64,000 nt of DNA from a virus (Duplodnaviria; Caudoviricetes), in the IMG/VR virus record IMGVR_UViG_3300031867_000005, positions 64,001 through 128,000 of that record. One strand, written 5' to 3'. Both the position numbers and the translations under genes were made by a program. A model generated the notes under the pieces. The model ran no database searches and was not told where the DNA came from. It saw only the letters and a program-made list of their open reading frames with translations. Below are positions 1 to 64,000 of the stretch, in pieces. Positions within the stretch are counted from its first letter, which is position 1. Each line of letters begins with the position of its first letter.

Positions 1-864
1 TGTCTATTTTAAAAGCTAAAATCTATTAGGTTCTTTTTCCTTATGAGCTCCAAACATACAATAACAACATCCTGTCCTACTTACTCCACTACATTTTAAA
101 ATTCCTTTTTCTTCAATAATTTCACCATACACGGGGGGGATCTATAAATTTGTTTCTTTTATGTATCTTAAAATATCTTGTTCTGTCCAAAAAGCGATAG
201 GTAAACTTCGAGGTCTTTCTCCATCGTGTACATTAAAACAATCTTGTTTTAAAACTTCTGTTTCTCTTAATTTACTTTCCTCTGCAAGCATTCCTAAAAA
301 GGGATGCTTTTTGTTTTCCTTTTCATATTTTTTAACTGGATTCTTTTTCATAATTGTGCAACATTCAGCAGAAATTGGAATATCAGTTTCTAATAACTTC
401 ATACTTAACTTTGATAATTTATTAAAATAATAAACCTCTCCATTCTTTCTCTTCCTCTTTCCTAAGGCATAACGTTCATATTTTTCTTGATCTCCTAATT
501 TAAGTGCTCGTCTAGCATACTGAATGTTTCTTGCTGATTCTTTACTAATAACAGGATAACCATATTTTTGAATTACTTCTTTAAAACTCATTTTAGGTCT
601 TACTATTTCTACATTATCCCAGGTTCTTATAAACTTTTTTACCTCAGGATATTCTAATCCTGTGTCTATATATACAGCTGAAATATTAGGATTGACTTCT
701 CTGACCAATTGCAATAACACAGTAGAATCTTTTCCGCCTGAAAAAGACACATATACATGTTCTTCTCCTAAAGAATCTATAAACTATTTTATTTTTTCTT
801 TTGATAAAGAAATTTTCTTATCTAGAGATAATTCCTTATTCTATTTTAAATATTCCTTATCCAT
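1..864 (-). CDS. PAPS reductase-family (adenine nucleotide alpha hydrolase) protein, 3' end outside window; 4 TAG=Gln
   Basis: ATG at 864; SFSGGKDS PP-loop, DTGLEYPE, CC..MKK, RTGCCYC; TAG at 843, 786, 144 and about 18 (PNRF[Q]LLK). Confidence 0.85.
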
Positions 865-872
865 TTTTCATC

Positions 873-2627
873 TCAAAATCCATATTCTGAAACCTCCTCT
901 ATTTCAATTTCATCCACTAAAATTTGTGGCTTTCTTCGTCCGCCCCATTCATTAATATTACCTCTGCCTGCAACAGTGATAGATAACTTTCCACTCTTAT
1001 TCTTTAATTCTTCAATTAAGTCAGTTGCTTTAAACTTTATATAAGTAACATCATTAAACTCGAATCTAATTGTATCATTATTCTTTCCAATTACTGAATA
1101 ACCTTGATTTGGAATTGTAATTCCTTCAACAATAATAATTGGCTCTTCACAACCCTGTCCCCAGAATTTTTTTCCATTATCTAAGTCTTCAATTAGATCT
1201 TTAATATAAGAACAATTTCCCTTTATAATAAAGTCTGCCTCATAAAAACCCTCATTAAAGTTTATATCCTTTAATTTTTCGTTTGCATATTGAGTAAGTT
1301 TTTCGATATCTTGATTCAGGATTCCCTGACCGAAAGCGTTAGCATGACCCTGACAAAATTCCATCAGGTTACTATCAAGTAAGAACTGTCTAAAGTCCTT
1401 TAATTCCGTTTCTCCTCTCCCTCTTGCTGAACCTCTAAAATACCCATCAGGACACGTCCTTCCTAACATTACCGGTTTTTTATATTTAGCTGAAATTCTC
1501 ATTGCACACAAGCCCGTCAATGTAGATGGAATATCCATATCGTCCGTATTTAAAATAATAATCTTATTATCATTCAAACTATTATTCAAAATCTGTATAT
1601 CTAGCAGTTCAATTGCCTTATCCGTTTCTCTATTTTGTCTTGCTTTTGCATTAACACAATTTCTAACTGATTGTGTGCAAATTGTTTCTGTCAAACCTTT
1701 TTCTCCCCTTTTTGTAGAGGGAACTTCAAGTTCAGGGGTTATAAATGCTTGGAAAAGTCTTTCTTTTTCGATATTAGAACCGACTCTTATCAGTGCATTA
1801 ACTAATGGAGTTAAATAAAATGCAACTCCAATCTATGTTAGCGGCCCATCACCTAATGAGTAAGACTGCTTTTCGATTAATTCTTTTAGGAACTGATTCT
1901 TGATATGAGATAATCCATAGTCACAAATTAAGCGGTTCTCAATCGTATTCATTTTCATCATATCAGAAATTTCGCTAAAGGCCGCCAAATCTAAATAATC
2001 ATTAGCATAGTTTATTCCAAACAATTCATCTAAGTAACAAATGAATTTGTATACAACGCCTACGCCACTTAATTCTTTATTCTCATATTGTTCAGATAAT
2101 TGATTATTTATTACAATTGCATCTTCGCTATAGGAATCCGCAGAGTGATGGTCGAGGATCAGGACATCCATTCCCATTTCTTTTAATTGTTTATGTTCCT
2201 CATAATCATTACTAGAACTATCAGGCAATACAACTAAATCCCATTTTTTCTCGCCCTCAAAAACATCCATTATAGTTCTTAGTCCATGTTCTTTTCCAGT
2301 GGGAATGTGATATTCAATTGTGAAATCATATCTGTCACTTAAATGTTCTGTTAAATAATTATAAAACATTGCGGCCGAACCATAGCCGTCACAATCAGAA
2401 TCCACGATCAAATAAATTCTACAACCTTTTTCCAAATGGCTAATTAATAATTCTGCTCCCTCTTTCATGTGGTCTAAATTAAGAGGGGATAACAAATTCT
2501 TTTCAAATGATGGATAGAAGAAATCTCTTCTCTTGTCTTCCTCATTAGGCAAAACTCCTCTATCCTTTAAAAGTTCAATTAAAAAATCATCTTTAATATC
2601 ATGACTGGTTCTTCTAATATACTTCAT
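873..2627 (-). CDS. recJ: RecJ-like DHH ssDNA exonuclease; 1 TAG=Gln at 1833
   Basis: DSDCDG, LDHH, ELSGVGV, RGSARG, GHANAFG; the two ORF pieces join in frame through LT[Q]IGVAFYLTPLVNALIRVG. Confidence 0.9.
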
Positions 2628-3679
2628 TACAACCAGACCGCCTCCTTATATAATTTCAAAAAAGTTTCTTTTCCTTTATCTAGGGGTGAATCTTTTAATT
2701 CTAATAAATTCTTTTGGTCATAAATAAAACCTATTTGACATCTTAATTTATAACGCTCGCACATTTTCTTTAATTTATTATAATATTTTTCTTTACCTTT
2801 GTAATCTTCTCCTTCCTTATCGAATGCAATTAAAATTCTTTCTACTCCTAACTTAAGTAGTAATTCCGCTTGATAATTATGAAAATTACTGCCACAGGCC
2901 GCAACACATATATTATTACCATGCCCAAACATAGTATCATACAATAGAACAGATTTTTCTCCTTCTGCGACTACAGCCATTCTCTTTTTCCTAATGTTCT
3001 CTTTAATAAAGTTTAATCCATAAAGGTTATATCCCAAAGAATGAGCTAATATTTTCCCCTCAATTTGAATTGGCATATATTTTCCAAGCTCAATATCTTC
3101 TTCGTTCAATGCACGTCCCCTTATTCCTATTAAATATCCATTTTCATCATAATGAGGAATGATAATTTTATTTTGGTCAATTGAATATTTAATTCCAAAA
3201 TATCTCATTGATTCTTCACTGATGCCATCGTCAAGCCATTCTTTTGTTGGATAGAAAGAGAAGGTATTAAGAATTGATGGATTTAAATGATTAAAATTAA
3301 CATGAACTTCTTGAGCTGGGGTAAAGGCTGAACGATAAGCTTGACTGAACCCTTCTTTCTCAGTCTTATAAGAATCTCCAATGATTACTAATACTATATC
3401 TTTGTAGAAATGATATGGGATACCTAATAATTCATAACGCCTCTTAAAAAGCTCATAAATATTAAAATTGTCGCCGCAATCAGTATAGCAATGGAACTTT
3501 TTATTTCTCTTATAATAATAGAGTTTCATACTTGCTTCTTCAGGATTCTCATTATGGCAAATCGTTTTAAACTGAATATAATCATCATGTTCTATATAAC
3601 TATCACTACCTAAGTTTGTTACTAGCTCAATAACCCTTTCTGGAGTTAAACTTTGTTCTAATTCTTTTAAATCAATCAA
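2627..3679 (-). CDS. DNA primase (Zn-finger + TOPRIM)
   Basis: ICHN...FHCYTDCG Zn finger, IIIPHYD...GIRGR, VAEGEKS, AFDKE; next to helicase. Confidence 0.85.
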   Translation of the reverse strand: MIDLKELEQSLTPERVIELVTNLGSDSYIEHDDYIQFKTICHNENPEEASMKLYYYKRNKKFHCYTDCGDNFNIYELFKRRYELLGIPYHFYKDIVLVIIGDSYKTEKEGFSQAYRSAFTPAQEVHVNFNHLNPSILNTFSFYPTKEWLDDGISEESMRYFGIKYSIDQNKIIIPHYDENGYLIGIRGRALNEEDIELGKYMPIQIEGKILAHSLGYNLYGLNFIKENIRKKRMAVVAEGEKSVLLYDTMFGHGNNICVAACGSNFHNYQAELLLKLGVERILIAFDKEGEDYKGKEKYYNKLKKMCERYKLRCQIGFIYDQKNLLELKDSPLDKGKETFLKLYKEAVWL

Positions 3680-5656
3680 AGTAAATCATCAAAACTAACA
3701 TTTTTCAATTGCTCCTTTCTATCATTCTCATCACCAAAAGCCTTTGCAACTTCATCGAGAAGTGAAACTTCTTCTTCCTGAGAAGAAAAACGTTCAATTA
3801 AATCTTGTTCCATTTCATCTGAAACAATTCCGTCATTATATAATGATTCTAAGTCAATCATTTCTTGAGATTTTTCTTGGATAAAATCGACAACTTGAAA
3901 GTCTTGGACTTCTTCAAGTGATGGGGTTGTGACAAATAAGTCATATCTGCGGCAAACTCCTAAATCTACTTTAGACCATATTCTCACTTGATTCCAGCGG
4001 CCCCGTCTATTTTTAAAGATGTCTGTTACACAGTTTGGAGCAAAACTAAAAACTTTTTGAAACCCCGCAACGGTTTTTAATTCTTCGGGAGATGGTCGTG
4101 ACATTATACAAGCTAGGTCTACCAAATCCACGATTGCTCTTGCGTTAAATCCTACCATTTCTAGTAGGAACTGACTATTTTTTAACTTCACAAAGAAGCC
4201 ATACCCATTTCGATTCTCATTAGCTTCGTTTCCTAAAACTAAGACACGTATTAATAGTGTCTCTACTCCCAGCATCTCAGCACAGGGATAGTCGATACAG
4301 GTTATTATTTTATTAAAATAATCTTCCCACGAGATTACCATATCTATTACAGACTTAGGTTTCCTCGTTAGCTCACTATTCTAGTGAACCCCCATTCATA
4401 AAATGGGAAAAGGCATGATAAGGCCAATTTGACCCTCGTATTTGATGAAAATCTCGGAATCCATCGCCATCGTCATTACTAATTTGAGTTGAAGTCAATA
4501 TAAAAGAATTAAGTTCAACAGCTAAGTTTTTTAAAGTTGTGGTAAACATTCTAAGTGTAACATCTTCTCTGATCTTCAAATCCCTATACTCATTAAGCAT
4601 AGCTGGAGAAGAAAAGATATAATCATAGAAGAAATTCTCTACTCCATGCTACAAGTTGTATCTCCTAAAAAGGTTCTTTATAATCGAACTACAAGGGTCA
4701 GGAATTTGAGCAGTTAAGAAATTATCCTTATATCTCTCCATTATATCCACTGCTTTATTAATTCTCTCCATATGCTACGGACCGTAAGTTCCATATAAAA
4801 AAATCTCTTCATTATAGCCTGTTAAGTAAGCTAAAATCATTGTTTGGATTTCTTCTGGATCTTGTTCAGTCATTATATATAAAACTTTTTCAGGAGTTCC
4901 TGTAGCAATCCATTTATTATATCTAGGTTCATATCTAATCGGATAAGCAATATTACAGGCGTCGCCGACCATTGAACGAGTCTTTCCCATTCCGCTTGAC
5001 CCTGACCGAAGATAAAGTTTTCCTTTTCTACCGCCTCTACAAATTGTATTAAAAATATCTCCTTGTAATCTAACTCCAACCTCTGGGGCAGATTGTAAAT
5101 TCTTAATTAAATCCCTAACCCCATCATAGGCTGTTCCTTCTTTCATTACAGAATTGATTACATATTTTCCTTCAAGGCTAGCAATTTCTCCCTTAAACAA
5201 ATTCAAAATTTCTTCTGTCGTCATTTTTTCGAACTTATCGTTAATCGCAAAATGATCATCGTCTAAGGGGTCTTCAGAATAAATATTGGAGATATTATAA
5301 CCAGACTTTTGAAGTTCTCTTAGTAAATTAATTTTCTTAAATTTTTTATAATAATAAGAGAAATTACTCGATTCACTATATGTTTCACAATCAATTAAAA
5401 ATTGTTTTCCATTCTCTCTTTCTAGAATATTTTTTGCTACTTCATTTTCAGATAAATAAGTTTCCACATCATTTGCATGGATTTTTTCTGCACCACCTAC
5501 ATATAAATTATATATCGCAGAAAAGATAAATTTATCAAGAGGTTGCGAAAAATCGCTAGGTTCAATTTGATATTTGTCAATGTCACTTAATAACTCAGGT
5601 CTAAGCATCAGGCCGCCAAAGATTTGAACTATAGTCTTTCTATCAACACTAATCAT
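3676..5656 (-). CDS. dnaB: DnaB-like replicative helicase; exons 5656-4432 and 4142-3676; TAG=Gln at 4775 and 4649
   Basis: Walker A GSSGMGKT, FYDYI, TSTQI; splicing restores IRGS-RAIVDLVD. Confidence 0.85.
4143..4431 (-). mobile_element. Group I intron (289 nt, no ORF) in dnaB
   Basis: Exon ends GGGU; P1 GGGUCA-AAU-UGGCCU with U.G at splice site; P7 GACUA/UAGUC; terminal G; frame restored. Confidence 0.85.
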
Positions 5657-6375
5657 TCAATCGTATCCCCTAACTGACTGAGGTCAATCATCTTTTTATT
5701 TTTCTTTTTGCCTATATAATCAGCAGGATTATACCTGATTTCAATTCTGTCTTGCTCCAGTTGCTTCTAAATCATTTTTGTGATTTCATCTGCTTTTTTA
5801 GCCTGATTTTCATAGTAGTGTTTTGATTCAGAAAATATAAAAGGAATGATCCCGATACTGCCGTTAGACTTTTTTATTGTGTTTCTCTTTACTTCATAAA
5901 AATATTTTAAAGCTAACAGTTGCCCACGATATGGCATCCCTTGGCTTCTAAACTTCTGCATTTGAGTCACATTCCAATCGCTAACAGGTTTATCTTTTGA
6001 GTATTCTCCAAACAATCTATAAATATAAAACCAAAGTGCGTCCCTATCATTCTTTTCATTCTTAACTAATTCTAAGTTTTCTTCTGATAAATGCCTCTTT
6101 ACTGTGCTAGCAGAAATACCTAACTCTTTTGCGACCTTACTCATATTTTTATATTCACTATATCTCTTATTTATTTCTTCAACTAGTTCGTCTGTTACTT
6201 TAATCCTTTTTTTCTTTTCTTTCTCCGTATGAGGGGCCGCTTCATATAAATTTAAGTATTTTGTGACAGTAGCAACTGAAATTCCTAATTCTTCTGCTAC
6301 TTTCTTCTTTACACCTAATTCACAGTATAAAAGAAGGATTTTCTTAATCATTTCTTCGTCAATTTTTCTTGCCAT
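5653..6375 (-). CDS. Tandem-HTH DNA-binding protein; TAG=Gln at 5767
   Basis: Two VAxELGISxxTV HTH motifs; readthrough ends at TGA overlapping dnaB ATG (ATGA). Confidence 0.75.
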
Positions 6376-6464
6376 TTTTATCACCCTTTCTTTTATTCTA
6401 TAAATATTATATCATATCTTATTTAAAATGTCAATAAAATAGACAGCAATTTTATTTTGCTGTC

Positions 6465-8853
6465 TTAAATTCCACCAGTTATTTCGTCTAAAAATGCAGA
6501 AGACTGTGCTGTTAAACTTCTTTCAATTGTTGTTAATTTTACTGTTGCAAAGATTTTTGAGTATATGGGAGATTTTCTTAAATTCAAAAGTAGTCTTAAT
6601 CCATTTTTGTTTCTGAATAGTTCTGAGTCTGCTTGCTTTAAATCCCCATCAAACAAAATTCTTGACCCCTCACCACAGCGGCCGAGTAATAATTTGATAT
6701 GATCTTCTGTTAGATTTTGAGCTTCATTTACGATAATAATTGAATCTTGAAAACTTCTGCCACGAATAAAACTCATTGGAACAACTTCAAGTTGTTCTGT
6801 GTTAATCCAGTCTTCAATCTGGTCAATTCCAACTAAGTCGATTAGCGGCCCTATCTGTCCGATTGTCTTGTCCAGTAGTTCCGATACTCCTATAAATTTC
6901 TTTATAGGTCAGACTATATCTTATTTATCTTTTAAAAAATCATAAAATTTTTTCTTTCTTTCCAAATAAATTGTTGAATTATCATAAAGATATTGTAAAA
7001 TTATTTTACAAATTTTATTGCCTTTCCATTTGCAAACGTAGGCGTTGGATTTATTAATTATATTGTGTTTCTTTTTCTAAAGCACACTATCTATAGCCGA
7101 CTAAAAACTTCCTACGAAATCTTGGTTATAACCACAAAAACTAACACCAACAGTTGAAGTTTGTGATTCAATCCAAATAGATCCGTCTCCATCTAGCAAA
7201 CCTCTCAAATAATGTCTCTACAAATTTAAAGGTATTTTATCAATTTTTATATCTTTTAATAAATATGTTTTGTTAGGAATAATGTCATATAAAGCTAAAT
7301 CATCACATATCTTTTTATTAGTAATTTCTATTGCATAACATTCTTTATTTGGTCTTTTATCATGAAGTAATTGAATATCACTATCTAGACTTGTCTTTAA
7401 TCTTTCTACCATATACTTATCTTCTGCTTTTAGACTAATTCCTAGTACATTAGTCCCCTATCTCTATTTGATATATCCATCTGTTTTTAAAAGACCTATA
7501 AAATATGCTTTTTCTTCTGTATCTATCGTTTCAAAGTAATTTTCATTTATGTCGTGATTTTTTAAACTACTTTTTGTTTTTACAATATTGTTTTCTTTCA
7601 TAAAATTAACTAAAGTCTCATAACAACAACCTACTTCTTTACCAATTTTACTGTAAGAATATTTTCTATTATTCATATCAATAATTTTTTGTTTTTCTTC
7701 TTCTGTAAAAATTCTCTTTTTAGGCATATTTTCACCTCCTTAGACAGCGAATAGAAAAGAAAGAAAGAAAAAAGATAAACTCTCGCACTTCGAAATATTA
7801 TAATATTTCTACTCTACTAAGCATTTATGCACTTTTCGATAGTCGTTGAACCTTCTTCCTTGTTTGGAAGGAAGCTTGGCTGCGGATTATCCAATCTTTT
7901 ATTTTTTTACCATACCATAATAATTAATTATGCCATAATTTTATTACTAAAATTATTTGGTAATAAAAGCTTTAAGGATGTCCCCGTCAATTCACGAGAT
8001 TTAACCCGAGCAATTTAACATAACCCGGAAGGGCGCCTAACTCAATTGTGTTTTCAGTAAAAGCATTATTAGGCACATAGACAATTTTCTTTATTTTTCC
8101 TAATTCTAGTTCTTGAATTGCGAAATTATTTAGAATGTAACTCTTGCCACTTCCAAATCTACCGCCAGCGTAGATAATAGTTTTACTTCTATCTAATAAG
8201 GCTTCAAACAAACAAGACTGTTCGGGATTTCTTGGCTTGATATGTTTAATCCATCTATTTTTTATTCCCTTATCAAAAAACTGCTTAATTTCTCCATTAG
8301 TATAAACGAAAGTAGCCAAAGTTTCATATTCTTCATCACCATATTTATTCAAGAACTTAGCATTTGTATCTTTCACAATTATATATTCATTCTCATATAA
8401 TTTTACTTCTGGATCAGGTAATGCTTTATTGGTAAAAATGTAGTCTAAAACTTTGTCATACCTATTTTCATCAGTGGCTACATAGATAGTTTTTATTCCT
8501 GAATAATCTTCTGTCTTCCCATAACCACTAGTTTTTACGCCTTTTACTATCGCTTTTACTTTTAAATAAACATCGTTAGTAATTAATTCTCCAAAACTTT
8601 CTTCTGCACACAATAACAATTTATCATCAACAGATATTTTCATATCTTCATAGCAACTTTTCCAGATAATCTCATCTAAATGGCGAGAAAGCGTTATTGC
8701 CGCACGTCTTGCTTTAAAGGCAATTTCAGGATTTTGATTTAATTTAAGTCCATCTAATTCTTTAAGAACATCAGTAAGAATGATTAAGTCTTTTTCATCT
8801 TCTAAAATTTGAGGAAAATCAAGCAATATATTAGTATCTATAACTTTTAACAT
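6465..8853 (-). CDS. phoH: PIN-PhoH family ATPase; exons 8853-8023 and 6881-6465
   Basis: PIN IDTNILL; GRFGSGKS; spliced GALPG-ELLDK; FIRGRSF, NEAQN, DGDLKQ. Confidence 0.9.
6882..8022 (-). mobile_element. Group I intron (1141 nt) in phoH carrying a LAGLIDADG endonuclease
   Basis: P1 CCGGGU/GCUCGG; R-like CAACGACUAUCG and S-like AAGAUAUAGUCU; terminal G; frame restored. Confidence 0.9.
6921..7727 (-). CDS. Intron-encoded LAGLIDADG homing endonuclease, 268 aa; 5 TAG=Gln
   Basis: EEKAYFIGLLKTDGYI and YLRGLLDGDGSI; N-terminal HTH; continuous only if TAG is sense. Confidence 0.85.
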
Positions 8854-8893
8854 TTTTAGCCTCCTATAAAAAGAGAGAGGTATTACCTCTCTT

Positions 8894-9889
8894 TTATTCA
8901 AGTAATGTCTTAACTTCAAACAGGACTTTACTTAGCTTATCAATTTGTTCTGGAAGAATTTCACTAAACTTAGTTGGCTTACCAAATTCTTTATCTAAAA
9001 TTTCTGCAGCTTTTCCTTGAAGGTCTCTTTGAATTACTTTACCCCACAAGGTTTTTGCTTCATCCATCATATCATCAAAACTCTTTTGATAATAAGGATT
9101 AGGAGCAATATTTGTTTCAAGATTTTCTGTATTTTTACCAGTTGTATGTTCAATTTCCGCATCAATAGCATCATAGATTGCTTTTACCAAATTCTCATAA
9201 GATAATTCAACTTTTGGAACAATATATTTAAATCTTGAGCCAGCATAAAAATCATCAGTCTCTCTTAAAAAGAGATACCTTTTTCTGACAAAAGAACCAT
9301 CTTCACGTTGTTCTACTGGAACTTGTTTTAAATAAGCAATAATATCAACCATTTTATTTACAATATTAAAAGGTCTATCAGCTAATGCTGGAACAACTTT
9401 CGTATGTTCGACCCCTTTTTCTTCAATTGTTTTTTCTTTTGCGTGAGAAATAAAAAATAAACCATAACCAGCAAAAGCAATTTCTCTTAAAGTCGAAGAA
9501 AATTCGTCATCTAAAAGTTTATAACCACCGCCATAAGGAATATCTTTTATTTTTTCAATCCCATTTTGGTCACAAATATATTTTTCACAAAGTTTATAAG
9601 CTTCATCAACTGTGTCGATTGCAATTATATGAATTTTATTTTGTAATTCATCTTTTTTTCTTACTAATTGCTTAACAACAATTTTCCAATCAGTCCATTT
9701 AAGTATTGGTTGAACCAATACGTTATTTAATGCATTAGTTCCTGGTTCAAAAGATGCAATCAGCACTTTATCAAGTTCAGATGCGAGTGTGGTTTTCCCG
9801 CATTTTGGATCTCCGAAAACTAAAGCCATTTTACCCTTCAAATCTCTACTAATCTTCTGTGGTTCAAGCGCCATTAAATCAATAGCCAT
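8894..9889 (-). CDS. AAA_24/Sak4-like P-loop ATPase (putative recombinase)
   Basis: GDPKCGKTT, IAIDTVD, FISHAK; next to ssb. Confidence 0.75.
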   Translation of the reverse strand: MAIDLMALEPQKISRDLKGKMALVFGDPKCGKTTLASELDKVLIASFEPGTNALNNVLVQPILKWTDWKIVVKQLVRKKDELQNKIHIIAIDTVDEAYKLCEKYICDQNGIEKIKDIPYGGGYKLLDDEFSSTLREIAFAGYGLFFISHAKEKTIEEKGVEHTKVVPALADRPFNIVNKMVDIIAYLKQVPVEQREDGSFVRKRYLFLRETDDFYAGSRFKYIVPKVELSYENLVKAIYDAIDAEIEHTTGKNTENLETNIAPNPYYQKSFDDMMDEAKTLWGKVIQRDLQGKAAEILDKEFGKPTKFSEILPEQIDKLSKVLFEVKTLLE

Positions 9890-9933
9890 TTAATCTCCTC
9901 CTTTACTTATATAGAGAAAAATTTCGGATTTAA

Positions 9934-10824
9934 TTAAAATCCGAAATCAACGGGCTTATTTTTTGTGGAACTTTTTGTATTTGAGTTTGTATTTGCAAGA
10001 TTATCTTGCTCTTCCTTTCTTCTCGCCAAAGCTTGCTTAATAGAATCAGCATCATAAGATAAAGCTTCTTCCAGTCCGCAAGGAGAACCACCTGTAATAA
10101 TCAATTCTTTCTTAGAAACAGTTCTTGTTCTTTCAATGGGTTCGCCGAAACCTTGTTCTTCCATCCAAGTCTCAACCTTGTAAGACATATTAATTCTACC
10201 GGTTACTTTTACAGTGTCTTGTGCTTGCCAATTTGTAGTAATAAAATCAGCTGCACTACCCTGTGCAATTAGTTCAATCTTATTAGCCTTTCCGCCCCAA
10301 GTAATCACAATAAAATCGACAATAATTCTTCCTGTTTCTTCTCCGTCCTTGTTTGTCTCAGGTCTCATTTTACCTACAACGCCAGAAAGTTCAAAAGTTG
10401 CCTTTTCAGGATCTCCCTTTCTAGCTTCATTGATGAAATTTGTAGAAATCTGAAAACCAGAACGAACAATATTAGTGCGGGCATCATACCAAGCATTTTC
10501 TTCAATCTTTCCAAGGCTAATTGTTACACGAGAAGCCTTAGATTCATCATCTGCTGCTGCAACAGAAATCAAGTTTTCTTTATAGTCAATAATGCGGTCA
10601 TAAATTTTATTAAGAGAACCATCAGTCTTTTTTCTCATTGAAAAAAGTCTAACTGGGATGATATTTTCTGTTACAACCCCATTAATTTCTTGATCAACAC
10701 GAATAGATGCTGTTCCACGCACATATTCCTTTCCAGCACTGGATACACCTTCAATAATTTCAAGCTCATTCAACATACCACTAATATAAATCTCATTATC
10801 ACTCAATCTATTTGTATCTAACAT
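9934..10824 (-). CDS. Single-stranded DNA-binding protein (tandem OB-fold)
   Basis: Beta-rich, DTVKVTGRI motif, low-complexity tail ending DFGF; beside Sak4-like gene. Confidence 0.6.
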   Translation of the reverse strand: MLDTNRLSDNEIYISGMLNELEIIEGVSSAGKEYVRGTASIRVDQEINGVVTENIIPVRLFSMRKKTDGSLNKIYDRIIDYKENLISVAAADDESKASRVTISLGKIEENAWYDARTNIVRSGFQISTNFINEARKGDPEKATFELSGVVGKMRPETNKDGEETGRIIVDFIVITWGGKANKIELIAQGSAADFITTNWQAQDTVKVTGRINMSYKVETWMEEQGFGEPIERTRTVSKKELIITGGSPCGLEEALSYDADSIKQALARRKEEQDNLANTNSNTKSSTKNKPVDFGF

Positions 10825-10840
10825 TATAATACCACTCCTT

Positions 10841-10861
10841 AATAATAATAATAATAATAAT
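10841..10861 (-). repeat. (TTA)x7 tract in the leader of the ssb-like gene
   Basis: aataataataataataataat directly upstream of RBS AAGGAG. Confidence 0.8.
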
Positions 10862-10914
10862 CCAGTTTAATTTTGTTGAGTAGGAGTATGTCTCCTACTC
10901 AATTTTTAAAATAA

Positions 10915-11205
10915 TTAGTCTTCTGTTTCAGCATCTGGATCGAAATTAGCGCCACTATCAGTCAAGGCAAAATACTTTACTTCTCTTACCTTAGTTTCGC
11001 CTTTTTCAGTTGTATATTCCTCTGTTTCAGTAAATCTTTCAGCATAGCCCTTGCGAACCAAACCAGTTACAGAACCAGTTACAGAACCAGCCTTTTCAAA
11101 GCCAAGAGCTTCCTGAACCTGCTTAGTTGTAAACTTCACACCAGCACCTGCAGCCTTCAAATATTCAAATACCTTTCTTGATCCCTCAGTCATTTTCTTT
11201 GCCAT
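10915..11205 (-). CDS. Small winged-helix DNA-binding protein
   Basis: VFEYLK...VQEALG...VTGLVRKGY...YFALTDSG wHTH pattern. Confidence 0.6.
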   Translation of the reverse strand: MAKKMTEGSRKVFEYLKAAGAGVKFTTKQVQEALGFEKAGSVTGSVTGLVRKGYAERFTETEEYTTEKGETKVREVKYFALTDSGANFDPDAETED

Positions 11206-11319
11206 TATAAACCAACTCCTTTTAAAATTTTAAAATATTTTTTATAATAAAATAGCAGACGGTGTTTCCGTTAATATGCTATTTATTTATCTTACATTAA
11301 TATTATATCATAATATTTT

Positions 11320-11715
11320 TTAAAAGTCAATTTCTTTATTTTCTAAATCCATTAACTTTTTAGTTAAATCTTCTGCTTTATATGCAGCTTTAGTAAATTC
11401 TTGAATCTCTTTTTTAAGTCTAACTGACATATGAAGAAAAGTTATGCCAATTGAGTTAATTTCAGTGAGAGACAAATTAAAGTCGCCATCGATTATTCTA
11501 CGTCTAAGATTTTCATATCTTTTTGAGTCTTGTTCCAATTCTTTGATAAAAGATTCTAATTTTTCATCATGAACTAACTCTGGGTTTAATTTCCCGTCTT
11601 CATCAAAGTAAGGCTCATATAAATTATATATATCATCAAGAACTCCATTCAATGCGGCGACAACCGCATCTTTATTTTCTTTAATTAAATTAATCTTTTC
11701 TTCTAAAATCATCAT
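11320..11715 (-). CDS. Hypothetical helical protein
   Basis: ORF overlapping gyrA stop. Confidence 0.6.
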   Translation of the reverse strand: MMILEEKINLIKENKDAVVAALNGVLDDIYNLYEPYFDEDGKLNPELVHDEKLESFIKELEQDSKRYENLRRRIIDGDFNLSLTEINSIGITFLHMSVRLKKEIQEFTKAAYKAEDLTKKLMDLENKEIDF

Positions 11716-14105
11716 AAACTCCTCACCAAATCTATTGCAGTATCATTTTTAGCAATATCAATCGCTTTGACACCTGTTGCAGAGCGAGAAAGTATTCTTA
11801 GTTCACTTGTAGAAATCTTAATACTTTTCCGCTTTACTATAATTATTATATCACAATCTTTATCAAAAGTCAAATATTTAATTATTCTATCGTTTTCTCT
11901 TATATCAGAGATTTTCTTACCTTTAATTCCTCTGTTGCATACTGGAAATTCATCTAAAGTAGTCTTCTTAATTAAGCCTTTCTCAGATAAAGTTATCATA
12001 TACTTATCAGAATTCTTAATTACTTTTGCGTCGATAACATAGTTTGAGTCAGACAACTTAATTGCTTTCACACCAGCTGTAACTCTTCCTGTTATTCTCA
12101 CATCTTCTGTATTTATTATAACATAATTTCCATCATAAGTCAATATTCCAACTTTTTCGTCATTCATAAAGAGGACATTAACGACTTCGTCGTCTTCCTT
12201 TAGATTGATAGCCTTTAAGGATTTCCCTCTTTTATTTTCATATTCTTCAGCCAATGTTTTCTTTATTATACCATATTTTGTAATAAAAGTAAAATATTTA
12301 ACTTTTTCTTTTTTATTAATTGAAGTAATGGTAGTAATTCTTTCATCTTTGTCTAATTCGAAAAGCTGGTTAATGTTAATTTTAGCGTTAATTGGCAAAT
12401 CATCAATTGAAAGATGATACATTATGCCTTTATTAGAAAAGACTAAGAGAGAACTAAGGTTGTCGTCGTTGATTGTTTTTATAACGACTTCGTTGCTTGC
12501 AAGTTTAATTTTTGTGCCTTTGCCGCCACGTCTTGTTTTTATTAGAGTTGTAGATTCTTGGGTATAAAGGTTGCCAAGATTCGTGTAGTGGATTAAAAGT
12601 TCTTTCTTTTCAATTGGTTCAGGATTATTTTCTTCTCCAGAAAAATCAAGACTGATATTCTTTGTTTTTCTTTCATCTCCATACTTATTAGAAATAGAAG
12701 TAATATCCTTAATCATTTCTTCTTTTATTTTTTCTTCTGATGAAAGAATTTCTTTAATCTTATCAGCTTGTTCTTGTTTTTCGTTCTTTTCTTTTTCCAA
12801 TTTCTCAATTTCCAAATGAGTTAAGCTAGAAAGCTTCATTTTCAAAATAGCGTCGGCTTGTATCTCGTCTATATGATACTTTTCAATTAAAAGATTCTTT
12901 GCAGTAGAAGTGGAAGAAGAATTTCTAATATCTTTTACTACTTCCTCAATATTGTGATAGGCAATAATAAGTCCTTCCAAAATATGAATTCTATCTAATA
13001 ACTTTTGCAAATCATATTGATAAGCTTTAACAATAACGTTTTTTAAATGAGACAGATATGTTTGAAGATGTTCTTTCCAAGAATACAGTTTAGGTCTTAA
13101 TCCATCTTCCAGCATATTTACATTAATTGAAAAACTATTTTGAAGAACAGTATGCTTATATAATGCCGCAATAACTCTTTTTGGGTTTGCTCCCTTATTT
13201 AATTTAATATAAATGCGAGGACCGTTGAAGTCAGTTCCGTCAGTAACACTGTCAATTCCCAAAAGAAGTCCATCTTCTATGGCTTTACTAATAGACGCAA
13301 CTGCATTAGTGGTAAAAGTCATATAAGGCATTTCATAGACTACAAGTTCGTTCTCTTTCTCATCATAATCAATCGAAGCCCTAATTAGGGCGGCCTTACC
13401 AGTTCCGTTCTTTAAACTTTCTTTAACTTCCTTCTCATTAATGATAGTGCCGCCAGTAGGAAAATCAATTGGACAATATATTTCTTCAAAAGAAGCGTCT
13501 GGATTATTTAAAAGTTTAATTGCGGCCGTACAAACATCTTTAAGATTATGTGGCGGTATTGAACTGGAACAAGCAACGCCAATGCCAAAACTTCCATTAA
13601 CCAGTCCATAAGGAAATTTTGTAGGAAGGACAGTTGGATATTCTTCCTCATTAGTATAATTCATTTTCCATGTGTCAACTGTATTCTTTTCTAAGAGATA
13701 ACTCATGTCATAAGCAATTTCGTTTCCTCTCATTTCCAAGTAACGAGCTTGTGAATAGTCATCTCCCGAAAGATAAGAACCATTGTTACCTTGCACTTCA
13801 ATAATAGGATAACGTAAGGAAAAATCTTGAGATAATCTAACTGCTGTCCCCAAGATAGACGCATCACCGTGCGGCGAGAACCGCATTGTAGCATTAACAG
13901 TAGCAACCGCCTTCCTTCTCTTTTGCTTACAAGTCAACTTATCCTTATACTGTGCATATAAGATAAATCTAGCACCTGTTTTTAATCCATCTCTTGCGTC
14001 TGGCAAGGCACGGGTTTGAATAACATAAGACGCATAGGGAGTATAGAAAGCTTGTAAAGCATCTGATACTTCCCAATCTTTATTATAAAATTGAATTTCA
14101 GGCAT
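11712..14105 (-). CDS. gyrA: DNA gyrase/topoisomerase IV subunit A
   Basis: RALPDARDGLK, PHGDAS, catalytic ARY, DFPTGG, GyrA-box-like RRGGKG and beta-pinwheel repeats; no TAG. Confidence 0.92.
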   Translation of the reverse strand: MPEIQFYNKDWEVSDALQAFYTPYASYVIQTRALPDARDGLKTGARFILYAQYKDKLTCKQKRRKAVATVNATMRFSPHGDASILGTAVRLSQDFSLRYPIIEVQGNNGSYLSGDDYSQARYLEMRGNEIAYDMSYLLEKNTVDTWKMNYTNEEEYPTVLPTKFPYGLVNGSFGIGVACSSSIPPHNLKDVCTAAIKLLNNPDASFEEIYCPIDFPTGGTIINEKEVKESLKNGTGKAALIRASIDYDEKENELVVYEMPYMTFTTNAVASISKAIEDGLLLGIDSVTDGTDFNGPRIYIKLNKGANPKRVIAALYKHTVLQNSFSINVNMLEDGLRPKLYSWKEHLQTYLSHLKNVIVKAYQYDLQKLLDRIHILEGLIIAYHNIEEVVKDIRNSSSTSTAKNLLIEKYHIDEIQADAILKMKLSSLTHLEIEKLEKEKNEKQEQADKIKEILSSEEKIKEEMIKDITSISNKYGDERKTKNISLDFSGEENNPEPIEKKELLIHYTNLGNLYTQESTTLIKTRRGGKGTKIKLASNEVVIKTINDDNLSSLLVFSNKGIMYHLSIDDLPINAKININQLFELDKDERITTITSINKKEKVKYFTFITKYGIIKKTLAEEYENKRGKSLKAINLKEDDEVVNVLFMNDEKVGILTYDGNYVIINTEDVRITGRVTAGVKAIKLSDSNYVIDAKVIKNSDKYMITLSEKGLIKKTTLDEFPVCNRGIKGKKISDIRENDRIIKYLTFDKDCDIIIIVKRKSIKISTSELRILSRSATGVKAIDIAKNDTAIDLVRSL

Positions 14106-14156
14106 TCTTTAATTCCCCCTTTACTATTAATAGTATATCATAATTTTTATAATAAG

Positions 14157-16353
14157 TCAATCATCTAAATCTTCAAAATTTGCATTTTCAAAAATATAAT
14201 TGCGTCTTTCTTCTATATTTTCTCCTAATAAAATATCAAAATACTTTTCTGCGGCCTCAGCATCATTCATAGTGAACTGAATTAGACGGGGTTCTTTTGA
14301 ACAGATAGTTGCCCTAAAATCTTGCGGAGTGCTTTCTCCCAAACCTTTCAATCTGGATATATCACCCTTAGGCAAGGACTTCAGTTCTTCTTCATTATAA
14401 GCATAATAGCACTTCCCCTTTGATTCAACCTTAAAGAGAGGGGTTGCACCCCAATAAACTTTTCCAGCTTGAATAAGTTGAGGATAGAACTTATATAAAA
14501 AAGTTAAAATCAAGCAATTGATGGAGAACCCGTCCTTATCCATGTCTGCGACCAAAACAATTTTCCCATATCTTAATTTCTTTAGATTGAAGTTAGGTCC
14601 ATATCCGCACCCCAAAGCTATGTGAAGCTGTTTTACCTCTTCATTCTTAGCAAGCTTCTCTTTATCATTTTTAAGGGCATTGATTAACTTACCTCTTAAA
14701 TCGAAGCAGGCGGTAGTCATAGCATCTCTTGCTTTTACGATCGCACCCTTGGCCGACTTTCCTTCTACGACGAAAAGCATTGAATTTTCATCATGCTTTC
14801 TACAGTCAACTAATTTTTCAGCTAAAACTACTTTCTTTTTAAGTTCCTTTTCAATCTCCTTATTCTGTTGCAAAATTGCCTGTCTTACCTTATCAGCTGC
14901 TTTTTCTGCTTTCTGGAATTTCTTCATCACCTCAATAACTCCAGAAAAATCAGGAGTATGAGAAAAGTCTTCCAATCCCTCTTTAAAGGCCGCAGAAGCA
15001 AGAGTCCTAAGATTTGCGTTGTTAATCTTCGATTTTGTCTGGTTAGAGAAAGATGGATTTGCAACCTTACAGTTGATCGCATAGACTAAACCCTTACGAA
15101 TCAAATCTGGGTCAAAATCTTGTCCACTTAATCTTTTAATTGTGTTGGTAATAGCAGTCTTAGCTCCTGTAATGGGAGATCCACCCTCAGGCACGACTAA
15201 CCCGTTGACAAAAACGTAAGATTTCTCTTGGCCACCAGTCCAAATGAAAGCAATTTCAATTTCATCAGAATCATCTTTCTTTGAAACAATAATTGGAGCT
15301 TTCATCATTGGCTTACTAAGCTTTTCAGCAATAAAGTCAGCAATACCATTCTTTGAGTAAAATTCCTGTCTTTTTCCAGAAACAGTTTCTACAACAAATT
15401 TAATTCCTTTATTTAGATAGGCAATGTTCTTAATTTCTTCACAAATTCTATCATAAGAAAATCCTTCCGTCATATTCTTGAAAACCTCTTTGTCTGGTTG
15501 AAACATTACATATGTGCCAGTTCCATTTGTAGGGCCGGCTTCTTTTTCAAAAGTTTTAATATCTGTTTCTGAGTAGTTTTCTAAGTTACCTTCGAAGAAA
15601 GAAGCCTCGGCAACTTTTCCATCTCTGAAACTTCTTACCATGAAGTGCTTAGAACTCATACATACTGCAGTGCCACCAATCTTTTGTGTTCAGTAGAGGT
15701 CGCTACTCTCTACTCGGGACTATTACCCAGCTTATAGTTTCCTATAAGAACAGACTATATCTTCTTAGACTCCTTTTTCGGTTCGCTTGAACCTAATTAC
15801 TCAAACACTACAAGTGTTCTTTCAATAGTCGTTGAACGTTCATCAATTAACTTGATGCTTCGCTGCGGGTTATCCAATCCTTAATAATTTTTACCATACC
15901 TCGGTCATTACCCTCGCCATGATAATATTGCTACTATCATTTGGTTATTAAGGCTCTAAGGATTTTCCCGACAATTTAAGAGTTTTTACAACGGCTATGG
16001 TGTTAACCGTTTAAACCTGAACTATTTTTATAAGCATTTTTATCAAACTTACCGCCAGTATGAGCTTCGGTATAAATGGCAACAAGTATATTTCGACCGT
16101 CAATAATGCCAAAAGGCACGCCACGACCTAAATCAGACACTTCAACAGTACTATCTTCCTCATTTAATCTAACTCGAATTTCCTTACCATACCCAGCTAA
16201 CGCCTCGTCTGTTGAGTTATTAATAATTTCTTTTAAAGCCTGATAAATGCCCTCCGTATCATCTGAGCCGAGATACATGGGAACTCTACTTCTTATGGCC
16301 TCTCTGGTTTCAAGGTGTTGGATATTCTCTGCACTATACTTACTTTCAGCCAT
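14157..16353 (-). CDS. gyrB: DNA gyrase/topoisomerase IV subunit B; exons 16353-16006 and 15680-14157
   Basis: EIINNSTDE, DLGRGVP, HTGGKF, spliced SGLNG-IGGTAV, VEGKSA, DMDKDG, RLKGLGE. Confidence 0.92.
15681..16005 (-). mobile_element. Group I intron (325 nt, no ORF) in gyrB
   Basis: P1 AACGGU/GCCGUU; CAACGACUA and AAGAUAUAGUCU core; terminal G; core resembles the phoH intron. Confidence 0.9.
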
Positions 16354-16385
16354 TCTATCTTCCTCCTTTTCATTATTGTATAAAT

Positions 16386-16414
16386 ATTATATCATAATAA
16401 AATAAAAAAGTCAA
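16386..16414 (-). promoter_or_regulatory. Sigma-A type promoter for gyrB
   Basis: TTGACT-17-TATAAT with extended TG. Confidence 0.75.
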
Positions 16415-16419
16415 GATAC

Positions 16420-17343
16420 TTAATCTTGACTCATTAAATAATTATATAATTCACTATCCTTATCTCTAACATCAAAAGCATCTAAAAAAGCAGTTCTATT
16501 AGGAATATTGGCATCTAAAGTCATATTGCAATACTTATCAATTTCAACACTAATATACTCCTTAATATTAGCTCCAAGTTCCTTTAGACTTATGAAGCCG
16601 CCGCCCATACCATCATACATTGACAATACTAAAATTTCCTCATTCTCAATGTTAGGAATGTTCTTAAGAAAATTTTTAATTACCTCAATCGTCCAACCAT
16701 TACCTAGTTGCTGATAACTTTGATTTTCGCTAATTGGCATTTTAACCCAATCAGGAATTGTCTGTAATTTTCTAGCTTCATTTATTGTTAGTTTTCTAAT
16801 CTTTCCATCAATTAAATAAAGACCAGTTCTTGCGCCAAGGCCGCCACTATTGGCACACATTGTGCAAGATTTTCCTTCAATTGAGTAAACTCGATTCCCC
16901 TGTGAATTTGAATTATTAATATATCCTAAACAAATCATACCAGTTTTTCCTTGCTTAATCTTATCTTTATACTTTATTTCTTTGTCAATAAATTCCCCAT
17001 CATATTTCTCAATTATATCCTTAACATACAAAGGACTTTGTTCCTTAGGGATTTCAACATTAGGAATATTAGTTATATAAAATCTTGCTCGACTTTGAGC
17101 AGAAAACAAATTACTATTAACATTATATCTTTTATAGCCTAATAATTTTTCAATTTCTTCTTTAATTTCCATTGAAGCAGAAGAATTATTCTCATATAAA
17201 AAATAATCAGGTTTAAAAATTTCTTTTGCAATTAAATAATTCTTAAACAACTCCCATCCTTCGCCCTCACATTGAGTTTCTCTATTTTTTTGTGCAATAC
17301 TCCATTTAGTGCAGGGTGAGCCGCCTAGTAACAATTTTATCAT
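16420..17343 (-). CDS. Circularly permuted C5-cytosine DNA methyltransferase
   Basis: Starts with motif IV GGSPC; VI ENN, VIII SAQSRAR, IX, X GNGW; then I SMYDGMGGG and II VEID at the C-terminus. Confidence 0.85.
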   Translation of the reverse strand: MIKLLLGGSPCTKWSIAQKNRETQCEGEGWELFKNYLIAKEIFKPDYFLYENNSSASMEIKEEIEKLLGYKRYNVNSNLFSAQSRARFYITNIPNVEIPKEQSPLYVKDIIEKYDGEFIDKEIKYKDKIKQGKTGMICLGYINNSNSQGNRVYSIEGKSCTMCANSGGLGARTGLYLIDGKIRKLTINEARKLQTIPDWVKMPISENQSYQQLGNGWTIEVIKNFLKNIPNIENEEILVLSMYDGMGGGFISLKELGANIKEYISVEIDKYCNMTLDANIPNRTAFLDAFDVRDKDSELYNYLMSQD

Positions 17344-17349
17344 ATAAAA

Positions 17350-17588
17350 TTATTCCTCCTTATTAGATTTTTCTTTTTCTACTCCTTGTCCTTTATTAAA
17401 ATTTTCTGGAGATACTACAACAGCATCCCTAAATCTACTATAGGTATAGCATTTTTCAGTTACGTCAACATTTTCAATTTCCTGAACAGTCCAATCACAG
17501 TCAATGAACTGTGCGCCCTTACCATCTTCTACTTGTTTAATTGCTTTACCATTTCAGGCGTTAGAATAAAATCCATTACATATTTCAT
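17350..17588 (-). pseudogene. Small ORF with apparent 1-nt frameshift near 17552
   Basis: RBS and MKYVMDFILTPE; protein-like continuation NGKAIKQVEDGK...KEE* lies in the -1 frame and ends at the next RBS. Confidence 0.4.
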
Positions 17589-17610
17589 TTAAATCCTCTC
17601 CTTTCTTAAT

Positions 17611-18195
17611 TTATATTTTGAAAAAAATTGCATAATTTTCTAAATCAGGAATGATATACTTTTCACCATTAAAATACTCAAAGGAAACATTAATCAATTT
17701 ATATCCATCATTATAAGGAATTACATGATAGCATTGTTGATTATAACTTCCTCTTAAGTCAATTCCTTTAATTTTTTTGTCTTTTTCATATCTACCATCT
17801 ATTAAATAGTTAATTTTTGTTATAATTTCTTTTCTTTTTCTATTTAACTCATTAGAAACTAGAATTTCATCAACTGTCATTCCTGTATAGAGAATGATTT
17901 CTTTTTTTGAGCCAAATTTCTTTCTTATTTCAGAACAGATTAAATTAACAGTATCAAGATTTTTATAGTATAAAGGGTCTCCACCACTAAGAACAAAATT
18001 CTTTACATATGGTTTATCTAGAGATTCTAGAATTTCTTCCATTACTTTAAAAGTAAATTCTTTTCCGTAATTGAAATCCCATGTTTGGGGATTATGACAT
18101 TCTTCACAGTGATTGGCACAACCACTTACAAAGAGGGTTGTGCTAATACCATGAGAGTTACCAGTATCGAATTTTATTATTTCACTATAGTTCAC
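17611..18195 (-). CDS. nrdG: Anaerobic ribonucleotide reductase activase
   Basis: LFVSGCANHCEECHNPQTW radical-SAM motif, SGGDPL, DGRY, RGSYNQ. Confidence 0.93.
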   Translation of the reverse strand: MNYSEIIKFDTGNSHGISTTLFVSGCANHCEECHNPQTWDFNYGKEFTFKVMEEILESLDKPYVKNFVLSGGDPLYYKNLDTVNLICSEIRKKFGSKKEIILYTGMTVDEILVSNELNRKRKEIITKINYLIDGRYEKDKKIKGIDLRGSYNQQCYHVIPYNDGYKLINVSFEYFNGEKYIIPDLENYAIFFKI

Positions 18196-18280
18196 TTTAT
18201 TCTCTCCTTTTATTATTATTTAATTAAGTTAAAGAGGAACTGCTCTGAGTGAGTTTAGATAGATTTATCCCTATGACAAG

Positions 18281-18317
18281 AAAAAAATAAGAGAGTAGGT
18301 TTAGAACCATACTCTCT
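18281..18317 (-). terminator. Intrinsic terminator ending the ncRNA candidate
   Basis: AGAGAGUA...UACUCUCU stem then UAUUUUUUU. Confidence 0.75.
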
Positions 18318-18882
18318 AAGAACTGCTCCTCGTGTCGTCTGAGATGAGTTCATCCATTGGATATAATGACTTTAACGTGCAGGTATACACGCCTTGAAAC
18401 TGGAAAAGAATATTTCGTCAAAATCCCTGCTTACCATTCTCCTAAGCAGAACCAGTTTCTACGCTTTTCATGGTCCTCCCCCAACTTTTATAGTAATTAT
18501 GTATACTATAGGTCTTAGATACCTTTTTAACTTTTAGATAATTACATTTTTCAAGCGGTCTTTATCTAACGTGTGATTTCTTTCTCACCAGCTCGCAATA
18601 CTATATACAGCATGGAGGAATAAAGTCTATCTCCCGACAGTCCTTATTCCTCTTTTTTGTATCGGAGAGCTGTTTAGAGCATTCCATCTCTCCGTAAGAT
18701 AAAAGATTATCTTAATTTGTCCTTAAACAAAGGACTATTCACTTGTAACCCAATTGTTATAAATTGGAGGTAATCACCAGTTGAGCATCTGGCGAAATAT
18801 TAGTCCACAGACTAAGCTCATTTTTACCGCTAATTTTATGTAATTGAAGTTGGAGTTGGAGTTATCTCTAACTTTTTCTTAC
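18281..18882 (-). ncRNA. Candidate ~600-nt large structured ncRNA
   Basis: No long ORF seen in either code; own promoter and terminator; many local and long-range helices. Confidence 0.7.
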
Positions 18883-18888
18883 AATATA

Positions 18889-18917
18889 ATTATATCATTA
18901 TTTTAATGAAAAGTCAA
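18889..18917 (-). promoter_or_regulatory. Sigma-A type promoter for the ncRNA candidate
   Basis: TTGACT-17-TATAAT with extended TG. Confidence 0.8.
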
Positions 18918-21900
18918 TTAATTCAAATGCTTTACCCTATTAGCTAGATCTTCGCTTCTACCTTGGTTAGGGGTATAGTTACTGATGTAGCCGCAGATCC
19001 TATAACTCGTATGAACTTTTTCTGGGTCTGTTTCCCCACAACATGGACATTTCCATCTTACAGTTCCATCTTCTGCAAACACTTTCTCAAAATCATATCC
19101 TTCAAAACCACAAACTCCACAAGTTGAAATTTCAGAGTTAATTTCAGCATACAAACATTCATTACTAATATGTTCAATTATTTCTAACATTGCATCTATA
19201 TTGTTGCTCATATTAGGAACTTCAACATAGGAAATTGAACCGCTTAATGTTTTATTACTAAATTGAGCTTCATCGGTTAATTTAGTGAAAGCATCGACTT
19301 TATCTTTTACAAAATGATGGTAAGAATTTGTAATATAATTACGTTTAGTTCCATCTCCAACGTGTCCAAATTTATTAATACAAGCTTTAGCAAATTTATC
19401 TGTTAAAGTTTCCATCATTTCTACCCTCGGTTTCCCGATATTTATTAGGGGATTAGACTATATCTTTATCTCAATTAAGATACCTTACATTTCGGTTTTT
19501 TGATATTATCTCACCTACATTTCACCCTATGATTGGGTCTACTCAGTTCTACAATATTGTAGCTTTTCCCTAGTCGTTAGACATTTATTAATTATTATTC
19601 ATTATTCATCATACTCAAAATAATATCCAGTTCTTGAAAAATGGACTGTCTTTTTACAATGCCGAGAAATAGTGCTTACACTTACTCCATATTTTTTAGC
19701 ACATTCACATATCGAGCCGATATGATCTATAATTTCACCATTAGAATTTAAAACACGAACAGGATGAGACTAAGAATCTTCATAGCCTTTAGTGTTTACT
19801 ATTAATCCATCATCATGTGCTTTCTAAGAATTTTCAGAATATGTTGTCCAATATAAATTTTCAATTCTGTTATCGGTTTTTATATTATTCATATGCCCAA
19901 CTATTGGTAAATTTTCTGGATTTGGAATAAAGGCCTATGCTATTAATCTATGTATTCTACAAGAATGATTTTTTCCATCCTTCATAGTAACATTACAATA
20001 TATGTATCCACTTGGCATTATAATTCTATTCTTTTTAGGAATAAATAACTAATTTGAAGTCAATTTATAAACATGACCATTTTTTGAAATATAATCCGTT
20101 TCACTTCCTTTAATTAGAATTATTTTTCCTTCGTTCTTTTCTATTTCTTCCTTAGCTAAAGTTCCATTTACAATAGCTTATCACCACCTTTTTTATTTAA
20201 ATGAATAATAATTAATTTTAGTACGGTGTTATCTCTGCCCTCTCGGGTTTAGAATTTCTTACCAGCTTATTTTTTTTATTCAGCTATGACCGTTTAGTAA
20301 GGATCGCTTTAATAATCACTTATTAAAGCCCCATGATTTTAGGAGTTCCATATAAACCAGCGGCCAATCCAGTATTTTTCTTAAATTCTGCATTTGAGTT
20401 ATTGAGATAATCAAGAATTTTATGAGCTAATACTTTACCTTTTCCTTCAAATTGATTTTCTCCAGTAATATATTTAACACACTCATAAAGTCCTGCATAT
20501 CCCAATGAAATTGATGGACGGCCGCTATAAACTTCTTTTTCAAGTGTATCTTCTGGGTTGAGTTTTGTTAGTCCACCAAATACCCACAGTAAAGGAGACT
20601 GACCAGCTTTAATCTTAGCAATATGGTTGGCACGCCATAACATATCTCTATGAGCAATGTCAAGATAGTAGTCAAGATTAGAGAAAAGAATTTCTTCCTT
20701 TCTGTCAGGATTATTTTCCATTGCAATAAAAGGAAGATTTAAACTTTGAACTCCAAGATTCCATCTGCCCCATAATTCATGAGCATTAGTTTCTGGATTG
20801 ATATACTCGTGTAATAGTGATCTACAACCCATCGGAGGCGTAGGAACACCTTTTAGTTCCTTATGAATCTTAACGCTCAAATAATCAGGAACTAATCTCT
20901 TTGCACTACACTCCGCACACAATTTTGTTATATCATAGTATTTCCCTCCTTTCATTGTATCCTCATCAAGAAAATACAAAATCTTTGGGAAATTAGGATT
21001 CGAATAAATACCATTCTTTTGCTTAATTCCTTGGATTCTTTGTTTTATAAATTCCTTAAAAACAAGAATTAAATCCTCAGTATAATTACTATCCTCATTT
21101 AACCAAACAGAAACAGATAAGAACGCCGCTTGACCTGTCCCAGCACAAAGAGTATTATTCTGATATAAAAAGGTTTGCATACCATCCTTAATTTCATTAG
21201 ACAAGTCTTCTTCAACCATTGCTTTCTTTACAGCGTCATCTACATTATATTTTTCGTATTTCTTTTCAAACTTCTTTCTACTTACATCAACAAATTTAGC
21301 AAGATGAAGAAGATTGATGGTTATACCCCCAAACTAAAGGTTAGTACTATGAGTGAGGACCTAAGTTGCTACCGTGCAAGCTGTTCTAAAACTCTTTGGC
21401 TTTTCAATCCAAATGCCATTAATCTCACAACCTTTAAACAATTCTTCTAGGTTTAAAAGACAACAGTTTGACATAGGTCTTGCACTATAGGCCATATCAT
21501 GGAAGTAGACTGCACCCTTATCATGAGCTTCCAAGCAATCTTTAGGAAGCATTTCTCTCATAAATTCCTTACTAGGAATCTCAGCTAAATAGGCACTTTT
21601 AATATGAGTTAGATTGGGGTTCTTGTTACCGTTTTCCTGAGCAATTTCAGGACTTACAAACAAAACCTTTTCGATTTCAGTTGGATTAGTCAAAGCTTTC
21701 TCCTTTTTTACTTTATAAGAACTATATTCTCTCGCTACTTGGGGCGGTGCCTCACGATAAAGGACACTCATTACCAGATTTTCAATCCTATTATTCTCAA
21801 TTTTATTATCCTTTGCGTAAAACCAAATTAAATCTTCAATTTCATCTACAATTGTATCAATTTCTTTAAAGTTAGGATATGTTACTTGGTTATAAGACTG

Positions 21901-21969
21901 AATAATTGCATTTCTAATCTTATTACGGTCATACTTCTGTATCAACCCATCTTCTTTGATTACTTCCAA
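18918..21969 (-). CDS. nrdD: Class III anaerobic ribonucleotide reductase; exons 21969-20341 and 19415-18918; TAG=Gln at 21361 and 21334
   Basis: ATP cone, YFHD, SNCCL, VAT[Q]...NL[Q]FGG, PMGCRS, spliced YGTP-METL, Zn site, RICGYI glycyl loop. Confidence 0.95.
19416..20340 (-). mobile_element. Group I intron (925 nt) in nrdD carrying an HNH endonuclease
   Basis: Exon ends CCU; IGS AUCAUGGGG; CUAACGACUAG and AAGAUAUAGUCU core; terminal G; frame restored. Confidence 0.9.
19602..20174 (-). CDS. Intron-encoded HNH homing endonuclease, about 190 aa; 4 TAG=Gln; probable ATT start
   Basis: IHRLIA[Q][29 protein letters not shown]...ENS[Q]KA; RBS AGGTGGTG. Confidence 0.85.
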
Positions 21970-21997
21970 AACAATCAACTCCTTTTCTTTTTTTTAA

Positions 21998-22026
21998 ATT
22001 ATAACATAAGATAAAGAAAAAGTCAA
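21998..22026 (-). promoter_or_regulatory. Sigma-A type promoter for nrdD
   Basis: TTGACT-17-TATAAT with extended TG. Confidence 0.75.
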
Positions 22027-22042
22027 GAAAATAATCTTGACT

Positions 22043-22432
22043 TTAAATAATTTCTTCCCAAACTTTTATTTCACTCATAATTGTCTTTATATAAGAATTC
22101 CCATTCAGAATTTCATACTAATTATACAATGATAATGCATTTTCCTTTACATAATGAGGAATCCTTTTTGAGTCTTTATATTTAAAATAAATTTGAGTAA
22201 TTTCATTACGTAATATTGCTAAATCTGTCTTATCTGAAATATCAATTCTCTACTCAATTTTTTCTAAAGATTGTCTAATCTCTTCATTAGCACCAGTTGA
22301 TTCTTCACGGATAACTTTCCTAAACCACTCCTTAGGCTTTTTGGTAATAATAGCTAGAAATGTTCCTAGTGTAATTAAAGAACCAGCTATTCCACCAATT
22401 GTTCCTAAGGCCGCAATTATTGTTGCCCACAT
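22043..22432 (-). CDS. Putative holin-like protein (one N-terminal TM); 2 TAG=Gln
   Basis: Hydrophobic N-terminus; LRNEITQIY...LYN[Q]YEILNGNSY resembles Firmicutes phage holin-annotated proteins. Confidence 0.55.
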
Positions 22433-22440
22433 TTTAATTT

Positions 22441-22839
22441 TCACCTCTTCAACATATCGTTGTGATAAATTGATTTGACTCTATATTTAGAATTAGTTAA
22501 AATTTCGTTTAAAGTAATATTGTCAATTTCCCAGTAAGGGATTCTAATTAAAGGGATGCTATGTGCCAAACAGTAACTGTTCTTCTTCCTATCTCTTTCC
22601 TACTATTTAAGAAAATCAGAATACTTCTTATGAAAATACGGAGTATATTTGAAATGTTGCTACCCATCAACTTCCAAACAAAACAAAATTTTTCCATTAA
22701 CGAAAACTCCAAAGTCATAACGTAAATGGGATTTCTTTTTTCCTTTTAAATCCTAAAAATTTATTTCTCTTACATATGAAATTCCGTTTTTTCTAAAAAG
22801 TTCTTCAATTTTCTTTTCCCCTTTTGAGCTCTTAATCAC
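22441..22839 (-). CDS. Stand-alone Vsr/DUF559-like PD-(D/E)XK endonuclease; 4 TAG=Gln
   Basis: SKGEKKI...LRYDF...EVDG[Q]QHF...RDRKKNSYC...IPLIRIPYW. Confidence 0.75.
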
Positions 22840-23662
22840 AGTCTTCTCGCCGCCTAGGTGGTTTCTCATTAGAGGGCTTAGGAATAAAAACAGGATACGG
22901 CATCGGCATAAAAGCAACTTGCCCATTTTCAGGATGGTATTTAGGAACTTTATAAGGTTCTATATGGAATGTTGCAAGATGGTATAGGCTTCCGTCTCTG
23001 CAAGGAACTCCATGGGGATACTTTTTAATGATTTTCTTAATTCCTTCCTCCTAATTTAATCCTTTAATTCCTTCATAGAAATCACAATTTAAGTTAGCAG
23101 AAAAGTGGGTTGTATTAATTACATCATATTTTTCGTTTTCTTGCTCCTTTTCAATCATTTCTTCGCGCCAGCCTTCAAGCCCTACAATAATTTGACTTTT
23201 TGATTCATCAGAAAGTTCATAGGTGCCGCCATAGTAAATTTCTCTACCTTTTTCAATTTTAAATTCCTTATCAAACTTATCATAGAATATATTAAACATT
23301 ACATAGTATTTTTCATCAATCATGTAAATAACTTGAACTATATCATAATTTCTCCATTTAGCATCAAGATAAGTTCCAGTCTCATCCTCAGTGATAGTCG
23401 TAATGGTAACTGGGAAATAGTCCTCAGGCTTGTGGAAGTTATAACCCCTATAGTCACACAAATGTTTACCATGAAGTTCGCTTAATTCTCTATCTTCCTA
23501 AGGGTCGCCCAATACTCGTTGGATTAGTGCTGCAGTTTTGAGATAGTCTTCTTTAATTGAACAAACATCAAATTTCTTGCAAGTAAAGCAACGTATTGGT
23601 TTTATCTATGTATGTGGTGGCGGTTCATGAATGTTAATGGGAGTTAAAAAGTGTTCTTTCAT
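22832..23662 (-). CDS. Hypothetical protein, 276 aa; 3 TAG=Gln
   Basis: RBS GAGGTG + ATG; CxxC...C near N-terminus; ends overlapping next start. Confidence 0.7.
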
Positions 23663-23759
23663 TTTATCACCTCTTTTCTTTATTGCGGCCGCAACAACCG
23701 TTCTATTATTAAAGGTGGAATTTAAGGGGAAAATTTCTAAGATTTTAGAAGAGGTTTAG

Positions 23760-23859
23760 TTGCTAAAGATTTAAATTGGAGCGACGAAGTCGCCAGCCTG
23801 CTTCTGCGCTGCTGCAGAAGCCTTTCTTTGATTACTTTCTTTTGGGAAAAGAAAGTAAT
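23760..23859 (+). other. Three-hairpin element, copy 1
   Basis: GCGAC-GAA-GTCGC; GCTTCTGC-GCTGCT-GCAGAAGC; TTACTTTCTTTT-GGG-AAAAGAAAGTAA; covarying homolog at 62433-62529. Confidence 0.8.
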
Positions 23860-23866
23860 ACTATAT

Positions 23867-23974
23867 GATAGGAAAAATTTCACGAATCGGTAGGAAAAAT
23901 TTCACGAATCGGTAGGAAAAATTTCCTGGAACGATAGGGAAAATTCCACGAACGATAGGAAAAATTTTCGCACC
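23867..23974 (+). repeat. Iteron-like array 1: five 21-22 bp direct repeats
   Basis: Consensus G(A/G)TAGGAAAAATTTCACGAA(T)C, periods 22,22,22,21; inverted partial copy at 23993-24005. Confidence 0.9.
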
Positions 23975-24052
23975 ATTTTTTTTGAAGTTTTTTTCGTGGA
24001 ATTTTACTTATATAATGGCGAAAGCCAGAAAAAATAAAAAGGAGGAATTTTC

Positions 24053-24904
24053 ATGACAAGAACAAATCCAAAATAGGCCGCACCAATGCCTAAAAAAGAA
24101 TCGTCAATTACAGATAATCCAATGAGGTTATATACTTATTTAGTCTGTATTTCAGGATTAGCTGACTACCCAGATAATACAAGAATGTTCAGACAGAAAG
24201 ATTTAACTTTAACTAGAATACAAGAAACAACTGGAATAACTCCAAAAACAGCAAAACTCTATCTTTATTGTCTTGAATAGAATGGGTTAATTAAATATCG
24301 TGGTGATACATCTTTTAATTTTGTCGATGAAACAGTTTTTGAGAAGAAAACTGAATTAAGAAAAGCGAAACAAGATGAAGCAAGTAGAATCTGGAAATAT
24401 AGAAATAAATATGAGAAGACTGGTGTTTATCATATACCTCGACCCATCCCCTATACGCCTGTCCCAGAAATTACATTAGAAAGATTAAATAATGAGTTTA
24501 ACATAAATGAATTGGAATTAAAAATATATTTATTATGTTGTTCTTATAGAGATACTTGTGTTAATGAAAATAGAAGTTTTAAGGTATTAACTTTTGAAAA
24601 AATTAGAGATACTATAAAAATGACCCTGGATGCAAAAAATAACGCAGCAATTAGAGGAGCACTTGCTTTTCTTTATGGAGTTGGACTGATTGATTATACT
24701 GAAGGTGCTATAGATAATAGAAAAGGTGGTAAGATACCATGTTTTAAATTAAAGGAAGTTTACTACTATATTTCAGATAAAAATAGAAATGTTGATTTTA
24801 CTGGATAGGAAGAAGAGAAAGATAGCGTTTTTAAGGAAATTTAGGAACGTATAGAAAATGGTTTTTATAAAATTGAGAATCTAGAAAATAACATTAAAAT
24901 CTAA
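24053..24904 (+). CDS. Tandem winged-helix protein, putative replication initiator (Rep-like) 1; 4 TAG=Gln
   Basis: RBS AGGAGG; LYTYL...TTGITPKTA...LE[Q]NGLI and KIYLL...LAFLYGVGLI; follows iterons; paralog at 62728. Confidence 0.6.
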
Positions 24905-24971
24905 CCAGATAGTAACTATTAACATTTTTCTAACAAACAAAAAGGAGAGACAGTCGCCTCTCCTTCCCTTA

Positions 24972-25034
24972 TCATTCAATTTGACTAAAATCACAATCTT
25001 CTGCCTTTTTATCCTCTCTCCAATTCACAATCTT
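24972..25034 (-). pseudogene. Displaced original 3' end of the DNA ligase gene
   Basis: KIVNWREDKKAEDCDFSQIE* aligns without gaps to the ligase end KFIQERPEKNYIDCDFSQISGE*. Confidence 0.8.
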
Positions 25035-25897
25035 TAGATTGAATTTATTAAATTCTATAAGTATTCTTCATTAATTTTCTTGTAATCAGTATAAGGAATT
25101 TCAAAGAGAATATATTTTTTTTCTTTACAGTATTTTCTTTTTATTTCATCATTTTTTAATTGTCTTTCAAATCTTTCTTTACCGCCTGGAAAACCTGTTG
25201 ACTCATAATGCTATTGACCCTAATATTCAATAAAAATTTGAAAATCAGGAAGATAAAAATCAAAAAATAAAGGGAAATTACGGTAACTGTGTAAATCATT
25301 TGGAGAATATTGCTCTTGATAATTTATCGCCATTTCTTTTAAACAATGGCATATCAACTGTTCTCCTTTTGATTTTTTGATGCATCCGCAAGAAAAAGTC
25401 TTGTTTTTTATTAAATTACTATAACTAATAATCTATCTCTTTCCACAGCTACACTCACAAAGCCAATAAGAGTTCCTCTAATCTTTTTTCTTATCACTTT
25501 TCTGTATAACTCTCCAATGACCATATATATTACCTGATAAATCTCCTGTCCTATAAAAATGATTTAAAGATATGTTATATTTCTTCGCAATATTATCAAT
25601 TATATAATTACAATTAGTTGAATTTTTCTAATATCCAAAATTCTCTAAAGCTTCTTTATAACTAGTGGAATTCTATAAAATAGAGATAATTTCATCATCT
25701 GAAAAATTCTACCATTTCTATTTAGAACCTTTTATCAACTTAGATATATCTATATTATATTTATTAGCTATTTCTTCTAATATAGAAGTTTTCACTGTTT
25801 CGGCATATCCTAATTTTAGGATTACTTCTTTATAAGTTTTACTTGTATTTATTATTGAAATAATTTCTTCTCTAGAAAAGCGTTCATATTTTTTCAT
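25034..25897 (-). CDS. Free-standing putative homing endonuclease (Zn-ribbon + Vsr-like PD-(D/E)XK), 287 aa; 9 TAG=Gln
   Basis: Duplicated N-terminal FS.EEIISI...SYKE..GY unit, WLCECSCG...SCGC, KSKGE, FDFY, IEY[Q]GQ[Q]HY. Confidence 0.8.
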
Positions 25898-25956
25898 TCA
25901 ATCACTCCTTTTTATGTTAATAGTTATTTTACTATTTATAAGTAATTGTAATAATA

Positions 25957-27093
25957 TTATTCTCCAGAAATTTGGGAAAAGTCGCAATCTATATAATTTT
26001 TTTCTGGTCGTTCTTGTATGAATTTTGCATGGCGCAAAGAATAATTCTCATCAATTTTTTCTATTTCCATGCAAGTAATTTCATAAACTTTATTAATGTA
26101 TTTTTCTGGATGACGGACTATTCCCTCTCGCATTTCATCGGGGATTCCTGAAATATATCCAATATGAAAAGGCTTTCCATTTTTCATAACTGAAATTGAT
26201 ACTGCTGCAGCACGCTCATAAAAATAGTTTTTAGTTACTGGTTCCCATGGCATACCCATACTGTATTCAAAATACATATTTTTATTTTCTTTTTCACCCG
26301 TTTTAATATTTTCGTAATATTGCCAATTTTTAATTTCCTTACCATTATAAAGTCTAGTTGGAAGTTTGTAGCCGCCATCAAGAAAGGCATCAATTGTTTG
26401 TTCGATTTCCATTTTAACTTTAAGAGTTTTTCTAGCAGTTCTCTTCCCCGGTTCTGGCTTACTGTCATTACGAGTTATGACGATACCCTCGCCACCAGAA
26501 CTTAAAGTTTCTCCGAGTAAATTCCAGAGTTCTTCACCCTTAAGATACTTAGCAAACTCAACATAAGGATTGGTTCTTTCTTCTTTAAATCGCTTTTCTA
26601 ATTCTCCAATAAACTCAAAGCGTTTTTCCGCAGTCGTATTAAGAAAAGATTTTCCATTATAAGACCATACATCAAAGATATAATAACTTAATTTTTCTCC
26701 TTTTTCTTGTCTAATAATAGCCTTATCCATAAGACACCCCAGAATTGTTGTCACTTTTCTAGAACCTCTTTGATTCGGAAAGTAAAGTTCTCCCAAAAGA
26801 CAAGTCCCATTAGGAAGCCAATCAAAGAGAGATTTAAGTTGCGGCACCCATTCGTGTTTATCAAGATACTCTCCATTTACAGACTTACTTCTTCCTTGCA
26901 TTCTGATATTACCATCTTCGTCTTTGATAAGACGACAGTAATGTCCATCTTGTTTAAGACTCCCAGAAAAAATACCAGATAAGATGAAGTTTTTAGTCTC
27001 TGCTTTTGCGTCTCCTTTGTAAGTTTTGGGGAAAGACCAATACTTTTCAGCAGGAAGTTCTGTAAATGAAATTCCATCAATATATCCTCTCAT
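25957..27093 (-). CDS. ATP-dependent DNA ligase
   Basis: KQDG, GELY, YIFDV, EGIV, LKVK, SLRH motifs. Confidence 0.85.
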   Translation of the reverse strand: MRGYIDGISFTELPAEKYWSFPKTYKGDAKAETKNFILSGIFSGSLKQDGHYCRLIKDEDGNIRMQGRSKSVNGEYLDKHEWVPQLKSLFDWLPNGTCLLGELYFPNQRGSRKVTTILGCLMDKAIIRQEKGEKLSYYIFDVWSYNGKSFLNTTAEKRFEFIGELEKRFKEERTNPYVEFAKYLKGEELWNLLGETLSSGGEGIVITRNDSKPEPGKRTARKTLKVKMEIEQTIDAFLDGGYKLPTRLYNGKEIKNWQYYENIKTGEKENKNMYFEYSMGMPWEPVTKNYFYERAAAVSISVMKNGKPFHIGYISGIPDEMREGIVRHPEKYINKVYEITCMEIEKIDENYSLRHAKFIQERPEKNYIDCDFSQISGE

Positions 27094-28007
27094 AATAATT
27101 CCTCCTTAATAATATCTTTATCTGTTATTTGTCCTTTAATTATAATTAAAGGAATATTGTTCTTTTTACAATATTCTTTTTTTAAATTATCTCGCCATTG
27201 CCTGTCTTTAAAATCTTCTTCTCCTCCATAATATTTTATGGGATAGAAATGCTATTCTCCTTGATACTCTATTAAATAGCATAATTTATCATCTTTAAAA
27301 ATGGCAAAATCAAATCTTAGAGGGTGTTTCTTCCCTCTTAAATCAGAAAAAGAATATTCTTTAATATAACTTATATCATTTTGTATTAAAATTTTTTCTA
27401 TTTCTTTTTCATATGAAGACTTTAAACACCCACAACTTTTAACGTTGCCATTTCGTATCAGACTGCCATTTTTAACACAATCTTTTCCACATAATAGACA
27501 CTTACAATTCCAATATGCGTGTTTTTTCTCAGCAGTTACTTTTTCATTTAAAGACAATATTTTTAAATAATTATAAGTTTCACCAGACATATCAATTAAA
27601 TGAGTATCTCTAATTCTCTCTTTATTATAGCATCCGCAAGATTGAGTTTTCTTTGAAATTAATTGTCCTGCTGCTACAATTGTCTTATTTCCACATTTAC
27701 ACTGACAATTCCAAAATAAATCTCCATGAGAATGTTTTCTAGTTTCTTCTTCATTAATTGAAATTGCAGTTAAATAGCCAAAGGTTTGATTAGAAAGATC
27801 TTGTCCTCTTACTTTTCGCATTGTTTCTTTCTATAAACATCCACAAGACTATGTTGCACCACTTTTTAAATGGTCTATTCTTATTTCTTTTTGATTACCA
27901 CATTCACATTCACATAAATAATAAGTTTGATTATTTTTTCTTATTCTATGACTTATAACATGTAATCTACCAAAATAAGAATCATAATAATCCACTCATT
28001 TTCCCAT
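27090..28007 (-). CDS. Free-standing putative homing endonuclease with three Cys-rich repeats + PD-(D/E)XK; 3 TAG=Gln; TGA at codon 4
   Basis: CxCxCG...SCGC x3, LRFDF, IEYQGE[Q]HF; ends ATGA-overlapping the ligase start. Confidence 0.75.
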
Positions 28008-28091
28008 TTTATCACCTCTATTTATAAGTAAAATACCAAGTTTCTCTTATAAGGTTTTGGGATTTTATTATAACATAAATTAAAAGAAAAG

Positions 28092-28589
28092 TCAAGCATC
28101 TGCTTGACTCATTTTTACTTTCATTTCAACTGCCAGCGCATCAACATATTGATTAAATTCATCTGTTGAATGACCTTTTACTTTAATAAAAATAACCTTT
28201 ATAAATTGCTCTTCAAGTTCCTTTATAAGGTCATAAGTATCTCTGATGATAAAGAGGTTCTCAATTGGCTCATGCTTCTTTCCGCTAGTCCAACCATTTT
28301 TCTTCCAGTTCTTTGTCCATTGAGTATAAATATTTATTGAATAAGCGGAATCAGAATAAATTTTAATTATGTCGCCTGGAAGAGATGCTCTCTCTGCATC
28401 AATTAATGCTTCCATAATAACAGTAAGCTCCTGTTCATTATTTGTTGTTTTCTTAGCACCGCCGCTAGAATGTGTTGCAATTTCTCCGTTTTGAATTCGA
28501 GCATACACCCAGCCGCCAGGACCTTTAGAATATACACCATTATTATTTGTCAATGTGTAAGCACCATCAGTATAATACTTAATTACCAT
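28092..28589 (-). CDS. rnhA: Ribonuclease HI
   Basis: YTDGA, GPGGW, TTNNEQEL, YSDSAY, WKKNGW, VKGHS...NQYVDALA. Confidence 0.92.
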   Translation of the reverse strand: MVIKYYTDGAYTLTNNNGVYSKGPGGWVYARIQNGEIATHSSGGAKKTTNNEQELTVIMEALIDAERASLPGDIIKIYSDSAYSINIYTQWTKNWKKNGWTSGKKHEPIENLFIIRDTYDLIKELEEQFIKVIFIKVKGHSTDEFNQYVDALAVEMKVKMSQADA

Positions 28590-29094
28590 TACTAATCTCC
28601 TTATTATAAAAATCAATTGCCAATTCCTTTAATTCATTAAGCGTTCCATCATTGTCAATTATAATATCATAGTCAACACTCATTACATTATCATCTGCGG
28701 CGTTACCATATTTTTTAAGGTCTCCTCTCTTTACAAGTATTACTTTGGCCGCAAAGTCATTCTTCAACCTAATTATATCTTCTTTCTCTCTAGCATCTAC
28801 AAAGACAGCATTAACGCCATCATTTTTAAAGCTCATAATGTCCTCATAAGTATAAGAGTAAGAGTAATTACAATATCCATCACATAATTGCTTCAGATTA
28901 TAAAGAAAAACTCTATCTCTATTTTCTTTGCTAATTCCATCCCATCCTACGCTTTTTGCTAATTCTTTAACTCCATTAATCATAGATGTCTTTCTTACTT
29001 TCATCCTATCCATTTTCCAAGCAATTTCAGAAACAAAATCTTCAAATTTACTCTTTCCTACAGCTCCCTGTCCATTAACAATAAAAACTTTCAT
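28579..29094 (-). CDS. Deoxynucleoside monophosphate kinase-like P-loop protein
   Basis: NGQGAVGKS, VFVDARE, YDIIIDNDGTL. Confidence 0.7.
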   Translation of the reverse strand: MKVFIVNGQGAVGKSKFEDFVSEIAWKMDRMKVRKTSMINGVKELAKSVGWDGISKENRDRVFLYNLKQLCDGYCNYSYSYTYEDIMSFKNDGVNAVFVDAREKEDIIRLKNDFAAKVILVKRGDLKKYGNAADDNVMSVDYDIIIDNDGTLNELKELAIDFYNKEISNGN

Positions 29095-29994
29095 TCAAAT
29101 CTCTCCTAAAATCTCATATTTTCTTTTATCATACTCCCAATTCCCAAAAAAGTCAATATGAAAACCATATTGTTGTCTTAAATTAGAAGGTATTATATAA
29201 TTATTTATATTATCTTCTTGTGGTAAGTTAGCCCAATTCTGTAGACTAAAAAGAAAATTAATATCATCTAAAAGCTAAGGCTTTTCCTTTTCATAATAAT
29301 AGAAAACTAATCCTTTATAGTCTTCAATCTATCTAAGTAACTCTTGGTCTTCTTCAATTTTTCCAGTCAATTTAATTAATGCTAAATTATTAATATGTAA
29401 TAAAAAATAATTATCGCCCCATTCATTATTTTTTCCATTTAAAAACTTCACAAAGGAGACAATTTTTTCATCATTAAACTAAATTTTGTCTTTTTTTAAA
29501 TATCCAATATGATAAAAAATCTATGAAGTTTGAATCTACTCAGGGGTAAAATCTATAAGAGGTTTCCAAGTAGGACATAGGAAATTCTTAAATTTTTTCT
29601 TATCATCTATTACATTATATAGAGGATTAACTGGCTATACAATTATACACTATTTTTTTCTTTGAAGAGAATTAGTCTTTAAAATACTAATTCTTTTATC
29701 TTTACCTAAATATTTTTTAGTATTAAGAGTTTTTCCTAATATATAAATTTGAAAATTGAACTAACAAATTGCCTAAATATTTTTTAATATTTTATAACAA
29801 ATTAAACTCAACAGGTCATCCTTATAATCAATAATAAAAATACGTTCGGAACAGTTTTGAAATTGAAATTCAAAATTATTCATTTTTCTGTTAATTAACC
29901 AATTTGTTTGTTCTTCAATAGACCAATTTTTATTGGGATAATATTTTAAATTTAAATCGTATAGAACCAATTTTCGTTTTGCTTCAACGAGCAT
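29095..29994 (-). CDS. Hypothetical protein, 299 aa; about 9 TAG=Gln
   Basis: RBS GAGGTG; readthrough ends at TGA directly before kinase ATG. Confidence 0.75.
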
Positions 29995-30025
29995 TTATAT
30001 CACCTCATCTTCACTCTCTAATAAA

Positions 30026-30190
30026 AGTATATCAAAAAATAAGGAAAAAGTCAATATATTTATCAAAGAAGAGATTGTTTGTTATTGCGTAGCAATAACA
30101 AACAACAGATTACTTTTACGAAGTAAAAGTAATCTGAGAACAAAGTATTGATATTATATATTTGACTTTTTTTAAAAAAAATGTTATTAT
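30026..30190. promoter_or_regulatory. Divergent sigma-A promoter pair at the strand switch
   Basis: Minus TTGACT(30054)-17-TATACT; plus TTGACT(30162)-17-TATTAT. Confidence 0.75.
30075..30136. repeat. Two abutting perfect 14-bp inverted repeats with 3-nt loops
   Basis: TTGTTTGTTATTGC-GTA-GCAATAACAAACAA and CAGATTACTTTTAC-GAA-GTAAAAGTAATCTG. Confidence 0.92.
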
Positions 30191-30213
30191 ATTAATATAA
30201 GGAGATGATTAAA

Positions 30214-30462
30214 ATGACCTTAACTTATAAATTGTATAGGGATGTTGTAGGTAGGACGGCAGCATGTCTTAATTAGGAGTTAAGAAAAATGAATATTTCT
30301 ATTAGAATTATAAATAAAAATAGAATGATAAACGGAAATAGTCTTGTTGGTATTTTATAGTCACATATGAGATTTGGTGATGTTATAAAAGTAATTTTTG
30401 AGGAAGAGAAGCAATCCGAAAGAATAAGAGAATTATTCAATGAAATAGGGAGGGAAATATAA
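30214..30462 (+). CDS. HPr-like protein, 82 aa; 2 TAG=Gln
   Basis: GRTAA...INGNSLVGIL...FGDVIKV matches HPr fold pattern; His15 absent; TAATG coupling to next gene. Confidence 0.65.
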
Positions 30463-30749
30463 TGGCTTATAGATGTGTTACTGTTTCAGCAGAACCGAAC
30501 GAAGAAATTTTAAAAAAAATTTATAAGATTTTAAACCAAGAAGATGGTTATTTTAATACAAGATTTCAATTGCGTTTTATTGGTTTTGAAGCTGAAAGAG
30601 GAACTGAATTTAAGATTAACAAAGTTAAAAATAAAGTTCCATCTACTGGATATTTTATTACGCCTTATGATGGAGCGGGGTATATGGTAATAAATTCATT
30701 AACTTTTGATGATGGATGTAGTAATTAGTCTTTTTATATTATATATTAA
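30462..30749 (+). CDS. Hypothetical protein; TAG=Gln at 30726
   Basis: Readthrough ends at TAA beside next RBS. Confidence 0.65.
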
Positions 30750-30760
30750 GGAGTGATAAA

Positions 30761-32413
30761 ATGGGACAATTTAATCCTTTTATAAAAAGTAATTATAATG
30801 ATTTAAAAGTTGTCATAGATTCAGCTTTGTCTTCAACTTCAGAGAATCCGGTATAGAATAAGACTTTGAATGCAATTATTAATGGAAATGGAAATGATAG
30901 TATTCATTATAAGATTATATCAGAAATTGCTAATGTTGTTGCAAATGCTCCAGAAGATTTAAATACGCTGAAAGAAATTGCAGACTGGATTGATACTCAT
31001 GAAGATGATGCAGCCGCTATGAATACAGCGATTCAAGAAAATAAAAGAGCTTTATAGAATTTAGTTGGTAAAAACGTTACTGGAACCGAGTATACGATAA
31101 ATGGTTCAACTGTTTCTGCAGGAACAGGAGCTGAAATATTTAATGATTATTCTGATAATATGTCAGCAGGAGACTATTCTCATGCTGAAGGAAATGGAAC
31201 CGAAGCAATAGGTAATTATTCTCACGCTGAAGGACAAAATTCTTGTGCTGAAGGAGAAGGTTCTCATGCTGAAGGATTAGATACCCACGCAAATGGTATA
31301 GCCTCGCATACAGAAGGATATCAATCATATTCAACGGGAGACTATTCTCATGTTGAAGGATACGGTACATATACAGATACAGATTATTCTCACGTTCAGG
31401 GGAAATATAATGCATATAATACAGAAAGAAAATATGCTTTCATCATTGGGAACGGAACTAGTAATAACAACCGTTCTAATGCATTTGCCGTTGATTGGGA
31501 TGGATTGATTTATGTAAATAATTCATCTACGGGGATAAACCTAAAATCTTTATTCGATGAAATGACTAATAAAGTAGATAAAATAACTGGGAAATAGTTA
31601 TCTACAGAAGACTACACAACAGCAGAAAAAACAAAACTTGCTGGTATTGAACAATTAGCAACAGCAGTTGGTAAAAATGTCACAGGGACTAAATATACAA
31701 TAAATGGTTCAACTGTCACCGCTGGTGATGGTGCTGAAATATTTAATAATTATACCGCCAATAAAGCATCAGGCTTGGATTCTCATGCCGAGGGACTTAG
31801 TACAACTGCATCAGGAGAGTGTTCTCATGCCGAAGGAGCTGGTACAACCGCATCAGGACGTTATTCTCATGCCGAGGGACAAAATACAACCGCATCAGGT
31901 GATTATTCTCATGCCGAAGGAGCTGGTACAACCGCATCAGGCTTGGATTCTCATGCCGAGGGACTTAGGACAACCGCATCAGGCTTGGATTCTCATGCCG
32001 AGGGACTTAGGACAACCGCATCAGGCTTGGATTCTCATGCCGAAGGAGCTGGTACAACCGCATCAGGCTTGGATTCTCATGCCGAGGGACTTAGGACAAC
32101 TGCATCAGGTGATTATTCTCATGCTGAAGGAATTGGTACAACCGCATCATCTACACAACATGTTCAAGGACGAAACAATATTAAAGATGAAGCTGGCCAA
32201 TATGCTTTTATTATAGGAAATGGAACGGATGATTCAAATCGTTCCAATGCATTTGCTGTTGATTGGAATGGATTAATTTACGTCAACAATGCACAAACCG
32301 GTGTCGACGTGTCCAAAATGAAAACAATTTGGCAAGGGACTCAAGAAGAATATGATGAATTAACTTCAACAAATGAATATGACTTTTATTGTATTTATGA
32401 GGAGGAAGATTAA
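30761..32413 (+). CDS. Tail fibre/adhesin with SHAEG beta-roll repeats, 550 aa; 3 TAG=Gln
   Basis: SSTSENPV[Q]NK, KITGK[Q]LSTEDYTTAEK, two blocks of 14-aa SHAEG repeats each closed by IGNG...RSNAFAVDW. Confidence 0.85.
31767..32150 (+). repeat. 42-bp coding tandem repeats (about 9 copies)
   Basis: GCATCAGG...TCTCATGCCGA(A/G)GGA...ACAACC units, several identical. Confidence 0.9.
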
Positions 32414-33987
32414 TGATAATTAACCCAACAAATAATAAAAGAATTGCAATAATTAAAGATTCAAACGAGAAAGAAGTTAAAAAAACTTATGATAAAAATG
32501 GAAATTTAATTTTTAAAAACTGGAATACACTTTAGGGAACTTCACCATTAAATTTTAAAAGTCGTAGTTTGACATTACAAGACTACCGGATTTATGGAAA
32601 TACTGTGCAGAACGGCACTCCTGCTCCTGAAACTCCGGTTGAGGTTCAGGGAGTGGGGGAACAGACGGAAAATTTATTTGATAAAGATGTGGCGGTAGTA
32701 TATAACGCTTATATAACAGGTGGTGGAAAATGGTATTACGCTAATGATTCCAGAAGTGTTAGGATTCGAGTTAAGCCAAACACGCAATACACACTTTCCA
32801 CTGAGGGAACATACTCGATTTTTCGAATTATGGAAATACAATCAGATGATGTTCCAACTGAACAAAACAAATATCCCGAAATGCAAGGCATTGTTATCGT
32901 GCGTGGCGAAGATCAATCACACTATACTTTTAAAACAAGTGAAAATGCAAAATATATTGTTTTTCAGTCAAATCTTTCCGTTGTAAATAAGTGGCTAAGC
33001 GAACTGATGCTTGTTGAGGGTGACTCTGTCAGAAGTGATTATATTCCCTACGGCTACAAAATTCCTGTGACGGTAAGCGGAGTGAATTTATTTGATTATA
33101 ACTGGCTGTGGACAAAAGAAAATGTGAAGCTAAACGACTATTTTAATTATATAACTATCGCCATGAAACCGAATACAGAATACACAATCAGCAATAATTA
33201 TAGAGTATTAAAATCGTCGGAGCGTATTGAAACAGCATTGATTGTCGTAAATTCAGAAACTGAAATCATCACAGCTAATGGTGGGGTGGATAGAATTAGA
33301 ACTGTTACAACAGCTTCTGATGGATTATTGAGAATTGCCTATAGAATACAACTAGCTAACGTAACTTATCAAGATATTGTTGTAAACAGGGACACCCTAG
33401 CTGATGGAACTTATTATATCCAGATCAATGAAGGCTCGTCCGCTTCGCCTTACGAACCCTATCACGAACCAATCACCACTTCCGTTTACGTTGGTTCAGA
33501 ACCTCTCCACAAAATCGGAGACTATGCGGATTATGTCGATTACAATCGTGGTGTGGTTGTGAGAAGGATTAAGAAGCTGGTGCTTACAGGGGAAGAACGA
33601 GTGACGCAGGATGGTATGACTAACACCGTGAATGTCCAACTTACAACGATATCGGCAACACTACAAGTAGTTTGCACACATTTTATGAGCACGCCCACGA
33701 TTCCAGCTGATGCATACAGATTTGGTTATGCGTTCATCAGACTCGATCTACAGAAGTTATATTTTGGAACAAGATTATTTGACGACGATTTCAAAACCTA
33801 CCTCGCCGCCCAATACTCCGCCGGAACTCCTGTGACAGTTTGGTATGTCCTTGCTACACCAGAAGAAGAACCGCTTGAAAACCTGTTGCCAATTTGGACA
33901 ATCAAAGGCTCTGACGTTCTCACAACTGAAACAACTGTTCAGCCGTCTAATATTTGGATAAAAGGAAAAATTAAAGCTATCAATTGA
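32413..33987 (+). CDS. Tail fibre/receptor-binding-type protein, 524 aa; single TAG at 32533
   Basis: YGNTVQNGTP.PETPVEV, NLFD, YEPYH, TVWYVLATP motifs of Firmicutes phage tail proteins. Confidence 0.8.
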
Positions 33988-34000
33988 AAGGATGATTTTT

Positions 34001-34054
34001 ATGGCAAAGGGAATTGATGTCAGTAAACATATTAATTATAAGTACAAAAAATAA
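34001..34054 (+). pseudogene. Truncated GH25 endolysin start (MAKGIDVSKH)
   Basis: RBS AAGGA + GIDVS motif then stop after 17 codons. Confidence 0.65.
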
Positions 34055-34089
34055 TCTGTTCGCAGAAAATAAATGGGAGTTGTGAAAGT

Positions 34090-34293
34090 ATGCAGAACAA
34101 TGAAATAGCACAAGCATTCAAGACAGTTTTAGAGGAATTTGATATAAGAGATACACATTGTAAGGATACATACTACTATTGTCCAAATTGTAACAAATCG
34201 TTTGGTAATAAGGCAAATTTACTCGAAAAATATAGTGAAATGAAATTTTGCTTTAATTGTGGGTTAAAATTAGATTGGAACGGTATAAAATGA
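34090..34293 (+). CDS. Small zinc-ribbon protein
   Basis: YYCPNC...FCFNCGLKLDW. Confidence 0.7.
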   Translation: MQNNEIAQAFKTVLEEFDIRDTHCKDTYYYCPNCNKSFGNKANLLEKYSEMKFCFNCGLKLDWNGIK

Positions 34294-34375
34294 AACAGAT
34301 TTTAGGTAGTATGTCCACTTGATTTTTGTCATCAATATTACGGTAAAAGTAGAAAATACAGAAAGGGTGCATAAA

Positions 34376-34597
34376 ATGAATAATTACAAAGATAATTATA
34401 TGAATATGGTCAATATTATAAGCCTAGTTTTAGGAATGATGAATTTATAGGAAAATTTGACTCAAGGAGATAAATAGGATATTATAGATGACTTAAATAA
34501 GAAATCTGAACTCCTATTAAATGAAATTCATCAACATCTAAAAAAATAGGACGAAAAAATTGATTTGATTTTAAAGAAAATAGAAAATATAAAATAA
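34376..34597 (+). CDS. Small hypothetical protein, 73 aa; 3 TAG=Gln
   Basis: MNL[Q]ENLTQGDK[Q]DI...EIHQHLKK[Q]DEKID; fills gap before lysin. Confidence 0.65.
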
Positions 34598-34611
34598 AGG
34601 AGATGGTTTAT

Positions 34612-35373
34612 ATGAGTAATAAAACATTTGGAATTGATATATCCAAACATAATGGTTTAATCAATTGGGATGCGTTAAAAAACTCAAAAAAGGTAGACTA
34701 TGCAATTATTAGAGCTGGATATGGAAAGCTATTGTCTCAAAAAGATATAAATTTTGAAAGAAATTATTCAGAAGCAAAGAGAGTAGGAATTCCAGTAGGA
34801 TGCTATTGGTATTCTTATGCAAAAACAGTATCTGAAGCACAAACAGAAGCGAGAGTTTTCCTTAAAGCTATTGAAGGTAAACAATTTGAATATCCTGTTT
34901 ATTTAGATTTTGAAGAAGAATCTCAATTTAAACTTGGAAGAAGTACTTGTTCAGCTATGGCTAAAGCCTTTCTTGAAATTATAGAAAAGGCAGGATATTT
35001 TACTGGAATTTATTCAAGTAAGTCTGGGCTTGAAAATTATATTGATACAGATACTAGAAAAAAGTATTCAGTTTGGGTAGCTCATGTTAATGTAAATCAA
35101 ACTACATATTCAATGCCATTTGATATGTGGCAATTTACTTGGAAAGGAAAAATTGACGGAATTTCTGGTGATGTTGATTGTAATTATTGTTATAAGGATT
35201 TTTCCACTATTATCAAGAATGCTGGCTTAAATGGTTTTACAAAAGCATCTGGAACAGTAAAAGACAGCAATGTTATTATAAATAATGATAAAAAAGAAGA
35301 TAAAAAGGAAACAATAAAAATTACTTTAGAAATTGATGGAGTTAATTATACTGGAACTCTAGAAAAATCATAA
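34612..35373 (+). CDS. GH25 endolysin (muramidase); no TAG
   Basis: GIDISKHNG, IIRAGYG, GCYWYSYA, YLDFEE, WQFT, VDCN. Confidence 0.92.
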   Translation: MSNKTFGIDISKHNGLINWDALKNSKKVDYAIIRAGYGKLLSQKDINFERNYSEAKRVGIPVGCYWYSYAKTVSEAQTEARVFLKAIEGKQFEYPVYLDFEEESQFKLGRSTCSAMAKAFLEIIEKAGYFTGIYSSKSGLENYIDTDTRKKYSVWVAHVNVNQTTYSMPFDMWQFTWKGKIDGISGDVDCNYCYKDFSTIIKNAGLNGFTKASGTVKDSNVIINNDKKEDKKETIKITLEIDGVNYTGTLEKS

Positions 35374-35569
35374 TTTGAAGTAAAAATTTGTGATTTTTTA
35401 AATTAGCAGATAACATATGTTAGGTAGTAGCGAAATAGGCACGTCTGTAAGAATAAGAAACTCCTAATTTCAGGCAGAGACTTAAATATCGTTCTTCTTA
35501 TGAAGTCGCTCCATTTATAGAAGTGGGACTCAAGTAAAGATAGTAATATATAAAAAAAGAGGTGATAAA

Positions 35570-37858
35570 ATGGAGCTTACTAACAAAAAAATACTTTTTG
35601 AGAGAAAAGACGCTGGAGTTAATAGTAATATTCATCCTTATCTTGAAATAAATGCAAAAGAACATAAGGAAGAAATAAAAGAAGGCATTGAAATAAAAAG
35701 TGATAATATTTCTATTGTAGCTTCAACTAGAATAGGAGATTATGATTTAGATATAATTCACCCTCGTATTCCAGATTTAAACTGTTATGCTTTTAATTCT
35801 GAAAAGGTAGGAGATGGGAAAATTAATGCAGAAGATGCGTCTTTAATTCTTCAAATCGCAAGCACTGTAGCAAAAGATTGTCGAGGACATAACGTTGGTT
35901 TTTTAGAAATTAAAGATAAAAATATGAATGTTGTTTTTGAAAGGAAAATGGTTGATTTAGATAGACTTGAAGAAGATTGGGGAATTGATTTTACAAAAAG
36001 TCCATATGCTGAATATACTAAAATAATTGAACCTATTTTTAATAGAAAATAGACTTGGAGAGCAGATGCCAGTTGGAATAGTTTTGAAAATATTTTTCTT
36101 CCAATTACAATTCGTGATGCAATATTGGTAAATAATTATGCTGCTTATAGAGGAGCAGGTGAGCCATTAGTAATAAATTTTGAAGATACAAGCGAAAAAG
36201 ATTGGGGGAAATTTTTGAAATTAGTTGATGAAAGGGAGCTTTCTTTGAAAGCAGAAGTTATTCCCTTTTCTTATTTCTTTCCGGCTGTAATAGATATGTC
36301 CAAAATAACAAAAGAGGATTATGATATAATTAAAATAGCTTATGAATAGAAATAGAATGGAATCGCATTTGAAGATTGCATATTAGCTCAATATAAAGTT
36401 AATCCAAAATGGGAAGAACATTATAACAATGGAAATATATTAAAAACAAAAATCTATAATTTTGATTTAATAAAACATTTTCTAGGTCTTTGTGAAATGA
36501 AAACATTGATGAAACCGCAAGGATATTATACTGATGAAGATGGAAAACCTTATGGCACTCCTTAGGGATGGAAGGACTATATAGAAAGAGAATTTGGCAC
36601 ACTTTCTGCAATAAATATTGAAAATATAGAATTTATTTTTACTGATAAGGATAACTATTCAGAAAAATCAATTAGTCCTTTTGGCGAAAACAATCAAATA
36701 TCTTCAGTCATTAGTGATACATCTTATAATGTTAAAGGAGTTGGAGGAATAGAAATTATTTCAGAACTTGGTGGTAATGTCTAGAATACAGCTGAAAAGA
36801 ATGGAGAAATTAAGTTGTCTTTAAGTCAACTTCATGATTATTCTGAAGATTTAGGAGAATTGTTATCTCCTATAAATTATCAATTAGATATATCAGAAGA
36901 ATCAGGTTTACAAAGTCAATATTATCTTTATCCAGAAAGTCCCAGCTATTATTTCAGAGGGAAATATAATTATGAGTATGATGAAAATACCAATACTTTA
37001 ATATCATAGAATATAGAAATAAAAAACGATGATAAGGCTATCATTACAGTTAATATGCCTTCATTGCAATCTCAAATTACTAATGAAGTAGAAGTTATAG
37101 ACCCTTTGCCAAAATTAAGAAGTTTTTCATTATATGTAAAGAATAATAATAATGAATGGGTTACGCCTGGTGGAATCAATTAGCGACAAACTACTGGTAC
37201 AGATAACGCAGGAATACCTATTATGAAGCAAAATGATATTATTGGGAGACCTCTTTATCTTAATTCTGGTAATGAAAAAGGAATTATTTCTTATCATATA
37301 GACAGGTTAGGACGTTTTTCAAATGAACTAATTGAGTCAGGAAGATAGTATTATCATACAAATGAAACTCCTTTTAATCCTACCACAGAAGAATATTTAA
37401 AAATTGAATTAGCTTTTAATGGCATTCCAAATGAAGATTATAAATTGCCACAAGTTGATAATTATACTTCTAATAATTCAGAAATTTATTGGTCTTGTTA
37501 GTTAAATAATTTAAAATTAAATAATACCATTGAAATTATTGAAGCCGGACTTGAGAATGATATTGTTCCAAAAGAAGTCAGTCCAAAAGGATTTTATACG
37601 ACAACAGGAAGAGAAATCGTATTTTATTGTATTGTAAAAATAAAAGGAAATATTGATAATTCTCCTATAACACAAGAAGGTTCAATGTCTATAACAGATT
37701 ATTATGATTATTCATACAGAGACAATTTGTATTCATAGATTGCCTATCCTTTGGTATTTACTTTTAGACATGATACAGAAGAATCTCCTAATGGAGAAAT
37801 AATAAATTTTGGAGAAAAAATTTATATTGATTTATTACTATAGAAAAAGGAGGTGTGA
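35570..37858 (+). CDS. Large putative virion protein with dockerin-like motifs, 762 aa; about 11 TAG=Gln
   Basis: Single frame under code 15; GDGKINAEDASLILQ motif. Confidence 0.75.
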
Positions 37859-37864
37859 TTAGTA

Positions 37865-39064
37865 GTGTCATTAACTCCAGATAAGGTTGAAAAAATTAAT
37901 GGTGTTACTGTTAAATAGTATTTTTTGACTAAACATAATATAAATAAAATTTCAATGCCATCAATTGCTATGACAAAACCAATTGGGATAACCATTCATA
38001 ATATGGAATCTATTAATACAACTTCTAATATTTCTCCAGCAGAACAATATACTAATGCAACTATAAATGACAGTATGGGGACTATTAGAACACATTTTTA
38101 TATAGACGAACTTGGAGCGTGGCAAAATCTTCCTTTAAATTTAAGTGGCTGGCATGCAGCAGATGGAAATGGCGATGGTAATAAATTAACTATTTCTTTT
38201 GAAATAATAGGAAATTCACTTAAAGCAGAAATTAATGCAATTAAACTAGCAGCATATTTTTTAAAAAAGTATGGAAGAACAGTTGAAAATGGTCTTTTTA
38301 CTCATACTTATTGGTTCAATATAAAAGATGGGAAAAAAGGAGACATAGATTATTTGAATACTTTATATAATTCAAACAAAATTTGTCCAGCTTATATTAT
38401 TCCTCATTGGTCTACTTTCAAAGAAAAAGTAAAAGAAGAATTTGAAAAATTGCACGCTACAATTAACCAGAAAGATACTATATCTTCTTTACTTAATGAA
38501 AATCTTTATAGAATAAGAAAAAAATGGAATGAGCCAGAAACTGAGATAGGAGCTTATCCTTCTCTTGATATTGCAAAAAAAGAATTTAAAAAAGGCTATT
38601 TTATTTATGATTCCAAGGGAGTATAGATTTATCCAAATAAAATTTTAGAAAAAGAAAAGATTGATGTTTTTTATCGAGTATTTTCAAAAGACAGTTGGAC
38701 TCCAGAAATAAAAAATTTAGAAAATCATGCTGGTATCGAAAATAAAATAATGAGTGCTATTTCAATTAAGACTCTAAAAGGACAAATTCGTTATAGAGTG
38801 CATTAGTTCAATTCAAATTGGATGAATTGGATTTATGATTACAATATAAGTAATGTAATTACTGGATGTGCCGGCCTACCAGGAATTCCAATAGATGGAA
38901 TCTAGATTCAATATATTGGAGAAGATGGTTATGATGTAAGATACAGGGGCGCCGCACGAGGTCAAGATTATTATCAATGGGTATACGGAAAAGATTAGAA
39001 TAAGTTTGCCGGATATGCTGGGAAATATCTTGATAGACTTTAGATTGAAATTGTAAAGGAGTGA
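37865..39064 (+). CDS. N-acetylmuramoyl-L-alanine amidase with ChW-like C-terminal repeats; 6 TAG=Gln
   Basis: ITIHN, HFYID, GWHAADG, ISFEI, THTYW...KICPAY; YRVH...W...IDGI[Q]I and DRL[Q]I. Confidence 0.85.
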
Positions 39065-39069
39065 TTTAA

Positions 39070-39597
39070 GTGGGAAATTTGAGTGCTCATTTTAATGATT
39101 ATGAATTTGCTTGTAAATGTGGATGTGGAAGAAAAACAATTTCTAAGGATTTGATTAGTGGTCTTGAGAAAATTTTTTCTATAATGAATGCAAAAGCTAT
39201 TATTATAACTTCTGGTTTTCGCTGTCCATCCTATTCTGTTAAAATTGGTGGTTATAGTGATGATGCACATACTATTGGCATTGCTGCTGATATTAAGGTT
39301 AAGAAATAGGATGGAAGTTATTATACTCCAGAACAAGTTGCTGAGGCAGCAGAAAGAGCTGGTTTTGGTGGAATTGGTTTAATGAATACTGCTTGTCATG
39401 TAGATAGGAGAGATTTGGGCGGTTATAAAAACTCCCATTGGTTTGGAGATGAGAGAACTGGGAATAACAGGATTAGCACATTTCAGAAAGGAACTAACTT
39501 TGATAGTTACTCTATCAGCTCTTCTCAAACTTAGTCTTTTTCTCATGAGGTAAAAGTAACAATTGATGGTAAAGAAGTTTATAAAGGCATTATTTGA
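39070..39597 (+). CDS. Peptidase M15 family cell-wall hydrolase; 2 TAG=Gln
   Basis: HFNDYEFACKCG, ITSGFRC, H..GIAADI, CHVD. Confidence 0.88.
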
Positions 39598-39664
39598 ATA
39601 GGTAATAATGGGGAAAATATTAAATATTTTCCCTTTTATTTTTACTTTTTGGTAGACTAAAATC

Positions 39665-39693
39665 TTGACTTTCTCAATGTTTTGAGATATAAT
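39665..39693 (+). promoter_or_regulatory. Sigma-A type promoter
   Basis: TTGACT-17-TATAAT. Confidence 0.7.
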
Positions 39694-39713
39694 AATGTTA
39701 AGGAGGGGTGAAA

Positions 39714-40037
39714 ATGTTAGAGCTTTTAGGTGCGTCTTCTAGTTCAGTGTTGGGTGGACTTGGGGCTTTGGCCGCAATTGTTAGTATAATTGTTGAAATA
39801 TCTAAAGCTTTTATTCCGAAAAAAATTCCCACTGCTTTAGTGACTTTAATTGTTTCTTTAGTGGTCTGTATCGCTTTTGTTCTTATATTTTTTGAAATTA
39901 CGGTAAAAGCTTTAGTGTTAGGATTTTTCATGAGTTTTATTGTTGCGTATACAAGTATGAATGGTTTTGATACGTTGACAAGTATATGGAAAAGATTTTA
40001 GATTATTGAAAAAGAAGGTGGTGAGAAAGATGAGTGA
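39714..40037 (+). CDS. Putative holin (3 TM); TAG=Gln at 39999
   Basis: IVSIIVEISK...KIPTALV...FIVAYTSMNGFD; next to lysins; charged tail after readthrough. Confidence 0.65.
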
Positions 40038-43000
40038 AAATACCAATTGGTATAATAATCTAGATGAAACACAAAAGGAATATGTGAGAGGAATTTTTTC
40101 GAATAATACAAGTGGAGAAATGCCAGATGATGTTTTAAATAAGATGTCAAAAGAAGATTTTTGGAAGTATTTATTGGGTTATTTAAATGATAATCACCCA
40201 TTAAAAAATGATAATGATAGTTTTGTTGACGGTTCATTTGCTAAAGTTGTAGGTGAAAAAATTGATTATGAAGTTGAAAATAATAAGAATAGTTGGAATG
40301 ATTCTGTTTAGGATTTAATATATGGATTGAGAAAAATATTAGAAAATATAAAAAAATATAAAATAAATAATAATGGAAAAATTTGTGGAAGTGATGATTA
40401 GGAAATTACCTTTAAAACTTTTACTACAGAATTAGCAGCCTTTTTTGCAAAAGTGGGAAATGCAGTATATTCTCTTGATAGTATTCCATACGTAAGTCCA
40501 CCATAGAATTATTCTGGAGAAACTTATAAAGAAGTTAGAGGAAAAGACATAATTCCAGATGGAATAAAACTTAAAGAAGGAAAGTATTAGGAAACTAATA
40601 GTTTACAAAAAATTGATAATTCACAAGAGAATTCTGATAACTCACAAGAAAATTCTAATGATTCACAAGAAAATTCTAATGATTCACAAGAGAGTTCTAA
40701 TGATTCACAAGAAAATTCTGATAACTCACAAGAGAATTTTTGGGTAAATCTTTTGATGCCGAAATATTCAAAAGAAATTGAGGTCGAAGATTTAAATAGA
40801 AATTTTTGGGTTATTAGCCAAGTGCTTTCAGCATTATCTTGGTATTTATTTCAAGACGGTTTAAAAAATAATTTAAAAAATAATTTAGCTGATATAATTA
40901 ATGAACTAACTCAATTATGGGATAATGTCATACTTTTATGGGCGGCCCTAGCAAAAAATTTATAGAATGAAAATACTGATTTGATTCATTACGAAGTTTT
41001 ATATTTGAATTAGCCAAATAGTTATTCTCATACAATGAAGTTTGATAATTTTGAAAAAGAGGGAAGCTATTTTATAATTGATGAAGATAATGGGACGGCT
41101 GATATAAAATGGGATATTATACAAAAAGAATATGAACAGATAGTTTCTTTAAATCCTTCTTCAAATTTAGTAATCGCACCGGTCATTAGAATTGGAAATT
41201 ATAAGAAAAACTATTATAACTGTGAATACTGGCCGGGCTTGTCTTTTTATAGTAAAGGAACTAGACAATGGATTCATAAGGAATTTCTCGTTGATTCAAA
41301 TAGTGATAAAACTGAATATTATTCTGATTTTGTTGAACCCATATATAAAATATATGAAGAAAATGGGAAATATACTTATGACAATTAGATAATCCCAAAA
41401 AATGGAATTTATATTGATTTAAAAGCTCCTTCTTTACAAGAATAGACTGTAGCAATACATGAAAATGAGTTAAATTATGAGTATATAGAAAAACTTTCTA
41501 ATACTAAATTGAATAAAAAAGAAAAAGTCTATTATGGATTATTAAGAACAACTTTCAATTTCAATATGGAAAAAGAAACTACAATCATTGATGAAAGTGA
41601 AGAAGAAATTGAAAATTTAAAAAATATATAGCTTTAGATTGAAGATATTACTAGAACAAACGCTTATGGCGAGGATAGTAAAATTATATTAAATAATGTT
41701 GAAAATGGTATTTTAGTTAGTAATGATTTGTTCTTAGATTTTGAACACAATGAATATGGAACAAAAACAGAAGGAGATTTTGATACTAATATATTATTTA
41801 AAATTAAAAGGGCAGACAATGAAGAAGAAGAAGAAGAAGATTCTATTACAGAATATATTACAAAATATCGCTATCCCGGAACAGATAAATATTGGGCTTA
41901 GATAAATGTATATGCTAAAGAAAGAAATTCTAATGATGAATGGCAAGAATTATTACCGCCCGCAGCTTCTTCAGACGTTAATTTAACTACTTATAAAAAT
42001 GACCATTATTATTATTTAACTTCAAATAAGGATTTTACACCTTTTAACGGGCGAACACTTTAGGATGTATTAACTTATTATTTTGGAGAAGGCTCGGGAG
42101 TTGCCAATAATCATAATTTTTTTCATGTTGATAGTAATTTTTCAATGATTGATCCTGTTTTTAAAATAAAAATTATAGGAAAACTTAATAAATATCCAAT
42201 AATTCCTATGACAGAGACAGATGAATTATTAGAATTGGATGATTAGATTCCTGATGGGGCATTGAATACAAAATACTGGAGAGAATTTTTAGGTGATGAG
42301 GCAGATTTAATTGCAATTAATCGAATTGAAGAGGTTGATTTATCTGAATTAGAAATACAAGATATAGAAAATAGCCAATAGGATTTTTTGAGTTTTATGA
42401 AAACTTTTTCTTTCTATGATGAATCTGGTTTAAATTCAGAATGGAAATAGTTACCTGAACTTAAAAGTATTAATGTTAATTGCGATATTTATGATATAAC
42501 AAATTAGGGAATTGGTACATCATCTAGTCTTGATTTAACAAATCTTCAATATAATCTTAGTTTAGAGAAGCTTGCTTTTGTTACTAACTATATAGATGAT
42601 ACTGAATTGTCTATTCCAACTTATGGAATAAATGAAAAGCTAACTATTTAGCCACAGGAATTAATATTAAGGGGTAAATTTTTAATAAAAGAAAATATTA
42701 TTTCTGATGAAAAATATTCTGATAATTTGTCTCTTTTAAAACTTGATTTAACAGATTTCATTGGAGAAATAGATGAAGAAAGTTTTTATGGGAATAATAG
42801 TCTATATGAAGTAAAAATGCCTAGCAATAAAAAAGGGAATTCAATTTTTGGAATAAATGTATTTGACGTTGATGATGACTCTGCCTCATAGATTGAAGAA
42901 TTAAATATATATCCAAAAACGACAATAGTAGTAAATGATACTTCCACTTTTGGAGATAATAGATTATATAAAAAAATTATTATTTATTATAATACTTTAA

Positions 43001-46000
43001 ATGAAATGTATAGATATTAGAATTATTTTGATTCAAAATACGGAGACTCTGTTGAAATAACTTACTTGCCAATTAATAATGGTGAAGTTAAAATTCATAA
43101 TGGGGTTTTTGGATATTATTAGGGAGAAATAATTAGTAGTTGGAAATATATAGAACAAGAAAAAATTAGTGTTAATAACTGGATAATTAGAGGACTTCCT
43201 TTTTATTTAGATAAAGAAGTTATCCTTCCGTCTGAGTAGAATAGTAATATTGGAACAAATGTTTGGGCAAAAAATAGTAATGGAAAAAATAGTAATACAA
43301 AATTTTTTGAGAGTGGAATTGATAATTATGGCGTATGGAGTAATGGTTCATTTTTGCAAGGATTTTACACAAATGAAAATACAAATGGCTAGATAAACGT
43401 ATAGTCTGGAAAAGATTATTTAATTAACAAAGATTACATTTCTAACTTTATAGATTTTATTTGCGATATGTATCCAAATCAAAAAATAAAATAGCTTTTT
43501 AAAAAGAATGATGAAAACATTAAATATATGGACGCAATTAGTCTATATTCAGAAGCTTGCGAAATTCTAAGAAAAAAAAGATAGGATTCTGGCGATAGAT
43601 CTGAATCTTTATATTATATTAGTTTATATAATGAAAATGGAAATCTCTATTGGCCGCTAGCTAAAAAAGATAATAATAAATGGAGTCTAACTTAGATTAT
43701 AGATAATACTTATTAGAATCCAATTTCATTAAGCGGCGAAGGATATAAAATTCATTTCTATGGGAGTTCAGTAACAGGAGCAGATGGAAATATACAGTGG
43801 AACACAACGGATAATGAAATGGCTACGTTATCCATAAATCCTTCTAGTAATAATAATGATGATTATTTATTTACTTTTACTTATAAACTTTTTTTGTCAA
43901 ATTTAGAGGATGAAGAACAAAAATATTATGATGATATTTTAATAATATTTTTATTATCAATTTGTATTATATGTGGTTAGAGTGTTAAAATTAATTTTTG
44001 GAACTTTGTGCCGCCGGGCCAAGCTGGAATACAATCAATAGTTGAGGATTAGGTTGCTCGCAGTTCTTCAAGTTCTCCTAATTATTACATCTATGATTTT
44101 GTAAAACAAGAATCTAATATAGCTAATAATTCTGTTAATAAAAAACCATTTTTTTCTTATAGTGACTTATTAAAAGAAAGAGAAAATCAATTACTTGAAT
44201 TATATTATTCTTTCAAAGAGAAAGAATTAAAAAAAGAAAAGACTTACAAGCCAGAAAAAAGATTAGATTGCTATTCTTTAGAACATTTTTAGGAAGGCAT
44301 TTACAACAAAAGCTTTTTAGAGGTGTCTAGAGCAGAAAGAAATTTTTTGCCAAGAAAAGTGTTGATTTTTTCAAAAATTGATGGACTTGAGTTTTCTTTT
44401 GACAGAGATGATGATGGAACTTTTATTACTTTAATAGTAGATTTGTCAAAGGTATCAAATTTTAATCCCACAAATCTATACCTGTATTTAAAAGAAGACG
44501 AAACAGAAACAATTATAAATTATAAGAAACAAGAATCAAATAATAATGTTTATAAATTTTATTATGATTTTAAAGCCTTCAGTGGATGGTATTATTTTAA
44601 AATTAAATAGAGTAATGAAATTTATGATGCAACTTACAATTTTTGTGTAAAGCAATTAGAAAATGATTCTCTAGAATTGAATTATAGTTAGGGAAGCTTA
44701 CAAATCTTTCCATATTTAAGTATAGGCGGATATGATAGGGATGGATTAATAGTAAAGACACCTTAGGGAAAAAAATATCACATTGATAATACTGGAACGG
44801 TAAAAACTGCTTATAATTCTAATCTTTGGCAATGGGGAACGCAGAGGGATGTTGAGGTAGAACCACATAATTTAGATAGAGATTAGGGTATCTAGTCAGC
44901 AAGAATTTTTATTAATGATAACGATTATGAAATGTCTGAAGATAACTGGGTTTTAGAAATTATAGATTATGATACTTACGAAAAACCGAGAGATCATTTT
45001 ATTGCCCCGTCTTTTTCATAGAATGACGGACTTAAACTTAATTCATCAATTACCTTGAATAATAATAATTATTTTTATCCTGAGTTAAAGGAATTTTATT
45101 ATGATTTAAGCATTAAATATCCATCAATTACAATTGATGAATTACTTAGTTCTGAATATAATGATATAATTGATAGTAAATACAACAATTATGGAGATAA
45201 AGCATCAATCAAAGAATCTTTAGAGAAATGGAGAGAATATATTAATATATTTTATATAAAGGATACTGAAACAAATTTGTATTTTTTAAGAAAACAAAGT
45301 GACTTATCTGAAAATTATATTAGTCCATTGCTTAACGATGATATAAATGTTCCTTGGCCGCTAATTAATAGAAATGGAGAATAGGTTGTGGGAATATTAG
45401 GTTCTGTAGTTCAATTAATGATAAGAATTCTTACTCCTAATTCTAATGGAGAATTATTGGATATTTGTCATTATGATTTATATAAATACGACTGTAGAGT
45501 TAATAAGGCTTCAAATATAGATTTAGAAAGAATTTATAATAATGTAGATTCATTAACAGACCCGCCAATAACTAATACAGCAAATGAAGAAATTTGTAAG
45601 GTTGGATATTTTGATAGAAATTACAATAGAAATCTTCTAACTCCCTATGGAGTTAGCAGTTCATCATAGAATTCTACCAGTTCTTTAGATAGTTTTACTC
45701 TATATGAAAGAGGACAATGGATTTCTTTATATAAGCAGAATACCAATATTAGTCTTAACGATAGAATAAAACATAATGGAGATAATTATGTATTATATTC
45801 ACAAAGTAATTAGATGACAAGTAATAATACAAAAATCATAAATCCTGAAAAAGCAAATTTTTCTTTTGATTTTTCAGCGTATCCATCTAATGGATTATAT
45901 GAAAAATATGTTCCTCATTGGAAGAATGAACGTGTTAATATAAAAGATGGAATTAATTTTTATGTATTAAAAATTGATGGACTCGTTTCTGAAAAAGCTA

Positions 46001-46119
46001 ATCTACCAGAAGAGTTCAAAACGACTTGCGATTATGGAGAGCTCTCTGCTCCGCCATTAATTGATTTTAAAGAATTATTTAGCAATGCTACTTATTATGG
46101 AGAGGATAATAATGGCTAA
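40030..46119 (+). CDS. Giant putative virion/tail protein, 2029 aa; about 39 TAG=Gln
   Basis: No in-frame TAA/TGA over 6090 nt; LLMP...EVEDLNRNFWVISQ domain; LRR-like central segment. Confidence 0.85.
40615..40737 (+). repeat. 21-bp coding tandem repeat x6 (DNSQENS)
   Basis: GAT/AAT...TCACAAGA(A/G)AATTCT units. Confidence 0.9.
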
Positions 46120-47551
46120 TTTAGATAATTTAAAATAGTCTTCATTACAAAATTTTCTTGCTTCTTTAATTGGATAGTCAATTGACTCGGTTTCAAATAT
46201 CGTTTCTTCTATTTTAAATTTAGAAAAGACTCCTGATATTAAAAAATTATCTCCTTTATCAGAGTTAGATAATTATTGGAATGAAGGAATAAAAGAAATA
46301 ATGCATAATTATAAAGAACTTTATGATAATAATAAGATTTTTGATACAAATGAAGAACCTTACAACTCAATCTCAACGATAGGCATTAAAAACACTGACG
46401 CTTAGTATCAACAATCCTTAGATAAGAATTTTTCAAATTTTGTAATACCGTAGAAAAATTATAAAAATGATTATTATTCATCAGTTAGGGGAGAAGATTT
46501 TTTTATAAAAATTGCTAATGATAAAACTAATTTATAGTATACTAATGACAAAAGAAAGAATAATAGATTACTAATGCCAAAAAATTCTCGTAGAGTAGAA
46601 ATAGAAGATTTAAATAAAAATTTTTGGGTTATTAGTCAATAGTTAAGTATAATTTGTAATAGCTTATTTAATCCTAAATCTTATTAGAATAATATTATGA
46701 ATGGAATTATTAAGTAGATTTTAAAAATTTGGGATAGTATTTTACTTCTATGGATTGGAGTAAGTAAGGTATTCCAAAATAATATTTTAATATTTTTTCT
46801 TCCCATTTCTTTTAGTTCGAACAGTTTTGACAAGAGATTTGATAATATAGATTACGAAAAATATGATGAATCAATTGTTAATAAAGAAATTTACAATTAG
46901 TGTTATTTTCTTTGTAAAAAATATCAAAATAGTAATTTATTTATTTTTCCCTTACTTAGGGGCAATAATTATTATAAGAATTATTTTTCAAAAATAAAAA
47001 TTCCTTTTTACTATAAAAAGGAAAAGGGAAGTAATGAAATGATAAAAATAAATTAGGATGATGGCAAAGAAATTATTTCAATTGATATTGAAGAAACTGA
47101 ATTATTTAATTAGCAAAAGCTTTCTGAATAGCTTTATGGTTTTAGAGAAAAAGAATCTACTATGGAGTTTTATTATCCATTTAATAGAAATTTATCTAAT
47201 ATTGAAAAGCAAAAACTAATTAGAGATTAGATAAATGCCGGTGACGACAATAACTTAGAAATTGGTTTTTATTGTGCGATTAGAATAATTCCAAAAGTAG
47301 AACTGAATATGGATCCAGTTTAGGGACTAATTATAAAAAAAATCGATTTTGATATAATTGATTTAGTAGAAGAAATTTTAAACCAATCTCTTGAAGAACC
47401 TGAAAAAGTTATAAATGAATAGATTGTATTTTATAATAAAAAATACAGTGAAAAAATAGGTAATATTAGATTGATAGAGAAAAGTAATAACACTTATGGT
47501 CATTATATGGGAGAAGTTTTAAGTTGTAGAAAAGCGGTAAGAATTTATTAA
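46112..47551 (+). CDS. Paralog of the N-terminal part of the giant protein, 479 aa; many TAG=Gln
   Basis: LLMPKNSRRVEIEDLNKNFWVISQ, FDN, GNNYYKNY, YGHYMGE shared with 40030-46119. Confidence 0.8.
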
Positions 47552-47636
47552 AGTAAACATTTTATATTTATAATTAATTGACTTTTATTACAAAATATAA
47601 TAAAATAAATATATGAAAATAAAGAGGTGTTTTAAT

Positions 47637-48455
47637 ATGGCTGAATTTGAAATATCAACTATGGATGAACTTGTTAATGCAGAATAGATTACTGGCATAT
47701 CAACTGGTGATACGCTTAAGCTAATGAATGATATTGATGGGGTAGAAGCTGGATATAGCTATCCAACGACGCTTAGTAATAAATATAATATTGATTTAAA
47801 TGGCTTTACGTTAAAAAATTTATTTTTAGATACGGCTGGTCCTTTTAATAGCAGTACAGTAGTTAAAAACGGAAAAACTCTTAATATATATTTTTCAACT
47901 TAGACAATTTCCCCTTGGCTTAATTTAGAAAATTGCGTTGGTTCTTTTTATTCAAATTTATCAAAACTATTAATATCGAGATTATATAAAAGTGCAGTTG
48001 ACATAACTTATAATCCAAACATAACTGTTAATGAGGGTATTTTTCGCAACGTCAGCTCCAATGAAATAAAACAATTATCAAATATAGTAATTAGGAATGC
48101 TAAAATTAAAGGATCCTACTCAGATAACAAAAATAGCATATATCCGACCCCAAAAGGTTCTTTTGTCGCAGTAGTGTATGATAACTGTCATTTTAATTTA
48201 GATAAAACCTCTCCGAGATTCTATTTTTATGGAAACAATTGTTATGCAGCTTTTTTAGAAACTTCTTTTAATTTAGGAGAAAATAACGCATTAACATTTT
48301 ATGCATCTGATGGTCTAAAACTTGTCAGCTTTCCCGATGGGACTTTTTCAGAAAGTATTACTCTTAATAACGAAAGTCCAGCGAAAGTCAAAATTCTTAC
48401 CAAAGACCAATTAAGAAGTCATGAGTATCTTACAAATATAGGGTTCTTGCCATGA
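47637..48455 (+). CDS. Hypothetical beta-helix-like protein; 2 TAG=Gln
   Basis: Promoter at 47578, RBS GAGGTG; LKLMNDID...IDLNGFTLKNL motif. Confidence 0.7.
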
Positions 48456-49378
48456 GTTGGGAAATTAAAACACATAATGAAATTATTGACGAATTTGAAT
48501 GGGGAGGCTTAGATTCATCTGGTGAAGAAATTGATTATAATAGTCGAATTCGTTCAAAAGAATTTCTTTTTCTTTTTGGAGCACCATCTCCATATACCAC
48601 AACATGTGTTATTTAGCCACCTAGTTATGAAGGATTAAAATATGATATATATAGATATAAAGATGATGAAACATATTCATCAAAAACGACTGGTAGGACA
48701 GGAAATACAGAAATTACTTTAATAAAAAACGAAAAAATTAAATTAGTTTTTTATACTGCGAGTACAAGCACATTAATTCCTGGAGGGCTAGATAATATCA
48801 ATGTTAAAATAATTTTAACGTATCCAGAAATTCCAATTACAGCAGACAATAATTTTTTTAAATTACCATATTATACAACAGAATATGGACTTCCGGAGAA
48901 ATATACTGGGGAACTTTGGGCAATAAATGAAAACTTTTATTAGTTTCCTCATATAAAAGAAAGTGGTATAGCTCCAGAATATGACGGTTTTCTTTGGGCA
49001 ATAAATGAAAACTTTTATTAGTTTCCTCATATAAAAGAAAGTGGTATAGCTCCAGAATATGACGGTTTTCTTTGGGCAATGAATGAAAATTTTTATTAGT
49101 TTCCTTATATTAGAAAGAGTGGTATAGCTCCAGAATATGAATTCCCACCCGGTTATACTCCTCCTGAAGAGGAAGATGCTCTAATACCTCTTGATAGAAT
49201 TATTTATGATATAGGTTACTCAGCATCTCTTGTTAGTATATCAAAGAAATAGACTACTTCGGAAAAGATAAAAGAACTATTGAAAAGAATGAAGGGGATA
49301 GAAACAAAACATATTGAGAAGTCAAATATTGTTAATTTAATTCTAAGTCCAACTGATTCTAAATCAGATGGAAATTAA
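48452..49378 (+). CDS. Hypothetical protein with three 26-aa repeats, 308 aa; 5 TAG=Gln
   Basis: ATGA overlap with upstream gene; continuous under code 15. Confidence 0.75.
48914..49140 (+). repeat. 78-bp tandem repeat x3 (first two identical)
   Basis: LWAINENFY[Q]FPHIKESGIAPEYDGF. Confidence 0.92.
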
Positions 49379-49458
49379 TTTAAAAATAATAAAATAATAG
49401 AATATAACTTTTTAGGACGAGAATAAATACTAAAGATTGGAAAGTCAATTATAATTAA

Positions 49459-49487
49459 TTGACTTTCTTTCTTTTTTATGATATAAT
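49459..49487 (+). promoter_or_regulatory. Sigma-A type promoter
   Basis: TTGACT-17-TATAAT with extended TG. Confidence 0.75.
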
Positions 49488-49521
49488 TTATATAGTAAAA
49501 ATGAAACGGAGGAAAATAAAA

Positions 49522-51648
49522 ATGGAGTTTAATGCAAGACAGAAAAAAGTAATTTATGCTGAAGAACCTAACATTTTATGCTTAGCCAGCGCTGCTTCAG
49601 GAAAGGCTATTCCAAATTCTACAATTATTCCTACTATTAATGGAGTGAAAAGAGTAGATGAGATAAAAAAGGGGGATTATTTGTTTGATAGAAATGGTAA
49701 TCCGACAAAAGTTTTAGGTGTTTTTCCGCAAGGAAAAAAAGAAGTATTTGAAATAACTTTTGGTGATGGGAGAAAGGCTAAATCATCAAAAGATCATATT
49801 TGGTTTGTGAATAAAAGAACTTGGAAAGACAAAAATCGTTATGAAGAATATACTATTGAAGAACTTTTAAAAGAAAAAATAATAGTTAATAGAGGAGGAA
49901 ATTTCTATATTCCTTGTGCTAAGCCAGTTCATTATCTAGAAAAAAAATATGAAATTCATCCGTATATAATTGGAGCTTTTTTAGGTGATGGGTGTTGTCT
50001 AGAAAAAGAATTAGTAATTTCTTCTGAAAATGACACAATTCCTAATCATATAAAAGAATTGCTTCAAGCAGATGAAATCCATCGAAATCCAGCTAATTAT
50101 AATTGGTATTTTAAAAAGGGAGGAGTCAATATTAAAAGTAACATTCTTCCAATTGAATTGAAAAAGTATAGTTATGAAAAAAGTATCCCCAAAGAATATA
50201 AATATGGTTCAATTGAACAAAGATTAGAATTAATTCGGGGATTGATGGATACTGATGGTTCAATATCAATAGATAAAAGAGAAAATCATTCTCCTTGCGT
50301 AAGTTTTACCTCTACAAGTTATCAATTAATTTTAGATGTAAAAGAGGTATTAGGCTCTTTAGGCTATGTCTCTACGATTTCAGAGGATAAGCGTTCAGAT
50401 AAATATACTAAGGGGATAGCATACAGTTTAAATATAAACATTTCAAATAGTGAAAAATATAAATTATTTTGGTTAAAAAGGAAAAAAGATATTGCTTTGT
50501 CTATCAAAAATAAAAAGCAACATAGAGATTATATGAAAACAACAATCAGAAAAATTGAAGATTTAGGTTTTTCAGAAGAAATGACTTGTTTTTATGTTGA
50601 TAATGCTGAACACTTATTTTTAATGAATGATTTTATTGTAACGCATAATACGAGTGTGCTAACCGAACGAATTAAGGTTTTAATCAACGAAAGAAATATG
50701 TCTCCAAGCGATATAGTTGCAATCACCTTTACTCGTATGGCAGCAGATGAAATGGTTAAAAGATTAGATGGGGTCGCTAATGGAGCTTTCATTGGTACAA
50801 TTCATTCCTATGCAAATAAAATCTGTGTTAGTAACAATATAGATACCCAAAAGTTCCTTGAATATGGAGAGTTTGATAAGATTCTAAAGAAAGCGAATAC
50901 CTTACCGTCCAGTAGATATTTCCAAATTAAACATCTCTTAGTTGATGAATGTCAAGACATTAGTCCATTAGAATATGCTTTTTTGGAAAAAATTCCATCT
51001 GAAAATGTATTTTTCTGTGGGGATAATAGGCAAATGATTTATGCTTTTAAAGGAACGACAGACGAATATTTGGTTAGTATGTATAGAGATGCGAATTATA
51101 AAAAATATTTTTTGACAGAAAATTATCGTAATGCGCCAAATATTTTAAAATTTGCTGATAGTTTAATTGCATCACATATTCAACTAAGTCCTAAATCGAT
51201 TCCAGTAAGAACAAAAGGTGGAGATGTTATTCAGGGAAGTTTTTATGAAGCTCTAGAAGAATTAGAATATTCTGAAAATTGGGGAAGCTGGTTCATTTTA
51301 ACCAGAACTAATGCAGAAATTATTCAAGTTCAAGAAATTTTAAATAAAAAGAAAATTCCAAACATTACCTTTAAAAAGGGCGACTTAGATTTGGAAGAAA
51401 TGGGACAATTAATGCAAAGTGATAGAGTCAAAATTCTCACGATCCACACATCAAAGGGACTTGAATCTAATAACGTGATTGTAATAGGAGCTAACCTATA
51501 TAATGAAGAAGAACGAAGGCTGGCATATGTTGCAGCTACAAGAGCTAAAAATTCACTTTATTGGTGTCCTTCAATAAAGAAAAGAAGAAAATATGATAAT
51601 GAAAATAAAAAAATCAATAGAACTAAAACTGATATTATAGAATTTTAA
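49522..51648 (+). CDS. UvrD/PcrA-like SF1 helicase containing an intein; no TAG
   Basis: ASAASGK|T Walker A, ITFT, LVDECQD, GDNRQMIY, TIHTSKGLE, YVAATRA. Confidence 0.9.
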   Translation: MEFNARQKKVIYAEEPNILCLASAASGKAIPNSTIIPTINGVKRVDEIKKGDYLFDRNGNPTKVLGVFPQGKKEVFEITFGDGRKAKSSKDHIWFVNKRTWKDKNRYEEYTIEELLKEKIIVNRGGNFYIPCAKPVHYLEKKYEIHPYIIGAFLGDGCCLEKELVISSENDTIPNHIKELLQADEIHRNPANYNWYFKKGGVNIKSNILPIELKKYSYEKSIPKEYKYGSIEQRLELIRGLMDTDGSISIDKRENHSPCVSFTSTSYQLILDVKEVLGSLGYVSTISEDKRSDKYTKGIAYSLNINISNSEKYKLFWLKRKKDIALSIKNKKQHRDYMKTTIRKIEDLGFSEEMTCFYVDNAEHLFLMNDFIVTHNTSVLTERIKVLINERNMSPSDIVAITFTRMAADEMVKRLDGVANGAFIGTIHSYANKICVSNNIDTQKFLEYGEFDKILKKANTLPSSRYFQIKHLLVDECQDISPLEYAFLEKIPSENVFFCGDNRQMIYAFKGTTDEYLVSMYRDANYKKYFLTENYRNAPNILKFADSLIASHIQLSPKSIPVRTKGGDVIQGSFYEALEELEYSENWGSWFILTRTNAEIIQVQEILNKKKIPNITFKKGDLDLEEMGQLMQSDRVKILTIHTSKGLESNNVIVIGANLYNEEERRLAYVAATRAKNSLYWCPSIKKRRKYDNENKKINRTKTDIIEF
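49606..50649 (+). mobile_element. Intein (348 aa) with LAGLIDADG domain, class-3 signature
   Basis: Starts Ala, ends THN followed by Thr; DHIW, MTCFYV, IVTHN; IGAFLGDG and LIRGLMDTDGS. Confidence 0.9.
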
Positions 51649-51658
51649 GGAGATAATA

Positions 51659-52174
51659 ATGGAAGAAGATTTTATTGTAATTTATAAAGATGAAGAAAAA
51701 ACAATTTCAGTTTCTAAACTACTTATTGATTTTTTAGAAAAGAAAAGAGTAAAAAAAATAAAAATTACTCAAGATGAACTCTCTGTTTTAATTCCATTAG
51801 TATATACTCAATTATCTGCTAATGGAGTTGATATAAAAGCTCTTAATAAAGTAAGTAGTTCAGTTGCCCCTGTAATTACTTATGGTTATAGATTATGTTT
51901 AGGAGAACCATATAATAAATTTTCCAATGTGATTGAAATGATTTCATCTTCAATAGATATAAGAAGAGATAAAGATAGTTTTGAGGAGTATCTTTATTTT
52001 TATAATAATTTTTCGTTGCCAAAAGGAGAAAAGATTTATTGCAAGATATTTGACGATAGATTTAAGGGCTTAGATGGTTGGTTAGCACATGTTTCAAAGG
52101 AAGATTTAATTATATTATTTTGGAGTTATGAAAATAATGAAGATGAAAATGATGATTTGCTATTAAGAATATAA
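51659..52174 (+). CDS. Hypothetical protein
   Basis: RBS AAGGAG + ORF. Confidence 0.65.
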   Translation: MEEDFIVIYKDEEKTISVSKLLIDFLEKKRVKKIKITQDELSVLIPLVYTQLSANGVDIKALNKVSSSVAPVITYGYRLCLGEPYNKFSNVIEMISSSIDIRRDKDSFEEYLYFYNNFSLPKGEKIYCKIFDDRFKGLDGWLAHVSKEDLIILFWSYENNEDENDDLLLRI

Positions 52175-52231
52175 TCATTTAAAATGTATTATATTCTGTT
52201 ATATATTTATTGATATTAGGAGGAATTAAAA

Positions 52232-52525
52232 ATGAAGAAAATTATTACAATGATAATGATGGGAACAATTGCTATTACAATGGTAGGCTGTACTAATAAC
52301 ACTGATTCCAATAATGGTGAGAGTTCTATAGTTGAAACGGAAACATATGTTGATGAAGTAGAGAATGGAATAGAAGTCCAAACAGAAACAAGAGAAACAG
52401 AAGAGACAGATACTGAAACAGTGATTTTTTCTGAAACAGAGACAGAAGAAACAGAAGAAACAGATACTGAAGAGATGTCTTTTTCTGAAACAGAAACAGA
52501 AGAAACAGAAGAATCTAAAGAGTAA
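52232..52525 (+). CDS. Small acidic lipoprotein with Glu/Thr repeats
   Basis: MKK-hydrophobic-MVGC lipobox; ETETEETEETDTE repeats. Confidence 0.7.
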   Translation: MKKIITMIMMGTIAITMVGCTNNTDSNNGESSIVETETYVDEVENGIEVQTETRETEETDTETVIFSETETEETEETDTEEMSFSETETEETEESKE

Positions 52526-52709
52526 GAATAAATATAGAAAAAAGAAAGTCAACTATTAATGTTGGCTTTAATTTTTTATAGAGGGGGTATATTTTTTAAA
52601 ATAAGTTCTATGAAAAAGATCATTTTTAAATAAAAAAATATTTGAAAAATTTGACTTTTAAAGAAAATAATGCTATAATTATTATAGTAATGAGAAAGGA
52701 GTTGGAAAA

Positions 52710-53303
52710 ATGCATATATATAAAAAGAAAAATGATGATAGAGAGATATATATAGCAGCAGACTTAAATTTTTGTCAATCAAAAGAAAGAGATAAAATAT
52801 TGGTAAATAATTGGAATCTCATTGTTAAAGAAAATGATTTGGTTATTTTATTGGGAGATATTATTAATGGTCAGAAGTATAATTGGATTGAAATTCAATA
52901 GATTTTTGACTCTTTAAATGGAGAAAAAGAAATAATTAGTATTTCAAGTGATGAAGATATTGCCGATAAATGGAAGAATATTTTAGGACATACAACTCAT
53001 AAAGTTACAGCGGCCGCAAAAGGAAAAATTAACGGAATGGAAAAGGTAGTTATTATTTATCCTTATTTAACTCCATCAATTAAGAATAAAGATTTTAAGG
53101 ATACTGAAATATATAGTGCGGCACCACGTTCAATTACAAAACAGAATAATGTATTTGAAGATAATATTATGAGTATTAGCATTGATGATTGGGGCCTTTT
53201 TCCGATTAAATATAAAAATATTCCTTTAATGATAGATGACATATTGGTATTTGAAAAGATGAAAGATACGGAGGAAAATATTGATGAACAAAAAAATATA
53301 TGA
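52710..53303 (+). CDS. Degenerate calcineurin-like phosphoesterase; TAG=Gln at 52899
   Basis: IAADLNF, NWN..V..ND.V..LGD, ISIDDW; GNHD motif absent. Confidence 0.65.
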
Positions 53304-53568
53304 GATTAATAATTTAAGGGATTTTATAATTGTTGTTATAGGTGCAATTGCAATTTTCTTTGTATTAACTGTTTTTTATATGTGGATTTGGAAAGTTGCA
53401 ATAGTTGCTTTATTTCCTTTTATGCCGATGCCATCTTTTTGGCAATTTGTAGGATTAGAAATTTTGGCGAATGTATTTTTTAAGAATAATAATGATAGCT
53501 CATGGATACAATTTAAGGCTATTGGTGGAGGTGAAGAAGTAAGTGGGAAAGATAACAATATTAAATGA
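53284..53568 (+). CDS. Small membrane protein
   Basis: Hydrophobic segments. Confidence 0.6.
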   Translation: MNKKIYEINNLRDFIIVVIGAIAIFFVLTVFYMWIWKVAIVALFPFMPMPSFWQFVGLEILANVFFKNNNDSSWIQFKAIGGGEEVSGKDNNIK

Positions 53569-54223
53569 TACGACAAAAGAACCAATTGAAATGATTGGAA
53601 GAATGGCTGGACTTTGTTGGGGGTCTGATACTGAAGATTTTAATAAGAATTATAAAAGAGGTCTAAATTGTATTAAAGCTAATCATGGAAGGACATTAGA
53701 ATATCCACAAATTTATATTGAATTTGAAGGATATTCTGCCCGTGTAATCAGAGAATTATATACACATATAGGTTCTCTTCCAAGCCGTCTTCAAGAATCA
53801 ACAAGATATATGGATTTCAGCTCGTTTGAATTTGTGACTCCGCCATCCATTCAAAAAAATTCAAAGGCAGAAAAAATTTATAAAAATTGTATGAAAGAAA
53901 TTTCTAATGTGATCACACAGCTCAATGAATTAGGGGTCAAGCGAGAAGATTCAGCAATGCTTTTGCCGCTTGCTATGGAAACAAAAGTAATAATGAGAAC
54001 GAATTTAAGACATTTAGTTGATATGTCTCATCAAAGACTTTGTTCTCGTGCTTACTGGGAGTTCAGAGAACTTTTCAAAGATTTAATGGAAGCTTTAAGT
54101 AATTATAGTAATGAGTGGCGGATTCTAATAAAGGAATTAAAAATATTTAAGCCAAAATGTGAAATGTTAGGTTATTGCCCTGAGCTAAAATCTTGTGGAA
54201 GAAAGGAGAAAAAAGAGGTGTAA
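53543..54223 (+). CDS. thyX: Flavin-dependent thymidylate synthase
   Basis: NHGRTLE, QESTRY, EDSAMLLP, NLRHL, RLCSRAYWEFR. Confidence 0.9.
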   Translation: MGKITILNDTTKEPIEMIGRMAGLCWGSDTEDFNKNYKRGLNCIKANHGRTLEYPQIYIEFEGYSARVIRELYTHIGSLPSRLQESTRYMDFSSFEFVTPPSIQKNSKAEKIYKNCMKEISNVITQLNELGVKREDSAMLLPLAMETKVIMRTNLRHLVDMSHQRLCSRAYWEFRELFKDLMEALSNYSNEWRILIKELKIFKPKCEMLGYCPELKSCGRKEKKEV

Positions 54224-54228
54224 TATAA

Positions 54229-55272
54229 ATGGGAGTATTGGAAAACGAAGTTCCCAATAATGGAGCGATTATTGATGCACTTGTAAAATGTGAAAGTGTA
54301 TTAAAATAGCATAATAAAGTTATGGTAAGTATCAGCGGCGGCTCAGACTCTGATATGATGATGGATTTAATTGAAAGATGCAGACAGCCGCACAACGAGA
54401 TTTATTATGTTTTCTTTGACACTGGAATTGAGTTTCAGGCTACTAAGAATCATATTAAGTTTTTGGAAGAAAAGTATGGAGTTGAGATTTATAGGGAGAA
54501 ACCTATTAAGTCAATTCCGACTTCCTGTCGTGAGCATGGGCAGCCTTTTCTTTCTAAAGCAATTAGTGAGAATATTTCTCGTTTACAAAAGCACAATTTT
54601 CAGTGGGAAGACGAATCCTATGAGGAACTTGCTAAGAAATATCCTAAATGTTTATCTGGGTTAAAATGGTGGTGTAATGATTGGGGAGAAAATAGTTCTT
54701 TTAATATTGAAAGAAGAAAATGGTTAAAAGAATTTTTATTAGCTAATCCGCCGCAGTTCAAGATTTCTTAGAAGTGTTGTCAATATGCTAAAAAGGATTT
54801 GGCTAAGCACTGGAAGAAAGAACACATTGTCGATTTAAGTTGCGTTGGAGTTAGAAAAGCAGAGGGTGGTCAGAGGGCAACTGCCTATAAGAATTGTTTT
54901 ACTAAAGGTGAAGGAGTTGCTGATGAGTATAGACCAATTTTCTGGTTTACTGACAAAGACAAAGAAGATTATTTGAATTTTTATGGGGTTGAATTGAGTG
55001 ATTGTTATACTAAGTATGGACTAAGAAGAACAGGTTGTTCTGGTTGTCCCTACGCTTAGGACTGGAAAGGGGAACTTGCGGCTCTTGAAGAATTTGAACC
55101 TAAGTTAGCTAATGGTGTTAAACATATCTTTGCAGACAGCTATAAATTCTTAGAAGATTATGAAACTTTCTGTCAGGATATGGAAAAGAAATATGGAATG
55201 AAGTATGCAACATTTAGAAAATACCAAAAAGAAAAGGAGAAAGAGAATGCTGAAAAATGTGAAACTGTATGA
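54229..55272 (+). CDS. Second PAPS reductase-family protein, 347 aa; 3 TAG=Gln
   Basis: SISGGSDSD, FDTGIE, IS[Q]KCCQYAKK, GVRKAEGG, RTGCSGCP. Confidence 0.85.
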
Positions 55273-55765
55273 AGAAGAAGCTGAAAGAAAATCGAAAGAA
55301 ACTTGGTATGATTTAAAATACCAATGGTGGTGCGGTTGGTGTGGAACAAGAGAGTTTGATTTTGCTAGCGATAATTATAACTCCCATTGTTTTGCTAGTG
55401 TAGACCCTAAGACTAATGAAGTAATTGGCTTGATGGGTTATGAAGTTGACTGGGCCGCTAAATCTACTTCTGGTTTCTATGCGGCCAGCTTCGATGAGAG
55501 CGGTCGTGCTATTTTTGCAAAAGATTTGTTGGAAATGATTGACGATATTTTCATGAAGTATGATTTTAAAAGAATGGAATGGCGTTGTTGGGCTGACAAT
55601 CCCGCAATTCGTGGGTATCGAAAGTTCTGTAAGAGGGTTGGCGGTAGAGAAGTCGGAACTCTTTATAGGGCTGGGATTTTGCTTGACGGACAAATTCACG
55701 ACAACGTTATCTTTGAATTGCTTCAAGAAGATTATTTGAAAGCTAAACAGGAGGAGAGAATTTGA
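55247..55765 (+). CDS. GNAT acetyltransferase (RimJ/RimL-like)
   Basis: F..MEWRC..DNPAIRGYRKF...GGREVGTL...DGQIHD. Confidence 0.7.
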   Translation: MLKNVKLYEEEAERKSKETWYDLKYQWWCGWCGTREFDFASDNYNSHCFASVDPKTNEVIGLMGYEVDWAAKSTSGFYAASFDESGRAIFAKDLLEMIDDIFMKYDFKRMEWRCWADNPAIRGYRKFCKRVGGREVGTLYRAGILLDGQIHDNVIFELLQEDYLKAKQEERI

Positions 55766-56301
55766 GTATTGTGGTAAACTTTTTTGGTGCACCTTGCAGT
55801 GGAAAAAGCTTTGGGGCTGCCTATGTTTTTAGTTTGTTGAAAACAGTTGGAGTTAACTGTGAACTTGTTACAGAATTTGCTAAAGATTTAGTGTGGGATG
55901 AAAATCAAATGGGCTTGAATTGTCAGGAGTATCTATTTGGTAATCAGTCCTATCGTTTGAGTCGCCTTAAAGATAAAGTTTCGGTTATCATAAGTGATTG
56001 TCCTCTTCTCCTTTGTTCTTTTTATAATAAAAACTCTGTTCTTGATAAGGATTTTGATAGTGTTGTAATGAAAGTTTTTAATTCCTATGATAATCTTAAC
56101 TATTTAGTAATGAGAAGTGGTGATTATAGTGAAGTAGGACGTATTCATACTAAAGAAGAAGCTGATAAAATCGGTGATGATTTGCAAGATTTTCTTGATA
56201 GCCGTAACATTCCTTATCATCATGGAATTGGAGAAATCCTATTCTATAATTCAATCGTTGAGGATGTATTGAATGAGTTGCAAAAGAGTGGTGGAGAATG
56301 A
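55762..56301 (+). CDS. AAA_28/NadR-like P-loop nucleotide kinase
   Basis: FGAPCSGKS, ELVTEFAKDLVW, ISDCPLL. Confidence 0.75.
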   Translation: MSIVVNFFGAPCSGKSFGAAYVFSLLKTVGVNCELVTEFAKDLVWDENQMGLNCQEYLFGNQSYRLSRLKDKVSVIISDCPLLLCSFYNKNSVLDKDFDSVVMKVFNSYDNLNYLVMRSGDYSEVGRIHTKEEADKIGDDLQDFLDSRNIPYHHGIGEILFYNSIVEDVLNELQKSGGE

Positions 56302-56720
56302 TGGGAAATGAGTTTTTAACTAGTCAGTTTTTTAGAAAAGGGAATGATGCTCGTTTTAACGAAGTAATGGAATTTCTTACATCAATGAAAGAAAAAGCAG
56401 ATGAGTTAATGGAGGAGAATGATAGGTTAAAGCATAGGTCTGATGAAGATATTTTTGCTGAAAAGAATGCTATCATTGAGGAGCTAAGAAAAAAGCTTTC
56501 TGAGAAACAAAAAGTTTCTTGTTATGCCTTTACAGAAGAACAGCTTAAAGATTTTAATAATTGGTGGAAGTCTCATATTTCTGATCCTAAGATTCAGGAG
56601 AAAATGGCAAAGCTTAAAAATTCTGGACACCATCCAACTTATGAAATTACTCCAACTGAACTGGGATATTGGTATGGCATTAGATGTTCTTGTGGTGCAA
56701 ATTATGGAGAATTAGATTAA
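56298..56720 (+). CDS. Hypothetical protein
   Basis: Coiled coil then PTELG...CSCG. Confidence 0.65.
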   Translation: MMGNEFLTSQFFRKGNDARFNEVMEFLTSMKEKADELMEENDRLKHRSDEDIFAEKNAIIEELRKKLSEKQKVSCYAFTEEQLKDFNNWWKSHISDPKIQEKMAKLKNSGHHPTYEITPTELGYWYGIRCSCGANYGELD

Positions 56721-57115
56721 TGGGAGCTATGGAATGGATTGTAATAATTGCATGGGGAACGATGATCTTAGGATTTATTCTCCATGCAATTTCTAATTAT
56801 TACATTTCAAATAGAAAGAAATTAAAGAAAAAAGACAATGCGAATGATAAGGAATATAACGAAGAAGATATGCAAAGGCTTTTAAAAATTCTAAAGTAGA
56901 AAGAAAAGAGAGAGGAAGATGAATGGACTGAATCTTGGGTAAAGACTGAGAAAGAAATTAGTAAGGAAATTGATGAATATGAAAGAAGTAGGAAGGAAAG
57001 ATTAGAAAAGGTAAAAGTTTCATGTGATAAATTAGAGAAGGGCACAGAACAAGATTGTCTTTCTTGTATTGAAAGATTAAATAAAATGAGAGAAAATGAA
57101 AATAAAGATAATTGA
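56720..57115 (+). CDS. Membrane-anchored coiled-coil protein; TAG=Gln at 56897
   Basis: TAATG coupling; N-terminal TM. Confidence 0.6.
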
Positions 57116-57190
57116 CTTTTCTTATATTTTATTATATAATATATATAGAAAATGTGTTTAATACAATTTAAATTTATGGAGGAAAAAGAA

Positions 57191-57448
57191 ATGAGAGTTA
57201 GAATTTATTTGACAACCAACAAAGATTGTGTAAGTTTTTGTGATACTGTTAAGTCTTTGGGTATTAACGGTGAGCTTGTAAATGAGAATGGACGCTATAG
57301 AGTATCTGCGGCGAGCCTAATGGGATGTTTAATGGCATCTGCTGAATGGGGAGATACTATTTACTTCGAATGTGAAGAGGATAAGTATAGTGAATTTGAA
57401 CCTTGGATTGCTGTAGAAGCTGATGATGCAGCAAATATTCATTGTTGA
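57191..57448 (+). CDS. HPr-like protein 2
   Basis: GRYRVSAASLMG Ser46-type motif; promoter TTGACT-17-TATAAT at 57112-57140. Confidence 0.6.
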   Translation: MRVRIYLTTNKDCVSFCDTVKSLGINGELVNENGRYRVSAASLMGCLMASAEWGDTIYFECEEDKYSEFEPWIAVEADDAANIHC

Positions 57449-57456
57449 GGTGAAAT

Positions 57457-64000: not shown

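What the first reader, a model, noticed from the sequence alone, without database searches (positions are those of the whole stretch)
18281..18882. About 600-nt ornate ncRNA candidate inserted between nrdD and nrdG
Seen (minus strand): near-consensus promoter, terminator, no long ORF, higher GC than other spacers, and dense pairing: GUCCUU/AAGGAC, UAAGAUAA/UUAUCUUA, CGGAGAG/CUCUCCG, GAGGAAUAAG/UUUAUUCCUC enclosing a GGGA tetraloop, CUGCUUA/UAAGCAG nested in GAAACUGG/CCAGUUUC, CGUGUA/UGCACG. Long-range helices include CUCCAACUU/AAGUUGGGG, AGCGGU/ACCGCU and UUCGCCAG/CUGGUGAG. Known: Bacillota phages carry large RNAs of this size class (ROOL, GOLLD). I cannot assign a family by eye, so it may be new. 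It splits the normally linked nrdD-nrdG pair.
Basis: partly seen in the sequence, partly recalled or inferred. Interest (0 to 1): 0.8.

Follow-up and report, generated by a model that had tools for sequence, protein, structure and literature searches.

The report
New 600-nt structured phage RNA
A large rumen phage carries, just upstream of its nrdG gene, a self-contained gene for a roughly 600-base RNA that codes for no protein, whose elaborate fold is kept by compensating mutations in related phages, and which matches no known RNA family.

Summary
On the minus strand, 18917..18281 contains a near-consensus extended -10 promoter, about 600 nt with no ORF under any stop-codon reading, and a 12-bp intrinsic terminator. 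The fold z-score is -7.0. Rfam 15 gives no hit at E<=10, and stop-read-through translations match nothing in Pfam or PHROGs.

New here: pattern scans and contig look-ups found full-length homologues, about 75% identical, in four further phage sequence variants (one partial). Twenty-five base pairs keep pairing through changes on both sides, against 0-4 in slid controls. One of the helices affected spans 270 nt. The RNA is as conserved at the nucleotide level (76%) as the catalytic nrdD exon, and more conserved than nrdG (66%).

The cassette always sits directly upstream of nrdG. The upstream neighbour varies, and several close relatives lack the cassette precisely. Contigs from two bovine-gut RNA libraries cover it, which is weak evidence of expression.

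The host phage is a complete 178.7-kb genome with TAG-recoded late genes.

Verdict: a real, previously undescribed large structured ncRNA family. Function is unknown. Most likely it is a free-standing folded RNA that binds a partner; less likely it is a giant attenuator leader for nrdG. Earlier notes of this scan cover only this same stretch, not other DNA.

The parts
18889..18917 (-). Sigma-70/sigma-A-type promoter with extended -10 (TTGACT, 17 nt, TGnTATAAT). It starts immediately after the nrdD stop codon.
   Evidence: 11/12 matches, TG. The -35 box and extended -10 are invariant in the homologues while the spacer varies. About 10 similar promoters occur elsewhere in the genome.
18281..18882 (-). 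The ~600-nt non-coding RNA, from the inferred start (G about 7 nt after the -10) to the end of the terminator U-tract.
   Evidence: No ORF. z = -7.0. Homologues at E 3e-79 to 1e-194. 25 covarying pairs.
18589..18821 (-). 5' domain core (RNA nt 62-294): an array of hairpins Ha-He, followed by helix CAGCUC/GAGCUG that encloses the long hairpin Hf and a small hairpin.
   Evidence: helices 2-9 are 96-100% paired, with 13 pairs changed on both sides.
18615..18652 (-). Hairpin Hf (nt 231-268): an 11-bp stem, an A.A or A.G mismatch, then a CUGUC/GAUAG stem capped by a GGGA (GNRA-type) tetraloop. The tip AAGGACUGUCGGGAGAUAG is invariant in all homologues.
   Evidence: The same 17-nt tip occurs once per genome in unrelated phages and is absent from 596 Gb of prokaryote genomes.
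18826..18831 (-). 5' strand of long-range helix P3 (nt 52-57, AGCGGU).
   Evidence: Pairs with nt 324-329. Three of six pairs change on both sides between our phage and the L038 clade, and L058 adds a wobble change.
18554..18559 (-). 3' strand of P3 (nt 324-329, ACCGCU). It lies in the loop of hairpin Px, so P3 and Px together form a pseudoknot.
18536..18567 (-). Hairpin Px (nt 316-321 with 342-347). Its stem sequence differs in every lineage: AGAUAA/UUAUCU, AGGG/CCCU, GGGAG/CUCCC.
   Evidence: helix 10: 4 pairs changed on both sides, 83% of cells paired.
18490..18524 (-). Adjacent hairpins Hi (invariant stem; 7-nt loop AUCUAAG here, AUCUAUA in the homologues) and Hj (covarying stem).
   Evidence: helices 11 and 12; 3 pairs changed on both sides in Hj.
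18396..18459 (-). 3' domain long hairpin (nt 424-487): stems Hk and Hl, with the invariant loop GGAGAAUGG.
   Evidence: helices 13 and 14, 100% paired. The G-C to A-U swap in Hl is seen in two lineages.
18281..18317 (-). Intrinsic terminator: a 12-bp bulged stem plus U-tract.
   Evidence: All homologues keep a hairpin plus U-run here, with a different upper stem.
18196..18280 (-). 85-nt AT-rich leader between the terminator and the nrdG start. It is about 70% identical in the homologues and contains a weak promoter-like site and the nrdG Shine-Dalgarno sequence.
17611..18195 (-). nrdG (anaerobic ribonucleotide reductase activase), the gene always found directly downstream of the cassette.
   Evidence: Pfam Fer4_12 and Radical_SAM. 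Linkage in L035, L038, L057, L058, L059 and L060.
18918..19418 (-). Last exon of nrdD (glycyl-radical domain). It is the upstream neighbour in this phage only.
   Evidence: In L035 and L059 two small genes lie between nrdD and the cassette; in L058 a methylase gene does.

Best explanation
This is a gene for a previously undescribed, highly structured non-coding RNA of about 600 nt.

Shown:
- It is a self-contained cassette: a strong host-type (sigma-70-like, extended -10) promoter of the same kind as the phage's other early-looking promoters, an ORF-free body, and an intrinsic terminator.
- The body folds into a multi-domain structure. A 5' domain is held by the long-range helix P3 and a pseudoknot-forming hairpin (Px), and contains about nine hairpins. 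A 3' domain is built on one long hairpin.
- This fold is maintained by compensatory substitutions in at least four further phage sequence variants.
- The cassette is a precise insertion that some close relatives lack, and it is always found directly upstream of nrdG.

Inferred:
- The RNA is released at the terminator as a free-standing molecule early or in the middle of infection.
- It works through its shape, as a scaffold or decoy that binds a cellular or phage partner. The candidate contact points are the blocks that never change: the GNRA-capped hairpin tip, the two Shine-Dalgarno-like purine motifs (loop GGAGAAUGG and linker GGGGAGGRCCAUG), and the hairpin plus ACCUCC block.
- The partner and the benefit to the phage are unknown.

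My confidence that it is a real structured ncRNA is about 0.9. My confidence that it acts as a free-standing, trans-acting RNA rather than as a leader for nrdG is about 0.55-0.6.
For: Promoter and its family. The -35 box and extended -10 are invariant in homologues while the spacer varies.

Terminator. A hairpin plus U-run is kept in all homologues with a different upper stem.

Non-coding:
- No ORF under code 11 or with TAG read through.
- Stop-read-through translations hit nothing in Pfam or PHROGs at E<=1, and nothing below E = 1 in the genome or related loci.
- The only SD-AUG mini-ORF loses its frame through a 1-nt indel in the homologues.

Structure:
- z = -7.0.
- When the structure predicted from our sequence alone is mapped onto L038, 21 pairs are kept through double changes, against 2-8 in slid controls.
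- On a curated set of 97 pairs in 14 helices, 97.8% of cells are paired. 25 pairs have double changes, against 0-4 in slid controls and 6.6+-2.1 in shuffles (0 of 500 shuffles reach the observed value).
- Ten conserved G-U pairs would be C-A mismatches on the other strand, and the minus strand folds better than the plus strand.

Selection: RNA 76.0% nt identity against 75.5% for the nrdD last exon, 65.8% for nrdG and 63.9% for gyrA.

Precise insertion: L018 joins the nrdD stop to the nrdG Shine-Dalgarno sequence, and L061 has the same upstream genes as L035 but no RNA.

Presence in RNA libraries: a 904-nt contig identical to window 18312..19215, and a 195-nt variant contig. This is weak evidence.
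Against: No direct evidence of a discrete transcript:
- The RNA-library data are assembled contigs, which cannot show ends, strand or abundance, and may derive from contaminating DNA.
- The contig from run X2 also runs through the promoter into nrdD, so it does not isolate a 600-nt species.

The strict linkage to nrdG in every context, and the conserved leader after the terminator, fit a cis-regulatory role as well.

The family is small. There are two deep lineages and five distinct sequences, four of them 90-98% alike, so most covariation events are one ancient split counted once. The curated helix set was chosen for being conserved.

No partner, ligand or target was identified.

The outermost helices of the single-sequence fold (P1, P2) are not conserved in register.
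Confidence: 0.6

Rival explanations
1. A giant cis-acting leader (attenuator or riboswitch-like) for nrdG. Transcription starts at the cassette promoter, the ~560-nt structured region senses a factor, and the terminator at 18290-18317 decides whether RNA polymerase reads on into nrdG.
For: - The cassette lies directly upstream of nrdG in all six contexts, although the upstream neighbour varies: nrdD here, two small genes in L035 and L059, a methylase in L058.
- The leader between the terminator and nrdG is about 70% conserved, and only a weak promoter-like site lies within it.
- An invariant block, GAACUCAUCUC, just upstream of the terminator could pair either with a nearby GAGA/GAGG or with the AGAGAG 5' arm of the terminator. 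This is my own inference.
Against: - No known leader approaches this size or complexity.
- Rfam T-box, cobalamin, SAM and all other riboswitch models are silent at E<=10.
- Relatives express nrdG with no leader at all, abutting the preceding gene, so nrdG needs no special control.
- The linkage may simply reflect one ancestral insertion inherited by two lineages.
Confidence: 0.25
2. A translation-related RNA tied to the phage's TAG recoding, with tmRNA-like topology. A terminal helix closes the 5' domain. It is followed by a 5-bp hairpin whose 7-nt loop reads U-CUA (amber anticodon-like), then a second hairpin, then a conserved RCCA.
For: - Late genes of this genome carry up to 56 in-frame TAG codons, yet no tRNA with a CUA anticodon was found.
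- The Hi loop AUCUAAG, the block AAAGGUAUCUA and GGRCCAUG are conserved.
- The order of the elements matches tRNA and tmRNA topology. This is my own reading.
Against: - ARAGORN in bacterial tRNA/tmRNA mode finds nothing in the RNA, even after removing the large insert. Mitochondrial mode gives only noise.
- Rfam tRNA and tmRNA models are silent.
- The L038 clade has U at the position equivalent to tRNA position 37. There is no variable loop, and the T-loop consensus is absent.
- The CCA is internal, about 190 nt from the 3' end.
- Relatives with in-frame TAG genes lack the RNA (L018, L031).
Confidence: 0.05
3. A decayed remnant of a mobile gene (a free-standing homing endonuclease) or other neutral insert, whose apparent structure is fortuitous.
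For: - The site downstream of nrdD is a hot spot for insertions in relatives. L031 has a TAG-containing endonuclease-like gene there, and Vibrio phage ICP1 has an annotated homing endonuclease between nrdD and nrdG.
- The genome is rich in introns and endonuclease genes.
Against: - No protein similarity in any frame.
- 76% nt identity, as high as the best-conserved coding exon.
- 25 compensatory pairs.
- Conserved promoter and terminator.
Confidence: 0.03
4. A very divergent member of a known large RNA family (ROOL, GOLLD, OLE, or a group I or II intron) that the covariance models miss.
For: - The size class and ornate look are the same, the source is a rumen phage, and ROOL and GOLLD are phage-borne (paper 10.1101/2024.12.08.627333).
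- Rfam's group I model found no match in the 926-nt nrdD intron, so the models are not fully sensitive.
Against: - No hit to any of 4227 Rfam families at E<=10 with permissive filters, on two sequences 24% apart.
- It is not near tRNAs.
- It has its own promoter and terminator and lies outside any exon, so it is not an intron.
Confidence: 0.03

Closest known systems
ROOL and GOLLD RNAs (large ornate RNAs of phages and prophages)
   Same: - Size class of 500-800 nt, with many hairpins, multi-helix junctions and pseudoknots.
- Encoded by phages, with unknown function.
- ROOL was first seen in rumen metagenomes. GOLLD expression rises during phage lysis (paper 10.1101/2024.12.08.627333).
   Different: - No sequence or structure match to either covariance model.
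- Not next to tRNA islands. It lies in the nucleotide-metabolism and replication module, directly upstream of nrdG.
- No palindromic loops that would suggest the kissing-loop multimers seen in ROOL and GOLLD (my reading of the loops).
- The family known so far is tiny.
OLE RNA
   Same: About 600 nt, ornate, and thought to work as a ribonucleoprotein scaffold. Our RNA likewise has invariant blocks separated by covarying stems.
   Different: OLE is chromosomal in anaerobic Bacillota and is linked to the oap genes (my knowledge). There is no Rfam match here, the source is a phage, and no linked protein gene other than nrdG is present.
tmRNA
   Same: Topology: a terminal helix joins the 5' end to a downstream segment, a large pseudoknotted insert sits between the two strands, a hairpin directly precedes the 3' strand, and CCA follows.
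   Different: - No tRNA-like domain is detectable and there is no Rfam match.
- The CCA is internal.
- There is no conserved tag reading frame.
Promoter/stem-loop bounded mobile cassettes of T4-type phages (PeSL cassettes; recalled from memory, Arbiol et al. 2010)
   Same: An early promoter at the 5' edge and a terminator stem-loop at the 3' edge bound a unit that is present or absent between conserved genes. The distribution among relatives is patchy.
   Different: Those cassettes carry small protein genes. This one carries a 560-nt structured RNA and no ORF.
Riboswitch and attenuator leaders of nrd operons (for example cobalamin riboswitches upstream of nrd genes; my knowledge)
   Same: The order promoter, structured RNA, intrinsic terminator, nrd gene.
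   Different: It is three to five times larger than any known leader. No aptamer family matches. Relatives run nrdG without any leader.

Membership tests
ROOL (Rfam) | Match to the ROOL covariance model (conserved multi-pseudoknot core) | tested here: not met
   cmscan of window 18000-19100 and of L059 2700-3600 against all 4227 Rfam 15 families at E<=10, with permissive filters. No ROOL hit.
ROOL / GOLLD | Usual location next to tRNA islands in phages or prophages | tested here: not met
   No tRNA in the 64-kb window. The genome's tRNAs lie at 132.7-137.7 kb and 153.8 kb, at least 50 kb from the RNA at 82.3-82.9 kb.
GOLLD (Rfam) | Match to the GOLLD covariance model (conserved 3' half) | tested here: not met
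   no hit at E<=10.
ROOL / GOLLD / OLE | Homo-oligomeric RNA-only assembly | not testable with these tools
   Needs cryo-EM or native gels. No palindromic loop was seen by eye.
Group I intron | Match to the Intron_gpI model; location inside an exon with splice-site context | tested here: not met
   Five other group I introns in this genome score 55-99 bits. This region has none at E<=10. It lies after the complete nrdD ORF and stop codon and has its own promoter.
tRNA / tmRNA | Cloverleaf or tRNA-like domain detectable by ARAGORN or Rfam; 3'-terminal CCA; a tag ORF for tmRNA | tested here: not met
   ARAGORN in bacterial mode finds nothing in the full RNA or in a construct with the insert removed. 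No Rfam hit. There is no conserved reading frame.
Known riboswitch / T-box leaders | Match to an aptamer model upstream of a terminator | tested here: not met
   none at E<=10. The terminator itself is present.
CsrB/RsmZ-type protein sponge | Strong excess of GGA motifs in hairpin loops; match to an Rsm/Csr family model | tested here: inconclusive
   GGA count is 13 against 8.5+-2.5 expected, and six are conserved. The best Rfam match on L059 is PrrB_RsmZ at 17.6 bits, against a gathering score of 44, E = 0.13. There is no such hit on our copy.
Structured non-coding RNA (generic) | Conserved secondary structure with compensatory changes above controls; no coding potential; transcription signals | tested here: met
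   covariation; non-coding; promoter, terminator.
Structured non-coding RNA (generic) | A discrete transcript of the predicted size | tested here: inconclusive
   Contigs from two metatranscriptome libraries cover it, but contigs show neither ends, strand nor abundance.

The most novel reading that the evidence does not exclude
This is the founding member of a new class of large ornate phage RNAs with a biochemical role of its own, not merely a regulator of nrdG.

It is built around a GNRA-capped hairpin module (GG-A-CUGUC-GGGA-GAUAG-N-CC) that also occurs, once per genome, in intergenic regions upstream of capsid, scaffold and tail genes of unrelated GC-rich phages. That module is absent from 596 Gb of prokaryote genomes. 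This would imply a common, still unknown partner that recognises it.

A still bolder variant, with probability of only a few per cent, is that the RNA helps this TAG-recoded phage manage UAG decoding. The phage has no detectable suppressor tRNA.
Probability: 0.35. Interest if true: 0.85.

Novelty: new variant of a known kind. Interest (0 to 1): 0.72.

Why it matters
Only a handful of bacterial and phage RNAs of this size and complexity are known: rRNAs, RNase P, tmRNA, group I and II introns, OLE, GOLLD, ROOL, raiA and HEARO. Each has led to new biochemistry, most recently the RNA-only nanocages of ROOL and GOLLD.

A further, unrelated class gives a well-defined object for structure determination and partner hunting. 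It has clean gene boundaries, solid covariation, and natural presence/absence variants among otherwise similar phages.

It sits in a complete 178.7-kb rumen phage that recodes TAG in its late genes. It also shares its most conserved hairpin with unrelated phages. Either link could point to a function.

Practically, it shows that the ORF-free gaps of recoded, intron-rich phage genomes should be checked for RNA genes before being dismissed as junk or mis-called under code 11.

Tried and rejected
1. Known family. Rfam at gathering thresholds on the window and the rest of the genome, and at E<=10 on the region and on the L059 homologue, gave only chance-level hits.

2. Decayed gene. Six-frame tblastn against the genome and relatives, plus Pfam and PHROGs on stop-read-through frames, gave nothing.

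3. Alternative genetic code opening an ORF. The genome does recode TAG, but TAA and TGA keep every frame closed.

4. GenBank phages. blastn with the whole element, with the Hf hairpin and with the L041 motif context gave no match.

5. Homologues at the nrdD-nrdG locus. Nine IMG/VR relatives and the closest ENA/Logan relatives (L018-L023, L031-L034, L061) have none. nhmmer and blastn found only the shared promoter.

6. Prokaryote genomes. Two exact-pattern scans of 596 Gb returned 0 hits, so there is no host clue.

7. More distant family members. Only the L035/L038/L057 variant and L058 were found, with L059 and L060 through NrdG look-ups. L054-L056 and L062-L064 are chance matches.

8. RNA-library coverage. 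In run X2 no identical contig covers nrdG or the DNA downstream of 18312. This is absence of cover only, so no conclusion is drawn.

9. Long-range helices of the L038 single-sequence fold and of RNAalifold (AAUCACAC/GUGUGAUU) are not conserved in our phage and accumulate mismatches in L059 and L060, by my reading. They were rejected as family features.

10. tRNA/tmRNA-like reading: ARAGORN was negative.

11. CsrA-sponge reading: the GGA excess is only about 1.8 sd.

12. Hairpin tip as a multi-copy phage promoter: it occurs once per genome.

13. Literature searches for the hairpin sequence, for an nrdG-associated RNA and for new ornate phage RNAs found nothing relevant.

Full report
WHAT IS THERE

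The window is bases 64001-128000 of a complete 178,685-bp virus record with 31% G+C. On the minus strand the last exon of nrdD ends with its stop codon at 18918, and nrdG starts at GTG 18195. The 722 nt between them contain:
- a promoter, TTGACT-17 nt-TGaTATAAT, at 18917..18889, with 11 of 12 matches plus the TG of an extended -10;
- about 600 nt in which the longest minus-strand ORF is 32 aa;
- a 12-bp bulged hairpin followed by UAUUUUUUU at 18317..18281;
- an 85-nt AT-rich leader with the nrdG Shine-Dalgarno sequence.

The first ~45 nt, which are the promoter, match about ten other places on the plus strand of the genome between 131 and 160 kb. It is therefore one of a family of phage promoters read by the host polymerase.

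IS IT REALLY NON-CODING?

This genome reads TAG as a sense codon in much of its length. With TAG open, coverage by long frames rises from 15-50% to nearly 100% in 0-55 kb and 85-115 kb. Late ORFs carry up to 56 in-frame TAGs, while gyrA, gyrB, the methylase and nrdG carry none. This is the pattern described by Borges et al. (10.1101/2021.08.26.457843).

The 722-nt region nevertheless has 12-19 TAA/TGA stops in each frame. Translations with every stop read through find nothing in Pfam or PHROGs at E<=1, and nothing below E = 1 by tblastn in the genome or in related loci. One Shine-Dalgarno-plus-AUG mini-ORF exists (MKSVETGSA, then TAG), but a 1-nt indel changes its frame in the homologues.

IS THE FOLD MORE THAN CHANCE?

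The 602-nt RNA folds at -171.5 kcal/mol, z = -7.0 against dinucleotide shuffles. The complementary strand gives -152.3 and z -5.65. In a genome-wide scan of 300-nt windows, corrected for G+C, the core ranks 17th of 2380. That is structured, but not uniquely so at that scale.

KNOWN FAMILIES

Rfam 15 (4227 families) gives no match at gathering thresholds in the window. At E<=10 with permissive filters it gives only chance-level hits to microRNA and UTR models in 18000-19100. The same holds for a homologue 24% diverged.

By contrast, five group I introns in this genome score 55-99 bits.

HOMOLOGUES

The element has no match in GenBank phages or at the nrdD-nrdG locus of the closest relatives.

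A scan of IMG/VR for the tip of the longest hairpin (GGACTGTCGGGAGATAG) returned 19 loci. Two of them hold a full-length homologue: L035, a 21-kb contig, and L038, a complete 179,787-bp genome with terminal repeats (nhmmer E 3e-79, about 74% identity). Further scans and look-ups added:
- L057, identical to L038;
- L058;
- L059, on a 40-kb Logan contig;
- L060, a partial copy.

These are 90-98% alike among themselves and 73-76% identical to ours.

COVARIATION

Two tests were run.

(a) The MFE structure of our sequence alone was mapped onto L038. Of 172 pairs, 98 are unchanged, 11 are kept through a one-sided change, 21 are kept through changes on both sides, 30 are broken and 12 fall in gaps. 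When the 3' partner is slid by 1-3 positions, only 2-8 pairs are 'kept through both-sided changes'.

(b) A curated set of 14 helices (97 pairs) that are in register in alignment A3 was counted.

| Measure | Observed | Slid controls | Shuffles |
|---|---|---|---|
| Cells paired | 97.8% | 38-50% | 92.7% |
| Pairs with changes on both sides | 25 | 0-4 | 6.6+-2.1 (0 of 500 reach 25) |

The best-supported elements are these.
- The long-range helix P3 (nt 52-57 with 324-329) reads AGCGGU/ACCGCU in ours, AGCACA/UGUGCU in L038 and AGCAUA/UGUGCU in L058.
- Hairpin Px encloses the 3' strand of P3, so the two form a pseudoknot. Its stem sequence differs in each lineage.
- Hairpins Hc, He and Hj each have three double changes.
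- One hairpin position (nt 491-508) carries three unrelated sequences that all form a stem, by my reading of the alignment and folds.

Ten conserved G-U pairs fix the strand as minus.

Caveats. There are effectively two deep lineages, so most events are a single split. The curated set was selected for conservation. The outermost helices of the single-sequence fold (P1, P2) are kept only with register shifts.

SELECTION

| Segment (ours against L035) | Nucleotide identity |
|---|---|
| RNA | 76.0% |
| nrdD last exon | 75.5% |
| gyrB N-terminal part | 70.6% |
| nrdG | 65.8% |
| gyrA | 63.9% |

A neutral spacer would not keep pace with the best-conserved coding segment.

GENOMIC LOGIC

In relatives L018-L020 (NrdG 64% identical), L021/L022 and L009, the nrdD stop is about 13-16 nt from the nrdG start. 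Aligned to L018, our cassette is an insertion of about 705 nt exactly between the TAA of nrdD and the AAGGAG of nrdG.

In the L035 clade the cassette again abuts nrdG, but the upstream neighbour differs. Two small genes (141 and 76 aa) lie there in L035 and L059, and a methylase gene in L058. L061 has the same two small genes followed at once by nrdG, with no RNA.

Other relatives carry other things after nrdD. L031 has a TAG-containing endonuclease-like gene, and L032 and L033 have a hairpin followed by the methylase gene.

The cassette is therefore a discrete unit, patchily distributed and always attached to the 5' side of nrdG.

EXPRESSION

Seven bovine-gut runs from seven studies hold part of the stretch, and two of them are metatranscriptome libraries. 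In run X2 a 904-nt contig is identical to 18312..19215. It spans most of the RNA, the promoter and part of nrdD, and it ends in the 5' arm of the terminator. Run X5 has a 195-nt variant contig.

Contigs cannot show ends, strand or abundance, and DNA may be present in such libraries. This is therefore only a weak hint.

HOW IT MOST LIKELY WORKS

Shown: a conserved promoter, a conserved terminator, a conserved multi-domain fold, no coding capacity, and purifying selection.

Inferred: the RNA is made by the host polymerase from an early-type promoter, is released at the terminator, and acts through its shape. The invariant blocks lie in loops and junctions, or form stems that never vary. They are the candidate contact points:
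- the Hb hairpin plus the following UUACCUCC;
- the junction ACAAGUGAAUAG;
- GGAAUGYUCUAAAC;
- the GNRA hairpin tip;
- GCUUGAAAAAYG in the Px loop;
- GGGGAGGRCCAUGAAAA;
- the loop GGAGAAUGG;
- GAACUCAUCUC.

Two of these are Shine-Dalgarno-like motifs placed too close to an AUG to initiate translation. One contains the anti-Shine-Dalgarno core CCUCC. A role as a scaffold or decoy for part of the translation or RNA-processing machinery is therefore my best guess. It is only a guess.

The main rival, at 0.25, is a giant attenuator leader for nrdG. The strict linkage, the conserved leader and the invariant block next to the terminator favour it. Its unprecedented size, the lack of any aptamer match, and the fact that relatives express nrdG with no leader argue against it.

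A tmRNA-like or tRNA-like reading linked to TAG recoding is intriguing. The phage has no detectable CUA tRNA, and one conserved 7-nt loop reads U-CUA. But the reading fails every detector, and it has further points against it (and the alignment).

THE HAIRPIN TIP

The 17-nt tip of hairpin Hf is invariant in the family. It also occurs, once per genome, in at least seven unrelated contexts in IMG/VR. Most are GC-rich phage contigs, the longest 38-41 kb. There it lies in intergenic regions just upstream of genes I read as capsid, scaffold or tail genes, judged from their N-terminal sequences alone.

In each case it caps a hairpin whose outer stem differs in sequence. The single A.A mismatch becomes A.G or A-U.

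It is absent from 596 Gb of prokaryote genomes and from GenBank phages. No Rfam family covers it, and no paper holds the sequence. What recognises it is unknown. It is the most concrete lead to a partner.

VERDICT

This is a real, previously undescribed family of large structured phage RNAs. It resembles ROOL and GOLLD in kind (a large, ornate, phage-borne RNA of unknown function) but is not a member of either family. Earlier notes of this scan cover only this same stretch.

Noticed in passing
Whole genome; for example window 39979-46119 (+), window 35504-37858 (+), L025/L026 (genome 37299-43124): The phage recodes TAG as a sense codon in its late and structural genes. One 2046-codon frame has 39 in-frame TAGs and one 1941-codon frame has 56. 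Replication genes (gyrA, gyrB, methylase, nrdG) have none. No tRNA with a CUA anticodon was found by ARAGORN (default or relaxed) or Rfam in the complete genome.
   Followed up: partly
window 19416-20341 (-): A 926-nt intron splits nrdD. A relative in run X4 joins 19415 directly to 20342. The near-identical ENA genome has an HNH_3 gene call between the two nrdD pieces. Rfam's group I model found no match here.
   Followed up: partly
window 20323-21993 (-): The N-terminal 556 codons of nrdD form one frame only if two in-frame TAG codons are read through. What looked like a second gap (21220-21360) is therefore recoding, not an intron.
   Followed up: partly
L041:789-805, L042:6964-6980, L045:4137-4153, L044:4978-4994, L040:1960-1976, L039:6729-6745, L037:3824-3840: A hairpin tip (GGACTGTCGGGAGATAG, with a GNRA loop) is shared with our RNA. 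It occurs once per genome in unrelated, mostly GC-rich phage contigs, in intergenic regions just upstream of apparent capsid, scaffold or tail genes, and its outer stems differ in sequence. It is absent from prokaryote genomes and from GenBank phages, and there is no Rfam family or paper for it.
   Followed up: partly
L018:2140-2400; also L031:7389-7640, L032:1795-2045, L033: Relatives carry a ~250-nt ORF-less insertion, probably a group I intron, inside the glycyl-radical motif of nrdD (RICG | Y). Our phage lacks it at that site.
   Followed up: no
L031:7715-8620: Directly after nrdD, one relative has a ~900-nt gene with CxxC pairs and several in-frame TAG codons, probably a free-standing homing endonuclease. 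This shows that the site downstream of nrdD is an insertion hot spot.
   Followed up: no
window 15731-16015 (-); L024:6495-6712, 18491-18785; L025:14921-15228, 17126-17455: Five group I introns reach Rfam's gathering score in this one genome, including one that splits gyrB.
   Followed up: no
L028:11851-12150 (+), L030:8551-9000 (both strands), window 29901-30200 (-): Other 300-nt windows fold more strongly for their G+C than the RNA studied here (residual z -3.2 to -3.75). They may hide further RNA genes or DNA hairpins.
   Followed up: no
L002-L008 (genome 131-160 kb, + strand): About ten copies of the same ~45-nt promoter (TTGACT, AT-rich spacer, TGnTATAAT) precede small genes in the right arm of the genome. 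This is probably the early gene cluster.
   Followed up: no
L037:2781-2834 (-): A type-P5 twister ribozyme (43.6 bits, above the gathering score) lies about 1 kb from the shared hairpin motif in an unrelated phage contig.
   Followed up: no

What the first reader, a model, noticed from the sequence alone, without database searches (positions are those of the whole stretch)
23760..24904. Twice-present cassette: three covarying hairpins + five iterons + tandem winged-helix gene (copy 1; copy 2 at 62433-63411)
Seen: two loci 39 kb apart share TTGCTAAA, a 5-bp GAA-loop hairpin (GCGAC/GTCGC vs GCCAT/ATGGC), an 8-bp hairpin with identical GCTGCT loop and a T-A to C-G compensatory change, and a third A/T hairpin. 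Each is followed by five direct repeats with periods 22,22,22,21, an inverted partial repeat near the gene start, and a homologous two-wHTH protein. The repeat sequences are unrelated between loci. Known: 21-22 bp iterons, an inverted operator and tandem winged helices typify Rep_3 plasmid replicons; GNA-loop hairpin clusters act as ssDNA priming signals (phage G4 origin). Inference: this phage carries two independent, specificity-diverged origins with a shared structural loading signal, or a selfish mobile origin family. This is my best candidate for an undescribed system.
Basis: partly seen in the sequence, partly recalled or inferred. Interest (0 to 1): 0.85.

Follow-up and report, generated by a model that had tools for sequence, protein, structure and literature searches.

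The report
Six iteron-initiator cassettes in one phage
A 179-kb rumen phage carries six, not two, plasmid-style modules that each look like a replication origin with its own initiator. All six share one conserved hairpin-forming DNA element, but no experiment yet shows that they start replication.

Summary
The window is part of a 178,685-bp phage genome that reads TAG as Gln. The cassette occurs six times in it, always on the + strand; two copies lie in the window.

Each cassette has four parts:
- a ~100-nt element of three hairpins;
- five 21-22-bp direct repeats that differ between cassettes;
- a promoter region holding an inverted partial repeat;
- a 227-283-aa gene for a protein with two winged-helix domains.

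Sixteen of 17 related loci from other phage contigs have the same layout. Hairpins 1 and 2 covary strongly. Hairpin 1 mostly has a G-N-A three-base loop on the + strand, a motif known from single-stranded-DNA priming signals. The element is nearly identical within a genome, whereas proteins and repeats group by type across genomes.

The proteins belong to an uncharacterised family with no Rep_3 sequence match. The only whole-length structural matches are iteron-binding initiators (RctB, Pi), with middling scores.

My best reading (about 0.5) is iteron-type origins with cognate initiators plus a shared loading or priming signal. Rivals are self-regulated transcription factors with an RNA leader, homing-linked selfish cassettes, and competition decoys.

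This is a new variant of a known kind. The scan has noted similar origin-like cassettes in other phages.

The parts
23760..23767 (+). Cassette 1: conserved TTGCTAAA box, 5' of the hairpins
   Evidence: Present in four of six copies as TTGCTAAA, with variants TTGCTCTA and TTTCTAAA. Similar CTAAAGAT-like boxes occur in related loci.
23781..23793 (+). Cassette 1 hairpin 1: GCGAC-GAA-GTCGC, a G-N-A three-base loop
   Evidence: Folds. Four of its five pairs show changes on both sides in alignment A6.
23800..23821 (+). Cassette 1 hairpin 2: GC-rich stem followed by CTTTCTTT; terminator-like
   Evidence: Seven of eight pairs show changes on both sides.
23831..23859 (+). Cassette 1 hairpin 3: 13-bp A/T-rich stem with the conserved TTAC...GTAA core
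   Evidence: I2, 100% complementary. The stem is conserved in 21 of 23 cassettes and the loop is 3-14 nt. The least stable duplex lies at its 3' junction.
23867..23975 (+). Cassette 1: five direct repeats (iterons), spaced 22, 22, 22, 21 bp
   Evidence: D2; TRF score 139.
23993..24011 (+). Cassette 1: inverted partial repeat in the promoter region of the gene; operator-like
   Evidence: I1: 19 nt, 89% complementary to repeat 4.
24053..24904 (+). Cassette 1 gene: 283 aa, four in-frame TAG codons read as Gln, two winged-helix domains
   Evidence: AlphaFold2, pLDDT 79.
62373..62402 (+). Cassette 2: strong sigma-70-type promoter (TTGACT-18-TATAAT) just upstream of the element
   Evidence: 11 of 12 matches. 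The same promoter precedes cassette 3 but is not seen before cassettes 1 and 4-6.
62433..62529 (+). Cassette 2 element: TTGCTAAA box, hairpin 1 (62453-62465), hairpin 2 (62476-62497), hairpin 3 (62506-62529)
62535..62643 (+). Cassette 2: five direct repeats, spaced 22, 22, 21, 22 bp
   Evidence: D1; TRF score 146.
62634..62670 (+). Cassette 2: inverted copies of the repeat core TGAACA before the gene
   Evidence: I4, I5.
62728..63411 (+). Cassette 2 gene: 227 aa, three TAG codons read as Gln, two winged-helix domains
   Evidence: (pLDDT 80, pTM 0.79).

Best explanation
Each cassette is an iteron-type replication-origin module with three working parts.

1. **Initiator and repeats.** The protein with two winged-helix domains binds its own five repeats. 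These are spaced two helical turns apart, so all sites face the same side of the DNA.
2. **Self-regulation.** The protein also binds the inverted partial repeat in its own promoter and represses itself.
3. **Melting and loading.** Binding melts the easily opened TA-rich junction between the repeats and hairpin 3. The exposed + strand folds into hairpins 1-3. Hairpin 1 is a very stable G-N-A DNA mini-hairpin. This shared element is the entry or priming signal for the phage's common DnaB-like helicase and DnaG-like primase.

Shown: the anatomy, the covariation, the fold, the conservation pattern and the placement.

Inferred: DNA binding by the protein, melting, priming, and any origin activity.
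For: - **Number and spread.** There are six cassettes of identical layout, all on the + strand. The same layout occurs in 16 of 17 related loci. Four related near-complete genomes each carry one to three copies.
- **Repeat geometry.** Spacing is 21-22 bp, with an inverted copy in the promoter.
- **Protein fold.** Two winged-helix domains are predicted. The only ~170-residue, two-domain structural matches are the iteron-binding initiators RctB (Z 7.2) and Pi bound to iteron DNA (Z 6.8). RepE also appears in Foldseek.
- **Hairpin covariation.** Eleven of 13 pairs show changes on both sides. 88% of cells are paired, against 54% or less when the partner is slid.
- **G-N-A loops.** Loops are GAA, GTA or GCA on the + strand in seven phage lineages, with exact GCGAAGC in three loci. 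Such mini-hairpins occur at the phage G4 priming site and in RSF1010 ssiA, which is read by the RepB' primase (PMC13037366).
- **Genome-specific element.** Element sequence follows the genome: copies 2 and 3 are nearly identical, and so are L010 and L019 from one contig. Proteins and repeats follow type across genomes. This fits one shared trans-acting factor per genome.
- **Co-variation of repeats and proteins.** Repeat similarity tracks protein similarity (Mantel p about 0.0008).
- **Melting point.** The least stable 30-mer sits at the junction of hairpin 3 and the repeats in all six copies.
- **Genomic setting.** Cassette 1 lies among NrdD, DNA ligase and RNase H genes, about 5 kb from the strand-switch and skew minimum. 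The genome encodes DnaB-like and DnaG-like proteins. Only three initiator or loader families were searched for: Rep_3 and DnaD/DnaB_2 domains gave no match, and the DnaB-like helicase was found. A multi-HTH ORF beside the helicase remains unassigned.
Against: - There is no sequence match to Rep_3 or any other initiator family; only generic HTH hits appear.
- Structural scores are middling: Z about 7, and Foldseek E > 0.001.
- No plasmid homologues were found.
- No DnaA boxes are present.
- Hairpin 2 plus its T-run also fits an intrinsic terminator, and copies 2 and 3 have a strong upstream promoter. The element could therefore act as RNA.
- All six genes need TAG read-through. The DnaB-like helicase gene also has three TAG codons, so this is weak evidence.
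- Six orthogonal initiators are not obviously needed by a lytic phage.
- Cassette positions vary between relatives, as for accessory genes.
- Distant homologues in Enterococcus phages lack repeats.
- GC skew follows gene orientation, so it cannot locate origins.
Confidence: 0.5

Rival explanations
1. The cassettes are self-regulated transcription-factor units. The protein binds the repeats as an operator array. The conserved element acts as RNA, either as a ~95-nt small RNA or as a 5' leader with an attenuator or terminator (hairpin 2 plus a U-run) that insulates or gates expression.
For: - Hairpin 2 scores as a terminator in five of six copies.
- Copies 2 and 3 have a promoter matching 11 of 12 consensus positions, placed to start about 25 nt before the TTGCTAAA box.
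- Only generic regulator-type HTH matches are found.
- Winged-helix regulators of the OmpR/PhoB type also bind direct repeats (my own knowledge).
Against: - No promoter is conserved upstream of cassettes 1 and 4-6 or in relatives.
- At cassette 1 the upstream gene diverges, so there is nothing to terminate.
- In four lineages the T-run lies 5-7 nt from the stem, which is poor for termination.
- G-N-A three-base loops favour DNA over RNA (PMC13037366, PMC3201870).
- No Rfam family matches.
- Five phased sites upstream of the promoter are unusual for simple self-repression.
Confidence: 0.2
2. The cassettes are selfish, mobile DNA linked to homing endonucleases. The winged-helix protein is a long-site DNA-binding module for targeting or immunity. 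The conserved element serves as a recombination or landing homology that spreads and homogenises the cassettes.
For: - Ten of 54 diverse family members carry an N-terminal GIY-YIG nuclease domain (L017, L040 and L041).
- Cassette 1 plus an adjacent endonuclease-like ORF is an insertion relative to genome G002, where the ligase gene and the next gene are adjacent.
- Different cassette types occupy the same syntenic slot in different genomes.
- The element is homogenised within genomes.
Against: - The six proteins here have no nuclease domain.
- Homing does not explain five phased repeats, the self-operator, or selection for hairpin structure with G-N-A loops.
- Every related near-complete genome examined keeps at least one cassette, which suggests a needed function.
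Confidence: 0.12
3. The cassettes are weapons in competition between phages. The extra repeat arrays and binding proteins titrate or block the initiators and origins of co-infecting relatives, in the manner of plasmid incompatibility, and are not used for the phage's own replication.
For: - One genome holds many orthogonal specificities, each with closer relatives in other phages than within the genome.
- L007 has an orphan element-plus-repeat array with no gene.
Against: - There is no direct evidence.
- This reading still requires the cassettes to be true origins in some phage.
- A conserved hairpin element would not be needed for a decoy.
Confidence: 0.08

Closest known systems
Iteron plasmid origins with Rep_3-type initiators (F ori2/RepE, R6K/Pi, pPS10 RepA; lactococcal theta replicons with 22-bp repeats)
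   Same: Both have direct repeats of about 22 bp next to the initiator gene, an inverted copy in its promoter for self-repression, and an easily melted tract on the far side of the repeats. The protein has two winged-helix domains, and its only whole-length structural matches include Pi bound to iteron DNA.
   Different: There is no Rep_3 sequence match, no DnaA boxes and no plasmid homologues. The cassettes sit in a lytic-type phage genome in six orthogonal copies, and a covarying three-hairpin element stands where plasmids usually have DnaA boxes and 13-mers.
IncQ plasmid RSF1010 oriV (repeats + AT-rich tract + ssiA/ssiB hairpins read by the RepB' primase) and the phage G4 complementary-strand origin
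   Same: Both combine initiator-binding repeats with strand-specific hairpin signals that contain a G-N-A mini-hairpin (CCGAAGG in ssiA; GCGAAGC or C-GAA-G here). These hairpins are proposed to act once the DNA is single-stranded (PMC13037366).
   Different: All hairpins here are on one strand and on one side of the repeats. The phage primase is a divergent DnaG type, not RepB'. No priming has been shown.
Phage T4 multiple origins, especially oriE with its direct repeats and RepEB
   Same: T4 is also a large phage genome with several origins, some near points where transcription switches strand. One of them has evenly spaced direct repeats beside a small rep gene. T4 origins use a promoter, an unwinding element and RNase H, and this phage has an RNase H gene near cassette 1 (PMC3016281).
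   Different: T4 origins share no common motif, and its repeats are 12 nt with no proven role. Here six units share one element, and each has its own binding protein.
Archaeal chromosomes with several origins, each specified by an adjacent orc1/cdc6 gene (Sulfolobus, Haloarcula)
   Same: Both have several origin-initiator pairs of distinct specificity on one chromosome, thought to have been captured from mobile elements (my own knowledge, not checked here).
   Different: The protein family differs (AAA+ with one winged helix), as do the repeat type and the domain of life.
ScpB (the label of PHROG 3396)
   Same: Both have a fold of two winged-helix domains. Protein 2 matches PHROG 3396 at E 8e-7, and ScpB is the top Foldseek hit.
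   Different: The ScpB matches have TM-scores of 0.22-0.32 and E > 0.001. ScpB works with ScpA and SMC and is not known to bind phased repeats. I take the label to reflect the shared fold only.

Membership tests
Rep_3 / RepE-Pi-type iteron initiators (Pfam PF01051) | Sequence match to the Rep_3 N-terminal domain profile | tested here: not met
   There is no PF01051 hit for either protein even at E 10. No match occurs anywhere in the genome at E <= 1, and none among 54 diverse family members.
Rep_3 / RepE-Pi-type iteron initiators | Two winged-helix domains in tandem | tested here: met
   AlphaFold2 models have pLDDT 79 and 80. Matches covering 170 residues are RctB domains 2-3 (Z 7.2) and Pi with iteron DNA (Z 6.8). 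The scores are middling.
Iteron-type origin (functional class) | Phased direct repeats next to the initiator gene, plus an inverted copy in its promoter | tested here: met
   for all six cassettes; for relatives.
Iteron-type origin (functional class) | The protein binds the repeats, and the locus starts replication | not testable with these tools
   This needs EMSA or footprinting and replication assays. Public reads were available only as contigs, so no copy-number profile could be made.
G4-type / ssiA-type single-stranded DNA priming signal | Strand-specific stable hairpins that include a G-N-A mini-hairpin | tested here: met
   The motif definition comes from PMC13037366.
G4-type / ssiA-type single-stranded DNA priming signal | Primer synthesis by a primase on the folded strand | not testable with these tools
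   A divergent DnaG-like gene exists.
Small RNA gene / intrinsic terminator | An upstream promoter plus a GC stem directly followed by a U-run | tested here: inconclusive
   The terminator pattern is found in five of six copies, but a promoter only at copies 2 and 3. In four related lineages a 5-7-nt spacer separates stem and T-run. RNA contigs did not cover the element, which is uninformative.
Any Rfam family | Covariance-model match | tested here: not met
   Nothing reaches the gathering threshold. In permissive mode the best hit has E 0.097, far below its gathering score.
Type III toxin-antitoxin (ToxIN-like) | The order promoter, tandem RNA repeats, terminator, then an endoribonuclease gene | tested here: not met
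   Here the terminator-like hairpin comes before the repeats, a separate promoter lies after them, and the protein has a winged-helix fold.
Lambda O / ori-lambda type | The repeats lie inside the initiator gene | tested here: not met
   The repeats lie upstream of the gene in all cassettes.

The most novel reading that the evidence does not exclude
This phage chromosome is a multi-origin replicon built by capturing mobile origin cassettes. It holds six orthogonal initiator-repeat pairs. All six are plugged into one genome-specific hairpin 'adaptor', kept uniform within the genome, that the phage's own primase or helicase reads on single-stranded DNA. This would be a two-layer origin code, with private recognition and shared loading. 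Relatives of the initiator have been re-used as the DNA-targeting arm of GIY-YIG homing nucleases.
Probability: 0.3. Interest if true: 0.8.

Novelty: new variant of a known kind. Interest (0 to 1): 0.62.

Why it matters
Replication origins of large uncultured phages are almost unknown. If these cassettes are origins, three things follow.

- **A compact test set.** One genome would supply six natural, mutually orthogonal initiator-repeat pairs built on a common scaffold. That allows direct study of how winged-helix initiators read DNA and how specificity evolves.
- **A candidate loading signal.** The conserved element would be a defined candidate for a helicase or primase loading signal in phages of Gram-positive gut bacteria.
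- **Timing of replication.** The need for TAG read-through would tie origin firing to the phage's switch of genetic code.

The same protein fold fused to GIY-YIG nucleases also suggests a link between origin modules and homing elements. If the cassettes turn out to be regulators, the conserved covarying element is still an undescribed structured motif.

Tried and rejected
- **Rfam.** Gathering and permissive searches gave no family for the element.
- **Pfam, PHROGs and PDB by sequence.** Only generic HTH matches and a 'ScpB' label appeared.
- **ESM Atlas features.** The nearest clusters are unnamed or generic HTH clusters.
- **Plasmid collection.** No protein match.
- **GenBank phages.** The only matches are distant Enterococcus phage homologues with no repeats or element upstream.
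- **Exact pattern of hairpin 2 in viral contigs.** No match.
- **Hairpin 3 pattern in 185k species genomes.** It returned 120 hits, but none carried the gene and the matches cover only hairpin 3. These look like generic A/T hairpins and give no evidence of host or plasmid carriage. A stricter hairpin 3 pattern missed known copies and was dropped.
- **Public reads.** One bovine-gut metatranscriptome holds parts of the region, but only as contigs. None covers the element, so nothing can be said about its transcription, RNA ends or DNA copy number.
- **Complex prediction.** I did not try it any other way.
- **Wobble pairs.** They could not tell which strand folds. One G-T and one C-A at stem ends point in opposite directions.
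- **GC skew.** It tracks gene orientation and cannot place an origin.
- **Type III toxin-antitoxin and lambda-O-type layouts.** Both were considered and rejected on part order and protein fold.
- **nut/boxA-boxB-like antitermination site.** This was considered only from memory: TGCTCT in copy 5 and a 5-bp stem with a purine loop. It was not pursued because nothing here could test it.

Full report
**What the window is.** The window is bases 64,001-128,000 of a 178,685-bp IMG/VR phage record rated complete. The genome has 31% G+C. Long frames open only when TAG is read as an amino acid. DNA and RNA runs that hold the region come from bovine gut samples.

**Checking the observation.** Both loci exist as described.
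- A 139-column alignment of the two non-coding elements is 83% identical.
- As single-stranded DNA, each copy folds into the same three hairpins, with z-scores of -3.5 to -5.3 against dinucleotide shuffles.
- Copy 1 has five repeats spaced 22, 22, 22, 21 bp. Copy 2 has five spaced 22, 22, 21, 22 bp. Each gene is preceded by an inverted partial repeat.

The main correction is number. A pattern search and a profile search of the whole genome find six copies of the element, all on the + strand. They start at genome positions 87,742, 126,415, 129,387, 162,162, 163,365 and 164,688. Each is followed by five 21-22-bp repeats of its own sequence, a short promoter region and a gene of 227-283 aa with one to five in-frame TAG codons.

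**The proteins.**
- Five of the six are clear paralogues, at 30-33% identity to protein 2.
- Protein 1 shows no BLASTP similarity to them. Three results still link it to them. A profile comparison aligns the C-terminal halves (86% probability, E 4.6e-6). One gene in a related genome is hit by both profiles. Both AlphaFold2 models show two winged-helix domains in tandem (pLDDT 79 and 80).
- Pfam, PHROGs, PDB sequence search and the ESM Atlas give only generic HTH matches and a 'ScpB' label.
- There is no Rep_3 match in the proteins, in the genome, or in 54 diverse relatives.
- In the wide structural search, single-domain regulator hits lead at Z about 8. The only matches that span both domains (170 residues) are RctB domains 2-3 (Z 7.2) and Pi bound to iteron DNA (Z 6.8). 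RepE also appears weakly in Foldseek. These scores allow 'works like' but not 'is a member of'.
- The family has 335 clusters at 50% identity, all unnamed. Ten of 54 sampled members carry an N-terminal GIY-YIG nuclease domain.

**Comparative anatomy of the cassette.** Seventeen loci from other phage contigs were fetched through the two protein families. Sixteen have the element at the same distance upstream of the gene and on the same strand. Related loci also carry their own repeat arrays.

The layout is constant in 21 of 23 cassettes examined:
1. one or two GC-rich hairpins;
2. a T-run;
3. hairpin 3, with the conserved arms TTACTYTTT / AAARAGTAA and a loop of 3-14 nt;
4. a TA-rich junction;
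5. the repeats.

Hairpin 3 shows compensating variants: TTGC/GCAA in L007 and ATAC/GTAT in L041. For hairpins 1 and 2, 11 of 13 pairs show changes on both sides. 88% of cells are paired, against 54% or less with the partner slid, and no shuffle of 500 reaches the observed value. Structure in a single strand is therefore under selection.

**Which strand folds, and is it DNA or RNA?**
- In seven phage lineages the loop of hairpin 1 reads G-N-A on the + strand (GAA, GTA, GCA), usually closed by C-G. Three loci contain exact GCGAAGC.
- A 2026 review describes GCGNAGC as an exceptionally stable DNA mini-hairpin. It is found at the phage G4 priming site, in RSF1010 ssiA (read by the RepB' primase) and in phage N4 hairpin promoters (PMC13037366). 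This favours a + strand single-stranded DNA signal.
- Against that, hairpin 2 with its T-run passes a terminator scan in five of six copies, and copies 2 and 3 have a near-consensus promoter just upstream.
- That RNA reading is weakened in three ways. Promoters are missing at the other copies and in relatives. At cassette 1 the upstream gene diverges, so there is nothing to terminate. In four lineages a 5-7-nt gap separates the stem from the T-run.
- Public RNA data were only contigs and did not cover the element, so they say nothing.

**A new point: two layers of conservation.**
- Element sequence follows the genome. Copies 2 and 3 are almost identical although their proteins are 33% identical. 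Two cassettes of different protein type on one contig (L010 and L019) have nearly the same element. The two tandem elements in L007 are duplicates.
- Proteins and repeats follow type across genomes. Protein 2 is 73% identical to the L007 protein and protein 3 is 60% identical to the L011 protein, and repeat similarity tracks protein similarity (Mantel p about 0.0008). Shared descent of neighbouring DNA could produce part of this correlation.
- The pattern fits private recognition (protein with its repeats) combined with a shared partner encoded once per genome. Frequent gene conversion between the elements would give the same pattern.
- Most repeats share an AAATTT-like core between variable flanks. 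This suits two winged helices reading two major grooves.

**Genomic setting.**
- Cassette 1 is a lone + strand unit inside a - strand block that holds NrdD, ATP-dependent DNA ligase and RNase H. It lies about 5 kb from the strand switch and the skew minimum at about 94 kb.
- The genome has a DnaB-like helicase gene with three TAG codons and a weak DnaG-like primase match. It has no Rep_3 or DnaD-type domain.
- In all six cassettes the least stable 30-mer lies at the junction of hairpin 3 and the repeats. No DnaA boxes are present.
- Four related near-complete genomes each have one to three cassettes.
- Positions differ between relatives. In G002 and G003 a type-1 cassette sits where G000 has cassette 3. 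Cassette 1 plus an endonuclease-like ORF is an insertion relative to G002. Orientation relative to the ligase gene also differs.
- L007 has an orphan element with six 23-bp repeats and no gene.

**Interpretation.** The best-supported model is an iteron-type origin with its cognate initiator, joined to a shared single-stranded-DNA loading or priming signal. The closest layouts are Rep_3 plasmid origins and RSF1010 oriV. The closest biology is the multi-origin genome of T4 (PMC3016281). I put this at about 0.5, because no data here show binding, melting, priming or replication, and because the proteins fail the sequence test for every known initiator family.

The rivals, in order:
1. self-regulated transcription factors with an RNA leader or terminator (0.2);
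2. homing-linked selfish cassettes (0.12);
3. incompatibility-type competition decoys (0.08).

**Novelty.** The parts are familiar, and this scan has already noted origin-like repeat cassettes in other phages. The new features are:
- six orthogonal units in one genome;
- a covarying three-hairpin element kept uniform within each genome;
- an uncharacterised protein family with two winged-helix domains;
- fusion of that fold to GIY-YIG nucleases.

I class it as a new variant of a known kind.

Noticed in passing
G000 positions 129387-130412, 162162-163154, 163365-164363 and 164688-165678 (outside the window; loci L005, L006): Four further cassettes of the same design. Three stand in tandem at 162-166 kb. 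Their intergenic DNA is full of G-rich words such as AAGGGG and GAGGGG spaced about 20-25 bp apart.
   Followed up: partly
L007:2369-2600: A related phage has an orphan copy of the hairpin element followed by six 23-bp repeats but no gene. It sits directly upstream of a complete cassette.
   Followed up: partly
L017:600-1565; L040:3001-3972; L041:3001-4035: Members of the same protein family are fused to an N-terminal GIY-YIG nuclease domain (10 of 54 sampled clusters). In L041 the fusion gene lies directly after a normal cassette, beside the RNase H and ligase genes.
   Followed up: partly
window 23685, 62234 and 12 other genome sites: The octamer GCGGCCGC occurs 14 times in this 31% G+C genome, against 0.06 expected. 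GGCCGC occurs 48 times against 2.5 expected. One copy lies about 57 nt upstream of cassette 1, and some lie in Ala-Ala-Ala coding stretches.
   Followed up: no
window 15731-16015 (-): A group I intron is found at Rfam gathering level (64.5 bits).
   Followed up: no
window 25034-25897 (-), 27090-27995 (-), 29095-29994 (-): ORFs rich in TAG codons (three to nine each) lie between replication genes. One matches DUF2726. The others share its C-terminal nuclease-like motif by eye. They look like free-standing homing endonuclease genes flanking cassette 1.
   Followed up: no
window 5653-6384 (-): A 243-aa protein with several HTH motifs (HTH_7, HTH_8, NUMOD1-like) is encoded directly beside the DnaB-like helicase gene. 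It is another possible origin-binding or homing-related protein.
   Followed up: no
window 62347-62383 and L006:5318-5357: The upstream terminator stem carries the -35 box (TTGACT) of the next promoter in its 3' arm. This arrangement is repeated before cassettes 2 and 3.
   Followed up: no
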